NCBI GenBank assembly: GCA_021806605.1 | Contig: JAJZQY010000003.1 | Span: forward strand, 41,412-105,411 | DNA: 64,000 nt | Source of the DNA: Pseudomonadota bacterium | GTDB taxonomy: Bacteria > Pseudomonadota > Gammaproteobacteria > Burkholderiales > JABEVD01 | Reading direction: 5' to 3' | Shown here: in pieces, positions 1 to 64,000 of the stretch | Position numbering within the stretch: the stretch's first letter is position 1 | How the letters are laid out: the number at the start of each line of letters is the position of its first letter | Made by a program: the position numbers and the translations under genes | The notes under the pieces: generated by a model | What the model was told of the DNA's origin: nothing | Database searches by the model: none | What the model saw: the letters and a program-made list of their open reading frames with translations, nothing else

Positions 1-2
1 AT

Positions 3-194
3 GCTGTCGGGCAGGCCAATGAAATCCTTCCCGATTATGCCAGGATAGGAAAATGGCTTGTCAGCGATATGCCGTTTCTGCCCGAAAACGGCCAGATGAC
101 AGCCAACGGGAGGCTGAAGCGCGATGCGATATGGCCGCTGTATCGGGAAAGAATAGAAGCGCTTTACGAGGGGGAGCATTGTGAGGTTCTATGA
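3..194 (+). CDS. AMP-dependent synthetase/ligase, C-terminal fragment (5' end outside window)
   Basis: The frame open to the window edge reads ...ILPDYARIGKWLVSDMPFLPENGQMTANGRLKRDAIWPLYRERIEALYEGEHCEVL*. This resembles the C-terminal subdomain tail of adenylate-forming enzymes (P-x-x-x-x-G-[KR]-x-x-R). Stop TGA at 192-194. Confidence 0.6.
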   Translation, partial: AVGQANEILPDYARIGKWLVSDMPFLPENGQMTANGRLKRDAIWPLYRERIEALYEGEHCEVL

Positions 195-852
195 GGAACT
201 GCTGGCCAGAACGGCCGGAGCACGCGATGAGCTTCTGAGCCTGCCGATCATCGGCGCAGGGGCGGCAGGGAGAATCTCGCTGGAAACCTATGTCGCTTTT
301 CTCACCGAAGCCTATCATCACGTCAAGCACACCCTGCCTCTCCTGATGGCCTGCGGCGCCAGGATGCCGGAGCGGCTCGAATGGCTGAGAACCGGAATGG
401 CGCAGTACGTCGGAGAAGAAATCGGGCATCATGAATGGATTCTGAACGACATCGCGGCATGCGGCAAAAATCCGGATGCTGTGAGGTGCGGGACTCCCAG
501 CCCCGAGACGGAACTCATGGTGGCGTATGCCTATGATACGATAGCGCGGGGAAATCCGGTCGGCTTTCTGGGCATGGTGCTGGTGCTGGAAGGAACCAGC
601 GTGCAGATCGCATCCCGGGCGGCCTGCGCGATCAAGGAAAGCCTGAAACTGCCGGATGCCGCGTTCAGTTACCTGACCTCCCACGGCGCGCTCGACGTTG
701 GGCACACTGCTTTTTACGAAAGGCTGGTGAACGGACTGAGCGAGCTTTCCGACAGGGAGGCCGTGGTGCATTGCGCTAGGATGTTCTACAGGCTTTACGC
801 CGATATTTTCAGGAAGCTGCAGAATGGGAGGGGAGATGGAACTGCAGGGTAG
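181..852 (+). CDS. heme-oxygenase-like diiron (iron-containing redox enzyme / CADD-PqqC-TenA-like) family protein
   Basis: 223-aa ORF with a GTG start that overlaps the upstream stop by 14 nt. Paired carboxylate/His motifs TEAYHHVKH, VGEEIGHHEW, VLEGTS and SHGALDVGH are typical of the Haem_oxygenas_2 / HDO fold. Confidence 0.75.
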   Translation: MRFYEELLARTAGARDELLSLPIIGAGAAGRISLETYVAFLTEAYHHVKHTLPLLMACGARMPERLEWLRTGMAQYVGEEIGHHEWILNDIAACGKNPDAVRCGTPSPETELMVAYAYDTIARGNPVGFLGMVLVLEGTSVQIASRAACAIKESLKLPDAAFSYLTSHGALDVGHTAFYERLVNGLSELSDREAVVHCARMFYRLYADIFRKLQNGRGDGTAG

Positions 853-1633
853 CCGGATTCTGCTCACCGGAGCGGGAAGCGGCATTGGCAGGAGCCTCGC
901 GCTCAAGCTGGCCGGCAAGGGGGCGAGCCTTGCTCTGGTTGGCAGGAACGAAGCCAGGCTGCAAGAGCTGGCCAGCGAAATCCGGAAAAATGACGGCAAG
1001 GCTTATCCTGTCGTTTTCGACATTTCGCGCGCGGATGGGCAGGGGGAGGTCGTCGACGAGGCAATCCGCAATCTCGGCGGCATAGACATCCTGGTCAACA
1101 ATGCGGGAGTCATGAGTTTTTGCGAGTTCTCGATCCAGAATCCCCAGGACATCGAAAACCTCGTCAAGACCAATGTCACGGGGCCAATGCTGCTCGCTCG
1201 CGCAGTGCTGCCGCATCTTTTGAGCCGAAACAGCGGAAAGATCGTCAATGTGGGATCGACTTTCGGCGCCATCGGATTCGGGCACTTTTCGGTCTATTCT
1301 GCGACCAAGTTCGCGATGCGCGGGTTTTCGGAAGCGCTGAGGCGGGAACTTGATCATACCTGCATCGGCGTGACTTATGTCGCACCCAGGGCGACCAAGA
1401 CTTCCCTCAATACCGATGCCGTGGTGGCATTGAACCTGGAAACGGGAATCGCCATGGACGAGCCGGAGGATGTCGCAGCGGCGATTGCCACAGCGATCGA
1501 GAAGGATGCCGGGGAATGTTACATCGGCTGGCCGGAGAGATTTTTTGCGAGGCTCAACGGGCTTTTTCCGCGCCTTGTCGACAATGCATTGAAAAGGAAC
1601 AACAGAATTGCAAGGGGATTGTTGAAACGTTAA
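824..1633 (+). CDS. SDR family oxidoreductase
   Basis: Carries TGAGSGIGRSLA (Rossmann), NNAGV and YSATKFAMRG (Y-x-x-x-K). Overlaps the upstream gene. An alternative ATG at 836 sits just behind GGAGGGGAG. Confidence 0.9.
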   Translation: MGGEMELQGSRILLTGAGSGIGRSLALKLAGKGASLALVGRNEARLQELASEIRKNDGKAYPVVFDISRADGQGEVVDEAIRNLGGIDILVNNAGVMSFCEFSIQNPQDIENLVKTNVTGPMLLARAVLPHLLSRNSGKIVNVGSTFGAIGFGHFSVYSATKFAMRGFSEALRRELDHTCIGVTYVAPRATKTSLNTDAVVALNLETGIAMDEPEDVAAAIATAIEKDAGECYIGWPERFFARLNGLFPRLVDNALKRNNRIARGLLKR

Positions 1634-1656
1634 CTTTGGATTGAGGAAGCAGCGAA

Positions 1657-2298
1657 ATGAAGCGTCTGAAATTTGCACTTTTGTTTGCAGCGGCTGCTGC
1701 AGTGAATGCCCATGCGGATCAGGGGCTCGATGAGGCAATCGTGCGGTTGCAGCACGAATGGGCCATAGTCAATTACAAAACGCCCGAAGACAGGCGGGAA
1801 TCGGCTTTCGAAACGCTCGCAGGAATGGCGCAGGATGTTTCGCAGCGTTACCCTCAAAATGCCGAGCCGCTGGTTTGGCAGGCGATCGTGCTGGCCTCCG
1901 AAGCCAAGGTGAAGGGCGGTTTCAGTGCGCTCGGGCTTGCCAAGGATGCGAGGAATCTGCTGCTTGCTGCGGAAAAAATCAATCCCAATGCGTTGGATGG
2001 CTCCATTTACACTACCCTCGGCTCGCTCTATTATAAGGTGCCGGGCTGGCCGATCGGTTTCGGGGACCACAAGAAGGCCAAGGAATACCTGGAAAAGGCC
2101 CTGAAGATGAATCCGGGCGGAATAGATGCCAATTATTTCTACGGGGATCTGATGCTAACCGACGGCAATTACGCTGCCGCGATCAGCTACCTCAAGAAAG
2201 CGCTGGCGGCTCCTCCCAGGCCGGGGCGCGAAGTGGCGGATGCCGGGCGCAGGGCAGAGATTCAGACCGATTTGAAGAAAGCGGAAGAAAGCAGATGA
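1657..2298 (+). CDS. secreted TPR-like repeat protein
   Basis: Signal peptide MKRLKFALLFAAAAAVNAHA, followed by helical TPR-like repeats (AKEYLEKALKMNP, AAISYLKKALAAP). Confidence 0.75.
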   Translation: MKRLKFALLFAAAAAVNAHADQGLDEAIVRLQHEWAIVNYKTPEDRRESAFETLAGMAQDVSQRYPQNAEPLVWQAIVLASEAKVKGGFSALGLAKDARNLLLAAEKINPNALDGSIYTTLGSLYYKVPGWPIGFGDHKKAKEYLEKALKMNPGGIDANYFYGDLMLTDGNYAAAISYLKKALAAPPRPGREVADAGRRAEIQTDLKKAEESR

Positions 2299-2302
2299 TC
2301 CC

Positions 2303-2962
2303 ATGAGAATTCTCCTGGTCGAAGACGATGAGGCTTTGGGCGACGGCGTCAGGGAGGGACTCGTCCAGGAGCGCTTCACGGTGGACTGGGTCAAGGACGG
2401 CAAGGAGGCGCTGTCCGCCCTGGAAACGGAAGGTTACGGACTGATGATTCTGGATCTGGGCCTTCCCAGGCTTTCCGGAATAGATCTGCTGAAGCTGATC
2501 AGGAGCCGCGGAATGGCGCTTCCGGTGATCATTCTGACAGCCCGCGACACGGTCGCCGACAGGATACTGGGACTCGATTGCGGCGCGGACGATTATGTCA
2601 TCAAGCCTTTCGACCTCGACGAGTTGGCGGCGCGAATCCGCGCATTGACGAGACGGAAGATGGGGCGCGCTGAGCCCCTCCTCGTGCACGAGAACATCAC
2701 ACTCGACCCCGCTGCGCACAAAGTGACGCTCGATGACGAGGAAGTCGCTCTTTCTCCGAGAGAATTCGCTGTGCTGCGGGAATTGCTTGAGAATTCAGGC
2801 ATCGTGCTTTCCCGTGACCGCCTGGAGCAAAGCCTGTACGGCTGGAACGAGGAAGTCGAAAGCAATGCCCTCGAAGTGCATATCCACCATCTCAGAAGGA
2901 AGCTTGGCGCCAAGCTGATCAAAACCATCAGGGGCGTGGGTTATGTCATTCAAAAGGATTGA
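2303..2962 (+). CDS. OmpR-family response regulator (QseB/PmrA-like)
   Basis: Receiver domain (MRILLVEDD...LDLGLP) plus a winged-helix output (LSPREFAVLRELL...IKTIRGVGYVI). Confidence 0.93.
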   Translation: MRILLVEDDEALGDGVREGLVQERFTVDWVKDGKEALSALETEGYGLMILDLGLPRLSGIDLLKLIRSRGMALPVIILTARDTVADRILGLDCGADDYVIKPFDLDELAARIRALTRRKMGRAEPLLVHENITLDPAAHKVTLDDEEVALSPREFAVLRELLENSGIVLSRDRLEQSLYGWNEEVESNALEVHIHHLRRKLGAKLIKTIRGVGYVIQKD

Positions 2963-4368
2963 GGGTGCCTGAAAGCTTTTCCGTTTCGACCTGGCTGAAA
3001 TGGGTCGATGCATTCCATCTCTCCTTCACCGGAAATTCGCTCAGGGGGCGGCTCCTCAGACTGCTGCTTTCTTCCAGCGGATTGTTTCTGCTGATCGTTT
3101 CCCTGCTCGCCTACGTCAATTCGCATCATGAGGCTGACGAGCTTTTCGATGCCCAGCTTGCGGAATCCGCCAGGGTGCTGCTGGATCAGGCGAGCACCGG
3201 GATTTCAGAACGCCCGAGCGTCGTCTCCGACAGCGACCACCCCACGCTCGAATACGAAAGAAAGATCGCGTTCCAGATCAGGGACAGGGAAGGCAATCTT
3301 CTGCTGCGTTCAGCAACTACCCCCGAGCGCAGTCTGTCCGAGCATTCGGAAGGCTTCAGCAACAGCCTCATCGAAGGGAAAAAATGGCGGGTATTTTCCC
3401 ACTGGAATAGAGACCACACCCTGCAGATACAGGTAGGACAGCTGCACGAGATTCGCAACGAATTGGCCGGCAAGATTGCGCTCAGCCTGCTCGTTCCTTT
3501 TCTGTTGGCGATACCCCTTGTTGCCCCGTTGATCTGGTTCAGCATCGAGCGCGGCTTGAAGCCGGTCAACTGGGTGTCCGACGAAGTGAAGCAGCGCGCC
3601 GTGGAAAACCTCAAACCCATCGTCATTACCGATGTTCCCGAGGAGGTGCGTCCCCTCATCGACTCGATCAATACCTTGCTTTCCAGGCTCGAATATTCAT
3701 TCGAGAACGAGCGACGCTTCACGGCGGATGCTGCGCATGAACTGCGCACGCCGCTCGCCGCACTCAAGACTCAGGCGCAAGTGGCCTTGCGGGCGAGCGA
3801 AACCGGGCAGAGGAAGAAAGCGCTGGAACAGGTGATATCGGGTGTCGACCGGGCAACCCATCTTGTGCAACAATTGCTGACATTGGCCCGGCTTGATCCC
3901 CAGTTTGCCAGGGTCGAGAATTCGAAGTTCGTTCTTCACCAGGTGATTGTCCGGGTGCTGAGCGACCTCGCTGCCGAGGCGCTTGCGAAGAAAATCGAAC
4001 TCACCTTCGAGGAGGATTGCGGTGCGCTGGTGAAAGGCGATGCCGAAATGGTCGGCATCCTGGCGAGCAATCTGGTGAGAAATGCGATCCGGTATACTCC
4101 GGAGCATGGGAAGGTTGAAGTTCGCATCGGGGAGGATGACGATGCGGTCTGGCTGCATGTCATCGACAACGGGCCGGGCATCGATCCCGAAGAGAGAAGC
4201 CATGTTTTCGAACGCTTTTACCGCACCCTCGGCAACAGGGTGAGCGGAAGCGGCTTGGGTCTTTCCATCGTAAAGCGCATTGCCGATTTGCATCATGCGC
4301 GAGTAGAACTCGATTCGGGTGAAAATGGCGGGGGACTCTGGGTCAGGGTAAGATTCCCCAAACGCTGA
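2959..4368 (+). CDS. sensor histidine kinase (QseC/PmrB-like)
   Basis: Two TM segments, H-box AAHELRTPLAAL, N/G boxes RNAIRYTP, DNGPGI and GSGLGLSIV. The TTG start overlaps the response-regulator stop by 4 nt. Confidence 0.92.
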   Translation: MRVPESFSVSTWLKWVDAFHLSFTGNSLRGRLLRLLLSSSGLFLLIVSLLAYVNSHHEADELFDAQLAESARVLLDQASTGISERPSVVSDSDHPTLEYERKIAFQIRDREGNLLLRSATTPERSLSEHSEGFSNSLIEGKKWRVFSHWNRDHTLQIQVGQLHEIRNELAGKIALSLLVPFLLAIPLVAPLIWFSIERGLKPVNWVSDEVKQRAVENLKPIVITDVPEEVRPLIDSINTLLSRLEYSFENERRFTADAAHELRTPLAALKTQAQVALRASETGQRKKALEQVISGVDRATHLVQQLLTLARLDPQFARVENSKFVLHQVIVRVLSDLAAEALAKKIELTFEEDCGALVKGDAEMVGILASNLVRNAIRYTPEHGKVEVRIGEDDDAVWLHVIDNGPGIDPEERSHVFERFYRTLGNRVSGSGLGLSIVKRIADLHHARVELDSGENGGGLWVRVRFPKR

Positions 4369-4384
4369 TCGGAAAGGAGAAGGT

Positions 4385-5644
4385 TTGACGCTTTTGCCCG
4401 AAAATCTGGCTCTCGTGCTGGGTCTGTCCTTCTTCTTCGGACTCGCCTTCGAGGAGTTCTATGTCAGGAGCCCGAAAAAACGTCCGGGCGGAGTCAGAAC
4501 GTTCCCCCTGCTCGCAGTGTCCGGAGCAGGACTTTACCTGCTTGAGCCGGTGCATGCCGCAGCATTTTGCACGGGACTTTTGGTGCTGGGCGTGTGGCTT
4601 TATGCTTATTACCATGCGAGATGGACCGAAGGGGCGCCTGCCGCGGAGCCCGGAGGCGGGCTGATCATTCCGGTCAGCAATCTGATCGCCTATCTGCTGG
4701 GCCCGATTTCGCTGACTCAGCCGCACTGGGTCGCGGTTTCCTTTGCAGTCGGCGCGGTGCTGCTGCTGGGCGCGCGGGAAAGCCTGCATCGCCTCGCCCA
4801 AAAGCTGCCGGCAGAGGAAATCATGACCGGCGGGAAATTTCTCGTCCTGACAGGCATCATTCTGCCCCTGCTGCCGAACCATCCCGTCACGAAACTGAGC
4901 GCGATCACGCCCCACCAGGTGTGGCTTGCCGTGGTGGTGGTCTCCACGCTGTCCTATGCCAGCTACATGATCCGGCGCTATATTTCCCCGGAAAAGGGGC
5001 TGCTTGCAGCTTCGGTGCTGGGAGGATTGTATTCATCCACAGCAACCACGGTCGTCCTGGCGAAGCAGGGAAAGGAAGGCGCTTTTGCGAAGCCGGGAAT
5101 TCTCTCGGGGATCGTACTTGCCACTGCCCTGATGTATCTGAGGCTGGGTGTCGTGGTGGCGGTGTTCAACCTTCCCCTTGCGATTGCGCTGTTGCCCTAT
5201 CTTCTGGGGCTCTTCTTGCTGGGACTGCTCCTCGCCTGGGGCTGCAACCGCAGAAAGGAGACGGGGGGGCAGGGAAGCGCGCTTGCCATGCAGGCAAATC
5301 CCCTGGAATTGAGCGCGGCGCTGCTTTTTGCTTTCCTGTTCGTGGCGATTTCACTGGCTTCCACCTGGGTCAGCACGGAATTCGGAAAGACCGGAATCTA
5401 CTGGCTGGCAAGCGTTGTCGGGATCACCGACATCGATCCTTTCGTGCTGAGCCTTGCGCAGGGTGGAGCTGGCGGGCTGGGATTGCAGGCCATGGAAGCC
5501 GCGATCCTGATCGCGGCTTCCTCAAACAATATCCTGAAGGCGGCTTATGCGGCGATATTCCTCGGGTTTCGCGGGAGTCTCGCTGCAACGGCCTCCCTCG
5601 TCCTGCTTTCCCTGGCAGGGATCATTCTGGCCTTCCTGCCCTAA
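4385..5644 (+). CDS. MgtC/SapB family membrane protein with DUF4010 domain
   Basis: Polytopic membrane protein with [13 protein letters not shown], typical of DUF4010. TTG start behind AAGGAGAAGG. Confidence 0.85.
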
Positions 5645-7710
5645 CCCTGCTTCACTTCGAAGTGCTGCACCATGGCCTGCAGTTCCGCTGCCGTTTTGGT
5701 GAGCTGGATGGACGCCTGCTTCGCCTCTTCGCTGAGCTTGGTGTTGTCCTCGACGAGGCTGGTGATATGTTCCAGGCTCCTGGCGACTTCCTCGCTTGCC
5801 AGGGACTGTTCCTTCGAGGCGGTGGCAATGTGCTGCGCGCCTTCCGTCACCTGATTGCTCACCTCCAGGATTTGCTTCAGCCCTTCGGTATTGGCATGGC
5901 TGAGTTCGATATTCTTGCCGACTTCGGTGACTGCCTCATCCATTGAGGACACCACGGTCTGGGTCACCTGGTAGATGTTCTGGACCATTTCGCTGATGTC
6001 TACCGTACTCGATGTCGTCCTTTCGGCAAGTTTCCTGACTTCGTCGGCGACGACCGCAAAGCCTCTGCCCTGCTCCCCTGCCCTGGCAGCTTCGATGGCC
6101 GCATTCAGCGCAAGCAGGTTAGTCTGATCGGCGATTTCCTTGATGACCTTGGTGATGTCTCCGATTTTTTGTATCGCGTCCTTGAGGTCAACAATGGTCT
6201 TGCTCGAAGATTGCACGGCTTCGACGACGCGGGTGGTGGCCGCAAGGCTCTCTTCCATCCTCTTGTTGTTGTCCTCGATGATTCTTTGCGAATCGACTGC
6301 GGCGGAAGCCGAGTTGTTCGCAGCATTGGCGACTTCGGAAACGGATTGGCTGAGTTCCTCCATCGTGCTTGCAATTTGCTGCACATGGTCCTGCTGGGCC
6401 TTGGAATGCTCGGCGACCTGTACGACCTGGGAATTGAGGCTGCTGCAGCGGTCCTCGATCAGGGAGGCCGCGAGCCCCATTTCATCCAGCATCACCTGAA
6501 TATGCGCCTGCATGGTCTGGATCGCGCAAAGCAGGTCGCCCATTTCGTCCCTGCCCGAAATGTCGATGTCCGCGCCGAGATCGCCCTGAATGATTTTCTC
6601 GAACTGGCCCATCGCCTGGTTTATCGGACGCTTGACGAAAATATCGACGCAGCGACCGATGAAGAAGAAGAGGAAGATCTGGAGGATGATCTGGCCGATA
6701 GTCAGTTTGACCTGGATGTCGTGCAACTGGGCGAAGTCGGAGCTCAGATCGATCAGGATATCGGAGGCGCCGTTGACGCTCCCTACCTGGACCATGTGGC
6801 ATTTGAGGCAGTCGGTATGGTGAAAGTTGTGGCTGACGATGTAGGGGGTGACCGCCCTGAAAATGGGGGCTCCGGAAGGATCCATCGACAATGAGTAAAT
6901 GGGCTTCTTGGACTCGATGGCCTGCTTCTCGACGTCGTCCTTGACATGCTCCTCGGGCAGTCCTGGGCCGAACTGGTCGACCACTTGCTTTGCGCGCACG
7001 ATCCGAGCCGATTTGATGCCGCCGCTCGATTCGAGCTTCTCGATCAGGAGCTTCCGGTTGTCCGGGTCGCTGATCGTTCCGGTTTCCATCAGCATGTTGA
7101 AGCTGTCTATGGTTTCATTGGCGACCTGTTCCGCCTTTTCTTTGGCCGAGGACAGGGTTTTTTCCTTGAAATTGTGGGAAATCCAGAGCTGGGAGGAGAG
7201 CAGAACGGCAAGCAGCAGGCCCTGGATGACAATCTGGAGCTTGGTCTTGAGCTTCAGATTTCTGAATCTGTATTTGTCGAATCTCGAGCCGATTTGCGCG
7301 CCGGATTCGTTGAGCTTCTTGTAAAGCGCATCGGCCCCCTCGATTTCCGCCCGGGTGGGGGCATTCCTCACCGACATGTAGCCGACTATCTGGTTGTTTT
7401 CCTTGATTGGAACCACCAGCGCCTTGACCCAGTAATGATCCCCGTTCTTGCAGCGGTTCTTGACGATGCCACGCCAGGGCTTGCCCTCTTTCAGCGTGTC
7501 CCAAAGCCATTTGAAGGCCTGGGGCGGCATGTCCGGGTGGCGCACGACATTGTGATTCTTCCCGACCAGCTCTTCCCTGGCGAATCCGCTCATTTCCACG
7601 AATGCGTCGTTGGCATAGGTGGTGATGCCCTTCAGATCCGTTTTGGAGACCAACCTGAATTTTTCTGGAAAAGCCTTTTCAATCTGGGTGACGGGGAAAT
7701 TCTTTTTCAT
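5641..7710 (-). CDS. methyl-accepting chemotaxis protein with N-terminal PAS and periplasmic CxxCH (heme-c-like) domain
   Basis: Residues 1-130 form a PAS domain ([39 protein letters not shown]). TM helices lie near residues 155-178 and 325-345, flanking a roughly 150-aa loop that contains CLKCH (nt 6796-6810). HAMP follows, then an MCP signalling domain ([32 protein letters not shown]). Confidence 0.93.
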
Positions 7711-7866
7711 GGGGCGACCTCCCGGACCATGCCGTTTGCTGGAATAATTTTTTATCGGAAAAAGTCCCCGGTTCTTTAGAGGAAATTATCCTTGGAATAT
7801 ATTTTTAGCGATGATCCTGGGATAAAATCTGGAATTTGTCAAGAATGATTCCTAATATGAGAAAGA

Positions 7867-9195
7867 ATGCGTATGAAACCTGAACTTCTGCTTCCTGCCG
7901 GCAGCCTCGCGAAAATGCGCGCGGCATTCTCTTTCGGGGCGGATGCAGTCTATGCGGGACAGCCGAGATATTCCCTGAGAGCGAGAAACAACGAATTCGG
8001 AATCGACGAGCTTCGGAAGGGCATCCTGGAAGCCCGGGGTTCGGGCAAGAAATTCTATGTCGCGAGCAATCTGATGCCGCACAATGCCAAAGTCAAGACT
8101 TATCTGGCCGACATGGCGGATGTGGTCGAAATGAAACCCGATGCGCTCATCATGGCTGATCCGGGACTCATCATGATGGTGAGGGAGAAATGGCCGGAAA
8201 TGCCGGTCCATCTTTCCGTTCAGGCCAATACGGTGAATTATGCTTCGGTCAGGTTCTGGGAGAAAATGGGGCTCTCCCGTGTCATCCTTTCGCGCGAATT
8301 GTCTTTGGATGAGATCGCGGAAATCAGGCAGCTTTGCCCGGATATGGAACTCGAGGTGTTCGTGCACGGCGCGCTTTGCATCGCCTATTCCGGGAGATGC
8401 CTGCTTTCAGGCTATTTCAACCACCGCGATCCCAACCAGGGAACCTGCACCAATTCCTGCAGGTGGGACTATCGGGTCGAGTCCGCTCTTGACGACGAGG
8501 GCAGCGGGATAAGGAAAATCGATTTCGATTTCGGAAAGGCGATGCAGGCCGATTGCGGACAGCAGGCGCGCCACCCGCTGGCAGATCAGGTCTATCTGAT
8601 CGAGGAATCGAAACGCCCTGGAGAACTGATGCCGATCTTCGAAGACGAACACGGCACCTACATCATGAATTCCAAGGATCTCAGGGCGGTCGAGCATGTG
8701 GGCAGGCTGGCCGAAATCGGCATCGATTCGCTGAAAGTGGAAGGGCGCACCAAGTCGCTCTATTATGTAGCGAGAACCGCTCAAATTTACAGGCGGGCGA
8801 TAGACGATGCAATGGCCGGCAGACCGTTCGACCCGTCGCTGCTCGCCGAGCTGGAGGGGCTGGCAAATCGCGGCTATACGGACGGATTCTACGAGCGCCA
8901 CCATACGCAGGAATACCAGAATTACATGCGCGGTCATTCTGAATCTTCTCGCAGCCTTTATGTGGGGGATGTTTGCTGCATCGATTCCGGGATGGCGGAA
9001 ATATCGGTCAAGAATCAGTTCCGGGTTGGCGACAGGCTCGAAATCATTCATCCCTCCGGCAACAGGGTGCTGGAACTGGAATGCATGCAGGATGTCCAAG
9101 GGAAAGCGATCGAGGTGGCCCCGGGCAATGGGCATCGCGTCAGGATCCCGCTCGAACAGGGGCTGGAGAATGCGCTGGTTGCGAAGTTTCTGTGA
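7867..9195 (+). CDS. yegQ: U32 family peptidase-like tRNA hydroxylation protein YegQ/TrhP
   Basis: Nearly collinear with E. coli YegQ as I recall it: KPELL.PAG, GADAVYAGQPRYSLRARNNEF, HGALCIAYSGRCLLSGY, NQGTCTNSCRW, FEDEHGTYIMNSKDLRA. Confidence 0.92.
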   Translation: MRMKPELLLPAGSLAKMRAAFSFGADAVYAGQPRYSLRARNNEFGIDELRKGILEARGSGKKFYVASNLMPHNAKVKTYLADMADVVEMKPDALIMADPGLIMMVREKWPEMPVHLSVQANTVNYASVRFWEKMGLSRVILSRELSLDEIAEIRQLCPDMELEVFVHGALCIAYSGRCLLSGYFNHRDPNQGTCTNSCRWDYRVESALDDEGSGIRKIDFDFGKAMQADCGQQARHPLADQVYLIEESKRPGELMPIFEDEHGTYIMNSKDLRAVEHVGRLAEIGIDSLKVEGRTKSLYYVARTAQIYRRAIDDAMAGRPFDPSLLAELEGLANRGYTDGFYERHHTQEYQNYMRGHSESSRSLYVGDVCCIDSGMAEISVKNQFRVGDRLEIIHPSGNRVLELECMQDVQGKAIEVAPGNGHRVRIPLEQGLENALVAKFL

Positions 9196-9296
9196 GATTC
9201 ACGAACAGGTAATAAAAAAGGATTACGCTAATAGGGTTATTCCTCGCGCTGGAAATTGTGCTAGGATGTTCATAAGACTTTCTTAATATATTGACC

Positions 9297-9818
9297 ATGT
9301 CCGAAGAAAATACCATCAAAGACGGCGCGAACCTTTCGAGACGCGAATTTCTCGGGACGGTGACCGCGGGGGTTGCGGCGGCCGGAGTCGCTGCGGCATG
9401 CGTGCCTTTCGTCAGCAGCATGAATCCTTCGTCGGATGTGCTTGCCAAGGCGACCACCGAAATCGACCTTTCAGGCATCGCTCCGGGAGAGGAGAAGACT
9501 TTCCCGTGGCAGGGCAAGCCGGTTTTCGTGGTGCACAGGACGCCGGAAGAGATTGCCGCCATGGCGGCATCGAAGGGCGGCAAGGATCCGGAGCCCGATG
9601 CCAAGCGTGTGCAGAAGCCGGAATGGCTGGTGGTGATAGGCATCTGCACCCATCTGGGCTGTGTCCCCAACAAAACCGAGAGCGGCTGGCTTTGTCCCTG
9701 TCATGGCAGCGTCTATGACAACAGCGGCAGGATCATTTCCGGGCCTGCGCCGAGAAATCTGGACTTGCCCCCGTACCATTTCGTAGCCGAAAACAAGATA
9801 TTGATCGGAAAAGCGTGA
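9297..9818 (+). CDS. petA: ubiquinol-cytochrome c reductase iron-sulfur (Rieske) subunit
   Basis: Tat-type N-terminus (SRREFLGTV) and Rieske boxes CTHLGC and CPCHGS. An in-frame TTG at 9291 is an alternative start. Confidence 0.9.
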   Translation: MSEENTIKDGANLSRREFLGTVTAGVAAAGVAAACVPFVSSMNPSSDVLAKATTEIDLSGIAPGEEKTFPWQGKPVFVVHRTPEEIAAMAASKGGKDPEPDAKRVQKPEWLVVIGICTHLGCVPNKTESGWLCPCHGSVYDNSGRIISGPAPRNLDLPPYHFVAENKILIGKA

Positions 9819-11044
9819 TGAACAAGATCATTGCATGGGTCGACCAGCGTTTTCCCCTGACTTTTTTCATCAAGCACGAACTGACGGATTATCCGACCCC
9901 GAGGAATCTGAGCTATTGGTGGGGATTCGGTTTTCTGGCGGGATTCGTCCTCGTGATCCAGATCGTGACGGGGATTTTCCTTGCCATGCACTACAAGCCG
10001 GATTCGAATCTCGCCTTCGACTCGGTCCAGCACATCATGCGCGAAGTCAATTACGGCTGGCTGATCCGCTATCTGCATTCGACCGGGGCATCGGCCTTCT
10101 TTGCCGTGATTTACACCCATATGGCGAGAACTCTCTATTACGGCTCCTACAGACGCCCTCGCGAGCTGCTCTGGTGGACGGGACAGGGCCTGCTGCTCCT
10201 CATGATGGCCACGGCATTCATGGGTTATCTGCTCCCATGGGGACAGATGTCCTACTGGGGGGCGACGGTCATCACCAACCTGTTCAAGGCCACGCCCGTC
10301 TATGGCGATCAGATCGTGACCTGGCTCAGGGGCGGATTTGCAGTCGATGATCCGACGTTGACGCGCTTCTTTTCCTTGCACTATCTGTTCCCTTTCCTGA
10401 TTTTCGCTGCGGTTGCGATTCATCTGGTCGCTCTGCATACGGTGAGGAGCAGCAATCCTTCCGGCATCAATCTGGCCGACAAGGACAACATCCCGTTCCA
10501 CCCCTACTTCACGATCAAGGACCTGTTCGGGCTGGGCATTTTCATGATCGTCTATCTGCTCATCGTGTTCTTCAAGCCGGATCTCTTCATCGATGCGGCG
10601 AACAACATTCCGGCCAATCCCATGCAGACGCCGGCGGATATCGTTCCGGAGTGGTATTTTCTGCCCTTCTACGCGATTTTGCGCTCCGTTCCCGATCTTG
10701 CGGGGGGGGTGGTCGCGATGGCGATATCCGTGCTGATTTTCGCAGCCATGCCCTATCTGGACAGATCCAGGGTGACAGGGGGGGCGAGATACAGGCCGAT
10801 CTATCGCGCGATGTTCTACATTTTCGTGATCGATATCTTCGTTCTGGGCTACGTCGGGGCCCATCCGCCGGCCGGGACGCTGAAAATGGTCGGGGAAGTT
10901 TGCACGGCGATCTACTTCCTGACCTTCCTGCTTCTGCCTTTCGTATCGAGATGGGAAGAAAAATTCGTGCTGGCGAGAGGATTGCCTCCGGCAGTGGAAG
11001 CGATGGCAAGAAAAGAAATTGCGGAGGCTGAAGGCAATGTCTAA
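9815..11044 (+). CDS. petB: cytochrome b
   Basis: Contains NLSYWWGFG, RYLHSTGAS and PEWYFLPFYAILR. Overlaps the petA stop by 4 nt. Confidence 0.95.
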   Translation: MMNKIIAWVDQRFPLTFFIKHELTDYPTPRNLSYWWGFGFLAGFVLVIQIVTGIFLAMHYKPDSNLAFDSVQHIMREVNYGWLIRYLHSTGASAFFAVIYTHMARTLYYGSYRRPRELLWWTGQGLLLLMMATAFMGYLLPWGQMSYWGATVITNLFKATPVYGDQIVTWLRGGFAVDDPTLTRFFSLHYLFPFLIFAAVAIHLVALHTVRSSNPSGINLADKDNIPFHPYFTIKDLFGLGIFMIVYLLIVFFKPDLFIDAANNIPANPMQTPADIVPEWYFLPFYAILRSVPDLAGGVVAMAISVLIFAAMPYLDRSRVTGGARYRPIYRAMFYIFVIDIFVLGYVGAHPPAGTLKMVGEVCTAIYFLTFLLLPFVSRWEEKFVLARGLPPAVEAMARKEIAEAEGNV

Positions 11045-11648
11045 CAACAAACTGTTCGGGCTCATTTTCTGCCTGATGTTTTCTGCGGGATCTGCCCAGG
11101 CTGACGAGGCTCAGCTCAAGCGCGGGGCGCATGTCGCTGTCGAAGTCTGCAATACCTGCCACAGCCTGAAATACCTCAAGTACAGCGATTTCTTGAAGCT
11201 GGGTTTCAGCAAGGCCGAAGTCGATGCGATGCGCGGAACCAAGGGCATGGCGGATCCGTTGATTTCCCAGATGGCGCCGGCGGACGAGCTTGCCATGTTC
11301 AGCACCGTACCTCCAGATCTTTCCCTGATGGCCAAGGCCAGGGATGGCGGGGCGAATTACATTTATGCCATGATCACCGGATTCTACACGGATGCCAAGG
11401 GGCAGACCGCCAACCATGTCTTTCCCGGGATCAAGATGCCGGACGTGTTCATGATTGCCCAGGCGGATGCTGCGGGGCGCCAGGGCATCGAGCAGAAGGC
11501 GAGGGATGTCTCGGCGTTCCTGGAATGGGCCTCCGACCCCCAGGCCGAGGAAAGAAAGACGCTAGGCCGCTACGTGATCGGGTACTTCGTTTTCCTCACC
11601 GTGCTGCTCTATTTCCTCAAGAAGAAGATCTGGAAGAGGCTGGACTAG
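11037..11648 (+). CDS. petC: cytochrome c1
   Basis: Signal peptide, CNTCHSL heme motif and a C-terminal TM anchor (YVIGYFVFLTVLLYFL). ATG at 11037 follows GGAGG; the track ORF extends to 11019. Confidence 0.88.
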   Translation: MSNNKLFGLIFCLMFSAGSAQADEAQLKRGAHVAVEVCNTCHSLKYLKYSDFLKLGFSKAEVDAMRGTKGMADPLISQMAPADELAMFSTVPPDLSLMAKARDGGANYIYAMITGFYTDAKGQTANHVFPGIKMPDVFMIAQADAAGRQGIEQKARDVSAFLEWASDPQAEERKTLGRYVIGYFVFLTVLLYFLKKKIWKRLD

Positions 11649-11668
11649 CCGCAGCCTCCGGCAGACTG

Positions 11669-12523
11669 CTAGTCGAAAACCACGGTCTTGCTGCCATGGA
11701 CCAGCACCCTGTTTTCCAGGTGCCATCGCACCGCACGAGATAGCACGATTTTCTCCAGATCCCTGCCTTTCTGGATCAGATCTTCCAGTGCATCCCTGTG
11801 CGATACCCTGATCACGTCCTGTTCGACGATGGGACCTTCGTCTAGGATGTCGGTGACGTAATGAGCTGTCGCCCCGATCAGCTTCACTCCCCGGTCGAAC
11901 GCCCTGTGGTAGGGTTTCGCCCCGTGAAAGGCGGGCAGGAAGGAGTGGTGGATGTTGATGATCCTGTCCGAATATCGGGAAACGAAACCGCCCGAGAGCA
12001 CCTGCATGTACCTCGCCAGCACGATGAAATCCACGCCGTGTTTCTGCAGCAATTCGATCTGCTTCGCTTCCGCATCCAGCTTGCTTTCGGGGCTCACGGC
12101 AACGAAATGGAAGGGGATTCCGTAGAAGCCTGCGATGGATTCGGTTTCGGGATGGTTGCCTATGATCAGCGGAATGTCGCAATCCAGCTCCCCGCTTCTG
12201 TGGCGGTAAAGCAGATCGGCGAGGCAATGGTCGTAGCGCGACACGAAAATTGCCATGCGCCTCCTTGAATCAGAATCGGCAATCCGCCATTGCATGTCGA
12301 ATTTGTGGGCAAGCGGCCCGAAACGATGCCTGAATTCGCTCATGGGGAGGGCGAATCCGTCGAGATCCCATTCGATGCGCATCAGGAATAGGGTGCCTTC
12401 CTGGTGCTGGTCGGCGTGCAAGATGTTGGCGCCGTGCCCGTAAAGAAATTCCGAGATGCCCGCGACGAGCCCCTTCCTGTCCGGGCAGGTGACGAGCAGC
12501 GTGGCGGTTTTTCTTCTATGCAT
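11669..12523 (-). CDS. purU: formyltetrahydrofolate deformylase
   Basis: ACT-like N-terminus (LLVTCPDRKGLVAGISEFL) plus a formyltransferase core (IINIHHSFLPAFHGAKPY). Confidence 0.93.
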   Translation of the reverse strand: MHRRKTATLLVTCPDRKGLVAGISEFLYGHGANILHADQHQEGTLFLMRIEWDLDGFALPMSEFRHRFGPLAHKFDMQWRIADSDSRRRMAIFVSRYDHCLADLLYRHRSGELDCDIPLIIGNHPETESIAGFYGIPFHFVAVSPESKLDAEAKQIELLQKHGVDFIVLARYMQVLSGGFVSRYSDRIINIHHSFLPAFHGAKPYHRAFDRGVKLIGATAHYVTDILDEGPIVEQDVIRVSHRDALEDLIQKGRDLEKIVLSRAVRWHLENRVLVHGSKTVVFD

Positions 12524-13313
12524 GGAAGATTCGCTTCGAAAATGCCATTATACTGCTCGCAACACCATCAGGCGAAACGGATTGAAGAACCCTGCCCTTC
12601 GTGCGCTCCTCAGCCAGGCTGCTGCTTTCCTGCTTGTGGCTGCCGTTCTTTCCCCTGCCATCGACAGGATGGGCTGGAGAACGCCGCCGCTGCTTCCGGG
12701 ACTGCTCCAGGGGCTTCTGGCCTCGATCCCGTTCTTGCGTCGGGAAAGATGGTGGATTCCGATCCAGATATGCTTCCCGATCATGGTCTTGGTCGCCCTG
12801 TCGCTGCGGATCTCCTCCCATTGGTTCCTGATGGGCTTTCTGCTCTTGGGCATCATTTACTGGAATACTTTCCGGACCCGGGTTCCCCTCTATCTCACCG
12901 GCAGGGAGGTGGCAATGGAACTGTTGGCGCGGCTACCGGAGGGCAATTTCGAATTTGCGGACCTCGGTTCCGGGCTGGGCGGACTCGCTGCCGTGCTTGC
13001 CAAGGAAAAGCCTTGTGGCAGGTTTTTCGGCGTGGAAGTCGCACCGCTTCCTTTCCTGATCGGAAAGGCGAGATGCATGCATCTTCCCAACTGCAGGATG
13101 GCGTGGGGAAGCTACGAGAGAATCGATCTTTCGGGATTCGATTTCGTCTACGCCTTTCTTTCTCCGGTTCCCATGCCCGGACTTTTCGAGAAGGCGAGGC
13201 GGGAGATGAAGCCGGGTTCGGTTTTCGTCAGCAACAGCTTCGGCGTTCCTGGGGAGAAGGCCGACGAGACCGTGGTCGTCGGCGGCAGAACCCTTTATTT
13301 CTGGAAGATGTGA
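12522..13313 (+). CDS. membrane-anchored class I SAM-dependent methyltransferase
   Basis: N-terminal TM helices followed by SAM motif I (FADLGSGLGGLA). The start is uncertain: ATG 12522 overlaps the purU start, and an in-frame TTG at 12582 is an alternative. Confidence 0.75.
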   Translation: MEDSLRKCHYTARNTIRRNGLKNPALRALLSQAAAFLLVAAVLSPAIDRMGWRTPPLLPGLLQGLLASIPFLRRERWWIPIQICFPIMVLVALSLRISSHWFLMGFLLLGIIYWNTFRTRVPLYLTGREVAMELLARLPEGNFEFADLGSGLGGLAAVLAKEKPCGRFFGVEVAPLPFLIGKARCMHLPNCRMAWGSYERIDLSGFDFVYAFLSPVPMPGLFEKARREMKPGSVFVSNSFGVPGEKADETVVVGGRTLYFWKM

Positions 13314-13676
13314 CTAATCCCGATGGCTGGCGCGCCGCTCGAATATCGTTTCTATCCTGCGGCAAAGGCCGGAATCGATCGGCCCGCCGATTTCCGGATT
13401 GGCGAGCCAGAAGACCACTTCCCGCACCACGCCTTCTTCCCCGAATTCGAATGCGACATCTTCGCGGCCTTCCAGGCGGCTCGCCCATGCGGCTACCTGG
13501 GCTGCATTCAGGGTGCCTTCCCCCATCAGCCTGAGGACGGAAAAGATATGGGATTTGGTGACATGGGCGAGCGCCCTATCGCAGGCATGCCCGTAATTGC
13601 CGAGTTCCTCGATGAGCTGCGGGTCGGGAAGCGGGTTGCAGATCAGTTCCGAAACGAGAAAAGCCCTGTCGCGCAT
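13314..13676 (-). CDS. hypothetical protein
   Basis: 120-aa ORF with host-like codon bias and no family I recognise. Its stop abuts the stop of the convergent methyltransferase. Confidence 0.5.
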   Translation of the reverse strand: MRDRAFLVSELICNPLPDPQLIEELGNYGHACDRALAHVTKSHIFSVLRLMGEGTLNAAQVAAWASRLEGREDVAFEFGEEGVVREVVFWLANPEIGGPIDSGLCRRIETIFERRASHRD

Positions 13677-13806
13677 GGTCCCCTCCAGGTCTGCCGATTC
13701 TGTCTATAGCGTTAATATAATTCCTTCGGCAATTCAAAGCAATGGGGGGTACACTTTGGGGTTACTCGGCTCGAACCCTGAACCATCTGCGTGGATTTCT
13801 GCGGCC

Positions 13807-14934
13807 TCACAAACTCGGGCTGAAGTAGGACATGCCCAAAACGAAGATATGGACATAGGTTTCGTACAGCACGGCCGACAACGAAAGGATGGAAAGCCCT
13901 GTCACAAAATTCATCTTGCGCTTTTCTAGAGCGGTCAATTCGCCGCTGTCGAACCGACGCCGACGGGAATTTCCCTGCTTGACGACATACAGGTTGATGA
14001 TCGCGCCCGTCACGGCAAAGAGCTGCAGGGGGATTCTGATCTGCGCCGCATCCAGCGCGTGCAATGTCGGACCGAGCGAGCTCATCAGCGCGCCAAGGCC
14101 GAGGGCGATTGCAAGCGGGCTGAGCGTGCTCGCCACGGCGCATGGGACGCCGAAAATGGTGAACAGCACCGTGCCCAATCCGACTCGCTGCCGCGTGACG
14201 AGCGGGTCGGCTTGCCTGACCGGGATCGCAGCGGATTCGCGATCCAGTTTCCCGATGCGGTAAGCCGTTACGGGTTCGGCAAATCCCCGCACCGCCAAGG
14301 TCTCCGGGGCGAGATCGGGATAATCTCCGGCCACCTGACGGAAGGCCCTTTCTTCCACGATCACCTCTCCGGGCTTGGCGAAGGCTTCGAGCCTTGATGC
14401 GAGGTTGACCACATCCCCTATGGCGGTATAGTCCTTTCGATCCGTCGAACCCAATCGCCCGACTCGCGCATAACCGCTTGCAACCCCGGCGCGCGCCTGC
14501 AAATCGAATCCCAGGGCTTGGGAGACGGATTTCAGTCCTTCCTGAATGCCGAGCGCAGCGGTGGTCGCCCCGCGGGCGTGTTCGGCATTCGGGATCGGGG
14601 CATTGAAGATGGCCATGACGGCGTCCCCGATGTACTTGTCGATGAATGCGTCGTTCCTGGTCAGCACCTCGTTGGTCATTTTGAAGAATGCCTCCACCAC
14701 CTCGTAGCTTCGTTCGGGACCCAGGCGGTTGGTCATCTCGGTAAAACCGGTCAGGTCGGCAAATATCACGGACAGTTCGATGACCCGGCCTTCCTGCATG
14801 TGCGCATCGCAGCGATTGCAAATATTGGGATTGCGCGTACTGCGCGTGATCCCGAACAAGTGGAAGAGTCCGCCCAGCGGACCATCGAGCGTCGTCCCGC
14901 ACACCAGGCATTGATGGGCCATTTTGTAGGTCAT
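13807..14934 (-). CDS. class III adenylate/guanylate cyclase with N-terminal zinc ribbon and C-terminal 4-TM anchor
   Basis: CLVCG...CNRCDAH zinc ribbon, then a cyclase core (VIFADLTGFTEMTNRLG, FIDKYIGDAVMAIFNAP, GYARVGRLGS, YTAIGDVVNLASRLE), then four hydrophobic helices. Confidence 0.88.
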   Translation of the reverse strand: MTYKMAHQCLVCGTTLDGPLGGLFHLFGITRSTRNPNICNRCDAHMQEGRVIELSVIFADLTGFTEMTNRLGPERSYEVVEAFFKMTNEVLTRNDAFIDKYIGDAVMAIFNAPIPNAEHARGATTAALGIQEGLKSVSQALGFDLQARAGVASGYARVGRLGSTDRKDYTAIGDVVNLASRLEAFAKPGEVIVEERAFRQVAGDYPDLAPETLAVRGFAEPVTAYRIGKLDRESAAIPVRQADPLVTRQRVGLGTVLFTIFGVPCAVASTLSPLAIALGLGALMSSLGPTLHALDAAQIRIPLQLFAVTGAIINLYVVKQGNSRRRRFDSGELTALEKRKMNFVTGLSILSLSAVLYETYVHIFVLGMSYFSPSL

Positions 14935-14949
14935 GCGATTCTCCAGTGC

Positions 14950-15342
14950 CTAAAGCGGCGCATCTTGCCCAGGTCGAATCCCTTGCAGGAAGAATTCGCC
15001 CATCCAGCGGCCGTTTCGATAGTCGATGATGAGTCGCTTCGGAACGAAGGCCTCCGCCCTGACTATGGCAAAATCTTCCAGGGGCGGCTCTCCTTCCGCT
15101 TCACTGACGCGGCAAGCTCTGGTCATCACCGGACGAAAGCCGATTTTCAACTGCGGAGCGGCGGCGGCAAAGATCTTTGCCTGCGCATCGTTCCCGAAGC
15201 GGACCGACTTTCTGATCAGGCAACTGAAATACAGTTCCATTTCGACCAGCAGGGGTTCTGCAAGGCTGTGCAGTTTCCTGTCGGCTGAGGAACTCCACTC
15301 CACCAAGACTTTCTTCCCGAGAATCTCGACTGTGCTCTGCAT
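14950..15342 (-). CDS. hypothetical protein (co-oriented, 15 nt upstream of the cyclase)
   Basis: 130-aa ORF with no recognisable motif. The tight spacing to the cyclase suggests co-transcription. Confidence 0.55.
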   Translation of the reverse strand: MQSTVEILGKKVLVEWSSSADRKLHSLAEPLLVEMELYFSCLIRKSVRFGNDAQAKIFAAAAPQLKIGFRPVMTRACRVSEAEGEPPLEDFAIVRAEAFVPKRLIIDYRNGRWMGEFFLQGIRPGQDAPL

Positions 15343-15376
15343 GATCAGTCATCCGCTGGTTCGTGGAGGATGCTTC

Positions 15377-17338
15377 CTATAGGGCTTGTTTCAACTGGTC
15401 GAGAATCGCGGGGTTTTCCAGGGTGGAAACGTCCTGGGTGATTTCCTCCCCCCTGGCGAGCGTGCGAAGGAGGCGCCGCATGATCTTGCCGGAGCGCGTC
15501 TTGGGCAGATTCTCTCCGAAGCGGATGTCGTCCGGCTTTGCGATCGGCCCGATTTCGCTGCCCACCCATTCCCTGAGTTTTGCAGCGATTTCCTTCGCTT
15601 TCTGGCTGTCCGGCCGCTCGCCTTTGAGCACGACGAAGGCGACGATGGCCTCCCCCTTGATCTCGTGCGGCTTTCCCACCACGGCGGCTTCGGCGACGAG
15701 CGGATTGGCGACCAGCGCCGACTCGATTTCCATGGTGCCCAGGCGATGCCCGGAGACGTTCAGCACGTCGTCTATTCGCCCCATGATCCAGAAATAGCCT
15801 TCCCCGTCGCAATTCGCGGAATCCCCGGAAAGATACAACCTTCCACCCATTTCTTCCGGGAAGTAGGTGTGCCTGTATCTCTCCGGATCGTTCCAGATTG
15901 TCCTCAGCTGCGAGGGAAAGGGGCGCTTGATGACGAGAAATCCGCCCCTGCCCGCTGCCACTTCGTGCCCCGCTTCGTCCACTATGGCGGCCTGGATTCC
16001 GGGCAGAGGGAAGGTGCAGGAACCGGGTTTGAGCACCGCTGCGCCAGGGAGCGGCGCGAGCAGATGGCTTCCCGTTTCCGTCTGCCACCAGGTGTCGACG
16101 AGCGGGCAGCGCTTCTGCCCGACGGTTTCGAAATACCACATCCAGGCTTCCGGATTGATGGGTTCCCCGACCGAGCCCAGCAGCCTCAGGGAAGAGAGAT
16201 CGTAGCTTTTCGGCAAATCCGCGCCCAGCTTGATGAGCGAGCGGATCGCGGTGGGGGCGGTATAGAAAGTCGTGACCCGGTGATCCTGGATGATCTTCCA
16301 GAAGCGCCCCGCATCGGGGTAGGTGGGCACTCCTTCGAAAATGACCTGGGTCGAGCCGACAGCGAGCGGCCCGTAGGCGACATAGGAATGCCCGGTGATC
16401 CAGCCCACATCCGCCGTGCACCAGAACACGTCGGAATCCTTGTGATCGAACACCCATTTCATGGTGAGCATCGCTCCCAGGAGGTAGCCGCCGGTGGCAT
16501 GCTGCACCCCTTTCGGTTTTCCCGTGGAGCCGGAAGTGTAGAGGATGAAGAGAGGATGCTCGGCATTCACCCATTCCGGTTCGCAGTGCGGGTCCTGCTT
16601 CGAGACCAGTTCTTGCCAGCGGATGTCACGTCCTTCGACCCAGGCAACCTGTGCGCCGGCCCGTTCGTAGACGACGACTTTTTCGACGCTCGACGCGCCC
16701 ATGGCAAGCGCTTCGTCCACGGCATCCTTGAGATGCACTGCCTTTCCGCCGCGCATTCCCGCATCTGCCGTGATCACGACTTTCGCTCCGGCATCGGTGA
16801 CGCGCTCGTGCAGGCTTTTTGCGGAAAATCCGCCGAATACCACGGAATGGATTGCGCCTATCCTGGCGCAGGCCTGCATCGCAACCACCGCTTCGATGCT
16901 CATGGGCATATAGACGATGACCCTGTCGCCCTTTCCGACCCCGATCATTTTGAGGCCGTTGGCCATTTTGCACACCGCGGCATGCAGTTCCCGATAGGTG
17001 ATTCTGGCAACCTTGCCGTCGTCGGCCTCGAAGACGATGGCGGTCTTGTCTCCCCTGCTGTCGAGATGGCGGTCGAGGCAATTGTAGGAAACGTTGAGCT
17101 CCCCGTCGTCGAACCAGGTGTAGAAGGGGGCTTTCGATTCGTCCAGGATCCGGGTGAAGGGTTTTTTCCACAGGATGTGTTCGCGGGCGAGCCTTCCCCA
17201 AAATCCGGCATAGTCAGCTTCCGCCTCGCGACAGAGCGCCCGGTAGGCTTCCATCCCGGGCACGTTGGCATTTTTCGAAAACGATTCGCTCGGCGGGAAA
17301 GCGCGGGTTTCGTGCATGACGGATTCGATCGTGGCCAT
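15377..17338 (-). CDS. acs: acetate--CoA ligase (acetyl-CoA synthetase)
   Basis: Contains [18 protein letters not shown], the ...SGHRLGT... segment and the [11 protein letters not shown] tail. The ATG at 17338 follows GGAGAAG; the track ORF extends to 17383. Confidence 0.95.
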
Positions 17339-17404
17339 ATGCTTCTCCATGGGATAGACAAGGGGATTATAATGCAAAGCCATGGCTCATTTCAGGTCGG
17401 ACAC

Positions 17405-18895
17405 ATGATCAGGGAAGAAGATTTCATAGAAAGCATTGCCGCCGCATTGCAGCACATGTCCTATTACCATTCGCCGGACTTCGTCAGGGCGATGGGGGAT
17501 GCCTATGCAATGGAGCAGTCTCCCGCGGCAAGGGACGCCATCGCCCAGATCATTACCAATTCCAGGCTTTGCGCGGAGCACCATCGACCTATCTGCCAGG
17601 ACACCGGCATCGTCGTGGTTTTCCTGAAAATAGGCATGGATGTCAGGTGGGATGCCAGAAGCAGCGTGCTCGACATGGTGAGCGAGGGCGTGAGGCGCGC
17701 CTATCTGGATCCGCAAAACATCCTCAGGGCTTCCATTGTCATGGACCCTGCAGGCTCCCGAAAGAACACCCGGGACAATACCCCTGCCGTGGTCCACATG
17801 GAAATCGTGCCGGGAGAAGGCGTCGAGGTGAAGATCGCGGCCAAGGGAGGGGGTTCGGAGAACAAGGCGAAGCTTGCCATGCTCAATCCCGGGGAGGACA
17901 TTGTGCAATGGGTCCTCGATGCGGTCGATGGCATGGGGGCCGGTTGGTGCCCGCCTGGCATGCTCGGGATAGGGATAGGGGGAACAGCGGAAAAAGCGGT
18001 ATTGCTTGCCAAGGAGGCGCTTTTCGAGCCCGTCGACATGGCAGAGCTGAAGGCGCGCGGGGCGAAAAACGCCCTGGAAGCGATGCGCATCGAGCTCTTC
18101 GACAGAATCAACGCGCTCGGAATCGGCGCCCAGGGTCTCGGAGGGCTTTCCACCGTGCTGGACGTCAAGATACTGGATTATCCGACCCATGCCGCATCCC
18201 TTCCTGTTGCGGTGATCCCGAATTGCGCGGCGACCCGTCATGCCCATTTTTTCCTGGACGGGAATGGACCTGTCTATCTCCCTGTTCCGAAAGCCTCAGA
18301 CTGGCCGGATATCGAATGGCGCGCCGATTTTTCTTCGAGGCGGGTAAATCTGGATACGATCACGAAAGAGGAAATGCGATCCTGGAAACCCGGCGAAAAG
18401 CTGCTTCTTTCCGGGAAAATGCTGACTGGGCGCGATGCCGCCCACAGGCGAATCAGCAAGATGATTGCGCAGGGGGAGAAGCTGCCCGTGGATTTTTCGG
18501 GGAGATTCATCTACTACGTGGGACCTGTCGATCCCGTCGCAGGAGAAGTGGTCGGTCCTGCAGGCCCTACCACCGCGACCCGGATGGATGCCTATACCGA
18601 GGCGATGCTGGAATTGGGGCTGCTGGGAATGATCGGCAAGGCCGAGCGGGGAGCGGATGCGATAGCATCGATCAGAAAGCATGGCGCGGTCTATCTCGTC
18701 GCGGTGGGAGGCGCAGCCTATCTGGTCTCGCGCGCGATCAGGCAGGCCAGGGTCGCGGCGTTCGAAGACCTCGGCATGGAAGCCATATACGAATTCGAGG
18801 TCGAGGATATGCCGGTCACGGTTGCGGTCGATTCGCTGGGCAATTCGATTCATCGAGAAGGCCCGGCCAAGTGGCGAAAATTTGGTATAATCTGA
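17405..18895 (+). CDS. fumA: class I (Fe-S) fumarate hydratase, single-chain type
   Basis: From MIREEDFIESIAAALQ...; contains ICQDTGIVVVFLKIG and the C-terminal beta-subunit-like domain. The track ORF is artificially extended 5' through the antisense of acs. Confidence 0.92.
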   Translation: MIREEDFIESIAAALQHMSYYHSPDFVRAMGDAYAMEQSPAARDAIAQIITNSRLCAEHHRPICQDTGIVVVFLKIGMDVRWDARSSVLDMVSEGVRRAYLDPQNILRASIVMDPAGSRKNTRDNTPAVVHMEIVPGEGVEVKIAAKGGGSENKAKLAMLNPGEDIVQWVLDAVDGMGAGWCPPGMLGIGIGGTAEKAVLLAKEALFEPVDMAELKARGAKNALEAMRIELFDRINALGIGAQGLGGLSTVLDVKILDYPTHAASLPVAVIPNCAATRHAHFFLDGNGPVYLPVPKASDWPDIEWRADFSSRRVNLDTITKEEMRSWKPGEKLLLSGKMLTGRDAAHRRISKMIAQGEKLPVDFSGRFIYYVGPVDPVAGEVVGPAGPTTATRMDAYTEAMLELGLLGMIGKAERGADAIASIRKHGAVYLVAVGGAAYLVSRAIRQARVAAFEDLGMEAIYEFEVEDMPVTVAVDSLGNSIHREGPAKWRKFGII

Positions 18896-18902
18896 CCCTT
18901 AT

Positions 18903-19002
18903 GGCGGGTCTCCCCGCATTGTACGGTAGCGAACCTGGTCAGGTCCGGAAGGAAGCAGCCACAGCTATTCTATGCAAGTGCCGGGGGTCGGGCTCGCCAC
19001 CC
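18903..19002 (+). ncRNA. ffs: signal recognition particle RNA (4.5S, small type)
   Basis: Contains the invariant domain IV core CCUGGUCAGGUCCGGAAGGAAGCAGCC. The 5' GGCGGGUC and 3' GGGCUCGCC ends can pair. Ends are approximate to within a few nt. Confidence 0.85.
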
Positions 19003-19036
19003 GATTCCTGAAATGTGATTCCATTACTTTGAGTCA

Positions 19037-19576
19037 TTGAACTTTATGAAAAAAATATTGCTTCTGGTATTGATGGCCGTGCCCGGCGCGGCCTTTGCAG
19101 TGGACAGCGTTTCCGTCGAGGATGGGAACGGCAATGCCACCGACATGATGCGCGCCGGCGTGCAGTGGGACTGGCAGAAGAGATGGTTGGACAACGGCGA
19201 CTGGCATCTCGGCGGCTTCTGGGATGCGTCCATAGGCGAATGGCGGGGGCACGCCGCGATAGGGGGCAACCAGAAGGTTACCGATTTCGGGCTCACGCCG
19301 GTGTTCCGCTACCAGAGAAACAGCAGCGTCTTCGGGATACTGCCTTATGTCGAGGGTGCGATCGGATTCCATCTGATTTCCCCGACCTTCATCAATTCGG
19401 ACAGGAAGTTCGGCTCGGCATTCGAATTCGGCGACCATGTCGGCGCGGGGTTCCGCTTCGGGAGCAGGGAGCAGTACGATCTCACCTACCGCTTCCAGCA
19501 TCTTTCCAACGGCGGAATCAAGAAACCGAACCAGGGCATCAATTTCAACCAGATCCGCCTCGCCTACCACTTTTAA
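19037..19576 (+). CDS. pagL: acyloxyacyl hydrolase / lipid A 3-O-deacylase (PagL family) outer-membrane protein
   Basis: Signal peptide KKILLLVLMAVPGAAFA, beta-barrel-like alternation, an H-x-S-N motif (FQHLSNGG) and a terminal aromatic residue (AYHF). Alternative ATG at 19046. Confidence 0.8.
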   Translation: MNFMKKILLLVLMAVPGAAFAVDSVSVEDGNGNATDMMRAGVQWDWQKRWLDNGDWHLGGFWDASIGEWRGHAAIGGNQKVTDFGLTPVFRYQRNSSVFGILPYVEGAIGFHLISPTFINSDRKFGSAFEFGDHVGAGFRFGSREQYDLTYRFQHLSNGGIKKPNQGINFNQIRLAYHF

Positions 19577-21145
19577 GTGTCGACGACCCAGGTACTGGCC
19601 CGAAAGTGGCGGCCCAAGCGCTTTTCCGAACTGACCGGGCAGGAGCATGTGGTCAAGGCGCTCACCAACGCCCTGGAGCAGCAGCGCCTGCATCATGCCT
19701 ACCTGTTCACGGGAACGCGGGGAGTGGGAAAGACCACGGTCGCGCGCATACTCGCCAAGGCACTCAACTGCGAAACGGGGATTACCCCGGACCCTTGCGG
19801 GAAATGCTCCGCCTGTCTTGAAATAGACAGCGGGCGATTCGTCGATCTGCTCGAACTGGACGCCGCTTCCAACACCGGGATAGACAACATGCGCGAAGTG
19901 CTGGATAACGCGCAATATCTGCCTACCTCGGGCCGCTTCAAGGTGTACATCATCGACGAAGTCCACATGCTCTCCACCAAGGCTTTCAACTCGATGCTGA
20001 AAACCCTGGAAGAGCCGCCCGAACATGTGAAGTTCATCCTGGCGACGACCGATCCGCAGAAGATTCCCGTCACGGTGCTTTCGCGCTGCCTGCAGTTCAA
20101 CCTCAAGCAGATTCCGGAGCCCCTGATCCAGGCGCATCTCGCGAAAGTGCTCGGGGAGGAAGGCATCGCTGGAGAACCCCGTGCCCTTTTTAGGATTGCC
20201 AGGGCTGCGAGGGGGAGCATGCGGGATGCCCTGAGCCTCATGGACCAGGCGATAGCCTATTCCGGCGGGCGGGTCGAGGACGAAATGGTCAGGAACATGC
20301 TCGGGGCGATCGACCAGGATTACCTCTATGCGATACTCGACGCGCTGGCCGAAAGGAGCGGCGCGAAGCTTATTTCGGTCGCGGAAGGCATGGAGGAGAG
20401 GAGCCTCGAATTCGAGGCGGCGCTCCAGGATCTGGGCGTGCTGCTTCACAAGATCGCCCTGTTCCAGATCGTGCCCGAAGCGATGGGGGAAGACATGCTC
20501 GAGCGGGACCGCATTGCGGATCTCGCCGTGAAATTCGATCCGGAGGAGATCCAGTTGCTCTACCAGATCGCAACTCACGGCAGGAACGAGATCGGCTTCG
20601 CCCCGGACGAATATTCGGGTTTTTCCATGACGCTCATCAGGATGCTCGCGTTCATGCCGGGCGGCGAAGCCAAGTCCGGGGAGGCCGATGCTGCGAAACC
20701 TCCCGCCGCGAAGCCGCTCGCTGAAAAACCCGAAAAGGTGCCTGAACCTGCGCCTGCCGGCGCACTCGACTGGGTTTCGGTTTCCGGGAAGCTGAACCTG
20801 TCCGGCATGGCGAAAATGCTCGCCCAGCACAGCGCATTGCAGCATTTCGACGGAAACAAGGTCGAATTCGTCGTGCCTTTCGAGCACAAGCATTTGATGG
20901 ACAAGCTCTACCAGGACAGGGTGAAGGCGGCGCTGGGCGATTATCTGGGGAAACCGGTCGAGCTCTCTTTCTCGGTAGGCGAAGGAGTGACGCCGGCAAA
21001 GGTCGAGGTCGACCAGAAGCATGAGCGCCAGATGGAAGCCGTGGCTTCCATCGAACAGGATCCGGTGGTGCGCAACCTCGTCGACAATTTCGATGCGAAA
21101 CTGATTGAATCTTCGATAAAACCAATTCAGGGAGAGAAGCCATGA
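19577..21145 (+). CDS. dnaX: DNA polymerase III subunit gamma/tau
   Basis: Contains [21 protein letters not shown], Walker [10 protein letters not shown] and IIDEVHMLS. The GTG start directly follows the pagL-like stop. Confidence 0.93.
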
Positions 21146-21456
21146 TGAAAGGCGGTTTGGCCAACATGATGAAACAGGCCCAGCAGATGCAGGAAAACAT
21201 GAAGCGGATGCAGGAAGAGCTGGGAAATGTTGAAGTGGAAGGGCAGGCGGGCGCAGGGCTCGTCAAGGTGAGCATGACTTGCCATCATGCGGTCAAAAGG
21301 GTGGTGATCGACCCTTCTCTCATGGGAGACGACCGGGAAATGCTGGAAGACCTGATTGCCGCTGCAATGAACGACGCGAATCGGCGGGTCGATTCGACAG
21401 TCCAGGAAAAGATGGGGGGGCTGGGGCTTCCCCCCGGCTTCAAGCTGCCATTCTGA
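21142..21456 (+). CDS. ybaB: YbaB/EbfC family nucleoid-associated protein
   Basis: [19 protein letters not shown]... over 104 aa. Overlaps the dnaX stop by 4 nt. Confidence 0.93.
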
Positions 21457-21459
21457 TAG

Positions 21460-22056
21460 ATGAGCCCGCCTTCCAGTCTCGAAGAACTGATCGAGTCCTT
21501 GCGCTGCCTGCCGGGAGTGGGGCCGAAATCTGCCCAGCGCATGGCCTACCACCTTCTGCAGCACGATCATGCCGGGGCTTCGCGCCTTGCCAATGCGCTC
21601 AGCCGCTCGGTCGAAAGCCTGCGTCATTGCGAAAAATGCAACAGCTTCACCGAAGAGGAAACCTGCAGGCTGTGCCGCTCAGAAAGGCGCGATTCCGCGC
21701 AGCTTTGCATCGTCGAAATGCCCCAGGATCTGCTGATGATGGAGCAGGCGCAATGCTATCAGGGGCTTTACTTCGTGCTGATGGGAAGGCTCTCGCCTCT
21801 GGACGGGATAGGGCCGCGTGAAATCAGGCTCGACAGGCTGCTGCGGCGCGTGAAGGACGGCAACGTCAGGGAGGTGATCCTCGCGACGAATTTCACCGTG
21901 GAAGGGGAGGCGACCGCGCACTATATCGGCGAGCTCCTGAGAGACAGCGGGCTCAAGGTTTCGAGAATCGCCAGGGGCGTTCCGGTCGGCGGGGAACTCG
22001 AACACGTCGACAGTGGGACGCTCGCGCAGGCCCTGTTCGAGCGCAGGGAGGTGTGA
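21460..22056 (+). CDS. recR: recombination protein RecR
   Basis: [17 protein letters not shown], a C4 zinc finger ([16 protein letters not shown]) and a Toprim region. Confidence 0.95.
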
Positions 22057-22847
22057 TGGAAAAGCAGAAGCTGCACAAGATGCTGGCGCATTCCGGGCTG
22101 GGCTCCCGCCGTGCCATGGAGGAAGCGATTGCCTCGGGTCGCGTCATGGTGAACGGCAGCCGTGCGGAAGTCGGCGCGCGGGTCGGCCCGGAAGACATGG
22201 TCCGGTTCGAAGGGCGCATCGTCAAGCTGAAATTCACCAGCCGCCTTCCCAGGGTGATGCTCTACCACAAGCCGGAGGGGGAAATCGTGAGCCACGACGA
22301 CCCGGAAAAGCGCGCCACGGTTTTCGACAAGCTGCCCAAGATGCGCTCGTCGAAATGGATCTCGATAGGCAGGCTGGACTTCAATACCAGCGGCCTGCTG
22401 ATTTTCACCACATCCGGCGAATTGGCGAACAGGCTCACCCATCCGGCCTTCGAGGTCGAGCGCGAATATTCGGTGAGGATACTGGGGCGGGTGACTCCTG
22501 AGCAGGGAAAGCAGCTGCTTTCCGGCATCGAGCTCGAGGACGGCAAAGCGAAGTTCGAGGCATTTTCCGACGAAGGCGGGGAGGGCGCGAACCACTGGTA
22601 TAGGGTGATTCTCAGGGAAGGCAGGAACAGGGTAGTGCGCCGTCTTTTCGAGTCCATGGGCCTTACCGTCAGCCGCCTGATCAGGACGCGGTTCGGCCCC
22701 ATCGTGCTGCCTTCCAGGGTCAAGCGCGGCATGCTGCTCGAACTGCCGGAAGAAGAAGTGGCGGGCCTCATGAAATGGGCCGGACTCGAAGCGAGCGAGC
22801 CCGAGATCGGGAAAAGGCCCTCCGTCAGGAAGCAAGCAAGGCGCTGA
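22053..22847 (+). CDS. rluB: 23S rRNA pseudouridine synthase (RluB-like)
   Basis: S4 domain ([15 protein letters not shown]) plus the RsuA/RluB catalytic motif [11 protein letters not shown]. Confidence 0.88.
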
Positions 22848-23859
22848 TTTTTGCCTCATCCGGCGCTTCGATCACCCCTTTTTCGGTGACGAGCGCAGCA
22901 ACGAGTTCGGCGGGAGTGACGTCGAATGCGGGATTTCTGATCCGGATGCCTTTCGCCGCCCAGTCGGCTTCGCCGTATCCCCTGACTTCGCCGCCCGATC
23001 TTTCCTCTATCGGTATTTCATTTCCCGTGGGCGTTGCAGGATCTATCGTCGAAACCGGGCACGCGACGACGAAGGGTATGCCGTGCCGCTTCGCGAGCAC
23101 GGCCATGGTGTAGGTTCCGATCTTGTTCGCCGTGTCGCCATTGGCTGCGACCCTGTCCGCGCCGACGATGACCATGTCGATTTCCCCTTGAGTCATGAGG
23201 TATCCGGCCATGTTGTCGCAGATCAGGGTGACGGGAATCTTCTCCATGGCAAGTTCCCATGCAGTGAGCCTGGCCCCTTGCAGCAGCGGGCGCGTTTCGC
23301 AGGCATGCACCGAAACCGCCTTGCCCTGCCGATGCGCCGAGCGGACGATGCCGAGCGCGGTGCCGTGGCCCGCGGTAGCGAGGGCTCCCGCGTTGCAGTA
23401 GGTGAGGATGCTGCATTTTTCCGGAACGAGGCTGGCGCCGTGCCTGCCCATTTCCAGATTGGCTTCGATGTCTGCCTTGAATATTGCTTCGGCCGCTTGC
23501 GACAGGTCGAGCGCAATGCTTTGCGGATCCTTTCCGCTGTCGATTGCGGACTTCATCTTCTCCAGCGCCCAGAACAGGTTGACCGCTGTCGGACGGCTTT
23601 CGGCGAGCATCGCGAAGGCCTCCAGCAGGGCGGAATGGAATGCCGATTTGTCGAGATGCCTGAGCCTGTAAGCTTCTGCCGCAACGCCGAATGCAGCTGC
23701 GCAGCCGATCGCTGGCGCTCCCCTGACCGCCATTTCCCGTATGGCTGCTGCGACCCCGGAAGCGCTTTCGAGGTTCAGGTATTCGACTCTTTTCGGGAGG
23801 AGCCTCTGGTCGAGGAGCCCCAGGCTTCCCTGATTCCAGCGCAGCGTTTCGAATTTCAT
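22825..23859 (-). CDS. mtnA: S-methyl-5-thioribose-1-phosphate isomerase
   Basis: From MKFETLRWNQGSLGLLDQRLLP...; contains VRGAPAIG and GADRVAANGDTANKIGTY. The N-terminal extension in the track overlaps ygfZ and is rejected. Confidence 0.9.
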   Translation of the reverse strand: MKFETLRWNQGSLGLLDQRLLPKRVEYLNLESASGVAAAIREMAVRGAPAIGCAAAFGVAAEAYRLRHLDKSAFHSALLEAFAMLAESRPTAVNLFWALEKMKSAIDSGKDPQSIALDLSQAAEAIFKADIEANLEMGRHGASLVPEKCSILTYCNAGALATAGHGTALGIVRSAHRQGKAVSVHACETRPLLQGARLTAWELAMEKIPVTLICDNMAGYLMTQGEIDMVIVGADRVAANGDTANKIGTYTMAVLAKRHGIPFVVACPVSTIDPATPTGNEIPIEERSGGEVRGYGEADWAAKGIRIRNPAFDVTPAELVAALVTEKGVIEAPDEAKISALLAS

Positions 23860-24749
23860 GGCAGGGAATAGGGCATCGGCATCATTTGCAGCAGCGCTCC
23901 CGATTTGAGGCGGATCTCGCTCTCCCGGTTCTCGAGATGGATGACCGCGAGAATGTCGAACCCTCCCTCGGGAGAAGGCGCGCTCCTCGCGACAGTGCCT
24001 GTCGCTTCTTCCCCGCAGTAGACTTCCTCGCCGGGCGAGGGTTCGACTGGTGCGTCGACATGGGCGAGCACCATCCGCCGCTTGATCTTTCCGAGGAAAT
24101 GCGTACGCGTCACGATTTCCTGGCCGGGATAGCAGCCTTTCTGGAAGCTCACGCCGCCGATCAGCTCGAAATTCGCCATCTGCGGCACGAATAGCCCTTC
24201 CGTTTCGGGAAGCACAACCGGGAGGGCGTCCAGAATTTCCAGCCTGTCCCAGTATGATTTTCCGGACTTTTCGCATCGCGCTTGGAGTTTTTCGGCGATT
24301 TTCGCTGCATTTTCAGGATCGGCCACGATTTCGAAGCGCGAATCCGACAGCTTGACCGCGATGCCGGAGTCAACCTTGCCGGCTCCCATCACGGATTCGG
24401 GGAGCTCCAGGAGCGCCTGTGCGTTTCTTCCGGAAAGGCCGATGGCTGCAAGCTCCGCCTTGGAAATGGAGACCTTGGAACGGAAGACGTACATGGAAAG
24501 GCGCTGCTTGACGCGGTCGACCATTTCCTTCGGCATCTGGAGAATGTAGTCTCCGTCCATCCTGAACACGAGGAAGCTTGCCAGCATTCTCCCCTTCGGC
24601 GAGCAGAGGCTGTTGTATTGGGCGGATTTCTCGTCCAGGCGCCTGACGTCGTTGCTGGTGAGGTTTTGCAGGAAATCTCCGGCGTCTTCTCCGGCAACGC
24701 GGAGAAAGCCGAGGTGGGCAAGATCGGTAATGCGTGGCGATGAATTCAT
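23856..24749 (-). CDS. ygfZ: folate-binding Fe-S cluster repair / tRNA-modification protein YgfZ
   Basis: Signature KGCYPGQEIVTR, GcvT-like fold. The stop overlaps the mtnA start by 4 nt. Confidence 0.88.
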   Translation of the reverse strand: MNSSPRITDLAHLGFLRVAGEDAGDFLQNLTSNDVRRLDEKSAQYNSLCSPKGRMLASFLVFRMDGDYILQMPKEMVDRVKQRLSMYVFRSKVSISKAELAAIGLSGRNAQALLELPESVMGAGKVDSGIAVKLSDSRFEIVADPENAAKIAEKLQARCEKSGKSYWDRLEILDALPVVLPETEGLFVPQMANFELIGGVSFQKGCYPGQEIVTRTHFLGKIKRRMVLAHVDAPVEPSPGEEVYCGEEATGTVARSAPSPEGGFDILAVIHLENRESEIRLKSGALLQMMPMPYSLP

Positions 24750-24752
24750 TTT

Positions 24753-26438
24753 TTAGCGTACGTAAGCTTCCGTTGCATATCGGGCCATCATGCGGTGGCT
24801 GTTGAAATAGGAGGCATTCTTGCCTATGGCGTTTTTCATGACCGCGATCCAGCCGCTTCTGTTGTCATGATAAAGCGGAAGGACGGTTTTTTCGAGTTTT
24901 TCGTAAAGCTGTCCTGCGTCGTCGCCGTTGGCCTTATCCGAGGAATTGCCGACCGCCCAGCCGGTCACGCCCTCGATGCAGCCTTCGATCCACCATCCGT
25001 CCAGCACGCTCAGGCTGGGAACGCCGTTGAATGCCGCTTTCATTCCGCTGGTGCCGGACGCTTCCATCGGTCTGAGCGGCGTATTGAGCCAGATATCGAC
25101 GCCGGAGACCAGGGAGAGCGCCAGATCCATGTCGTAATTGGGCAGAAATGCGGTATTCACGGTGTCCGAGAGGCTTTCGAGGTGGGCATGGAGCATTGCG
25201 ATCAATTGCTTGCCGCCTTCGTCGTTGGGGTGCGCCTTGCCTGCCATCACGATCTGGAAGGGGCGGTTCCTAGCGATGGCCTTGATTCTTTCGAGGTCGG
25301 AGAAAATGAGATCCGGGCGCTTGTAGGCGGTCATTCTCCTGGCGAAGCCGATTATCGGGATTTCGGCGCTGAAGTCCCTGCCGCTAAGGGCCTTGATGCG
25401 CTCGATTAGGGCGAGCTTGGCGGCCCTGTGGGCTTTCCATATCGCATCGTCAGGGATCTGGTCGACCCGGACCAGAAGCTGCGGCTCGTAGCACCAGCCG
25501 GGCAGGTGGTGATCGTAAAGGCTGGCGAAGCTGTCGGAAGTCCAGGTGTAGGGATGGACGCCGTTGGTGACGGCATGGACGTGATAGCCGGGATACATCT
25601 GCCTCGAAATTTCGGCATGCTTCATGGCGACGCCGTTGACATAGTCGCTCAGATTCAGCGCGAGCTTCGTCATGTTGAGCCGTTCTTCTCCGGCAACTGC
25701 CTTGAGCTCGCTGAAATCGATGAAGTCCCTCAGGATGTTCTGCACGAGTTCGTAGGGAAACTGGTCGTGGCCCGCTTCGATCGGAGTGTGGGTCGTGAAA
25801 TTGCAGACCGATCTCACCATGGGGATGTCGTAGGAAAGCAGGTTTTCGTCTTCGTTTTCCTGCCTTGCGAAACGCCGCAGGAGTTCGAGCGCGAGCAGCG
25901 CGGAATGGCCTTCGTTCATGTGGTACTGGCGAATCTGGAAACCGAGCGCATGCAGCATGCGCAATCCGCCGATGCCGAGCACGATTTCCTGCTTGAGGCG
26001 GTAGACCTGGTCGCCGCCGTAGAGGTAGTGGGTGATTTCCCGGTCTTCCGGTCTGTTTTCGTCGAGATCGGTGTCGAGCAGGATGACCGGCTCCTTGCCC
26101 CCCAGGTGGCCTGTGAGCACGTAAAGCCAGCCGCGCACCCAGACTTCGCGTCCCTCGACGTTGACGGCGATTTTTGCGTCCAGCGGAAACGCCCATTTCG
26201 CCGGGTCCCACAGGTCGGGATGCTCGATCTGGCGCCCGTCCCTGATTTCCTGCCTGAAGTAGCCGGCGCGGCTGACGAGGCTGACTGCAACGAGGGGAAG
26301 CTGGATGTCTGCGCTCGCCCGCATCACATCTCCTGCCAGGATGCCCAGGCCCCCGCTGTAGGTCGGGATGTCGCTCTTCAGGGCGATTTCCATCGTGAAA
26401 TAGGCAATGCGCTGCTGGTGGGTGAATTCGTAGTGCAT
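24753..26438 (-). CDS. glgP: alpha-glucan family phosphorylase (GT35, short type)
   Basis: Contains YFTMEIAL...YSGGLGILAGD and the PLP-lysine motif EASGTSGMKAAFNG. Confidence 0.88.
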   Translation of the reverse strand: MHYEFTHQQRIAYFTMEIALKSDIPTYSGGLGILAGDVMRASADIQLPLVAVSLVSRAGYFRQEIRDGRQIEHPDLWDPAKWAFPLDAKIAVNVEGREVWVRGWLYVLTGHLGGKEPVILLDTDLDENRPEDREITHYLYGGDQVYRLKQEIVLGIGGLRMLHALGFQIRQYHMNEGHSALLALELLRRFARQENEDENLLSYDIPMVRSVCNFTTHTPIEAGHDQFPYELVQNILRDFIDFSELKAVAGEERLNMTKLALNLSDYVNGVAMKHAEISRQMYPGYHVHAVTNGVHPYTWTSDSFASLYDHHLPGWCYEPQLLVRVDQIPDDAIWKAHRAAKLALIERIKALSGRDFSAEIPIIGFARRMTAYKRPDLIFSDLERIKAIARNRPFQIVMAGKAHPNDEGGKQLIAMLHAHLESLSDTVNTAFLPNYDMDLALSLVSGVDIWLNTPLRPMEASGTSGMKAAFNGVPSLSVLDGWWIEGCIEGVTGWAVGNSSDKANGDDAGQLYEKLEKTVLPLYHDNRSGWIAVMKNAIGKNASYFNSHRMMARYATEAYVR

Positions 26439-26525
26439 TTCAGGCTACCCCGGGATGGAGGTCGGGACGCGGCCCATGAAAGCCTGAGGGGGTTGCATCG
26501 GGCTGCGCACGGGTGTCGCCCATTT

Positions 26526-26915
26526 TCAGGCGGACAGGCTGTCCCTGGCCCGCACGAGCTTCGCCTTGACTTCCAGGGCGATTTCCTTCATCCCGGGCTT
26601 GCCTACGAGATCGAGAACGGCTTCCGGGTCCATGAAGGCGACCGTGACGGATCCATCCTCTTCTTCCCTCACCAGCACATTGCAGGGAAGCAGCAGGCCG
26701 ATGTCGGGTTCGGCGAGAATGGCGCGGTGCGCGAAGGGCGGATTGCATGCGCCGAGGATGCGGTAGGGGCGCATGTCGAGATTCAGCTTCGATTTGAGGG
26801 TGGTCTGGACGTCGATATCGGTGAGCACCCCGAATCCTTCCCTTTTGAGTGCCTCGGTCACTTTCGCTATGGCGTCGGCGAAGGAAATGCGCAGTGTTGT
26901 CGAAAATCCGTACAT
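26526..26915 (-). CDS. DUF302 domain-containing protein
   Basis: From MYGFSTTL...REGFGVLTDIDVQTTLK. The ATG at 26915 is preceded by AAGGAG. Confidence 0.85.
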   Translation of the reverse strand: MYGFSTTLRISFADAIAKVTEALKREGFGVLTDIDVQTTLKSKLNLDMRPYRILGACNPPFAHRAILAEPDIGLLLPCNVLVREEEDGSVTVAFMDPEAVLDLVGKPGMKEIALEVKAKLVRARDSLSA

Positions 26916-26965
26916 TAGAGTGCTCCTTGAAACAAAAGGGCCGCTTTCGCGGCCCCGTATTTCGA

Positions 26966-27568
26966 TCAAAGCGATTCGCTATGCTTCGCAAGATAGCTTG
27001 CCACGCCCTCCCCGGTGGGCTTCATTCCGGCTTCGCCCTTCTTCCATCCCGCGGGGCAGACTTCGCCGTGCTGCTCGAAGAACTGCAGCGCATCGATCAT
27101 GCGCAGCATTTCGTCGATGTTGCGTCCCAGCGGCAGATCGTTCACCACCTGGTGACGCACGGTGTGGGACTTGTCGATCAGGAAGGAGCCGCGGAAAGCC
27201 ACGCCTGCGCCTGCCTCGACATCGTAGGCCTGGCAGATCTCGTGCTTGATGTCCGCCACCAGAGGATAGCCGACCTTGCCGATGCCGCCGTTGTTGACCG
27301 GGGTATTCTTCCATGCCAGATGGGTGAACTGGGAGTCGATCGACACGCCGATGACCTCCACGTTGCGATCCTTGAATTCCTTGAGGCGGTGATCGAATGC
27401 GATCAGCTCAGAAGGGCAGACGAAGGTGAAGTCGAGAGGATAGAAGAAGACCACTGCATACTTGTCCTTGATGAAGGCGTGCAGGTTGAAGTTTTCCTCG
27501 ATCTGGTTGTTGCCCATGACTGCGGCTGCGGTGAAGTCGGGGGCGCATTTACCTACCAATACTGACAT
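26966..27568 (-). CDS. typical 2-Cys peroxiredoxin (AhpC/Tsa family)
   Basis: Peroxidatic FYPLDFTFVCPSE and resolving GEVCPAGW motifs. Confidence 0.93.
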   Translation of the reverse strand: MSVLVGKCAPDFTAAAVMGNNQIEENFNLHAFIKDKYAVVFFYPLDFTFVCPSELIAFDHRLKEFKDRNVEVIGVSIDSQFTHLAWKNTPVNNGGIGKVGYPLVADIKHEICQAYDVEAGAGVAFRGSFLIDKSHTVRHQVVNDLPLGRNIDEMLRMIDALQFFEQHGEVCPAGWKKGEAGMKPTGEGVASYLAKHSESL

Positions 27569-27598
27569 TTTTTGCTCCTTTCAACAGTGGGTTTGAAT

Positions 27599-28105
27599 TT
27601 ATTTTCCTGTGCCGTAAAGATAATGCGAGAACTGCGCATAGCTTGTGCTCACTCTGCGGAACAGCCTGTCCAGGCTGATGATGGCATGTTCCACGATATT
27701 GAGCGCGATATAGGGATGCTCGACCTTGAGGCGTTTGTATTTGACCCTGGAAAGCTTGAGTACCTCGGTTCCCGGGGCTTTCGCAACCAGCCTCACGGAG
27801 CGCGGCTGCTTGTCGAAGAAGGACATTTCGCCGAGCATTTCGCCGGGACCTGCGCGCACGATCTCGTTTTCATGACCATGGTCGTCGAAGGTCAGCGCGA
27901 TTTCACCCTGGACCACGAAATAGAGGGCGTCCCCGATGTCTCCGATGTCGGAAAGAACGTGTCCCTTGTCGACATTCAGGAGCGTCAGGTAATCGAGCAG
28001 GGTCTGCACTTCGCTGACGGTCAGGGATTCGCATAGATACTGATGGCTGAGCAGCTGAGACAGCTTGATCTGATCCGTTTCTGAATTGCCGTTTCCCTTG
28101 GTCAT
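27599..28105 (-). CDS. stand-alone cyclic nucleotide-binding (CAP_ED) domain protein
   Basis: Contains GDALYFVVQGEI and the phosphate-binding cassette GEMLGEMSFFDKQPRSVRLVA, with no HTH or other output domain. ATG at 28105 behind AGAGG. Confidence 0.8.
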   Translation of the reverse strand: MTKGNGNSETDQIKLSQLLSHQYLCESLTVSEVQTLLDYLTLLNVDKGHVLSDIGDIGDALYFVVQGEIALTFDDHGHENEIVRAGPGEMLGEMSFFDKQPRSVRLVAKAPGTEVLKLSRVKYKRLKVEHPYIALNIVEHAIISLDRLFRRVSTSYAQFSHYLYGTGK

Positions 28106-28308
28106 GGAACGCCTCTTATATGTTGTTGGAGCTGCCATTATGACGCGAAGTTGGAAAATCTTCATCAATAACGGTCATTGAATTTGCACATCGCGATCAT
28201 TGATTTTGTTCATGGGGCTTTCCGAGCCCACGCAAACATTATAGCTTGTCTTGAGTGTGGCGGAGTTGGCAGAAACATGACAGATCATGCTGGCAAACCG
28301 GTCCGTTT

Positions 28309-28325
28309 TGCACCATAATTGTGCA
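28309..28325. promoter_or_regulatory. NtrC-like palindrome TGCACCATAATTGTGCA
   Basis: 17-bp near-dyad resembling the NtrC consensus TGCACC-N5-GGTGCA with one mismatch. It lies 24 nt upstream of the amt start. The position is atypical for an enhancer, so this is tentative. Confidence 0.2.
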
Positions 28326-28348
28326 TTTTTGGCCTTCAGGAAACCGGG

Positions 28349-29551
28349 ATGGAAGCTTTGAAAAACAGCGGCGACGTGTTGTTCATTTTGCTTGGCGCGA
28401 TCATGGTGCTTGCGATGCATGCCGGGTTTGCCTTTCTGGAGCTCGGCACGGTCAGGAAAAAGAACCAGGTCAATGCGCTCGTCAAGATCATGGCGGATTT
28501 CGCCGTATCGACGATCGCCTATTTCTTCATCGGCTACGGCGTAGCCTACGGCATCCATTTTCTCGTCGGAGCGGATCAGCTGGTGCAGAAGAGCGGCTAC
28601 GAGCTCGTCAAATTCTTCTTCCTGCTGACCTTCGCTGCGGCGATTCCGGCGATCATTTCCGGCGGCATCGCCGAGCGCGCCAGATTCCATCCCCAGCTCG
28701 CGGCGACCTTTGTCCTGGTCGGTTTCGTATATCCCTTTTTCGAAGGCATCGCCTGGAACGACCATTACGGCATCCAGGGCTGGATGCAGGGCGCTTTCGG
28801 CGCGAAATTCCACGATTTCGCAGGTTCGGTGGTGGTGCATGCGGTAGGGGGGTGGATCGGGCTTGCAGCCGTGCTGCTGCTGGGAGCCCGGCGCGGGCGC
28901 TATGCCAGGGACGGCAGGATATCCGCCCATCCGCCTTCCTCCATTCCCTTCCTGGCGCTGGGTTCCTGGATACTGTCGGTGGGCTGGTTCGGCTTCAACG
29001 TCATGTCGGCCCAGACGCTTTCAGCGATCAGCGGGCTGGTCGCGGTGAACTCGCTGATGGCGATGGTAGGCGGGATACTTGCAGCGCTGGTTGCAGGGAA
29101 GAACGACCCCGGGTTCCTGCACAATGGGCCGCTTGCCGGACTCGTCGCGGTCTGCGCAGGCTCCGACCTCATGCATCCCGTGGGCGCGCTGCTTACCGGC
29201 GCGATTGCGGGCGGATTGTTCGTTTATCTCTTCACCGTGACGCAGAACAAATGGAAGATCGATGACGTCCTCGGCGTCTGGCCGCTGCACGGCGTATGCG
29301 GGGCTTGGGGGGGAATCGCTGCGGGGATTTTCGGCGCGAAGGCCCTGGGCGGCGTGGGCGGGGTGAGCTTCGCTTCCCAGTTGACCGGAACCTTCCTGGG
29401 TGTCGGGATAGCCCTGGCGGGCGGCTTTGTCGTTTACGGCACGCTCAAGAAGCTGGTCGGCATCAGGCTGGACCAGGAGGAAGAATACGACGGCGCGGAT
29501 CTTTCCATCCACAACATCAGCGCCACCCCGGAGAAGGAAGCCGGCTGGTAA
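28349..29551 (+). CDS. amt: ammonium transporter
   Basis: Contains [35 protein letters not shown] and LHGVCGAWGG. ATG at 28349 behind AGGA. No glnK is adjacent. Confidence 0.93.
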   Translation: MEALKNSGDVLFILLGAIMVLAMHAGFAFLELGTVRKKNQVNALVKIMADFAVSTIAYFFIGYGVAYGIHFLVGADQLVQKSGYELVKFFFLLTFAAAIPAIISGGIAERARFHPQLAATFVLVGFVYPFFEGIAWNDHYGIQGWMQGAFGAKFHDFAGSVVVHAVGGWIGLAAVLLLGARRGRYARDGRISAHPPSSIPFLALGSWILSVGWFGFNVMSAQTLSAISGLVAVNSLMAMVGGILAALVAGKNDPGFLHNGPLAGLVAVCAGSDLMHPVGALLTGAIAGGLFVYLFTVTQNKWKIDDVLGVWPLHGVCGAWGGIAAGIFGAKALGGVGGVSFASQLTGTFLGVGIALAGGFVVYGTLKKLVGIRLDQEEEYDGADLSIHNISATPEKEAGW

Positions 29552-29710
29552 TTTTGATCGCAAGGGATATTGCCCCGGTTCAGTTTGACATCGGAATGCC
29601 GTTGACCGATAATTCGGGCGTTTCAACCACAGGGATTTGGCCGCATGGACAGTTGCCCTAGTCAATCTAGGAATACGTAGCGGGAACCGCGGCAGGAGTC
29701 CACCTCATTC

Positions 29711-29739
29711 CGCCGTCCCGCTGGAAAAGCGGGACGGCG
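29711..29739. repeat. perfect 11-bp inverted repeat (CGCCGTCCCGC-TGGAAAA-GCGGGACGGCG)
   Basis: Read directly from the sequence. No U-run on either strand. It sits in the 360-bp amt / oprB-like spacer. Confidence 0.4.
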
Positions 29740-29911
29740 CATCCAGTAGCACCCAGATCGCCACCATTAGCGCCGGATAAGTCTTTTCCCGCTTAGGGAT
29801 TGGGCTGTCGTTTTCAGCCATGCATGGCGCAGGGATTCCCTTTGTTCCGGAAAGCGGAGACCATTCGAAGAATTGCAACAATTCGGCGCTACCATGATTA
29901 AAGGGGAAATC

Positions 29912-31249
29912 ATGTCTGTCAAAACAATAACACGGCTCGAAATTGCCATGCTGCTGGTGTCCGGCCTCCACACGGGGGCAGCACGGGCGGACGATACCGG
30001 GCAGCCCCAGCCCGCAGACGAATCCTGGGGGCTGCATGTCCAGGCCACGAACGTCAGCCAATGGCACCCTGCCTTCAATGCGCTCTATTCGGGGCAGAAC
30101 AGCCTAAATCCTGCAGCCGACAGCAATGAAACTTCCGATGTTACGCTCTTCGCCGGAACCAGAGTCTGGGGCGGAGAGCTCTGGATTAATCCGGAGATCG
30201 ATCAGGGTTTCGGCCTCTCCAACACCCTCGGCATGGCAGGCTATTCGAGCGGAGAAGCCTACAAGGTCGGGGCAAATGCCCCCTACCAGCGCCTTCCCAG
30301 GCTCTTCTACAGGAAGACGATCAATCTCGGCGGGGAGATGCAGCAGGTCGAATCCGGCCTGAACCAGCTGGCAGGCAGCCAGTCGGCTGACAACGTCATC
30401 CTGACCATGGGCAAGTTTTCTGTCGTCGACGTTTTCGACACCAATACCTATGCTCATGATCCCAGGGCTGACTTCATGAACTGGTCGGTCATCGAATCAG
30501 GCGCATTCGATTATGCTGCGGATGCCTGGGGGTATACCTATGGCGCATCTGCAGAATGGACGCAATCGCGCTGGACGCTGAGAGGGGGGGTCTTCGCCCT
30601 TTCCAAAACGCCGAACAGCACCAAGATCGATCCGACATTCAACCAGCACGAATATGTGGGCGAGATCGAGGAGCGGCACAAGCTGTTCGGGCATGACGGG
30701 AAGCTCAAGCTGCTCGGATTCGTCAACGACGGCTTGATGGGCAGCTATGCCGACGCATTGAGATTGGCAAGCCAGACGAATTCGACGCCCGATACGGCGC
30801 TGGTCAGGCGAGGCAACACCAATTCCGGGTTCGCGCTCAACCTCGAACAGGAGCTGACCTCCGATCTTGGCGCGTTCGCCCGCGCAAGCTACAACGACGG
30901 AGCAGAACAGGCATTCGACTTCACCGAAATCAACCGCTCTGTTGCCGCCGGGATTTCTCTCAAGGGCGGCAGCTGGAGTCGGCCTGGGGACACTTTCGGC
31001 TTCGCCGCCGTGGCCAACGGGCTTTCGGGCGCCGCTCGAGACTATTTCGCGGCAGGCGGAATGGGCATCCTGATCGGCGACGGGGCGCTCAATTATGGCC
31101 TGGAAAAGATCGTGGAAACCTATTATTCGCTTCAGGCAACCCGCAATTTCTTCGTCACTTTCGACTATCAGTATGTGGTCAACCCTGCCTACAACCAGGA
31201 TCGCGGCCCCGTGAACATTTATGGAATGCGGCTGCATTTCGAGTATTGA
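29912..31249 (+). CDS. carbohydrate-selective porin, OprB family
   Basis: Signal peptide, beta-strand alternation and the terminal motif ...YGMRLHFEY. ATG at 29912 behind AAAGGGGA. Confidence 0.85.
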   Translation: MSVKTITRLEIAMLLVSGLHTGAARADDTGQPQPADESWGLHVQATNVSQWHPAFNALYSGQNSLNPAADSNETSDVTLFAGTRVWGGELWINPEIDQGFGLSNTLGMAGYSSGEAYKVGANAPYQRLPRLFYRKTINLGGEMQQVESGLNQLAGSQSADNVILTMGKFSVVDVFDTNTYAHDPRADFMNWSVIESGAFDYAADAWGYTYGASAEWTQSRWTLRGGVFALSKTPNSTKIDPTFNQHEYVGEIEERHKLFGHDGKLKLLGFVNDGLMGSYADALRLASQTNSTPDTALVRRGNTNSGFALNLEQELTSDLGAFARASYNDGAEQAFDFTEINRSVAAGISLKGGSWSRPGDTFGFAAVANGLSGAARDYFAAGGMGILIGDGALNYGLEKIVETYYSLQATRNFFVTFDYQYVVNPAYNQDRGPVNIYGMRLHFEY

Positions 31250-31387
31250 AGCCGGCAATGTCGGCCTGGCGGAAGAATGCCGTCGGTTGGCAGCGGGAAG
31301 CGTCAGTGCCGTTCAGCGATCGGCGGATTTCGCTTGCTTTTCGGCTCGGCATGTAGTAAGGTGCCTTAATATATTGAACCGTATTAG

Positions 31388-31903
31388 ATGGTGACGAATA
31401 TGCTTCTGCTCAAAGAATTGCCGACTTCGAAAAGCCTCGAGAAATTCCTCGCGCGCTATCCGGGCACCGACATCCAGGCGATTTCGGATTTCGTGAATCT
31501 GCTCCGCGCGGGCTCGGATATCTCCATCGCGCTTGACAGGATGCTGGCCCAGCACGGCCTGCTTCAGGGCAGGTGGTGGGTGCTCGTCCTCCTGCTGCGG
31601 CAGGATGACCTGACTTCGTCCCCAAGCGACCTCGCGGAAAAGGCCGGCGTCACCAAGGCGACCATGACCGGATTCATCGACGGCCTGGAGCGGGAAAAAT
31701 GGGTCGTCAGGCTTCCCGATCCTGTCGACAGAAGAAAATTCCTGATCCGCCTCACCGAGGCGGGCGAGCGGAAGCTCGATCAGGCCATTCCCGATTACAA
31801 CCGAAAGGTGAGCGCGCTCATGTCATCTCTTTCCGGGAGCCGGCGTGCAGAGATGATCGCCAGCCTCAGGATTCTGGCGGACAATCTGGATGTCATGAAG
31901 TGA
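31388..31903 (+). CDS. MarR family transcriptional regulator
   Basis: Winged HTH (SDLAEKAGVTKATMTGFIDGLEREKWVVRLPDPVDRRKFLIRLT). Confidence 0.85.
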   Translation: MVTNMLLLKELPTSKSLEKFLARYPGTDIQAISDFVNLLRAGSDISIALDRMLAQHGLLQGRWWVLVLLLRQDDLTSSPSDLAEKAGVTKATMTGFIDGLEREKWVVRLPDPVDRRKFLIRLTEAGERKLDQAIPDYNRKVSALMSSLSGSRRAEMIASLRILADNLDVMK

Positions 31904-31917
31904 ATTTTTTTGCCCAA

Positions 31918-33336
31918 ATGATTAGCTTCCGTACTATGAGCTGGATCGCAATGCTGGCCGCGTGGTCGCTCCTTTCCGGGTGCGCGGACTTTTCAGGCAT
32001 TGTCCCGGACGGGAAAATGATTTCGGAGAACGCGCTCGCTCCGGGCAAGGCGGTGCTTGCCGCAAGCCGGACAGCCTGGCCTGACGAAGCCTGGTGGAAA
32101 AGCTATCGCGACGCGCAGCTCGATTCACTCGTTTCGCGCGCCATATCGGGCAGCCCGGTACTGAAGACGGCAAAGGAGCGGATCGCGCTCGCCGAATCGA
32201 TGGCGAACGAACGCCATTCTGCGCTGTTTGCGCAAGGGGATTTCGGTGCTTCTTCGAGCCGGGATCGCTTCACTGCCCTGCAGTTCATACCCCCGCCGTG
32301 GGGCGGGCATACCGAATGGAACAACACCGCGGTTGCGTCCTTTTCCTACGATCTCGATCTGTGGGGGCGCCTCAGAAACGCATGGCAAGCCTCGATCGGC
32401 GAGGCTCGCGCGCAATCGGCGGAGGCGCAGGAAGTGCGCATCGAACTCGAGAATGCCGTCGTGCGAAGCTATATCCGGCTCGCCATGGAATATCACCTGC
32501 GCGATATTGCCGAGAAGCAGTATCTCGATCTGAAGCAGGGTGCGGAGATCGAGAAGAAGCGTCTGGAAGCAGGCATGGGGACGGAAATGGCGCTCAGCGA
32601 GGCGCAATCCGCGCTTCCTCTTGCGCTGGCAAAGATCGAAGCTGCCGATGCCAGGATCGCTTTCCTGAAAAGCGGTCTGGCTGCCCTTGCCGGAGAGGGC
32701 CCGGGAGCGGCAGACGGCATCACTCGGCCTGGCATGTCCCTGGACATGCCGGTCGGGCTGCCGGACAGGCTGCCTGCCAACCTGATAGGCAGAAGGCCGG
32801 ATGTGCGCGCATCGCGCTGGAGAGTGGAAGCGGCCGGCAGCAGAATCCGTTCGGCAAAGGCCGCCTTCTATCCGGACATCAACCTGGCAGCCGTGACCGG
32901 CTTCGAAGCGCTTGGATTCAGCCAGCTGCTGAGCAGTGCCGCCTTCCTGGCAGGAGCCGGCCCTGCGCTCTCGCTTCCCCTGTTCGACGGCGGGCAGCGC
33001 CGGGCGGGTCTGTCTGCGGCGAATGCCTCCTACGGCATCGCAGTGGACCAGTACAACGAAATGGTTGTCCGCGCCCTCAAGGAGGTCTCCGACCAGCTGG
33101 TATCCTACAGGACTGAAACCGGCAGGCTGGCCAAGGCGGAGCAGTCCCTGCGCCTTGCCAGGCACGCCAGCGCGCTTTCGATGCAGTCCTTCCGCGCCGG
33201 ACTCGCCAATTACCGGGGAGTTCTCGAATCCGAGAAAATCGCCCTGGAGCGGGAGGAGGCGCTCGCAATGATCCGCGACGAGAAACTCGAATCCTACGCA
33301 AGGCTCATGCTTGCGCTGGGCGGAGGAGCGAAATGA
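31918..33336 (+). CDS. efflux transporter outer-membrane lipoprotein, NodT/OprM family
   Basis: Lipobox LLSGC and a two-repeat OEP architecture (..RPDVRASRWRVEAA.., ..FYPDINL..). Alternative ATG at 31936. Confidence 0.88.
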   Translation: MISFRTMSWIAMLAAWSLLSGCADFSGIVPDGKMISENALAPGKAVLAASRTAWPDEAWWKSYRDAQLDSLVSRAISGSPVLKTAKERIALAESMANERHSALFAQGDFGASSSRDRFTALQFIPPPWGGHTEWNNTAVASFSYDLDLWGRLRNAWQASIGEARAQSAEAQEVRIELENAVVRSYIRLAMEYHLRDIAEKQYLDLKQGAEIEKKRLEAGMGTEMALSEAQSALPLALAKIEAADARIAFLKSGLAALAGEGPGAADGITRPGMSLDMPVGLPDRLPANLIGRRPDVRASRWRVEAAGSRIRSAKAAFYPDINLAAVTGFEALGFSQLLSSAAFLAGAGPALSLPLFDGGQRRAGLSAANASYGIAVDQYNEMVVRALKEVSDQLVSYRTETGRLAKAEQSLRLARHASALSMQSFRAGLANYRGVLESEKIALEREEALAMIRDEKLESYARLMLALGGGAK

Positions 33337-35402
33337 GCGGCGCGCAGGCATTCACGGATTTTCGCGCCGCCTGGCGCGACTGGGCGAAGTCGGATGTCCC
33401 CCGCTTCGGATATCTGGCCAAGGTGCTGATCGCCTGCCTCTGCGCAATGTGGATCTCCATGCTGCTCGATCTGGGGCAGCCGAGGACCGCCATGGTCACC
33501 GTAGCCATCGTCATGCAGAGTCATTCGGGGATGGTTCTCGCCAAGAGCTACTATCGCCTGATAGGCACCGTCGCAGGCGTATTGGCTTCGCTTCTTCTGG
33601 TCGGGCTTTTTGCCCAGGAGCGGGTGCCGTTTCTGGCCAGCATGGCGATCTGGATAGGGATCTGCACCGCGGGGTCGGTGATCTTGCGCAACCATCAATC
33701 CTATGCCTTCGTTCTGGCCGGCTACACGCTTTGCATAGTCGGCCTGCCAGCCGCTTCACAGCCGGACAGGGCATTCGACATCGCAGCGGGCAGGGTTTCC
33801 GAAATCATGATCGGCCTGCTGTGCGCGACACTGGTCAGCGAACTGGTGTTCCCGAAACGGATCGGCAGCGTGATGCTCGATTCGGCAAGACGCCGCTTTT
33901 CCGACTTCAGCATCATGGTGGCATCGTCATCGCCAGACGATGCGGAATACCGTTCGGGCCTGATGAAGCTGATGGGCGACATCTTCAGCCTGGAGGCGTT
34001 CCGCGCATCGTCCGTCCTGGAAAGCGACGATTCCCGCTCCTACCGCCTGAGGCTGGGAAGAATGAATGCCGAATTCATGGAAGCGACGACCGCCTTCCAT
34101 GCTCTCGGGAGTCTGTTGCGGCGGCAGAGACGATCGGGGCTGAATGCCACTGCCGATGCGCTTTCCGGGATTCACGGGAAGATCGGAGAGATGCTGGCGC
34201 CAAGAGGGCTCCCGGCCGCTAACGAAAGGGAGGCGGCCGAGGCCGCGGCGAGACTTTCGGCATTGCGTGCCGGCCTTGACGATGAGCTCGCGGTTGCGAA
34301 AAAAGACGCAGATACTGAAAGGATAGATTTCGACGTGGGAGCGGATCTTCTCGGGCGTCTTCTGGACGATCTCATCGCCTATGCCAGAACCTATGCCGCG
34401 CTCTCCAGGAAGCGCAACGATGCGGAGGCGCCTTCGCTGGGCGTGCATTTCGATCCGCTCGCTGTCGCGCTTGCGGGAATGCGCGGCGCGCTCATGCTCG
34501 CCATCATGGCGTCGATCTGGATTTATGGCGAATGGGGTTCCGGCATCGAAGCGGTGACATTGGGCGTGGTTTCCAGCACCCTGTTCGCCACTTCGCCTGC
34601 GCCGACGCACACAAATCGGCAATTCCTGATCGGCGCGCTGATCGGTGCGGCGTTCGCCTACTGGACGAATTTCCATCTGCTCAATCATGCACAGGGTTTT
34701 GTCATGCTGGCCCTCGCAGTCGCTCCCGGAATCGCCATGGCCGCATGGCTGACGACAAGGCCGGAAGGAGCGGTAATCGGCGCAGGCTTCTTTATCGTCT
34801 TCCTGATGCATTTCGGATTCGGCTCGGCTTACAGCGCGGACCCCGCGGCATTCATGAACGATGTCATCGCTGACATCTTCGCCATAACGCTCTCGGGGAT
34901 ACTGTACGCCTTGATCGACCTGGGCGGGAGCCGCTGGACGAGGCGCAGGACCGTTCAACGCCTGAAAAGGCTGGTGATCGGCGCATGCCGGGAGCCGATG
35001 CCGCTCAGGCGAGAGAAGCTCGAATTAGGCGCCCGCGATCTCGTTTACCGCTCGGGAAGCATCAGGCGAATCGCGGATGAAGAGGACCGGATCGTGGTCG
35101 AATGGCTGCTCCATGCTCTGGAAATAGGCCATGCCGTGATCGCTTTGCGGGAGCTGGTCGAGCAGGGGGGCGATCGGAAATTGCAGCGCCAGGTTCGGGA
35201 AGCGCTCGAATCTGTCGCCCTGTTTTTCGAGTCGCCCTCGGAAAAGGCGCACCTTGCGGCAATCCGGGCGCTGGATGCGGCGTTTCTCGGCTGTGCCGTG
35301 GCGGGCGATGCGGCAGGCAGAAAGGCGCGGCTTCATCTGCATTTCCTGAAAGCCGCCATCCTGGATCAGGATTCGTTTCTTTCCGGGGAGGAGGCGGCAT
35401 GA
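33333..35402 (+). CDS. FUSC family efflux protein (fusaric acid resistance / AaeB-like)
   Basis: 689 aa with two polytopic halves separated by a cytoplasmic helical domain, typical of FusC/AaeB. Overlaps the OMF stop by 4 nt. Confidence 0.88.
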   Translation: MSGAQAFTDFRAAWRDWAKSDVPRFGYLAKVLIACLCAMWISMLLDLGQPRTAMVTVAIVMQSHSGMVLAKSYYRLIGTVAGVLASLLLVGLFAQERVPFLASMAIWIGICTAGSVILRNHQSYAFVLAGYTLCIVGLPAASQPDRAFDIAAGRVSEIMIGLLCATLVSELVFPKRIGSVMLDSARRRFSDFSIMVASSSPDDAEYRSGLMKLMGDIFSLEAFRASSVLESDDSRSYRLRLGRMNAEFMEATTAFHALGSLLRRQRRSGLNATADALSGIHGKIGEMLAPRGLPAANEREAAEAAARLSALRAGLDDELAVAKKDADTERIDFDVGADLLGRLLDDLIAYARTYAALSRKRNDAEAPSLGVHFDPLAVALAGMRGALMLAIMASIWIYGEWGSGIEAVTLGVVSSTLFATSPAPTHTNRQFLIGALIGAAFAYWTNFHLLNHAQGFVMLALAVAPGIAMAAWLTTRPEGAVIGAGFFIVFLMHFGFGSAYSADPAAFMNDVIADIFAITLSGILYALIDLGGSRWTRRRTVQRLKRLVIGACREPMPLRREKLELGARDLVYRSGSIRRIADEEDRIVVEWLLHALEIGHAVIALRELVEQGGDRKLQRQVREALESVALFFESPSEKAHLAAIRALDAAFLGCAVAGDAAGRKARLHLHFLKAAILDQDSFLSGEEAA

Positions 35403-35602
35403 TCATGCCGAGGGAAGTCGAATTTCTCGGCGCGACCTTTCCGGCCCTGGTTCCGGCTTTCCTGGCCGCAGGAATCATCATGCTGGCCCTGGACAGGATT
35501 TTCGCAATCTCAGGCCTGTACCGCAGGGTCTGGTACCCGTCGCTCTTCAGATTCGCCCTGTTCGTCAGCCTGTTCTCCGGGATGGGACTGGTCATTTATT
35601 GA
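35399..35602 (+). CDS. DUF1656 small membrane protein (AaeX-like)
   Basis: 67 aa, two TM helices. ATGA overlap with the FUSC stop. This is the conserved position between aaeB-like and aaeA-like genes. Confidence 0.75.
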   Translation: MIMPREVEFLGATFPALVPAFLAAGIIMLALDRIFAISGLYRRVWYPSLFRFALFVSLFSGMGLVIY

Positions 35603-35613
35603 AAGGATGTGAA

Positions 35614-36510
35614 ATGCAAACGAATCGAGCAAAACTCTCCAGGCTGGCAATCACGATGACATTGGTCATCGCCGCGCTCTCGCTCGGCCGGATGCTCTGG
35701 GTTCGCTACATGGATTCGCCCTGGACCAGGGACGGGCGCGTTCGGGCCGACGTGGTCGAGATTGCGCCCGACGTTGCCGGTCTGGTCGTGCAGGTCGCCG
35801 TGCACGACAACCAGCATGTCAGGAAGGGCGACTTGCTGTTTGCGATCGATCCGGAGCATTACCGCAATGCACTCGACGCGGCTCAAGCCCTGACCGATGA
35901 AAGAAAAGCGGAGCTCGACATGAAGCTGGACGAGGCGAAGCGCAGAGCCAGCGTCGACGACAGCGTCGTGTCCAGGGAAGAGCGGCAGGATGCGCGGCTC
36001 GCGGCAGCCGGGGCGAAGGCCAGGTACCTCGAAGCGCAAGCCATGCGTGACCAGGCAAGGCTGAATCTCGATCGCACCCAGGTTCGCTCTCCCGTCGACG
36101 GATGGGTATCCAATCTTCTCGTCAGGCCGGGCGATTATGCCCATGCCGGCACCGCCGAACTGGCGGTGATCGATCAGCATTCGTTCTGGGTCTACGGCTA
36201 TTTCGAGGAGAACAAGGTCGCGCTGATGAAGATCGGCGACCCTGCCCGAATCAGGCTGCTCGGGTCGGGGCAGGCCGTTTCCGGCCATGTCGAGAGCATT
36301 GCGCACGGCATCTCCGACCGGGACAATCCGAGCGATCCGCATCTTCTTGCGAACGTCAATCCGAGCTTCAACTGGGTGCGCCTCGCCCAGCGCGTTCCGG
36401 TGCGGATCAGGCTGGATGCCGCTCAGGGCAATCAGCCGCTCGTGGCGGGGATGACCTGCACTGTCGTCGTCGAGCCGAGCCGCAATGGCCGGGCGGCGGG
36501 GACTCGCTAG
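35614..36510 (+). CDS. HlyD-family periplasmic adaptor (AaeA-like)
   Basis: N-terminal TM, barrel-sandwich/lipoyl motifs (VAGLVVQVAVHDNQHVRKGDLLFAID, VRSPVDGWVSNL). Confidence 0.88.
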   Translation: MQTNRAKLSRLAITMTLVIAALSLGRMLWVRYMDSPWTRDGRVRADVVEIAPDVAGLVVQVAVHDNQHVRKGDLLFAIDPEHYRNALDAAQALTDERKAELDMKLDEAKRRASVDDSVVSREERQDARLAAAGAKARYLEAQAMRDQARLNLDRTQVRSPVDGWVSNLLVRPGDYAHAGTAELAVIDQHSFWVYGYFEENKVALMKIGDPARIRLLGSGQAVSGHVESIAHGISDRDNPSDPHLLANVNPSFNWVRLAQRVPVRIRLDAAQGNQPLVAGMTCTVVVEPSRNGRAAGTR

Positions 36511-36630
36511 CGGCGTGGAGTTTTTTTCTACAGAAGTCCTTGCCTAATTTGATGCTGATTCGGCAAGGCCGGTCCTTAGGTCAGTGAAATAATTCTTTTA
36601 AAGTGAACGTAACTTGCGTATAGTTGTCCT

Positions 36631-36969
36631 ATGAAAGCCTTGTTTGTGGAATTGCCCGCCTTTTCTCGATACAGGGCGGACTATCTTGATGAAGAGGATT
36701 TCCGCGCCCTGCAAATCGAGCTGATGGATAACCCGGAAAAGGGCGATGTTGTCGAGGGAACGGGAGGCTTGCGGAAACTTCGTCGTCCGGATCCGAAACG
36801 AGGAAAGGGCAAGCGTGGCGGGTTGAGAGTGATTTATTTCTGGTGGGAAGCTGGAAGGCAATTCTGGCTGTTCACCCTATACGGCAAGGATGAAATGGAG
36901 GACTTGAGCGCCAGGGAAAAAGGACTGCTCAAGGACATGCTGAAGCGAGAATTGGAGGCAAGACGATGA
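36631..36969 (+). CDS. higB: type II toxin, RelE/ParE superfamily (HigB-2-like)
   Basis: 112 aa with GGLRKLR...GKGKRGGLRVIYFW...FWLFTLYGKDEMEDL, characteristic of HigB-2-type toxins. Lies upstream of, and overlaps by 4 nt, an HTH antitoxin gene. Confidence 0.8.
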   Translation: MKALFVELPAFSRYRADYLDEEDFRALQIELMDNPEKGDVVEGTGGLRKLRRPDPKRGKGKRGGLRVIYFWWEAGRQFWLFTLYGKDEMEDLSAREKGLLKDMLKRELEARR

Positions 36970-37280
36970 AGAAGCGCAACCTTTTTGCGGAGCTTTCAGA
37001 AGGCTTCGACGCACTGGCCGAAGAACGTGCCGGAAAGCGCACCTTGCGCACCCATGAGATCGAGGCAAAACCCCAGGCGACTGTCACGGCGGAAGAGCTG
37101 GTCGCGCTGCGTGAACGGCTGCATCTATCCCGACCTGTTTTCGCCAGCTATCTTCGCACCAATCCCCGCACCCTGGAAAACTGGGAGCAGGGGCGGGCAC
37201 AGCCGAACGCACAGGCTGTATTGCTGATTCGTCTTGTAGAACGCTACCCGGACACGGTAGAGAGGTTGGCGACAGTATGA
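36966..37280 (+). CDS. higA: HTH (Xre-type) antitoxin, HigA-2-like
   Basis: 104 aa with LSRPVFASYLRTNPRTLENWEQGRAQPNAQAVLLIRLVERYPDTV. Confidence 0.8.
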   Translation: MKKRNLFAELSEGFDALAEERAGKRTLRTHEIEAKPQATVTAEELVALRERLHLSRPVFASYLRTNPRTLENWEQGRAQPNAQAVLLIRLVERYPDTVERLATV

Positions 37281-37402
37281 CCAGAAAGCATAACCCGCCG
37301 CACCCCGATTTGACCCTGCGCGATGACGTGTTGCCTGTCCTAAATTTGAGAATGTGCTGGGTTTGTCACATTTTAGGCACACCGTCAAAACAAAAGGGCT
37401 AG
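37277..37402 (+). pseudogene. possible remnant of a second HigA/VapI-type antitoxin (first ~25 codons only)
   Basis: 41-codon ORF with an ATGA overlap on the higA stop. MTRKHNPPHPDLTLRDDVLPVLNL resembles the h-P-x-P-G-x-x-L-x-E-x-L N-terminus of HigA/VapI proteins, but the HTH part is missing. Confidence 0.25.
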
Positions 37403-37420
37403 CATAATCGCTAACCCTTT
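37386..37420 (-). terminator. rho-independent terminator downstream of the tRNA
   Basis: The minus strand reads AAAGGGUUAGC-GAUUAU-GCUAGCCCUUU followed by UGUUUUG. Confidence 0.55.
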
Positions 37421-37427
37421 ATTCTAT

Positions 37428-37504
<77 letters not shown>

Positions 37505-37587
37505 GAAACTTTATTGTTATTTCATCATTCCCTTGCATCAGGCCTCGTTGTGGCTGCGACATGACCTGAAGGTCAGGCAGCTATGCA

Positions 37588-37608
37588 ATGAAGCCTGAAC
37601 CTTTCGGC

Positions 37609-37619
<11 letters not shown>
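37588..37619 (-). terminator. 11-bp perfect hairpin spanning the rpoD stop codon (possible attenuator/processing site)
   Basis: The minus strand reads AUGAAGCCUGA-GCCGAAAGGU-UCAGGCUUCAU. There is no U-run, so it is not a canonical terminator. Confidence 0.3.
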
Positions 37620-39504
<1,885 letters not shown>

Positions 39505-39536
39505 ACCCTGTCAAGAATGCGTAGTAAAACTGCGCA

Positions 39537-41318
39537 TTATACCCTAAATTCTCCCCCGTTTTCGCTTTTCTGAAACAAATTTAACCGCTGCTGCAGGCTC
39601 AGATATTCCGCCTTCACGGCTTCCGTCCATCCGGAAGAATTCGCCGCGTCGAGCAGCCTGTCCATTCTGGCCCTGCAGAGCCGCTCCTGGTACTGCTTCC
39701 AGGCGTCGATGAATTCTCTCTCCAGCTCTTCCTCGTTCAGGCTGGCTTCTTCCAGGCGGAAAAGTCCCGGCCTGATTTCATCGAGGAGCGCATCCATCGC
39801 GCTTCCCCTGAAATGCTCCATGATCGCCGCGGTGCCGACCGCGCTTTCTTCCGCGAGGAAGTCCAGAAGCCCGGCCAGGGCGGCGGCTTCGCTGCTCCCG
39901 GTTCCGGCGACGCTTTCCAGGGGAGCGATCTCTCCCCTATCCACAAGTGTAGCAAGCGCGGGAGAATGCATGAGCATTTCGAGCAGCTTCCTGACCACAT
40001 CGGGTTTCTTGCCAACGTTTTTTCTGGGGGGGATTCTTTCTGACCTTCTGGACGATTGGACCTGGAAAAGGGATTCGAGTTCCGCAAGCTCGATTCTGGC
40101 GATCTGGGCGATGCGTTTTCTCAGCATCAGTCCGAGATTGGGCGCCTTCACTTCCGAAATGAGGGGCCTTGCCTCGTGGAGAAAGCGCGCACGCCCCTCC
40201 TCGCTGTTGAGATTCGCCTTCGCGGAAAGCTCGTTGACCAGGAAGGTGGAAAGCGGCAGCGCTTCTTCGAGCAGGGCTTCGAGCGCTTCTCTGCCGCGGC
40301 TTCTGACGAAGCTGTCCGGATCTTCTCCCTGGGGAAGGAAAAGGAAGGAAATGTCCTTTCCGTCGGCAAGCAGGGAGAGGCTATTCTCCAGCGCGCGCCA
40401 TGCCGCGCGCCTGCCGGCATTGTCTCCGTCGAAGCAGAAAAACACATGGTCCGACTGGCGCATCAGCTTCTGCACATGGACCTGGGTGGTTGCGGTTCCC
40501 AGGGTGGCGACGGCGTAGTGGATGCCGTTCTGGGCGAGCGCAACCACGTCCATGTAGCCTTCCACCACCAGGACTTTCGATGCGTCCTGGATCGCCCGCC
40601 GCGCCTGAAAGAGGCCGTAAAGCTCGCGACCCTTCTCGAAAAGCGGAGTTTCGGGGGAATTCAGGTATTTGGGTTCGCCTGCTCCGAGAACCCTTCCCCC
40701 GAAGCCGATGATCCTTCCCCTGGCGTCGAGTATCGGGAACATGATCCTGTCCCTGAAGCGGTCGTAGCGCTTGCCTTCGCCTGAAATGACGAGCCCCGCC
40801 TCGACAAGCTGCTCCGAATCGTAATCGGGGAAAACCTTCGCGAGATTGCGCCAGTCGGAAGGCGCGTAGCCTATCCCGAAATGCGCGGCGATTTCGCCCG
40901 AGAGCCCGCGCTTCTTGAGGTAATCTATCGCCGCTGCGGATTTCTTGAGTTCTTCCCGGTAGTATTTCGTCGCCTGCTGCATGATCCCGAAAAGATCGGG
41001 AGCGGTTTTTACGGGCCGGCTTCCGGCTTCTTCGGGAACTGCAAGGCCGAGACTCCCGGCGAGATCCCTGATGGCTTCGACGTAATTCAGCCCGCCGTAG
41101 GCCATGACGAATCCAATCGCGTTGCCGTGCGCGCCGCAGCCGAAGCAGTGGTAGAACTGCTTGGTCGGGCTCACCGTGAAGGAAGGGGTTTTTTCGTCGT
41201 GGAAGGGGCAGCAGGCCTGGTAGTTGGTGCCGGCCTTCTTCAGCGGGACATGGCGGCCCACGACATCGACGATGTCGATCCGGTTGAGCAGGTTCTGGAT
41301 GAAGGATTGCGGAATCAT
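39537..41318 (-). CDS. dnaG: DNA primase
   Basis: Zinc finger CPFHDEKTPSFTVSPTKQFYHCFGCGAHGN and a Toprim domain (VVEGYMDVVAL). Confidence 0.95.
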   Translation of the reverse strand: MIPQSFIQNLLNRIDIVDVVGRHVPLKKAGTNYQACCPFHDEKTPSFTVSPTKQFYHCFGCGAHGNAIGFVMAYGGLNYVEAIRDLAGSLGLAVPEEAGSRPVKTAPDLFGIMQQATKYYREELKKSAAAIDYLKKRGLSGEIAAHFGIGYAPSDWRNLAKVFPDYDSEQLVEAGLVISGEGKRYDRFRDRIMFPILDARGRIIGFGGRVLGAGEPKYLNSPETPLFEKGRELYGLFQARRAIQDASKVLVVEGYMDVVALAQNGIHYAVATLGTATTQVHVQKLMRQSDHVFFCFDGDNAGRRAAWRALENSLSLLADGKDISFLFLPQGEDPDSFVRSRGREALEALLEEALPLSTFLVNELSAKANLNSEEGRARFLHEARPLISEVKAPNLGLMLRKRIAQIARIELAELESLFQVQSSRRSERIPPRKNVGKKPDVVRKLLEMLMHSPALATLVDRGEIAPLESVAGTGSSEAAALAGLLDFLAEESAVGTAAIMEHFRGSAMDALLDEIRPGLFRLEEASLNEEELEREFIDAWKQYQERLCRARMDRLLDAANSSGWTEAVKAEYLSLQQRLNLFQKSENGGEFRV

Positions 41319-41334
41319 TGCCCGCAGGGGAGGG

Positions 41335-41784
41335 CTATCTGGAGAGCCTGGTCTTGACGGCGCTTGATACTGCGCCCATGTCGGCGCGCCCCGCGAGTTT
41401 GGCCTTGAGCAGCGCCATCACCTTGCCCATGTCAGCTGGGCCGGATGCGCCCGACTCGGCAACCGCGGACTCCACCTCGCCGGCGATTTCTGAGGCATCC
41501 ATCTGCTGCGGCATGTAGGCCTGCAATACCGAAAGCTCGAACTTTTCCGCATCCGCGAGATCCGTTCTGGAAGCCGCTTCGTACTGCGAAATCGAATCGC
41601 GCCGCTGCTTGATCATCTTTTCGATGGCCGAGACCACGTCGGCGTCATTGAGCTCGCGGCGCTCGTCCACTTCCTTCTGTTTGATCGCTGCGAGAAGCAG
41701 CCTTATGGCGGAAAGGCGGGCGGCATCCCGGCTGCGCATCGCAGCCTTCATGTCCTCGGTGATCCTTTCCTTGAGGGCCATCAA
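41335..41784 (-). CDS. yqeY: GatB/YqeY domain-containing protein
   Basis: 149 aa with [17 protein letters not shown]...LSVLQAYMP. Occupies the classic position between rpsU and dnaG. Confidence 0.9.
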
Positions 41785-41993
41785 TACAGCTTGGGGGGGA
41801 GAACCTGGTTGCGCAGTCTCTTGTAGTGGCGCTTCACTGCGGCAGCCATCTTGCGCTTGCGCTCTGCAGTCGGCTTTTCATAGAATTCGCGTGCGCGAAG
41901 TTCGGTCAGAAGACCGGTTTTTTCGATGGTGCGCTTGAAGCGGCGCATCGCGACTTCAAACGGCTCGTTTTCCTTGACCCTTACGCTCGGCAT
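41781..41993 (-). CDS. rpsU: 30S ribosomal protein S21
   Basis: [29 protein letters not shown]..., 70 aa. The track ORF is over-extended at the 5' end. Confidence 0.95.
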
Positions 41994-42085
41994 CGGCTGA
42001 TCCTTAATCTGAAATTGAAAACCTCGCATGATACCAGAAAGATGGTATCTTTGCATGCGAATTTCTTTAAAGCTAAACTGCCCCC

Positions 42086-43084
42086 ATGCTTGTACTCGGA
42101 ATCGAAACTTCCTGCGACGAAACCGGCGTCGCGCTTTACGACACGGACCGCGGCCTGCTCTCCCATGCGCTCCATACCCAGATCGCGATGCACGGCGAAT
42201 ACGGGGGGGTGGTGCCTGAGCTCGCCTCCCGCGACCACATCCGGCGCGTGATCCCGCTCGTCAGGGAAGTGCTCGACAAATCCGGAAGGTCGCTCCCCGA
42301 CATCGACGGCATCGCCTACACCAAGGGGCCCGGGCTCGCAGGCGCGCTGCTGGTCGGCGCTTCCGTCGGCGCATCCCTGGGGTTTGCCCTCAAAAAACCC
42401 GTGATCGGGGTGCACCACCTCGAAGGCCACCTGCTCTCCCCCTTGCTTGCAAAGCCCGCGCCGGATTTTCCCTTCGTCGCATTGCTCGTCTCGGGGGGAC
42501 ATACCCAGCTGATCCGGGTGGAGGCCATGGGGAACTATGTTCTCCTGGGCGACACCCTGGACGATGCCGCGGGGGAGGCTTTCGACAAGACGGCGAAGCT
42601 TCTTGGGCTGGGCTATCCGGGAGGCGCAGCGCTTTCGAGGCTCGCCGAGAAGGGGGACACTGCCCGCTTCCGCCTGCCCCGTCCGATGCTGGGGAGTGCC
42701 GATCTCGATTTCAGCTTCAGCGGTCTCAAGACCGCGGCGCTCACCCTCGTCAGGAGCCAGGAAGACGACGGGCAGACGCGCGCGGACATCGCCCGGGCCT
42801 TTCAGGATGCGATAGTCGAGGTGCTGGTGAAAAAATCGCTGGACGCCGTGAGGCAATGCGGCCTGTCGAGACTGGTCGTTGCGGGAGGAGTGAGCGCCAA
42901 CAGCGAACTGAGGAAAAGGCTTGCCGCCGGGGCAAGGGGCGTCGAGGTCTATTACCCCGATCTCGAATTTTGCACCGACAACGGCGCGATGATCGCTTTC
43001 GCAGGGGCGATGCGCTATCTCATGGGAGCGGCCCCGGAAAACGGGTTTTCCGTCAGGGCGAGGTGGGATCTTTTCGGCGCCTGA
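42086..43084 (+). CDS. tsaD: tRNA N6-adenosine threonylcarbamoyltransferase
   Basis: Contains [23 protein letters not shown] and SGGHT. Divergent from rpsU, as in E. coli. Confidence 0.95.
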
Positions 43085-43658
43085 AGGTGCCTTCCTCCCC
43101 GTTTGCCAGCTTCACGATATTGGACTTGTGGCGCCAGACCAGAAGCAGGCACATGGTGAGCACGGCGAGCGTCAGGATGTTTGCCCCCAGGAAAAAGAGG
43201 GCGTAGAGCGGGGCGAAGGTGGCCGCGGCGAGCGCAGAGAGCGAAGAGATCCGGGAGGCCAGGAATGCGACCAGCCATGTTCCCGCGACAGCCGCTCCCA
43301 GCCGGAAATCCAGCGCGAACGAGATACCGAGGGCGGTGGCGACCCCTTTTCCGCCCCTGAATTTCAGGAAGATCGGGAACAGGTGCCCGAGGAAAACCGA
43401 GAGCGCAGTCGCGGCAATCACGGCAGGGGCCTGGAAATAATGCTGGGCGAGGAGGACTGCGAATGTGCCCTTGATTCCGTCGCCGAAAAGGGTGAAGGCT
43501 GCAGCCGCCTTCTTCCCGGTTCTCAATACGTTGGTTGCGCCGGGGTTTCCCGATCCGTAGGTTCTCGGGTCGGGGAGCCTGAACAGCCGGCTCGACAGAA
43601 CCGCGAACGATACCGATCCTGCGAGGTAGGAGAAGAGAATTATCGCTATCTTGGGCAT
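43053..43658 (-). CDS. plsY: glycerol-3-phosphate acyltransferase PlsY
   Basis: From [21 protein letters not shown]...; contains [12 protein letters not shown] and FRGGKGVAT. 201 aa. Confidence 0.92.
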
Positions 43659-43709
43659 GCCAAATATTCTAAAATGTCGAACCGCAATTCTACCTGCATT
43701 GAACCCAAA

Positions 43710-44066
43710 ATGGACGTCATCTTCATAAAGGCCCTCCGGGCGGAAACCCTGATAGGCATCTACGAATGGGAGAGAAAGATACCCCAGCCTCTCGAAATCG
43801 ATTTCGAAATCGGTCTTCCGGGAAGGGAAGAGTTGGCGAGCGACGACATAGCCGACACCATCGACTACGGCAAGGTCGTCGGCCGGGTCAGGGAAGTGCT
43901 TGCTTCCCATTCCTTCTCGCTGCTCGAATCGCTCGCGGAGCATCTCGCGCAAATCGTCCTCTCCGAATTCGGCTCGCCCTGGGTGAGGCTTTCGGTCGCC
44001 AAGATCGACGCCATGAACGGCGTGAAGCGCCTCGGCGTCAGGATGGAGCGGGCCCGGCGGCATTGA
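43710..44066 (+). CDS. folB: dihydroneopterin aldolase
   Basis: MDVIFIKALRAETLIGIYEWERKIPQPLEIDFE..., 118 aa. Divergent from plsY, as in E. coli. Confidence 0.9.
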   Translation: MDVIFIKALRAETLIGIYEWERKIPQPLEIDFEIGLPGREELASDDIADTIDYGKVVGRVREVLASHSFSLLESLAEHLAQIVLSEFGSPWVRLSVAKIDAMNGVKRLGVRMERARRH

Positions 44067-45280
44067 GCGACAACCGTTGCTTTTACCGTGACCTGCCGGC
44101 ATTGGAAAGCTTTTCCGATGCCATGCAAACCGAGGCGCATGCTGCTTTGCCGGAAGACTGGTGGATCGTGGTTGCAGATGTGGTCGGATCCACCCGGGCA
44201 ATCGAGGCGGGAAATTACAAGAAGGTCAACACCGTAGGGGTGGCCTGCATCGCATCCATGGTGAATGTCGATCGGGGCATCGATCTTCCCTTCGTGTTCG
44301 GCGGAGACGGCGCCACTTTCGCCATTCCGGGCCATCTGGTCGATCGCGCAACAGTGGCCTTGCGCGGATCGCAAAAGCTGTCGCGGGAGAGTTTCGGGCT
44401 GGGCTTGCGCATCGGCATGGTGAAGGTCGGCGATCTGGCTGGGCAGGGATTTCCGGCAAGTCTCGCCAAGGTCCGCTTGTCACCCGATGTCACCCAGGCG
44501 ACTTTCTCGGGGCGCGGCTGGCGGGAGGCAGAGCGCAGGGTCAAGTCGTCCGGTGCGGGGGTGATCATGGTGCGGGAAGAAGACGGCCCTGCGGAAGCGA
44601 ATTTCGAAGGATTCGAATGCCGGTGGCGCGAAGTGCCGAGCTTCAACGGGCATAAGCTCTCCCTGCTGGTTGCCGCAACTTCGAACGATCCTGGCGCAAC
44701 TTATCAGGAAGTTGCCGAAAGGATAAATGCCATATACGGCGATGTGGCGGATTACCATCCCTTGCGGCCCAGCCGCATGCGCCTCGCGCTGAATCCGAAA
44801 GCATTGAGCCACGAGTGGCGGGTCAGGTCGGGCAAGTCGGGTTTTTTGGGGCGAATCGGCTATTTCATCAGGATGCTGGCCATGAATCTTGCCGGCATCT
44901 ATCTTTTCAGCCGCAACCAGGATACCCGGACGACGCCATGGAGCCATTACCGCGCAGCGCTCGTCGAAAACACGGATTTCCGCAAATTCGATGGCATGCT
45001 GCGCATGGTGATCGACGGGAGCGATGCGCAGGCATCCCAGCTGGAAGCTTATCTCGAATCCCGGTACCGGGCAGGCCGGCTGGCCTACGGAATGTACAAA
45101 TCCTCCGAAGCGCTGGTGACCTGCCTAGTGCAGTCCTACGCCGGATCGCATCTGCACTTCGTCGACGGAAGCGATGGCGGTTATGCGATGGCGGCCCTCG
45201 GGCTCAAGCGGCAACTATTGCAAGCGGAGTTCGCCCGGCAAGCTAGCCCCTCGGGTGATGCTTCTCGTGCAGGGACTTGA
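44063..45280 (+). CDS. DUF3095 family protein (nucleotide-cyclase-like fold)
   Basis: Contains FYRDLPALESF, DWWIVVADVVGSTRAIEAGNYK, FVFGGDGATFAIP and HFVDGSDGGYAMAA. The only in-frame start upstream of the conserved N-terminus is TTG at 44063, which overlaps the folB stop. Confidence 0.75.
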   Translation: MSDNRCFYRDLPALESFSDAMQTEAHAALPEDWWIVVADVVGSTRAIEAGNYKKVNTVGVACIASMVNVDRGIDLPFVFGGDGATFAIPGHLVDRATVALRGSQKLSRESFGLGLRIGMVKVGDLAGQGFPASLAKVRLSPDVTQATFSGRGWREAERRVKSSGAGVIMVREEDGPAEANFEGFECRWREVPSFNGHKLSLLVAATSNDPGATYQEVAERINAIYGDVADYHPLRPSRMRLALNPKALSHEWRVRSGKSGFLGRIGYFIRMLAMNLAGIYLFSRNQDTRTTPWSHYRAALVENTDFRKFDGMLRMVIDGSDAQASQLEAYLESRYRAGRLAYGMYKSSEALVTCLVQSYAGSHLHFVDGSDGGYAMAALGLKRQLLQAEFARQASPSGDASRAGT

Positions 45281-46127
45281 GCCGCTCCCTGGCGACATGG
45301 GTATAGATCTGGGTGGTCGAGATGTCGGAGTGTCCCAGCAGAATCTGCACCACCCTGAGATCCGCACCGTGATTCAGCAGGTGCGTGGCGAAGGCATGGC
45401 GCAGGGTGTGCGGGGAGACGGGCTTCGTTATGCCCGCTCTTGCCGCGTGGCGCTTGATGAGGTGCCAGAAAGCCTGGCGGCTCATCGAGGCGCCCCTTGC
45501 CGTGACGAAAACGGCGTCGCTCTTCTTGCCTTTCAGCAAGGCGGGGCGGGAAGCCTTCAGGTAGCGGTCGATCCAGTCGAGCGCCTCCTCCCCCAAAGGC
45601 ACCAGGCGCTCCTTTCCCCCTTTTCCGCTGACCCTGACCACCCCCATGTCGAGACTCACCTGGGAAAGCCTGAGTCCCACAAGCTCGGAGACGCGCAGCC
45701 CGCTCGCATAAAGCACTTCCAGCATCGCCCTGTCCCTGAGGCCGGCGGATTCTTCGACTGCCGGGGCATGGAGGAGCTGCTCCACATCGGCTTCCGACAG
45801 GCTTTTAGGCAGGCCTCTGGCGAGCTTGGGAGAGTCGATTTCAAGGGTCGGGTCGCGGGCGATTTTGCCTCGGGCCAATGCGAATTGGAAAAAGCGCTTG
45901 AGGCTGGAGAGCTCCCGGCTGGTGGTCGAGGCTTTCCTGCCGGACTGGTGTGCGAGAAATTCGAGCAGGAGGGCGTGGTCGGCTTCCAGAAGATGCCTGC
46001 CCTGCTTTTCGAGCCACTGGGAAAGCTGCTTCAGATCGCTCCGGTAGCTCTCCAGGGTGTTCTTGGAAAGGCCGTCTTCCAGCCAGAGCGAGTCGCAGAA
46101 TTCGTCGAGAAGGTCAATCCGACTCAT
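45243..46127 (-). CDS. xerD: site-specific tyrosine recombinase XerD
   Basis: Contains WLEDGLSKNTLESYRSDL and HTLRHAFATHLLNHGADLRVVQILLGHSDISTTQIYTHV. Confidence 0.92.
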   Translation of the reverse strand: MSRIDLLDEFCDSLWLEDGLSKNTLESYRSDLKQLSQWLEKQGRHLLEADHALLLEFLAHQSGRKASTTSRELSSLKRFFQFALARGKIARDPTLEIDSPKLARGLPKSLSEADVEQLLHAPAVEESAGLRDRAMLEVLYASGLRVSELVGLRLSQVSLDMGVVRVSGKGGKERLVPLGEEALDWIDRYLKASRPALLKGKKSDAVFVTARGASMSRQAFWHLIKRHAARAGITKPVSPHTLRHAFATHLLNHGADLRVVQILLGHSDISTTQIYTHVARERLKSLHEKHHPRG

Positions 46128-46575
46128 GGTCGAGGAGCCAGCGCTTGATGGAGAGCGGCTCCCCCTCGCCGTGATGCATGAATCCGCCGAGACCGGCTCT
46201 GGAGACGACGCGGTGACAGGGAATCACGATGGGGACCGGATTCGAGCCGCATGCCTGCCCCACCGCGCGGGGAGCGGAATGGAGGTCGCGTGCGATTTCC
46301 CCGTATTGCCGGGTTCTTCCCCGGGGTATTTGCGAGATTTTCGCCCAGACTTGCTTCTGAAAAGGCGTGCCGCGCAGCTTCAGGGGGATGTCGAATGCGA
46401 ATTCCGGGTCCGAAAAATAGGCTTCCACCTGGCGGCAGAGCCTTTCCGAAACGGGGTCAGAAGGGGGGAGAAGGGAAGTGCCGGATTTCAGGAATTCGAT
46501 TCTGGCGAGGCAGCCGTCTTCGACAAGGATTCCGAGGACTCCGAAGGGGGCGGGCATCCTCGTCTCGAATTTCAT
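46114..46575 (-). CDS. ogt: methylated-DNA--protein-cysteine methyltransferase
   Basis: Active-site IPCHRVV. ATGA overlap with the upstream gene. The track ORF is over-extended at the 5' end. Confidence 0.88.
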   Translation of the reverse strand: MKFETRMPAPFGVLGILVEDGCLARIEFLKSGTSLLPPSDPVSERLCRQVEAYFSDPEFAFDIPLKLRGTPFQKQVWAKISQIPRGRTRQYGEIARDLHSAPRAVGQACGSNPVPIVIPCHRVVSRAGLGGFMHHGEGEPLSIKRWLLDHESD

Positions 46576-48041
46576 TTCGATTTTTCCGCAAGGGCTTTCG
46601 CGTCGCCGGCAAATCCGGCTTGCTTCAGGCGCTCGATGCACAGCACGTTCGCCTTCTTGGCGAGATCGTCCTTTTTCCCCATAGCCGCTTCGAAATAATA
46701 GGCGGCAGCCTGCTTCGGGTCGGTCGAAACCTGGCCGAGCAGCATCAATGCTTCGCGCTTCGCCTGTCCTTCCGTCAGGGGAAGCAGGCTGTCGAGCAGG
46801 CCTTTCGATGCAGGCGCCTTCGCGGAAACCATGTTTTCGAGCAGGGATAGGATGCTGCTGGAAGCGCCCGGGTCGAGCGTCTTCGCCCCTTTGAGATATT
46901 CGCCGAGAACGGCCGAGGCTTTCCCGGTTTGCCCCGTCTTCAGCCAGGCATGCGCAAGGTCGATGGGTTCGTCCTTTTGCAGGGCAAGCCCGTCCCAGAA
47001 CTTGACGCAGGAAGCGTAATCGCCGCTTCCAAAAGCCATTTTCCCCAGGGCATGCTTCGCCTGGGGCGAAAGATCGTGAGCGTTCGCAAACAGGCCCAGC
47101 GCGACCTTCGGTTCGTCCTTCAGGGAGTCGATGAGGCGGGAAATCGCCCTGTCTCGGGCATCCTTTTCATGGTCTGCAAGGTAGGCGAGCAGCGATCTCG
47201 CGGCATAAGGGTCGGCGATCTTGGCGATCGGGCCGAACCAGGAGCTTCCCTGCAGGAGCGCGTATCGGTTGGAAAATTCGATCGCATGGTCCTGGTAGCT
47301 CTTCCACAGTGCTTCGGGGGAAATCCTGCCCGCAGCCAGAAGCGCTTCGAGGGCCGAAATTTCGACGGAAGGGTCGAGCTTCATTTTCGATGCGGCCAGC
47401 AAGATCCCGATGTCCCCTTTCGCGGACTTGATCGCGACTCCCGGGTCGATCAGGCCCGCCTCGAGTTCAGCCCTGAGTTTCACGGGATCCCCATCGTCGA
47501 GCAGGACCAGCCAGGGGGCGGCGTCCTGGGTCATTCCCAGGGAGCGGAGCCCGTCCACGAAATCGTCCGCTTCAGCACTCGAAACGGGATGATAGTCCTG
47601 GTCGAAGCGCAGCATCGCGTAATAGGCGTTTCTGCCGTCCTTTTCCTGGATGAGGCTCTCGATGACCTGGAGCCTCGCCTGCCTCAGCTCGGTTTTGGAG
47701 AGGTTCCCCTTCCAGATCAATCGAGCAAGCCAGTCCCGGGCAAGAGCGGGCTTTTCGAGAGTGAATGCGGATTTGACTGCGAGCAGGGCATTTTCCTTGG
47801 AGAAGGGCAGCTGCTTCGCGAGATCGAGAACCTGGTCGTTTTTGCCGGTTTTGGAAAGCAGGCTGATTTCGAGCGAATTCCATTTCGGATCCGGTTTGGC
47901 CGGGGGATGATCCTGCATGAAGGCGAGGGCGAGTTCTTCCGCGCCGGCCTGCCGCATGTCCGCTGCGATTTCGTAGTCGCCCGCATGCACGCACCCGGCG
48001 AGCATCAGGAGAACGACCGGGAGGAGGCGGGAATTCAGCAT
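46572..48041 (-). CDS. alpha-helical repeat lipoprotein, function unknown
   Basis: Lipobox LLMLAGC after MLNSRLLPVV. About 490 aa of all-helical, TPR-like composition with no recognisable catalytic motif. Confidence 0.7.
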   Translation of the reverse strand: MLNSRLLPVVLLMLAGCVHAGDYEIAADMRQAGAEELALAFMQDHPPAKPDPKWNSLEISLLSKTGKNDQVLDLAKQLPFSKENALLAVKSAFTLEKPALARDWLARLIWKGNLSKTELRQARLQVIESLIQEKDGRNAYYAMLRFDQDYHPVSSAEADDFVDGLRSLGMTQDAAPWLVLLDDGDPVKLRAELEAGLIDPGVAIKSAKGDIGILLAASKMKLDPSVEISALEALLAAGRISPEALWKSYQDHAIEFSNRYALLQGSSWFGPIAKIADPYAARSLLAYLADHEKDARDRAISRLIDSLKDEPKVALGLFANAHDLSPQAKHALGKMAFGSGDYASCVKFWDGLALQKDEPIDLAHAWLKTGQTGKASAVLGEYLKGAKTLDPGASSSILSLLENMVSAKAPASKGLLDSLLPLTEGQAKREALMLLGQVSTDPKQAAAYYFEAAMGKKDDLAKKANVLCIERLKQAGFAGDAKALAEKSK

Positions 48042-48421
48042 TGCTCCCACGGCAGTCCGTCGTGGCGCCATCCGTTCAGGCTGCTTCTGCGGTGGGATTC
48101 ATCCAGGTCGCCTTCGAAGCCGTGCTGCACGTTGTATACTTCCCTGAAGCCGGCTTCCTTCAGCGCCTTCCCGGCTTCCAGGGAGCGCACCCCGCTTCTG
48201 CAGATGAGCAGAACCGGGCGGGCTTCGTTGGCGATTTTCTTCACATGCGCCACGAAGTCAGGATTGATTTCCCAGTCCGGGCCGTCGTTCCAGGGCACAT
48301 GGATGGAGCCTACGGGATGTCCGACGAAGAGGAACTCGATTTCGCTGCGCACGTCGACGAGCACCGCGTTCGGGTTGGTTTTCAGGAACTGGAAGGCTTC
48401 CTTCGGATTGAGCGATTTCAT
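48035..48421 (-). CDS. rhodanese-like domain protein
   Basis: Active-site loop LICRSGVRS. Confidence 0.88.
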   Translation of the reverse strand: MKSLNPKEAFQFLKTNPNAVLVDVRSEIEFLFVGHPVGSIHVPWNDGPDWEINPDFVAHVKKIANEARPVLLICRSGVRSLEAGKALKEAGFREVYNVQHGFEGDLDESHRRSSLNGWRHDGLPWEQC

Positions 48422-48504
48422 GATTTTCCTCGAGGGTCGTCGGAAGATTATAGCGCTCCCGGGGGTATGTTAAAATGCCGGCAGCAAAACACCTAAGGAT
48501 GTAC

Positions 48505-52171
<3,667 letters not shown>

Positions 52172-52173
<2 letters not shown>

Positions 52174-52262
52174 AAAGCCCGCGGCAGGCGCGGGCCAAAT
52201 GGAGGAGATACGGTTCGGATGCTACGCCGTCAATCTTACGGCACCATTAAGGCATGCCTTGC
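52172..52262 (-). ncRNA. candidate sibling sRNA, copy A (terminator 52172-52196)
   Basis: Minus strand: a stem-loop with a UAAGAUU loop, a single-stranded CAUCCGAACCGUAUCUCCUCC stretch, then GCCCGCG-CCUGC-CGCGGGC followed by UUUUU. It is about two-thirds identical to copy B by eye, with compensatory stem changes. The 5' end is unknown. Confidence 0.35.
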
Positions 52263-52266
52263 GGGC

Positions 52267-52365
52267 AAAAAAACACCCGCGACCAGCGCGGGTGAAAGGG
52301 GGAGGTACGGTTCGAATGATACAAGGGAAATCTTATACTCCCCTTAAGTGTCCGCATTTTGACCG
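52267..52365 (-). ncRNA. candidate sibling sRNA, copy B (terminator 52267-52294)
   Basis: Minus strand: AAGGG..UAAGAUU..CCCUU stem-loop, CAUUCGAACCGUACCUCCCCC, then CACCCGCG-CUGGU-CGCGGGUG followed by UUUUUUU. The 5' end and promoter are not identified. Confidence 0.4.
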
Positions 52366-52407
52366 GCTTGTGCGTATGACTCATAATGTCCAGTTTTCCG
52401 GCAAGGA

Positions 52408-54168
52408 TTGGGATTGACGCAAAAAACGATAGACAGCCTGACGCTGTACCGGCGACTGATGCGCTATGTCCTGCCGCACTGGAAGGCTTTCCTGATTTCG
52501 GTGGTCAGCATCGTCGTGGTCGCCGCGACAGAACCCGCCCTGCCCGCCATGATGAAGCCGATGCTCGACGGCGGATTCGTGGACAAGGACAAGACCCTCA
52601 TTCATCTCATTCCCGTCCTGATCGTTCTGCTTTTCCTGGTGAGAGGGGTGGCGAATTTCACCGGCGCCTACGCCATCAACTGGGTCGGGAACAAGCTGGT
52701 GATGGATCTCAGGGTGGACATGTTCGGCAAGCTGATCAGGCTGCCCACCGCCTATTTCGACGACCATGTCAGCGGCAACCTGATCTCGAAGCTGACCTTC
52801 GACGTCACCCAGGTGACGCTCGCGGCGACCAATGTCGTGCTGATTTCGGTGAAGGATACGCTGACCATAGCCGGACTGCTCGGCTGGCTGTTCTACCTCA
52901 ACTGGATGCTCACCCTGCTGTCTCTGGTCATGGCCCCGCTCATCGCTTTCGTGATCAGGACGCTCAGCAGGCGGCTGAGGCAGTCGAGCCGCGATACCCA
53001 GCGCGCCATGGGCGAGATCACGCAGGTCCTCGAAGAGGGAATAGAGTGCAATCCCGTGGTCAAGCTCTACGGCGGACAGGAATACGAAGCCAGGCGCTTT
53101 TTCGAGAGCGCCAACCGGGTGAGGCGGTACAACATGAAGCAGTCGGCTGCTTCGGCGGCAAACGTGCCCATCGTTCAGATGATCGCAGCCGTATCCCTTG
53201 CCGTGATCGTCTATCTCGCCATTCTCCAGTCGACTGCCGACAAGACCACCGTCGGCGGGTTCGTGTCGTTCATCATGGCGATGCTGATGCTGACCGCCCC
53301 CATGAAGCGCATCACCGGCATGAGCGAACACCTGCAGAAGGGCCTTGCGGCAGCCGAAAGCATATTCGGACTGATCGACGAGGAAGCCGAGCCTGACACC
53401 GGCAAGACCGTTCTTGAAAGTGTCAGAGGGGAGCTGGTGTTCGACGAGGTGAGCTTTTCCTACGGGGGGGAAACCAGGCTGGCGCTGGATCATTTCAGCC
53501 TGACCGTTTCTCCGGGCGAGACGCTTGCCCTCGTGGGCTCGTCGGGGAGCGGGAAGAGCACCCTTGCCAACCTGGTTCCGCGCTTCTATCATCCCACCGG
53601 GGGCAGGATTCTGCTGGACGGGCACGATATCCGCGATCTTTCGCTGGAAAGCCTGCGCGACAACATCGCCTTCGTGAGCCAGAACGTGGTGCTGTTCAAC
53701 GACACGGTCGCGGCCAACATCGCCTACGGCAAGATGGGCGGAGCGAGCCGGGAGGAAATCGAGGCGGCGGCAAGGGCGGCCCATGCGCTGGATTTCATCG
53801 CGGAAATGCCGCAAAAAATGGATACCCTGATCGGCGAGAACGGCGTGAAGTTGTCAGGCGGCCAGCGCCAGCGGCTCGGCATCGCGCGCGCGTTGCTCAA
53901 GGATGCGCCTGTCCTGATCCTGGACGAGGCGACGTCCGCGCTCGATTCGGAGTCGGAAAAGCATGTCCAGGCTGCGCTGGAGACCTTGATGCAGGGCCGC
54001 ACCACGATAGTCATCGCTCACCGGCTTTCGACCATAGAAAATGCCGACAGGATCGTGGTGATGCAGAAGGGCAAAATCGTGGAGGTCGGCAGGCACGCAG
54101 AACTGCTCGAAATGGACGGCATCTATGCCAGGCTCTACCGGATACAATACGAATCCCCGAGGGGGTGA
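52408..54168 (+). CDS. msbA: lipid A export ABC transporter MsbA
   Basis: Six-TM ABC exporter domain plus an NBD (GSSGSGKST, LSGGQRQR, LILDEATSALD). TTG start at 52408 or 52414. Confidence 0.93.
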   Translation: MGLTQKTIDSLTLYRRLMRYVLPHWKAFLISVVSIVVVAATEPALPAMMKPMLDGGFVDKDKTLIHLIPVLIVLLFLVRGVANFTGAYAINWVGNKLVMDLRVDMFGKLIRLPTAYFDDHVSGNLISKLTFDVTQVTLAATNVVLISVKDTLTIAGLLGWLFYLNWMLTLLSLVMAPLIAFVIRTLSRRLRQSSRDTQRAMGEITQVLEEGIECNPVVKLYGGQEYEARRFFESANRVRRYNMKQSAASAANVPIVQMIAAVSLAVIVYLAILQSTADKTTVGGFVSFIMAMLMLTAPMKRITGMSEHLQKGLAAAESIFGLIDEEAEPDTGKTVLESVRGELVFDEVSFSYGGETRLALDHFSLTVSPGETLALVGSSGSGKSTLANLVPRFYHPTGGRILLDGHDIRDLSLESLRDNIAFVSQNVVLFNDTVAANIAYGKMGGASREEIEAAARAAHALDFIAEMPQKMDTLIGENGVKLSGGQRQRLGIARALLKDAPVLILDEATSALDSESEKHVQAALETLMQGRTTIVIAHRLSTIENADRIVVMQKGKIVEVGRHAELLEMDGIYARLYRIQYESPRG

Positions 54169-54171
54169 CAG

Positions 54172-54711
54172 ATGAAGCTGCTTGAGAGGCTTTTCGAGGC
54201 GGCGCTGTGGCGCAGCCGCCATGTCGTGATCTTTGCCGTGGTGGCGAGCATGGCCGCGGGTTTTGCCATGTTCTACATGGCGACCGTGGACGTCGTCTAT
54301 CTCGTCGCGCATATCGTCCACTATGCCGACCCGGACATGACCGTGGCTGCGAGGAAGGCATTGCACGAGGACACCATCACCCACATCGTCGAAGTGGTGG
54401 ACGGCTATCTCCTCGCCACCGTGATGCTGATTTTCTCGCTGGGGCTCTACGAGCTTTTCATCAGCGACATCGACGAGGCGAAGGGAGAGGCGCGATCGAG
54501 CCGGATACTCGTGATCGAGAGCCTGGACGACTTGAAGGCGAGGCTCGCCAAGGTGATCCTGATGATTCTGATCGTGACGCTCTTCAAGGAGGCGATCAAG
54601 GTCGAAATCGGGACGCCCCTCGATCTGCTCTACCTGGGCGGCGCCATCGCGCTGGTGGGGCTCGCCCTCTATTTTTCGCATGCGTCCGAATCCCCGAAGG
54701 GGGAGCACTGA
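54172..54711 (+). CDS. yqhA: YqhA family (UPF0114) membrane protein
   Basis: MKLLERLFEAALWRSRH...VVDGYLLATVMLIFSLGLYELFIS. Starts 3 nt after msbA. Confidence 0.85.
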   Translation: MKLLERLFEAALWRSRHVVIFAVVASMAAGFAMFYMATVDVVYLVAHIVHYADPDMTVAARKALHEDTITHIVEVVDGYLLATVMLIFSLGLYELFISDIDEAKGEARSSRILVIESLDDLKARLAKVILMILIVTLFKEAIKVEIGTPLDLLYLGGAIALVGLALYFSHASESPKGEH

Positions 54712-63552: not shown

Positions 63553-64000
63553 CAGGCCATATTGCTGCGCATCTTCTGTATCGCCTTCTGCTCGATCTGG
63601 CGGATGCGCTCGGCGGAAACGCTGAATTCGGCCGCGAGCTCGTGCAGCGTCGCGGCTTCGCCTTCCTGCAGCCAGCGCGCCTCGATGATCCTGCGGCTGC
63701 GCTCATCCAGGCTGGCGAGCGCCGTGGAAAGCCCTTCTCCCAGCATTTTCTCCTGCTGCTTGGCTTCCAGAACCTGCAGCGGCCCGGCATGTTCGTCCGC
63801 GAGATAGCTGATCGGCGCGAATCCCTCTTCCTCTTCGCCGACGGGTTCCAGCGCGATGTCCCGTCCGCCGAGGCGGGTTTCCATTTCCATCACTTCCTCG
63901 GGCTTGACGTTGAGCGTCTTCGCTATGATGCCGATCTCTTCCCGGTTGAGGGATTCGTGTCCTTCCTTGAGGCTGCGCAAATTGAAGAAAAGCTTGCGCT
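63552..64000 (-). CDS. rpoH: RNA polymerase sigma-32 factor RpoH (N-terminal part beyond window edge)
   Basis: The frame stays open to the window end and reads ...KLFFNLRSLKEGH (the RpoH box Q-R-K-LFFNLR), followed by region 4 (LHELAAEFSVSAERIRQIEQKAIQKMR). Confidence 0.93.
   Translation of the reverse strand, partial: RKLFFNLRSLKEGHESLNREEIGIIAKTLNVKPEEVMEMETRLGGRDIALEPVGEEEEGFAPISYLADEHAGPLQVLEAKQQEKMLGEGLSTALASLDERSRRIIEARWLQEGEAATLHELAAEFSVSAERIRQIEQKAIQKMRSNMA

Follow-up and report, generated by a model that had tools for sequence, protein, structure and literature searches.

The RNAs nearest in design to the locus described here belong to the Rfam family RF02278 (Betaproteobacteria toxic sRNA), whose members include the 'double-hairpin RNAs' ncS03, ncS05, ncS27 and ncS62 of B. 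cenocepacia and S17S of B. pertussis (PMC5688073, PMC11722255). According to start sites mapped by dRNA-seq, ncS03 and ncS05 begin with GUCUCCUCC..., their seed lying right at the 5' end (PMC5688073 supplement). The sequence of ncS03, GUCUCCUCCAUGUCUCCUCUGAUAUGGAUUCAGCCCGCC...UUUU, starts with G and likewise carries the seed at its extreme 5' end (PMC5688073). In this family, ribosome-binding sites are covered by the CU-rich regions. Overexpression of NcS27 slows growth, and silencing of its CU-rich 5' end has the opposite effect (PMC5688073); growth inhibition on over-expression in E. coli or Burkholderia has been reported for RNAs of this kind (PMC5688073, PMC11722255). For S17S of B. pertussis, compensatory mutations showed that its 5'-terminal Site 1 represses BP2158 by occlusion of the Shine-Dalgarno (SD) sequence (PMC11722255). 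Longer, processed relatives are also found, such as ncS27 (92 nt) and S17L (about 190 nt). The common plan of these RNAs consists of a G plus UCUCCUCC as a 5' anti-SD seed, a first hairpin with a second CU-rich loop, an AUU-type linker and a GCCCG... terminator, with a total length of 57-67 nt. Their copies are dispersed, and three of the Burkholderia copies share an upstream DNA motif.

Another system for comparison is formed by NmsRA and NmsRB of Neisseria (RcoF1/2, NgncR_162/163; RF02877), which are betaproteobacterial siblings of about 70% identity arranged in tandem in one intergenic region, at the dsbB-lrp locus. Each NmsR has its own promoter, with a recognisable sigma-70 -35 box, and its own terminator, and metabolic genes are repressed through UC-rich anti-SD sequences. 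The NmsRs contain three stem-loops and two anti-SD regions, one between SL1 and SL2 and one in the SL2 loop, and NmsRA has a GC-rich discriminator separating the -10 box from the start site. In the tandem siblings PrrF1/PrrF2, OmrA/OmrB and Qrr, too, the sRNA gene is duplicated, the seed is conserved and each promoter carries a site for a regulator; these RNAs are of much greater length, with a structured body, and their regulators are Fur, OmpR and LuxO/sigma-54. No sequence or Rfam similarity of the units described below to PrrF1/PrrF2, OmrA/OmrB or Qrr was found. For Betaproteobacteria, anti-SD sibling sRNAs have been established before, and the present cassette, judged by its conservation, is probably a minimal tandem form of this theme, representing a modest advance and not a new principle.

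The window, which means the whole stretch of 64,000 nt that was analysed, contains metH (48475-52173, plus strand, stop codon 52171-52173) followed by an msbA-like ABC exporter gene. For the open reading frame of msbA, 52408 is a possible start and TTG 52414 the more likely one, because MsbA homologs are 584 aa long. The spacer between the two genes measures about 234 nt, the value given in an earlier note on this DNA. The promoter scan returned a sigma-70-like msbA promoter on the plus strand (TTGACC-17-CATAAT, 52359-52387), and its CATAAT is kept in relatives. Two units are located in the spacer, both on the minus strand. Unit A (52172-52251) is a complete cassette adjoining metH, and unit B (52267-52348) is a complete cassette adjoining msbA, with inverted repeat, -10 box, seed and terminator; both were delimited from the direct repeats and from alignment to the units of relatives, unit B matching up with 19 other units with no gap. 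The direct repeats 52198-52251 and 52295-52348 are 70% identical, and 52169-52202 and 52267-52300 are 74% identical. Over the whole units of 80 and 82 nt, global alignment gives 58 identities (72%), with a score of 31 compared to -11.4 +/- 4.6 for shuffles (maximum 8; z about 9). The two head-to-tail copies reported in the earlier note are therefore real, while the repeat period is 97-98 nt and not about 93 nt as it had stated. Tandem Repeats Finder reported no array at the divergence level of A and B, and no further copies of the unit or of the inverted repeat that it contains were found elsewhere in the window.

Relatives were gathered via MsbA homologs of 81-98% identity and by a DNA-pattern scan of the JGI/ENA metagenomes; the window's own MetH and MsbA have no entry in the exact-match protein index. 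The MsbA homologs of 81-98% identity come from a tight clade of uncultured 'Burkholderiales bacterium' MAGs, and the next group is that of Gallionellaceae at about 70%. The host lineage is an uncultured one near Gallionellaceae and Nitrosomonadaceae. In every contig fetched from the tight clade the gene order is metH-spacer-msbA-UPF0114-glycosyltransferase, and every metH-msbA spacer recovered from it contains the unit, as one copy (L102 and L103), two copies (L081-L085, L104 and L105) or three copies (L086). The scan of the JGI/ENA metagenomes with the seed and terminator pattern gave 15 stretches, 4 of which are real (L087, L092, L094 and L096), each having both units and all at the metH-msbA locus. 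The remainder are GC-rich chance matches, apart from one seed-plus-terminator look-alike in an unrelated genome (L097), which is without the promoter geometry and was kept as a possible analogue. Altogether 20 distinct units from about 10 genomes were obtained, with the copy number ranging from 1 to 3 and the flanking genes unchanged.

Outside the tight clade the unit was not encountered. At an MsbA identity of about 70%, in Ferrigenium and one further relative, the synteny is gone and no unit is present. A scan of a genome collection with the MetH C-terminus gave a best match of 73% identity among the matches listed, and none of the 80 loci that it listed matched the motif or R1, a covariance model built from the predicted RNA. 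Nor does R1 match any of 17 further metH loci from Betaproteobacteria or Gammaproteobacteria, and blastn of a plasmid collection found no match to the unit. Within the window, R1 recognizes only unit B (74.4 bits) and unit A (64.2 bits), the next match being at 10 bits. The earlier note had named absence of the repeat from relatives as a reason to give up its reading; about 10 related genomes keep the repeat in their metH-msbA spacers. This pattern of conservation indicates that the unit is real and under selection, and it appears confined to one lineage and one locus as far as the searches reached.

The 20 units align almost without gaps. The information profile displays no conservation in the 20 nt upstream, a sharp onset at CTTAA and an end past the T-run. 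Columns 1-17 form a 17-bp inverted repeat, CTTAA-N8-TAAG, of which C1, T2, T3, A4, A5, G7, T14, A15, A16 and G17 are invariant. In unit A this repeat, located by the positions invariant across units, is CTTAATGGTGCCGTAAG (52235-52251, minus strand), and in unit B it is CTTAAGGGGAGTATAAG (52332-52348, minus strand), a candidate regulator site at about -40 to -24. A TAnnnT box is found 10 bp downstream of the inverted repeat, at columns 28-33 in all 20 units, as compared to at most 9 of the 20 at any other offset. T28, A29 and T33 are invariant, and A32 also falls in a conserved block. The GTAYCTCCYCC block at columns 41-51 comes next, and the conserved G of GUAYCUCC lies 7 nt past TAnnnT in 17 units and 6 nt past it in 2. 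Between this seed and the terminator is a T-rich linker of 5-8 nt, and the terminator block, CCCGCG-N5-CGCGGG, is followed by the T-run. The letters at columns 8-12, 18-27 and 34-40 change freely between units. The earlier note had seen that the two window units share a conserved stretch, which reads CAUYCGAACCGUAYCUCCYCC in both, and had suggested the C/U-rich anti-SD tract as the functional core. The larger set is in agreement with this, since the seeds of the A lineage (GUAUCUCCUCC) and the B lineage (GUACCUCCCCC) are nearly invariant within each lineage while their flanks vary; the one exception among A units is that of L086, GUACCUCCUCC.

Both units end in a GC-rich hairpin directly followed by a U-tract on the minus strand, as expected of intrinsic terminators. 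In unit A the stem runs from 52196 to 52176 as GGCCCGCG-CCTGC-CGCGGGCT, followed by about U4-5-A-U3; in unit B it runs from 52294 to 52274 as CACCCGCG-CTGGT-CGCGGGTG, followed by U7 at 52267-52273. On the plus strand there is no U-tract behind either hairpin, and an A-run precedes each. The terminators with 7 and about 5 U and the absence of plus-strand U-tracts had been described correctly before. The terminator is conserved in all 20 units, with the U-tract on the minus strand in each of them. Moreover, RNAalifold retains the terminator helix as the only conserved helix; it is paired in 95% of cells and has AU<->GC covariation at the outer pairs. A minus-strand sibling pair with intrinsic terminators, as proposed in the earlier note, is found again in about 10 related genomes. 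From these features, transcription of the minus strand as independent units can be strongly inferred, and the units are most likely real tandem sibling sRNA genes. For a plus-strand RNA, the Hrs1 match (25.6-27.8 bits vs 56.4) was considered and rejected, as it consists only of the hairpin preceded by an A-run.

The same features bear on the idea that the repeats act as DNA or as plus-strand elements without any trans-acting RNA, for example as protein-binding or terminator/insulator modules, metH 3' hairpin stabilisers, GGAGG read-through sequences or msbA operators. Such roles would suit a strictly syntenic locus in which metH has no U-tract terminator, the unit A hairpin begins 4 nt past the metH stop, and the unit B inverted repeat adjoins the msbA promoter on its upstream side. 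However, all 20 units have their U-tracts exclusively on the minus strand, which is not expected from such roles, and a TAnnnT box that keeps a fixed distance to a conserved CU-rich tract in each copy would serve no purpose in them. Also, unit A bears the matching inverted repeat with no adjoining plus-strand gene, the msbA promoter is divergent from unit B and lies outside the repeats, and the copy number changes from 1 to 3 with no change in the flanking genes. Elements of this type are considered a very improbable explanation.

The sigma-70 -10 box is best conserved at positions -12, -11 and -7, which correspond to T28, A29 and T33 of the alignment. The hexamer TAnnnT, present in all 20 units, precedes the conserved G by 6-7 nt, and the predicted -10 boxes of the window are TAGCAT in unit A (52219-52224, minus strand), recognized by column conservation, and TATCAT in unit B (52316-52321, minus strand), at the matching column. 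Such a spacing is usual for a -10 box and its start site, and transcription therefore likely begins at the column-41 G, which would be 52308 in B and 52211 in A. A -35 hexamer resembling TTGACA was not found 16-18 bp upstream of the -10 box, where columns 4-11 read A-K-G-G/A-N-N; the inverted repeat occupies the usual place of the -35 hexamer. The earlier note had found no convincing -35 or -10 boxes, and the promoter scan gave no site on the minus strand. The missing promoter most likely lies inside the unit. Columns 1-33 are most likely promoter DNA, an assignment that we infer from conservation alone, and the inverted repeat is probably a site for a dimeric regulator. In spacing or sequence, the inverted repeat and the -10 region do not appear to fit sigma-32, sigma-54, sigma-28 or MerR-type long-spacer promoters or the sites of Fur, FNR/CRP, LexA and MetR, and these readings were rejected; the repeat is not known to match any regulator site. 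CTTAA follows the preceding U-tract directly in L104 (0 nt), after 3 nt in L084, L086 and L105, and after 13-17 nt in the other cases. Where only 0-3 nt intervene, an upstream promoter would have no space. The remark that copy A starts directly after the terminator of copy B therefore extends to relatives, with gaps down to 0 nt. Because this gap varies from 0 to 17 nt, there is no promoter at a fixed distance upstream of CTTAA.

The position of the -10 box also bears on the plus-strand mini-ORFs (MLRRQSYGTIKAC... and MIQGKSYTPLKC...), which might encode small proteins. These are present in the window, where both copies carry GGAGG with an ATG 11-13 nt on. However, columns 31-33, which belong to the -10 box, give this ATG when read as the reverse complement, and just 10 of the 20 units keep it as a start codon, the others having ATA, ATC or AGT. 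The spacing from SD to ATG is long, the reading frames differ in frame and length, and the frame of A crosses unit B. Small proteins are an extremely improbable explanation, and the earlier note, which had listed the mini-ORFs as an alternative, was right in not adopting them.

Taking these features together, it is rather probable, though well short of certain, that each unit is a self-contained minus-strand sRNA gene with promoter, anti-SD seed and terminator, giving an RNA of 40-45 nt. The predicted sRNA A is GUAUCUCCUCCAUUUGGCCCGCGCCUGCCGCGGGCUUUUU(AUUU), 40-44 nt in length (52168-52211, minus strand), with its seed at 52201-52211 and its stem at 52176-52196; the predicted sRNA B is GUACCUCCCCCUUUCACCCGCGCUGGUCGCGGGUGUUUUUUU, 42 nt in length (52267-52308, minus strand), with its seed at 52298-52308. 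Both predictions draw on the terminators, R1 and folding, and their 5' ends on the spacing from the -10 box together with the analogy to ncS03 and ncS05, whose start sites have been mapped. The two predicted RNAs fold as an unpaired 5' tail of 14-15 nt plus the terminator hairpin.

In the proposed mechanism, a dimeric regulator would bind the 17-bp inverted repeat in the first 33 bp of the unit, with the -10 box TAnnnT ten bp on, so that the promoter, having no -35 hexamer, would be regulator-dependent. Transcription would run from the G of GUAYCUCCYCC, 6-7 nt past the -10 box, to the intrinsic terminator. The product of 40-45 nt would begin with an unpaired C/U-rich 5' seed similar to the end of 16S rRNA that carries the anti-Shine-Dalgarno sequence, continue with a short linker rich in U and finish with a GC-rich hairpin and its U-tail. 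In the literature, the usual Hfq-binding module is described as a U-tail together with U-rich sequence ahead of the terminator, and the linker and hairpin/U-tail may serve as such a module here. The seed would pair with GGAGG-type ribosome-binding sites extended by (A/G)UAC and block initiation of translation; SD occlusion with the help of Hfq is suggested by analogy with the described systems. The seeds of the siblings are slightly different, UAUCUCCUCC and UACCUCCCCC, each fixed in its own lineage, and duplication or loss of the whole cassette would give the 1-3 copies.

A different anatomy, that of an sRNA of 80-95 nt starting at or before CTTAA, would make the CTTAA...TAAG block and the variable region a 5' domain of the RNA and place the CU tract internally. 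This 5' domain could be a hairpin closed by CUUA/UAAG, which are complementary and invariant, or a helix sequestering the seed. In the window, a 5-bp stem around UAAGAUU can be drawn for each unit, the fold of unit B is better than those of its shuffles (z = -2.5) with GGGGAG paired to the seed, and longer processed forms such as ncS27 and S17L exist among the known relatives. The alignment, however, argues against such a domain. RNAalifold keeps no conserved helix in columns 1-58, and either register of the first stem-loop is paired in only 53-55% of cells (15 units). No promoter-like sequence is conserved upstream of CTTAA, where the distance to the U-tract varies from 0 to 17 nt; the invariance of T28, A29 and T33 has no explanation at the RNA level and fits a -10 box; and unit A is no better folded than its shuffles. 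The longer RNA is regarded as unlikely. The 'compensatory stem changes around a conserved loop' of the earlier note do not hold either, since the 5' arms are at columns 10-14 in A and 4-8 in B and are non-homologous, and an RNA of about 93 nt in three parts with a covarying 5' stem-loop finds no support in the alignment. Apart from this stem and the period, the earlier observation was essentially right; its interpretation was right in kind and wrong in anatomy.

Returning to the self-contained gene with a short RNA, its comparison with RF02278 can be made at the level of both scores and design. The earlier note could assign the pair to no known family. In a permissive Rfam scan of the spacer, the best match is RF02278, on the minus strand and in both copies, at 29.5 bits (52169-52210) and 22.5 bits (52267-52307), below the gathering score of 50; no match at gathering level was found in the window. 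Also, in a larger search, RF02278 gave no match to the units of relatives at E <= 1. The match covers the 5' UGUCUCCU of the model and the terminator, and the 21-nt first hairpin is skipped. A seed comparable to the (G)UCUCCUCC of RF02278 is present and conserved in the units (GUAUCUCCUCC / GUACCUCCCCC), its 5'-terminal place being predicted from the -10 spacing, and the second hairpin has its counterpart in the Rho-independent terminator. In place of the first hairpin, seed and terminator are no more than 5-8 nt apart, and the 21-nt insert is reduced to 2-3 nt. The predicted RNAs align to ncS03 and ncS05 as seed, AUU linker and (G/A)CCCG terminator. This alignment, with the seed at the 5' end, gives independent support for the predicted start site.

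Like the RF02278 RNAs, the units occur in Betaproteobacteria, would be very short, have siblings in the genome and carry CU-rich regions, and the parallel extends to the predicted order of 5' anti-SD seed, linker and terminator. They lack hairpin 1 and the second CU-rich loop on it, where the alignment has a gap of 17-20 columns, and they differ further in their tandem arrangement at one locus as opposed to dispersed copies, in the predicted length of 40-45 nt as opposed to 57-67 nt, and in a lineage-specific promoter region. The window units thus read as the RF02278 design minus hairpin 1. The similarity, however, is short and of low information, and would be compatible with homology or convergence.

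With the NmsRs, the pair shares the tandem order, a sibling identity of roughly 70%, the anti-SD logic and the terminators, and separate promoters are suggested by the -10 box. The three stem-loops of RF02877 have no counterpart in the units, which have one conserved helix and a single CU-rich tract, and the RF02877 score is 18 bits (E = 7.5) compared to a gathering score of 52. On these comparisons, formal membership in RF02278 and RF02877 fails, and the claim that the units are work-alikes of such RNAs stands.

Targets were sought within the window, where neither of two measures rose above its control; 64 kb is too little sequence. Complements of the seed with at most 2 mismatches were found 53 times in the 64-kb window compared to 49 expected, and RNAduplex on about 47 crude gene starts in the window gave a best energy of -21.7, while shuffled seeds reach -23.3. 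A bolder idea combines a minimal riboregulator, in which 82 bp hold operator, -10 box, 11-nt seed and terminator for a single-hairpin sRNA of about 40 nt, with a sponge formed by convergent read-through from metH. A U-tract terminator is absent from metH, and the U-tract of the predicted sRNA A overlaps the metH stop codon (52171-52173); a metH read-through RNA would therefore be antisense to both sRNAs. Being fully complementary to them, it could titrate both, so that expression of the B12-dependent methionine synthase and the amount of a global anti-SD regulator would be linked. This combination is considered improbable.

If the short form is right, the RNAs would rank with the smallest base-pairing sRNAs that have a transcription unit of their own. 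For this class, a seed and a terminator would then suffice, and the 'toxic/double-hairpin' design could also exist in a single-hairpin form, which covariance models built on double-hairpin members miss. With its own promoter, a putative operator and 1-3 copies, the cassette would provide an example of sibling sRNAs arising from duplication of a whole mini-gene, and the invariant inverted repeat points to a regulator in an uncultured lineage. Additionally, in a longer RNA from unit B the pairing of GGGGAG with the seed would be possible, and a corresponding fold is not seen for unit A (z = -0.5). The predicted length of 40-45 nt is unusually short for a base-pairing sRNA.

The number of cassette units, each a predicted minus-strand sRNA gene, differs between relatives. 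Three units are present in the metH-msbA locus of one relative (L086, 2671-2934, minus strand), where the unit closest to msbA carries a degenerate seed, GUUCCCCC. Only one unit was found in the loci of two other relatives, L102 (1363-1444, minus strand) and L103.

In the window (52171-52196), the convergent terminator of sRNA A has a U-tract that includes the metH stop codon, and metH itself is without a U-tract terminator. A transcript reading through from metH would therefore run antisense to units A and B alike. A sigma-70-like msbA promoter (TTGACC-17-CATAAT) is located within 52359-52414 on the plus strand, and its CATAAT is kept in relatives. Unit B and this promoter are arranged back to back. 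Given the 584-aa length of the closest homologs, translation of msbA more likely begins at the TTG at 52414 than at 52408. Downstream of msbA, genes for a UPF0114 protein, a family-2 glycosyltransferase, an acetyltransferase, an EamA-like protein and a methyltransferase (window 54172-57000) are kept as a string throughout the clade of uncultured relatives (L081-L086). In Ferrigenium, a more distant relative, this string does not adjoin msbA.

Pattern matching also returned an intergenic GUACCUCCUCC followed by a terminator in a metagenome stretch, L097 (Ga0310344_10106934, 2098-2151, plus strand), whose source genome is unrelated and lower in GC. This element scored 34.7 bits with R1, the covariance model of the predicted sRNA, and 27.7 bits with RF02278, but shows no CTTAA..TAAG / TAnnnT geometry. 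Either an analogous anti-SD sRNA with a single hairpin or just the terminator of a gene may be encoded here. Across the whole window, the only gathering-level Rfam matches were the SRP RNA (18903-19001, plus strand, 78 bits) and one tRNA gene (37431-37504, minus strand).
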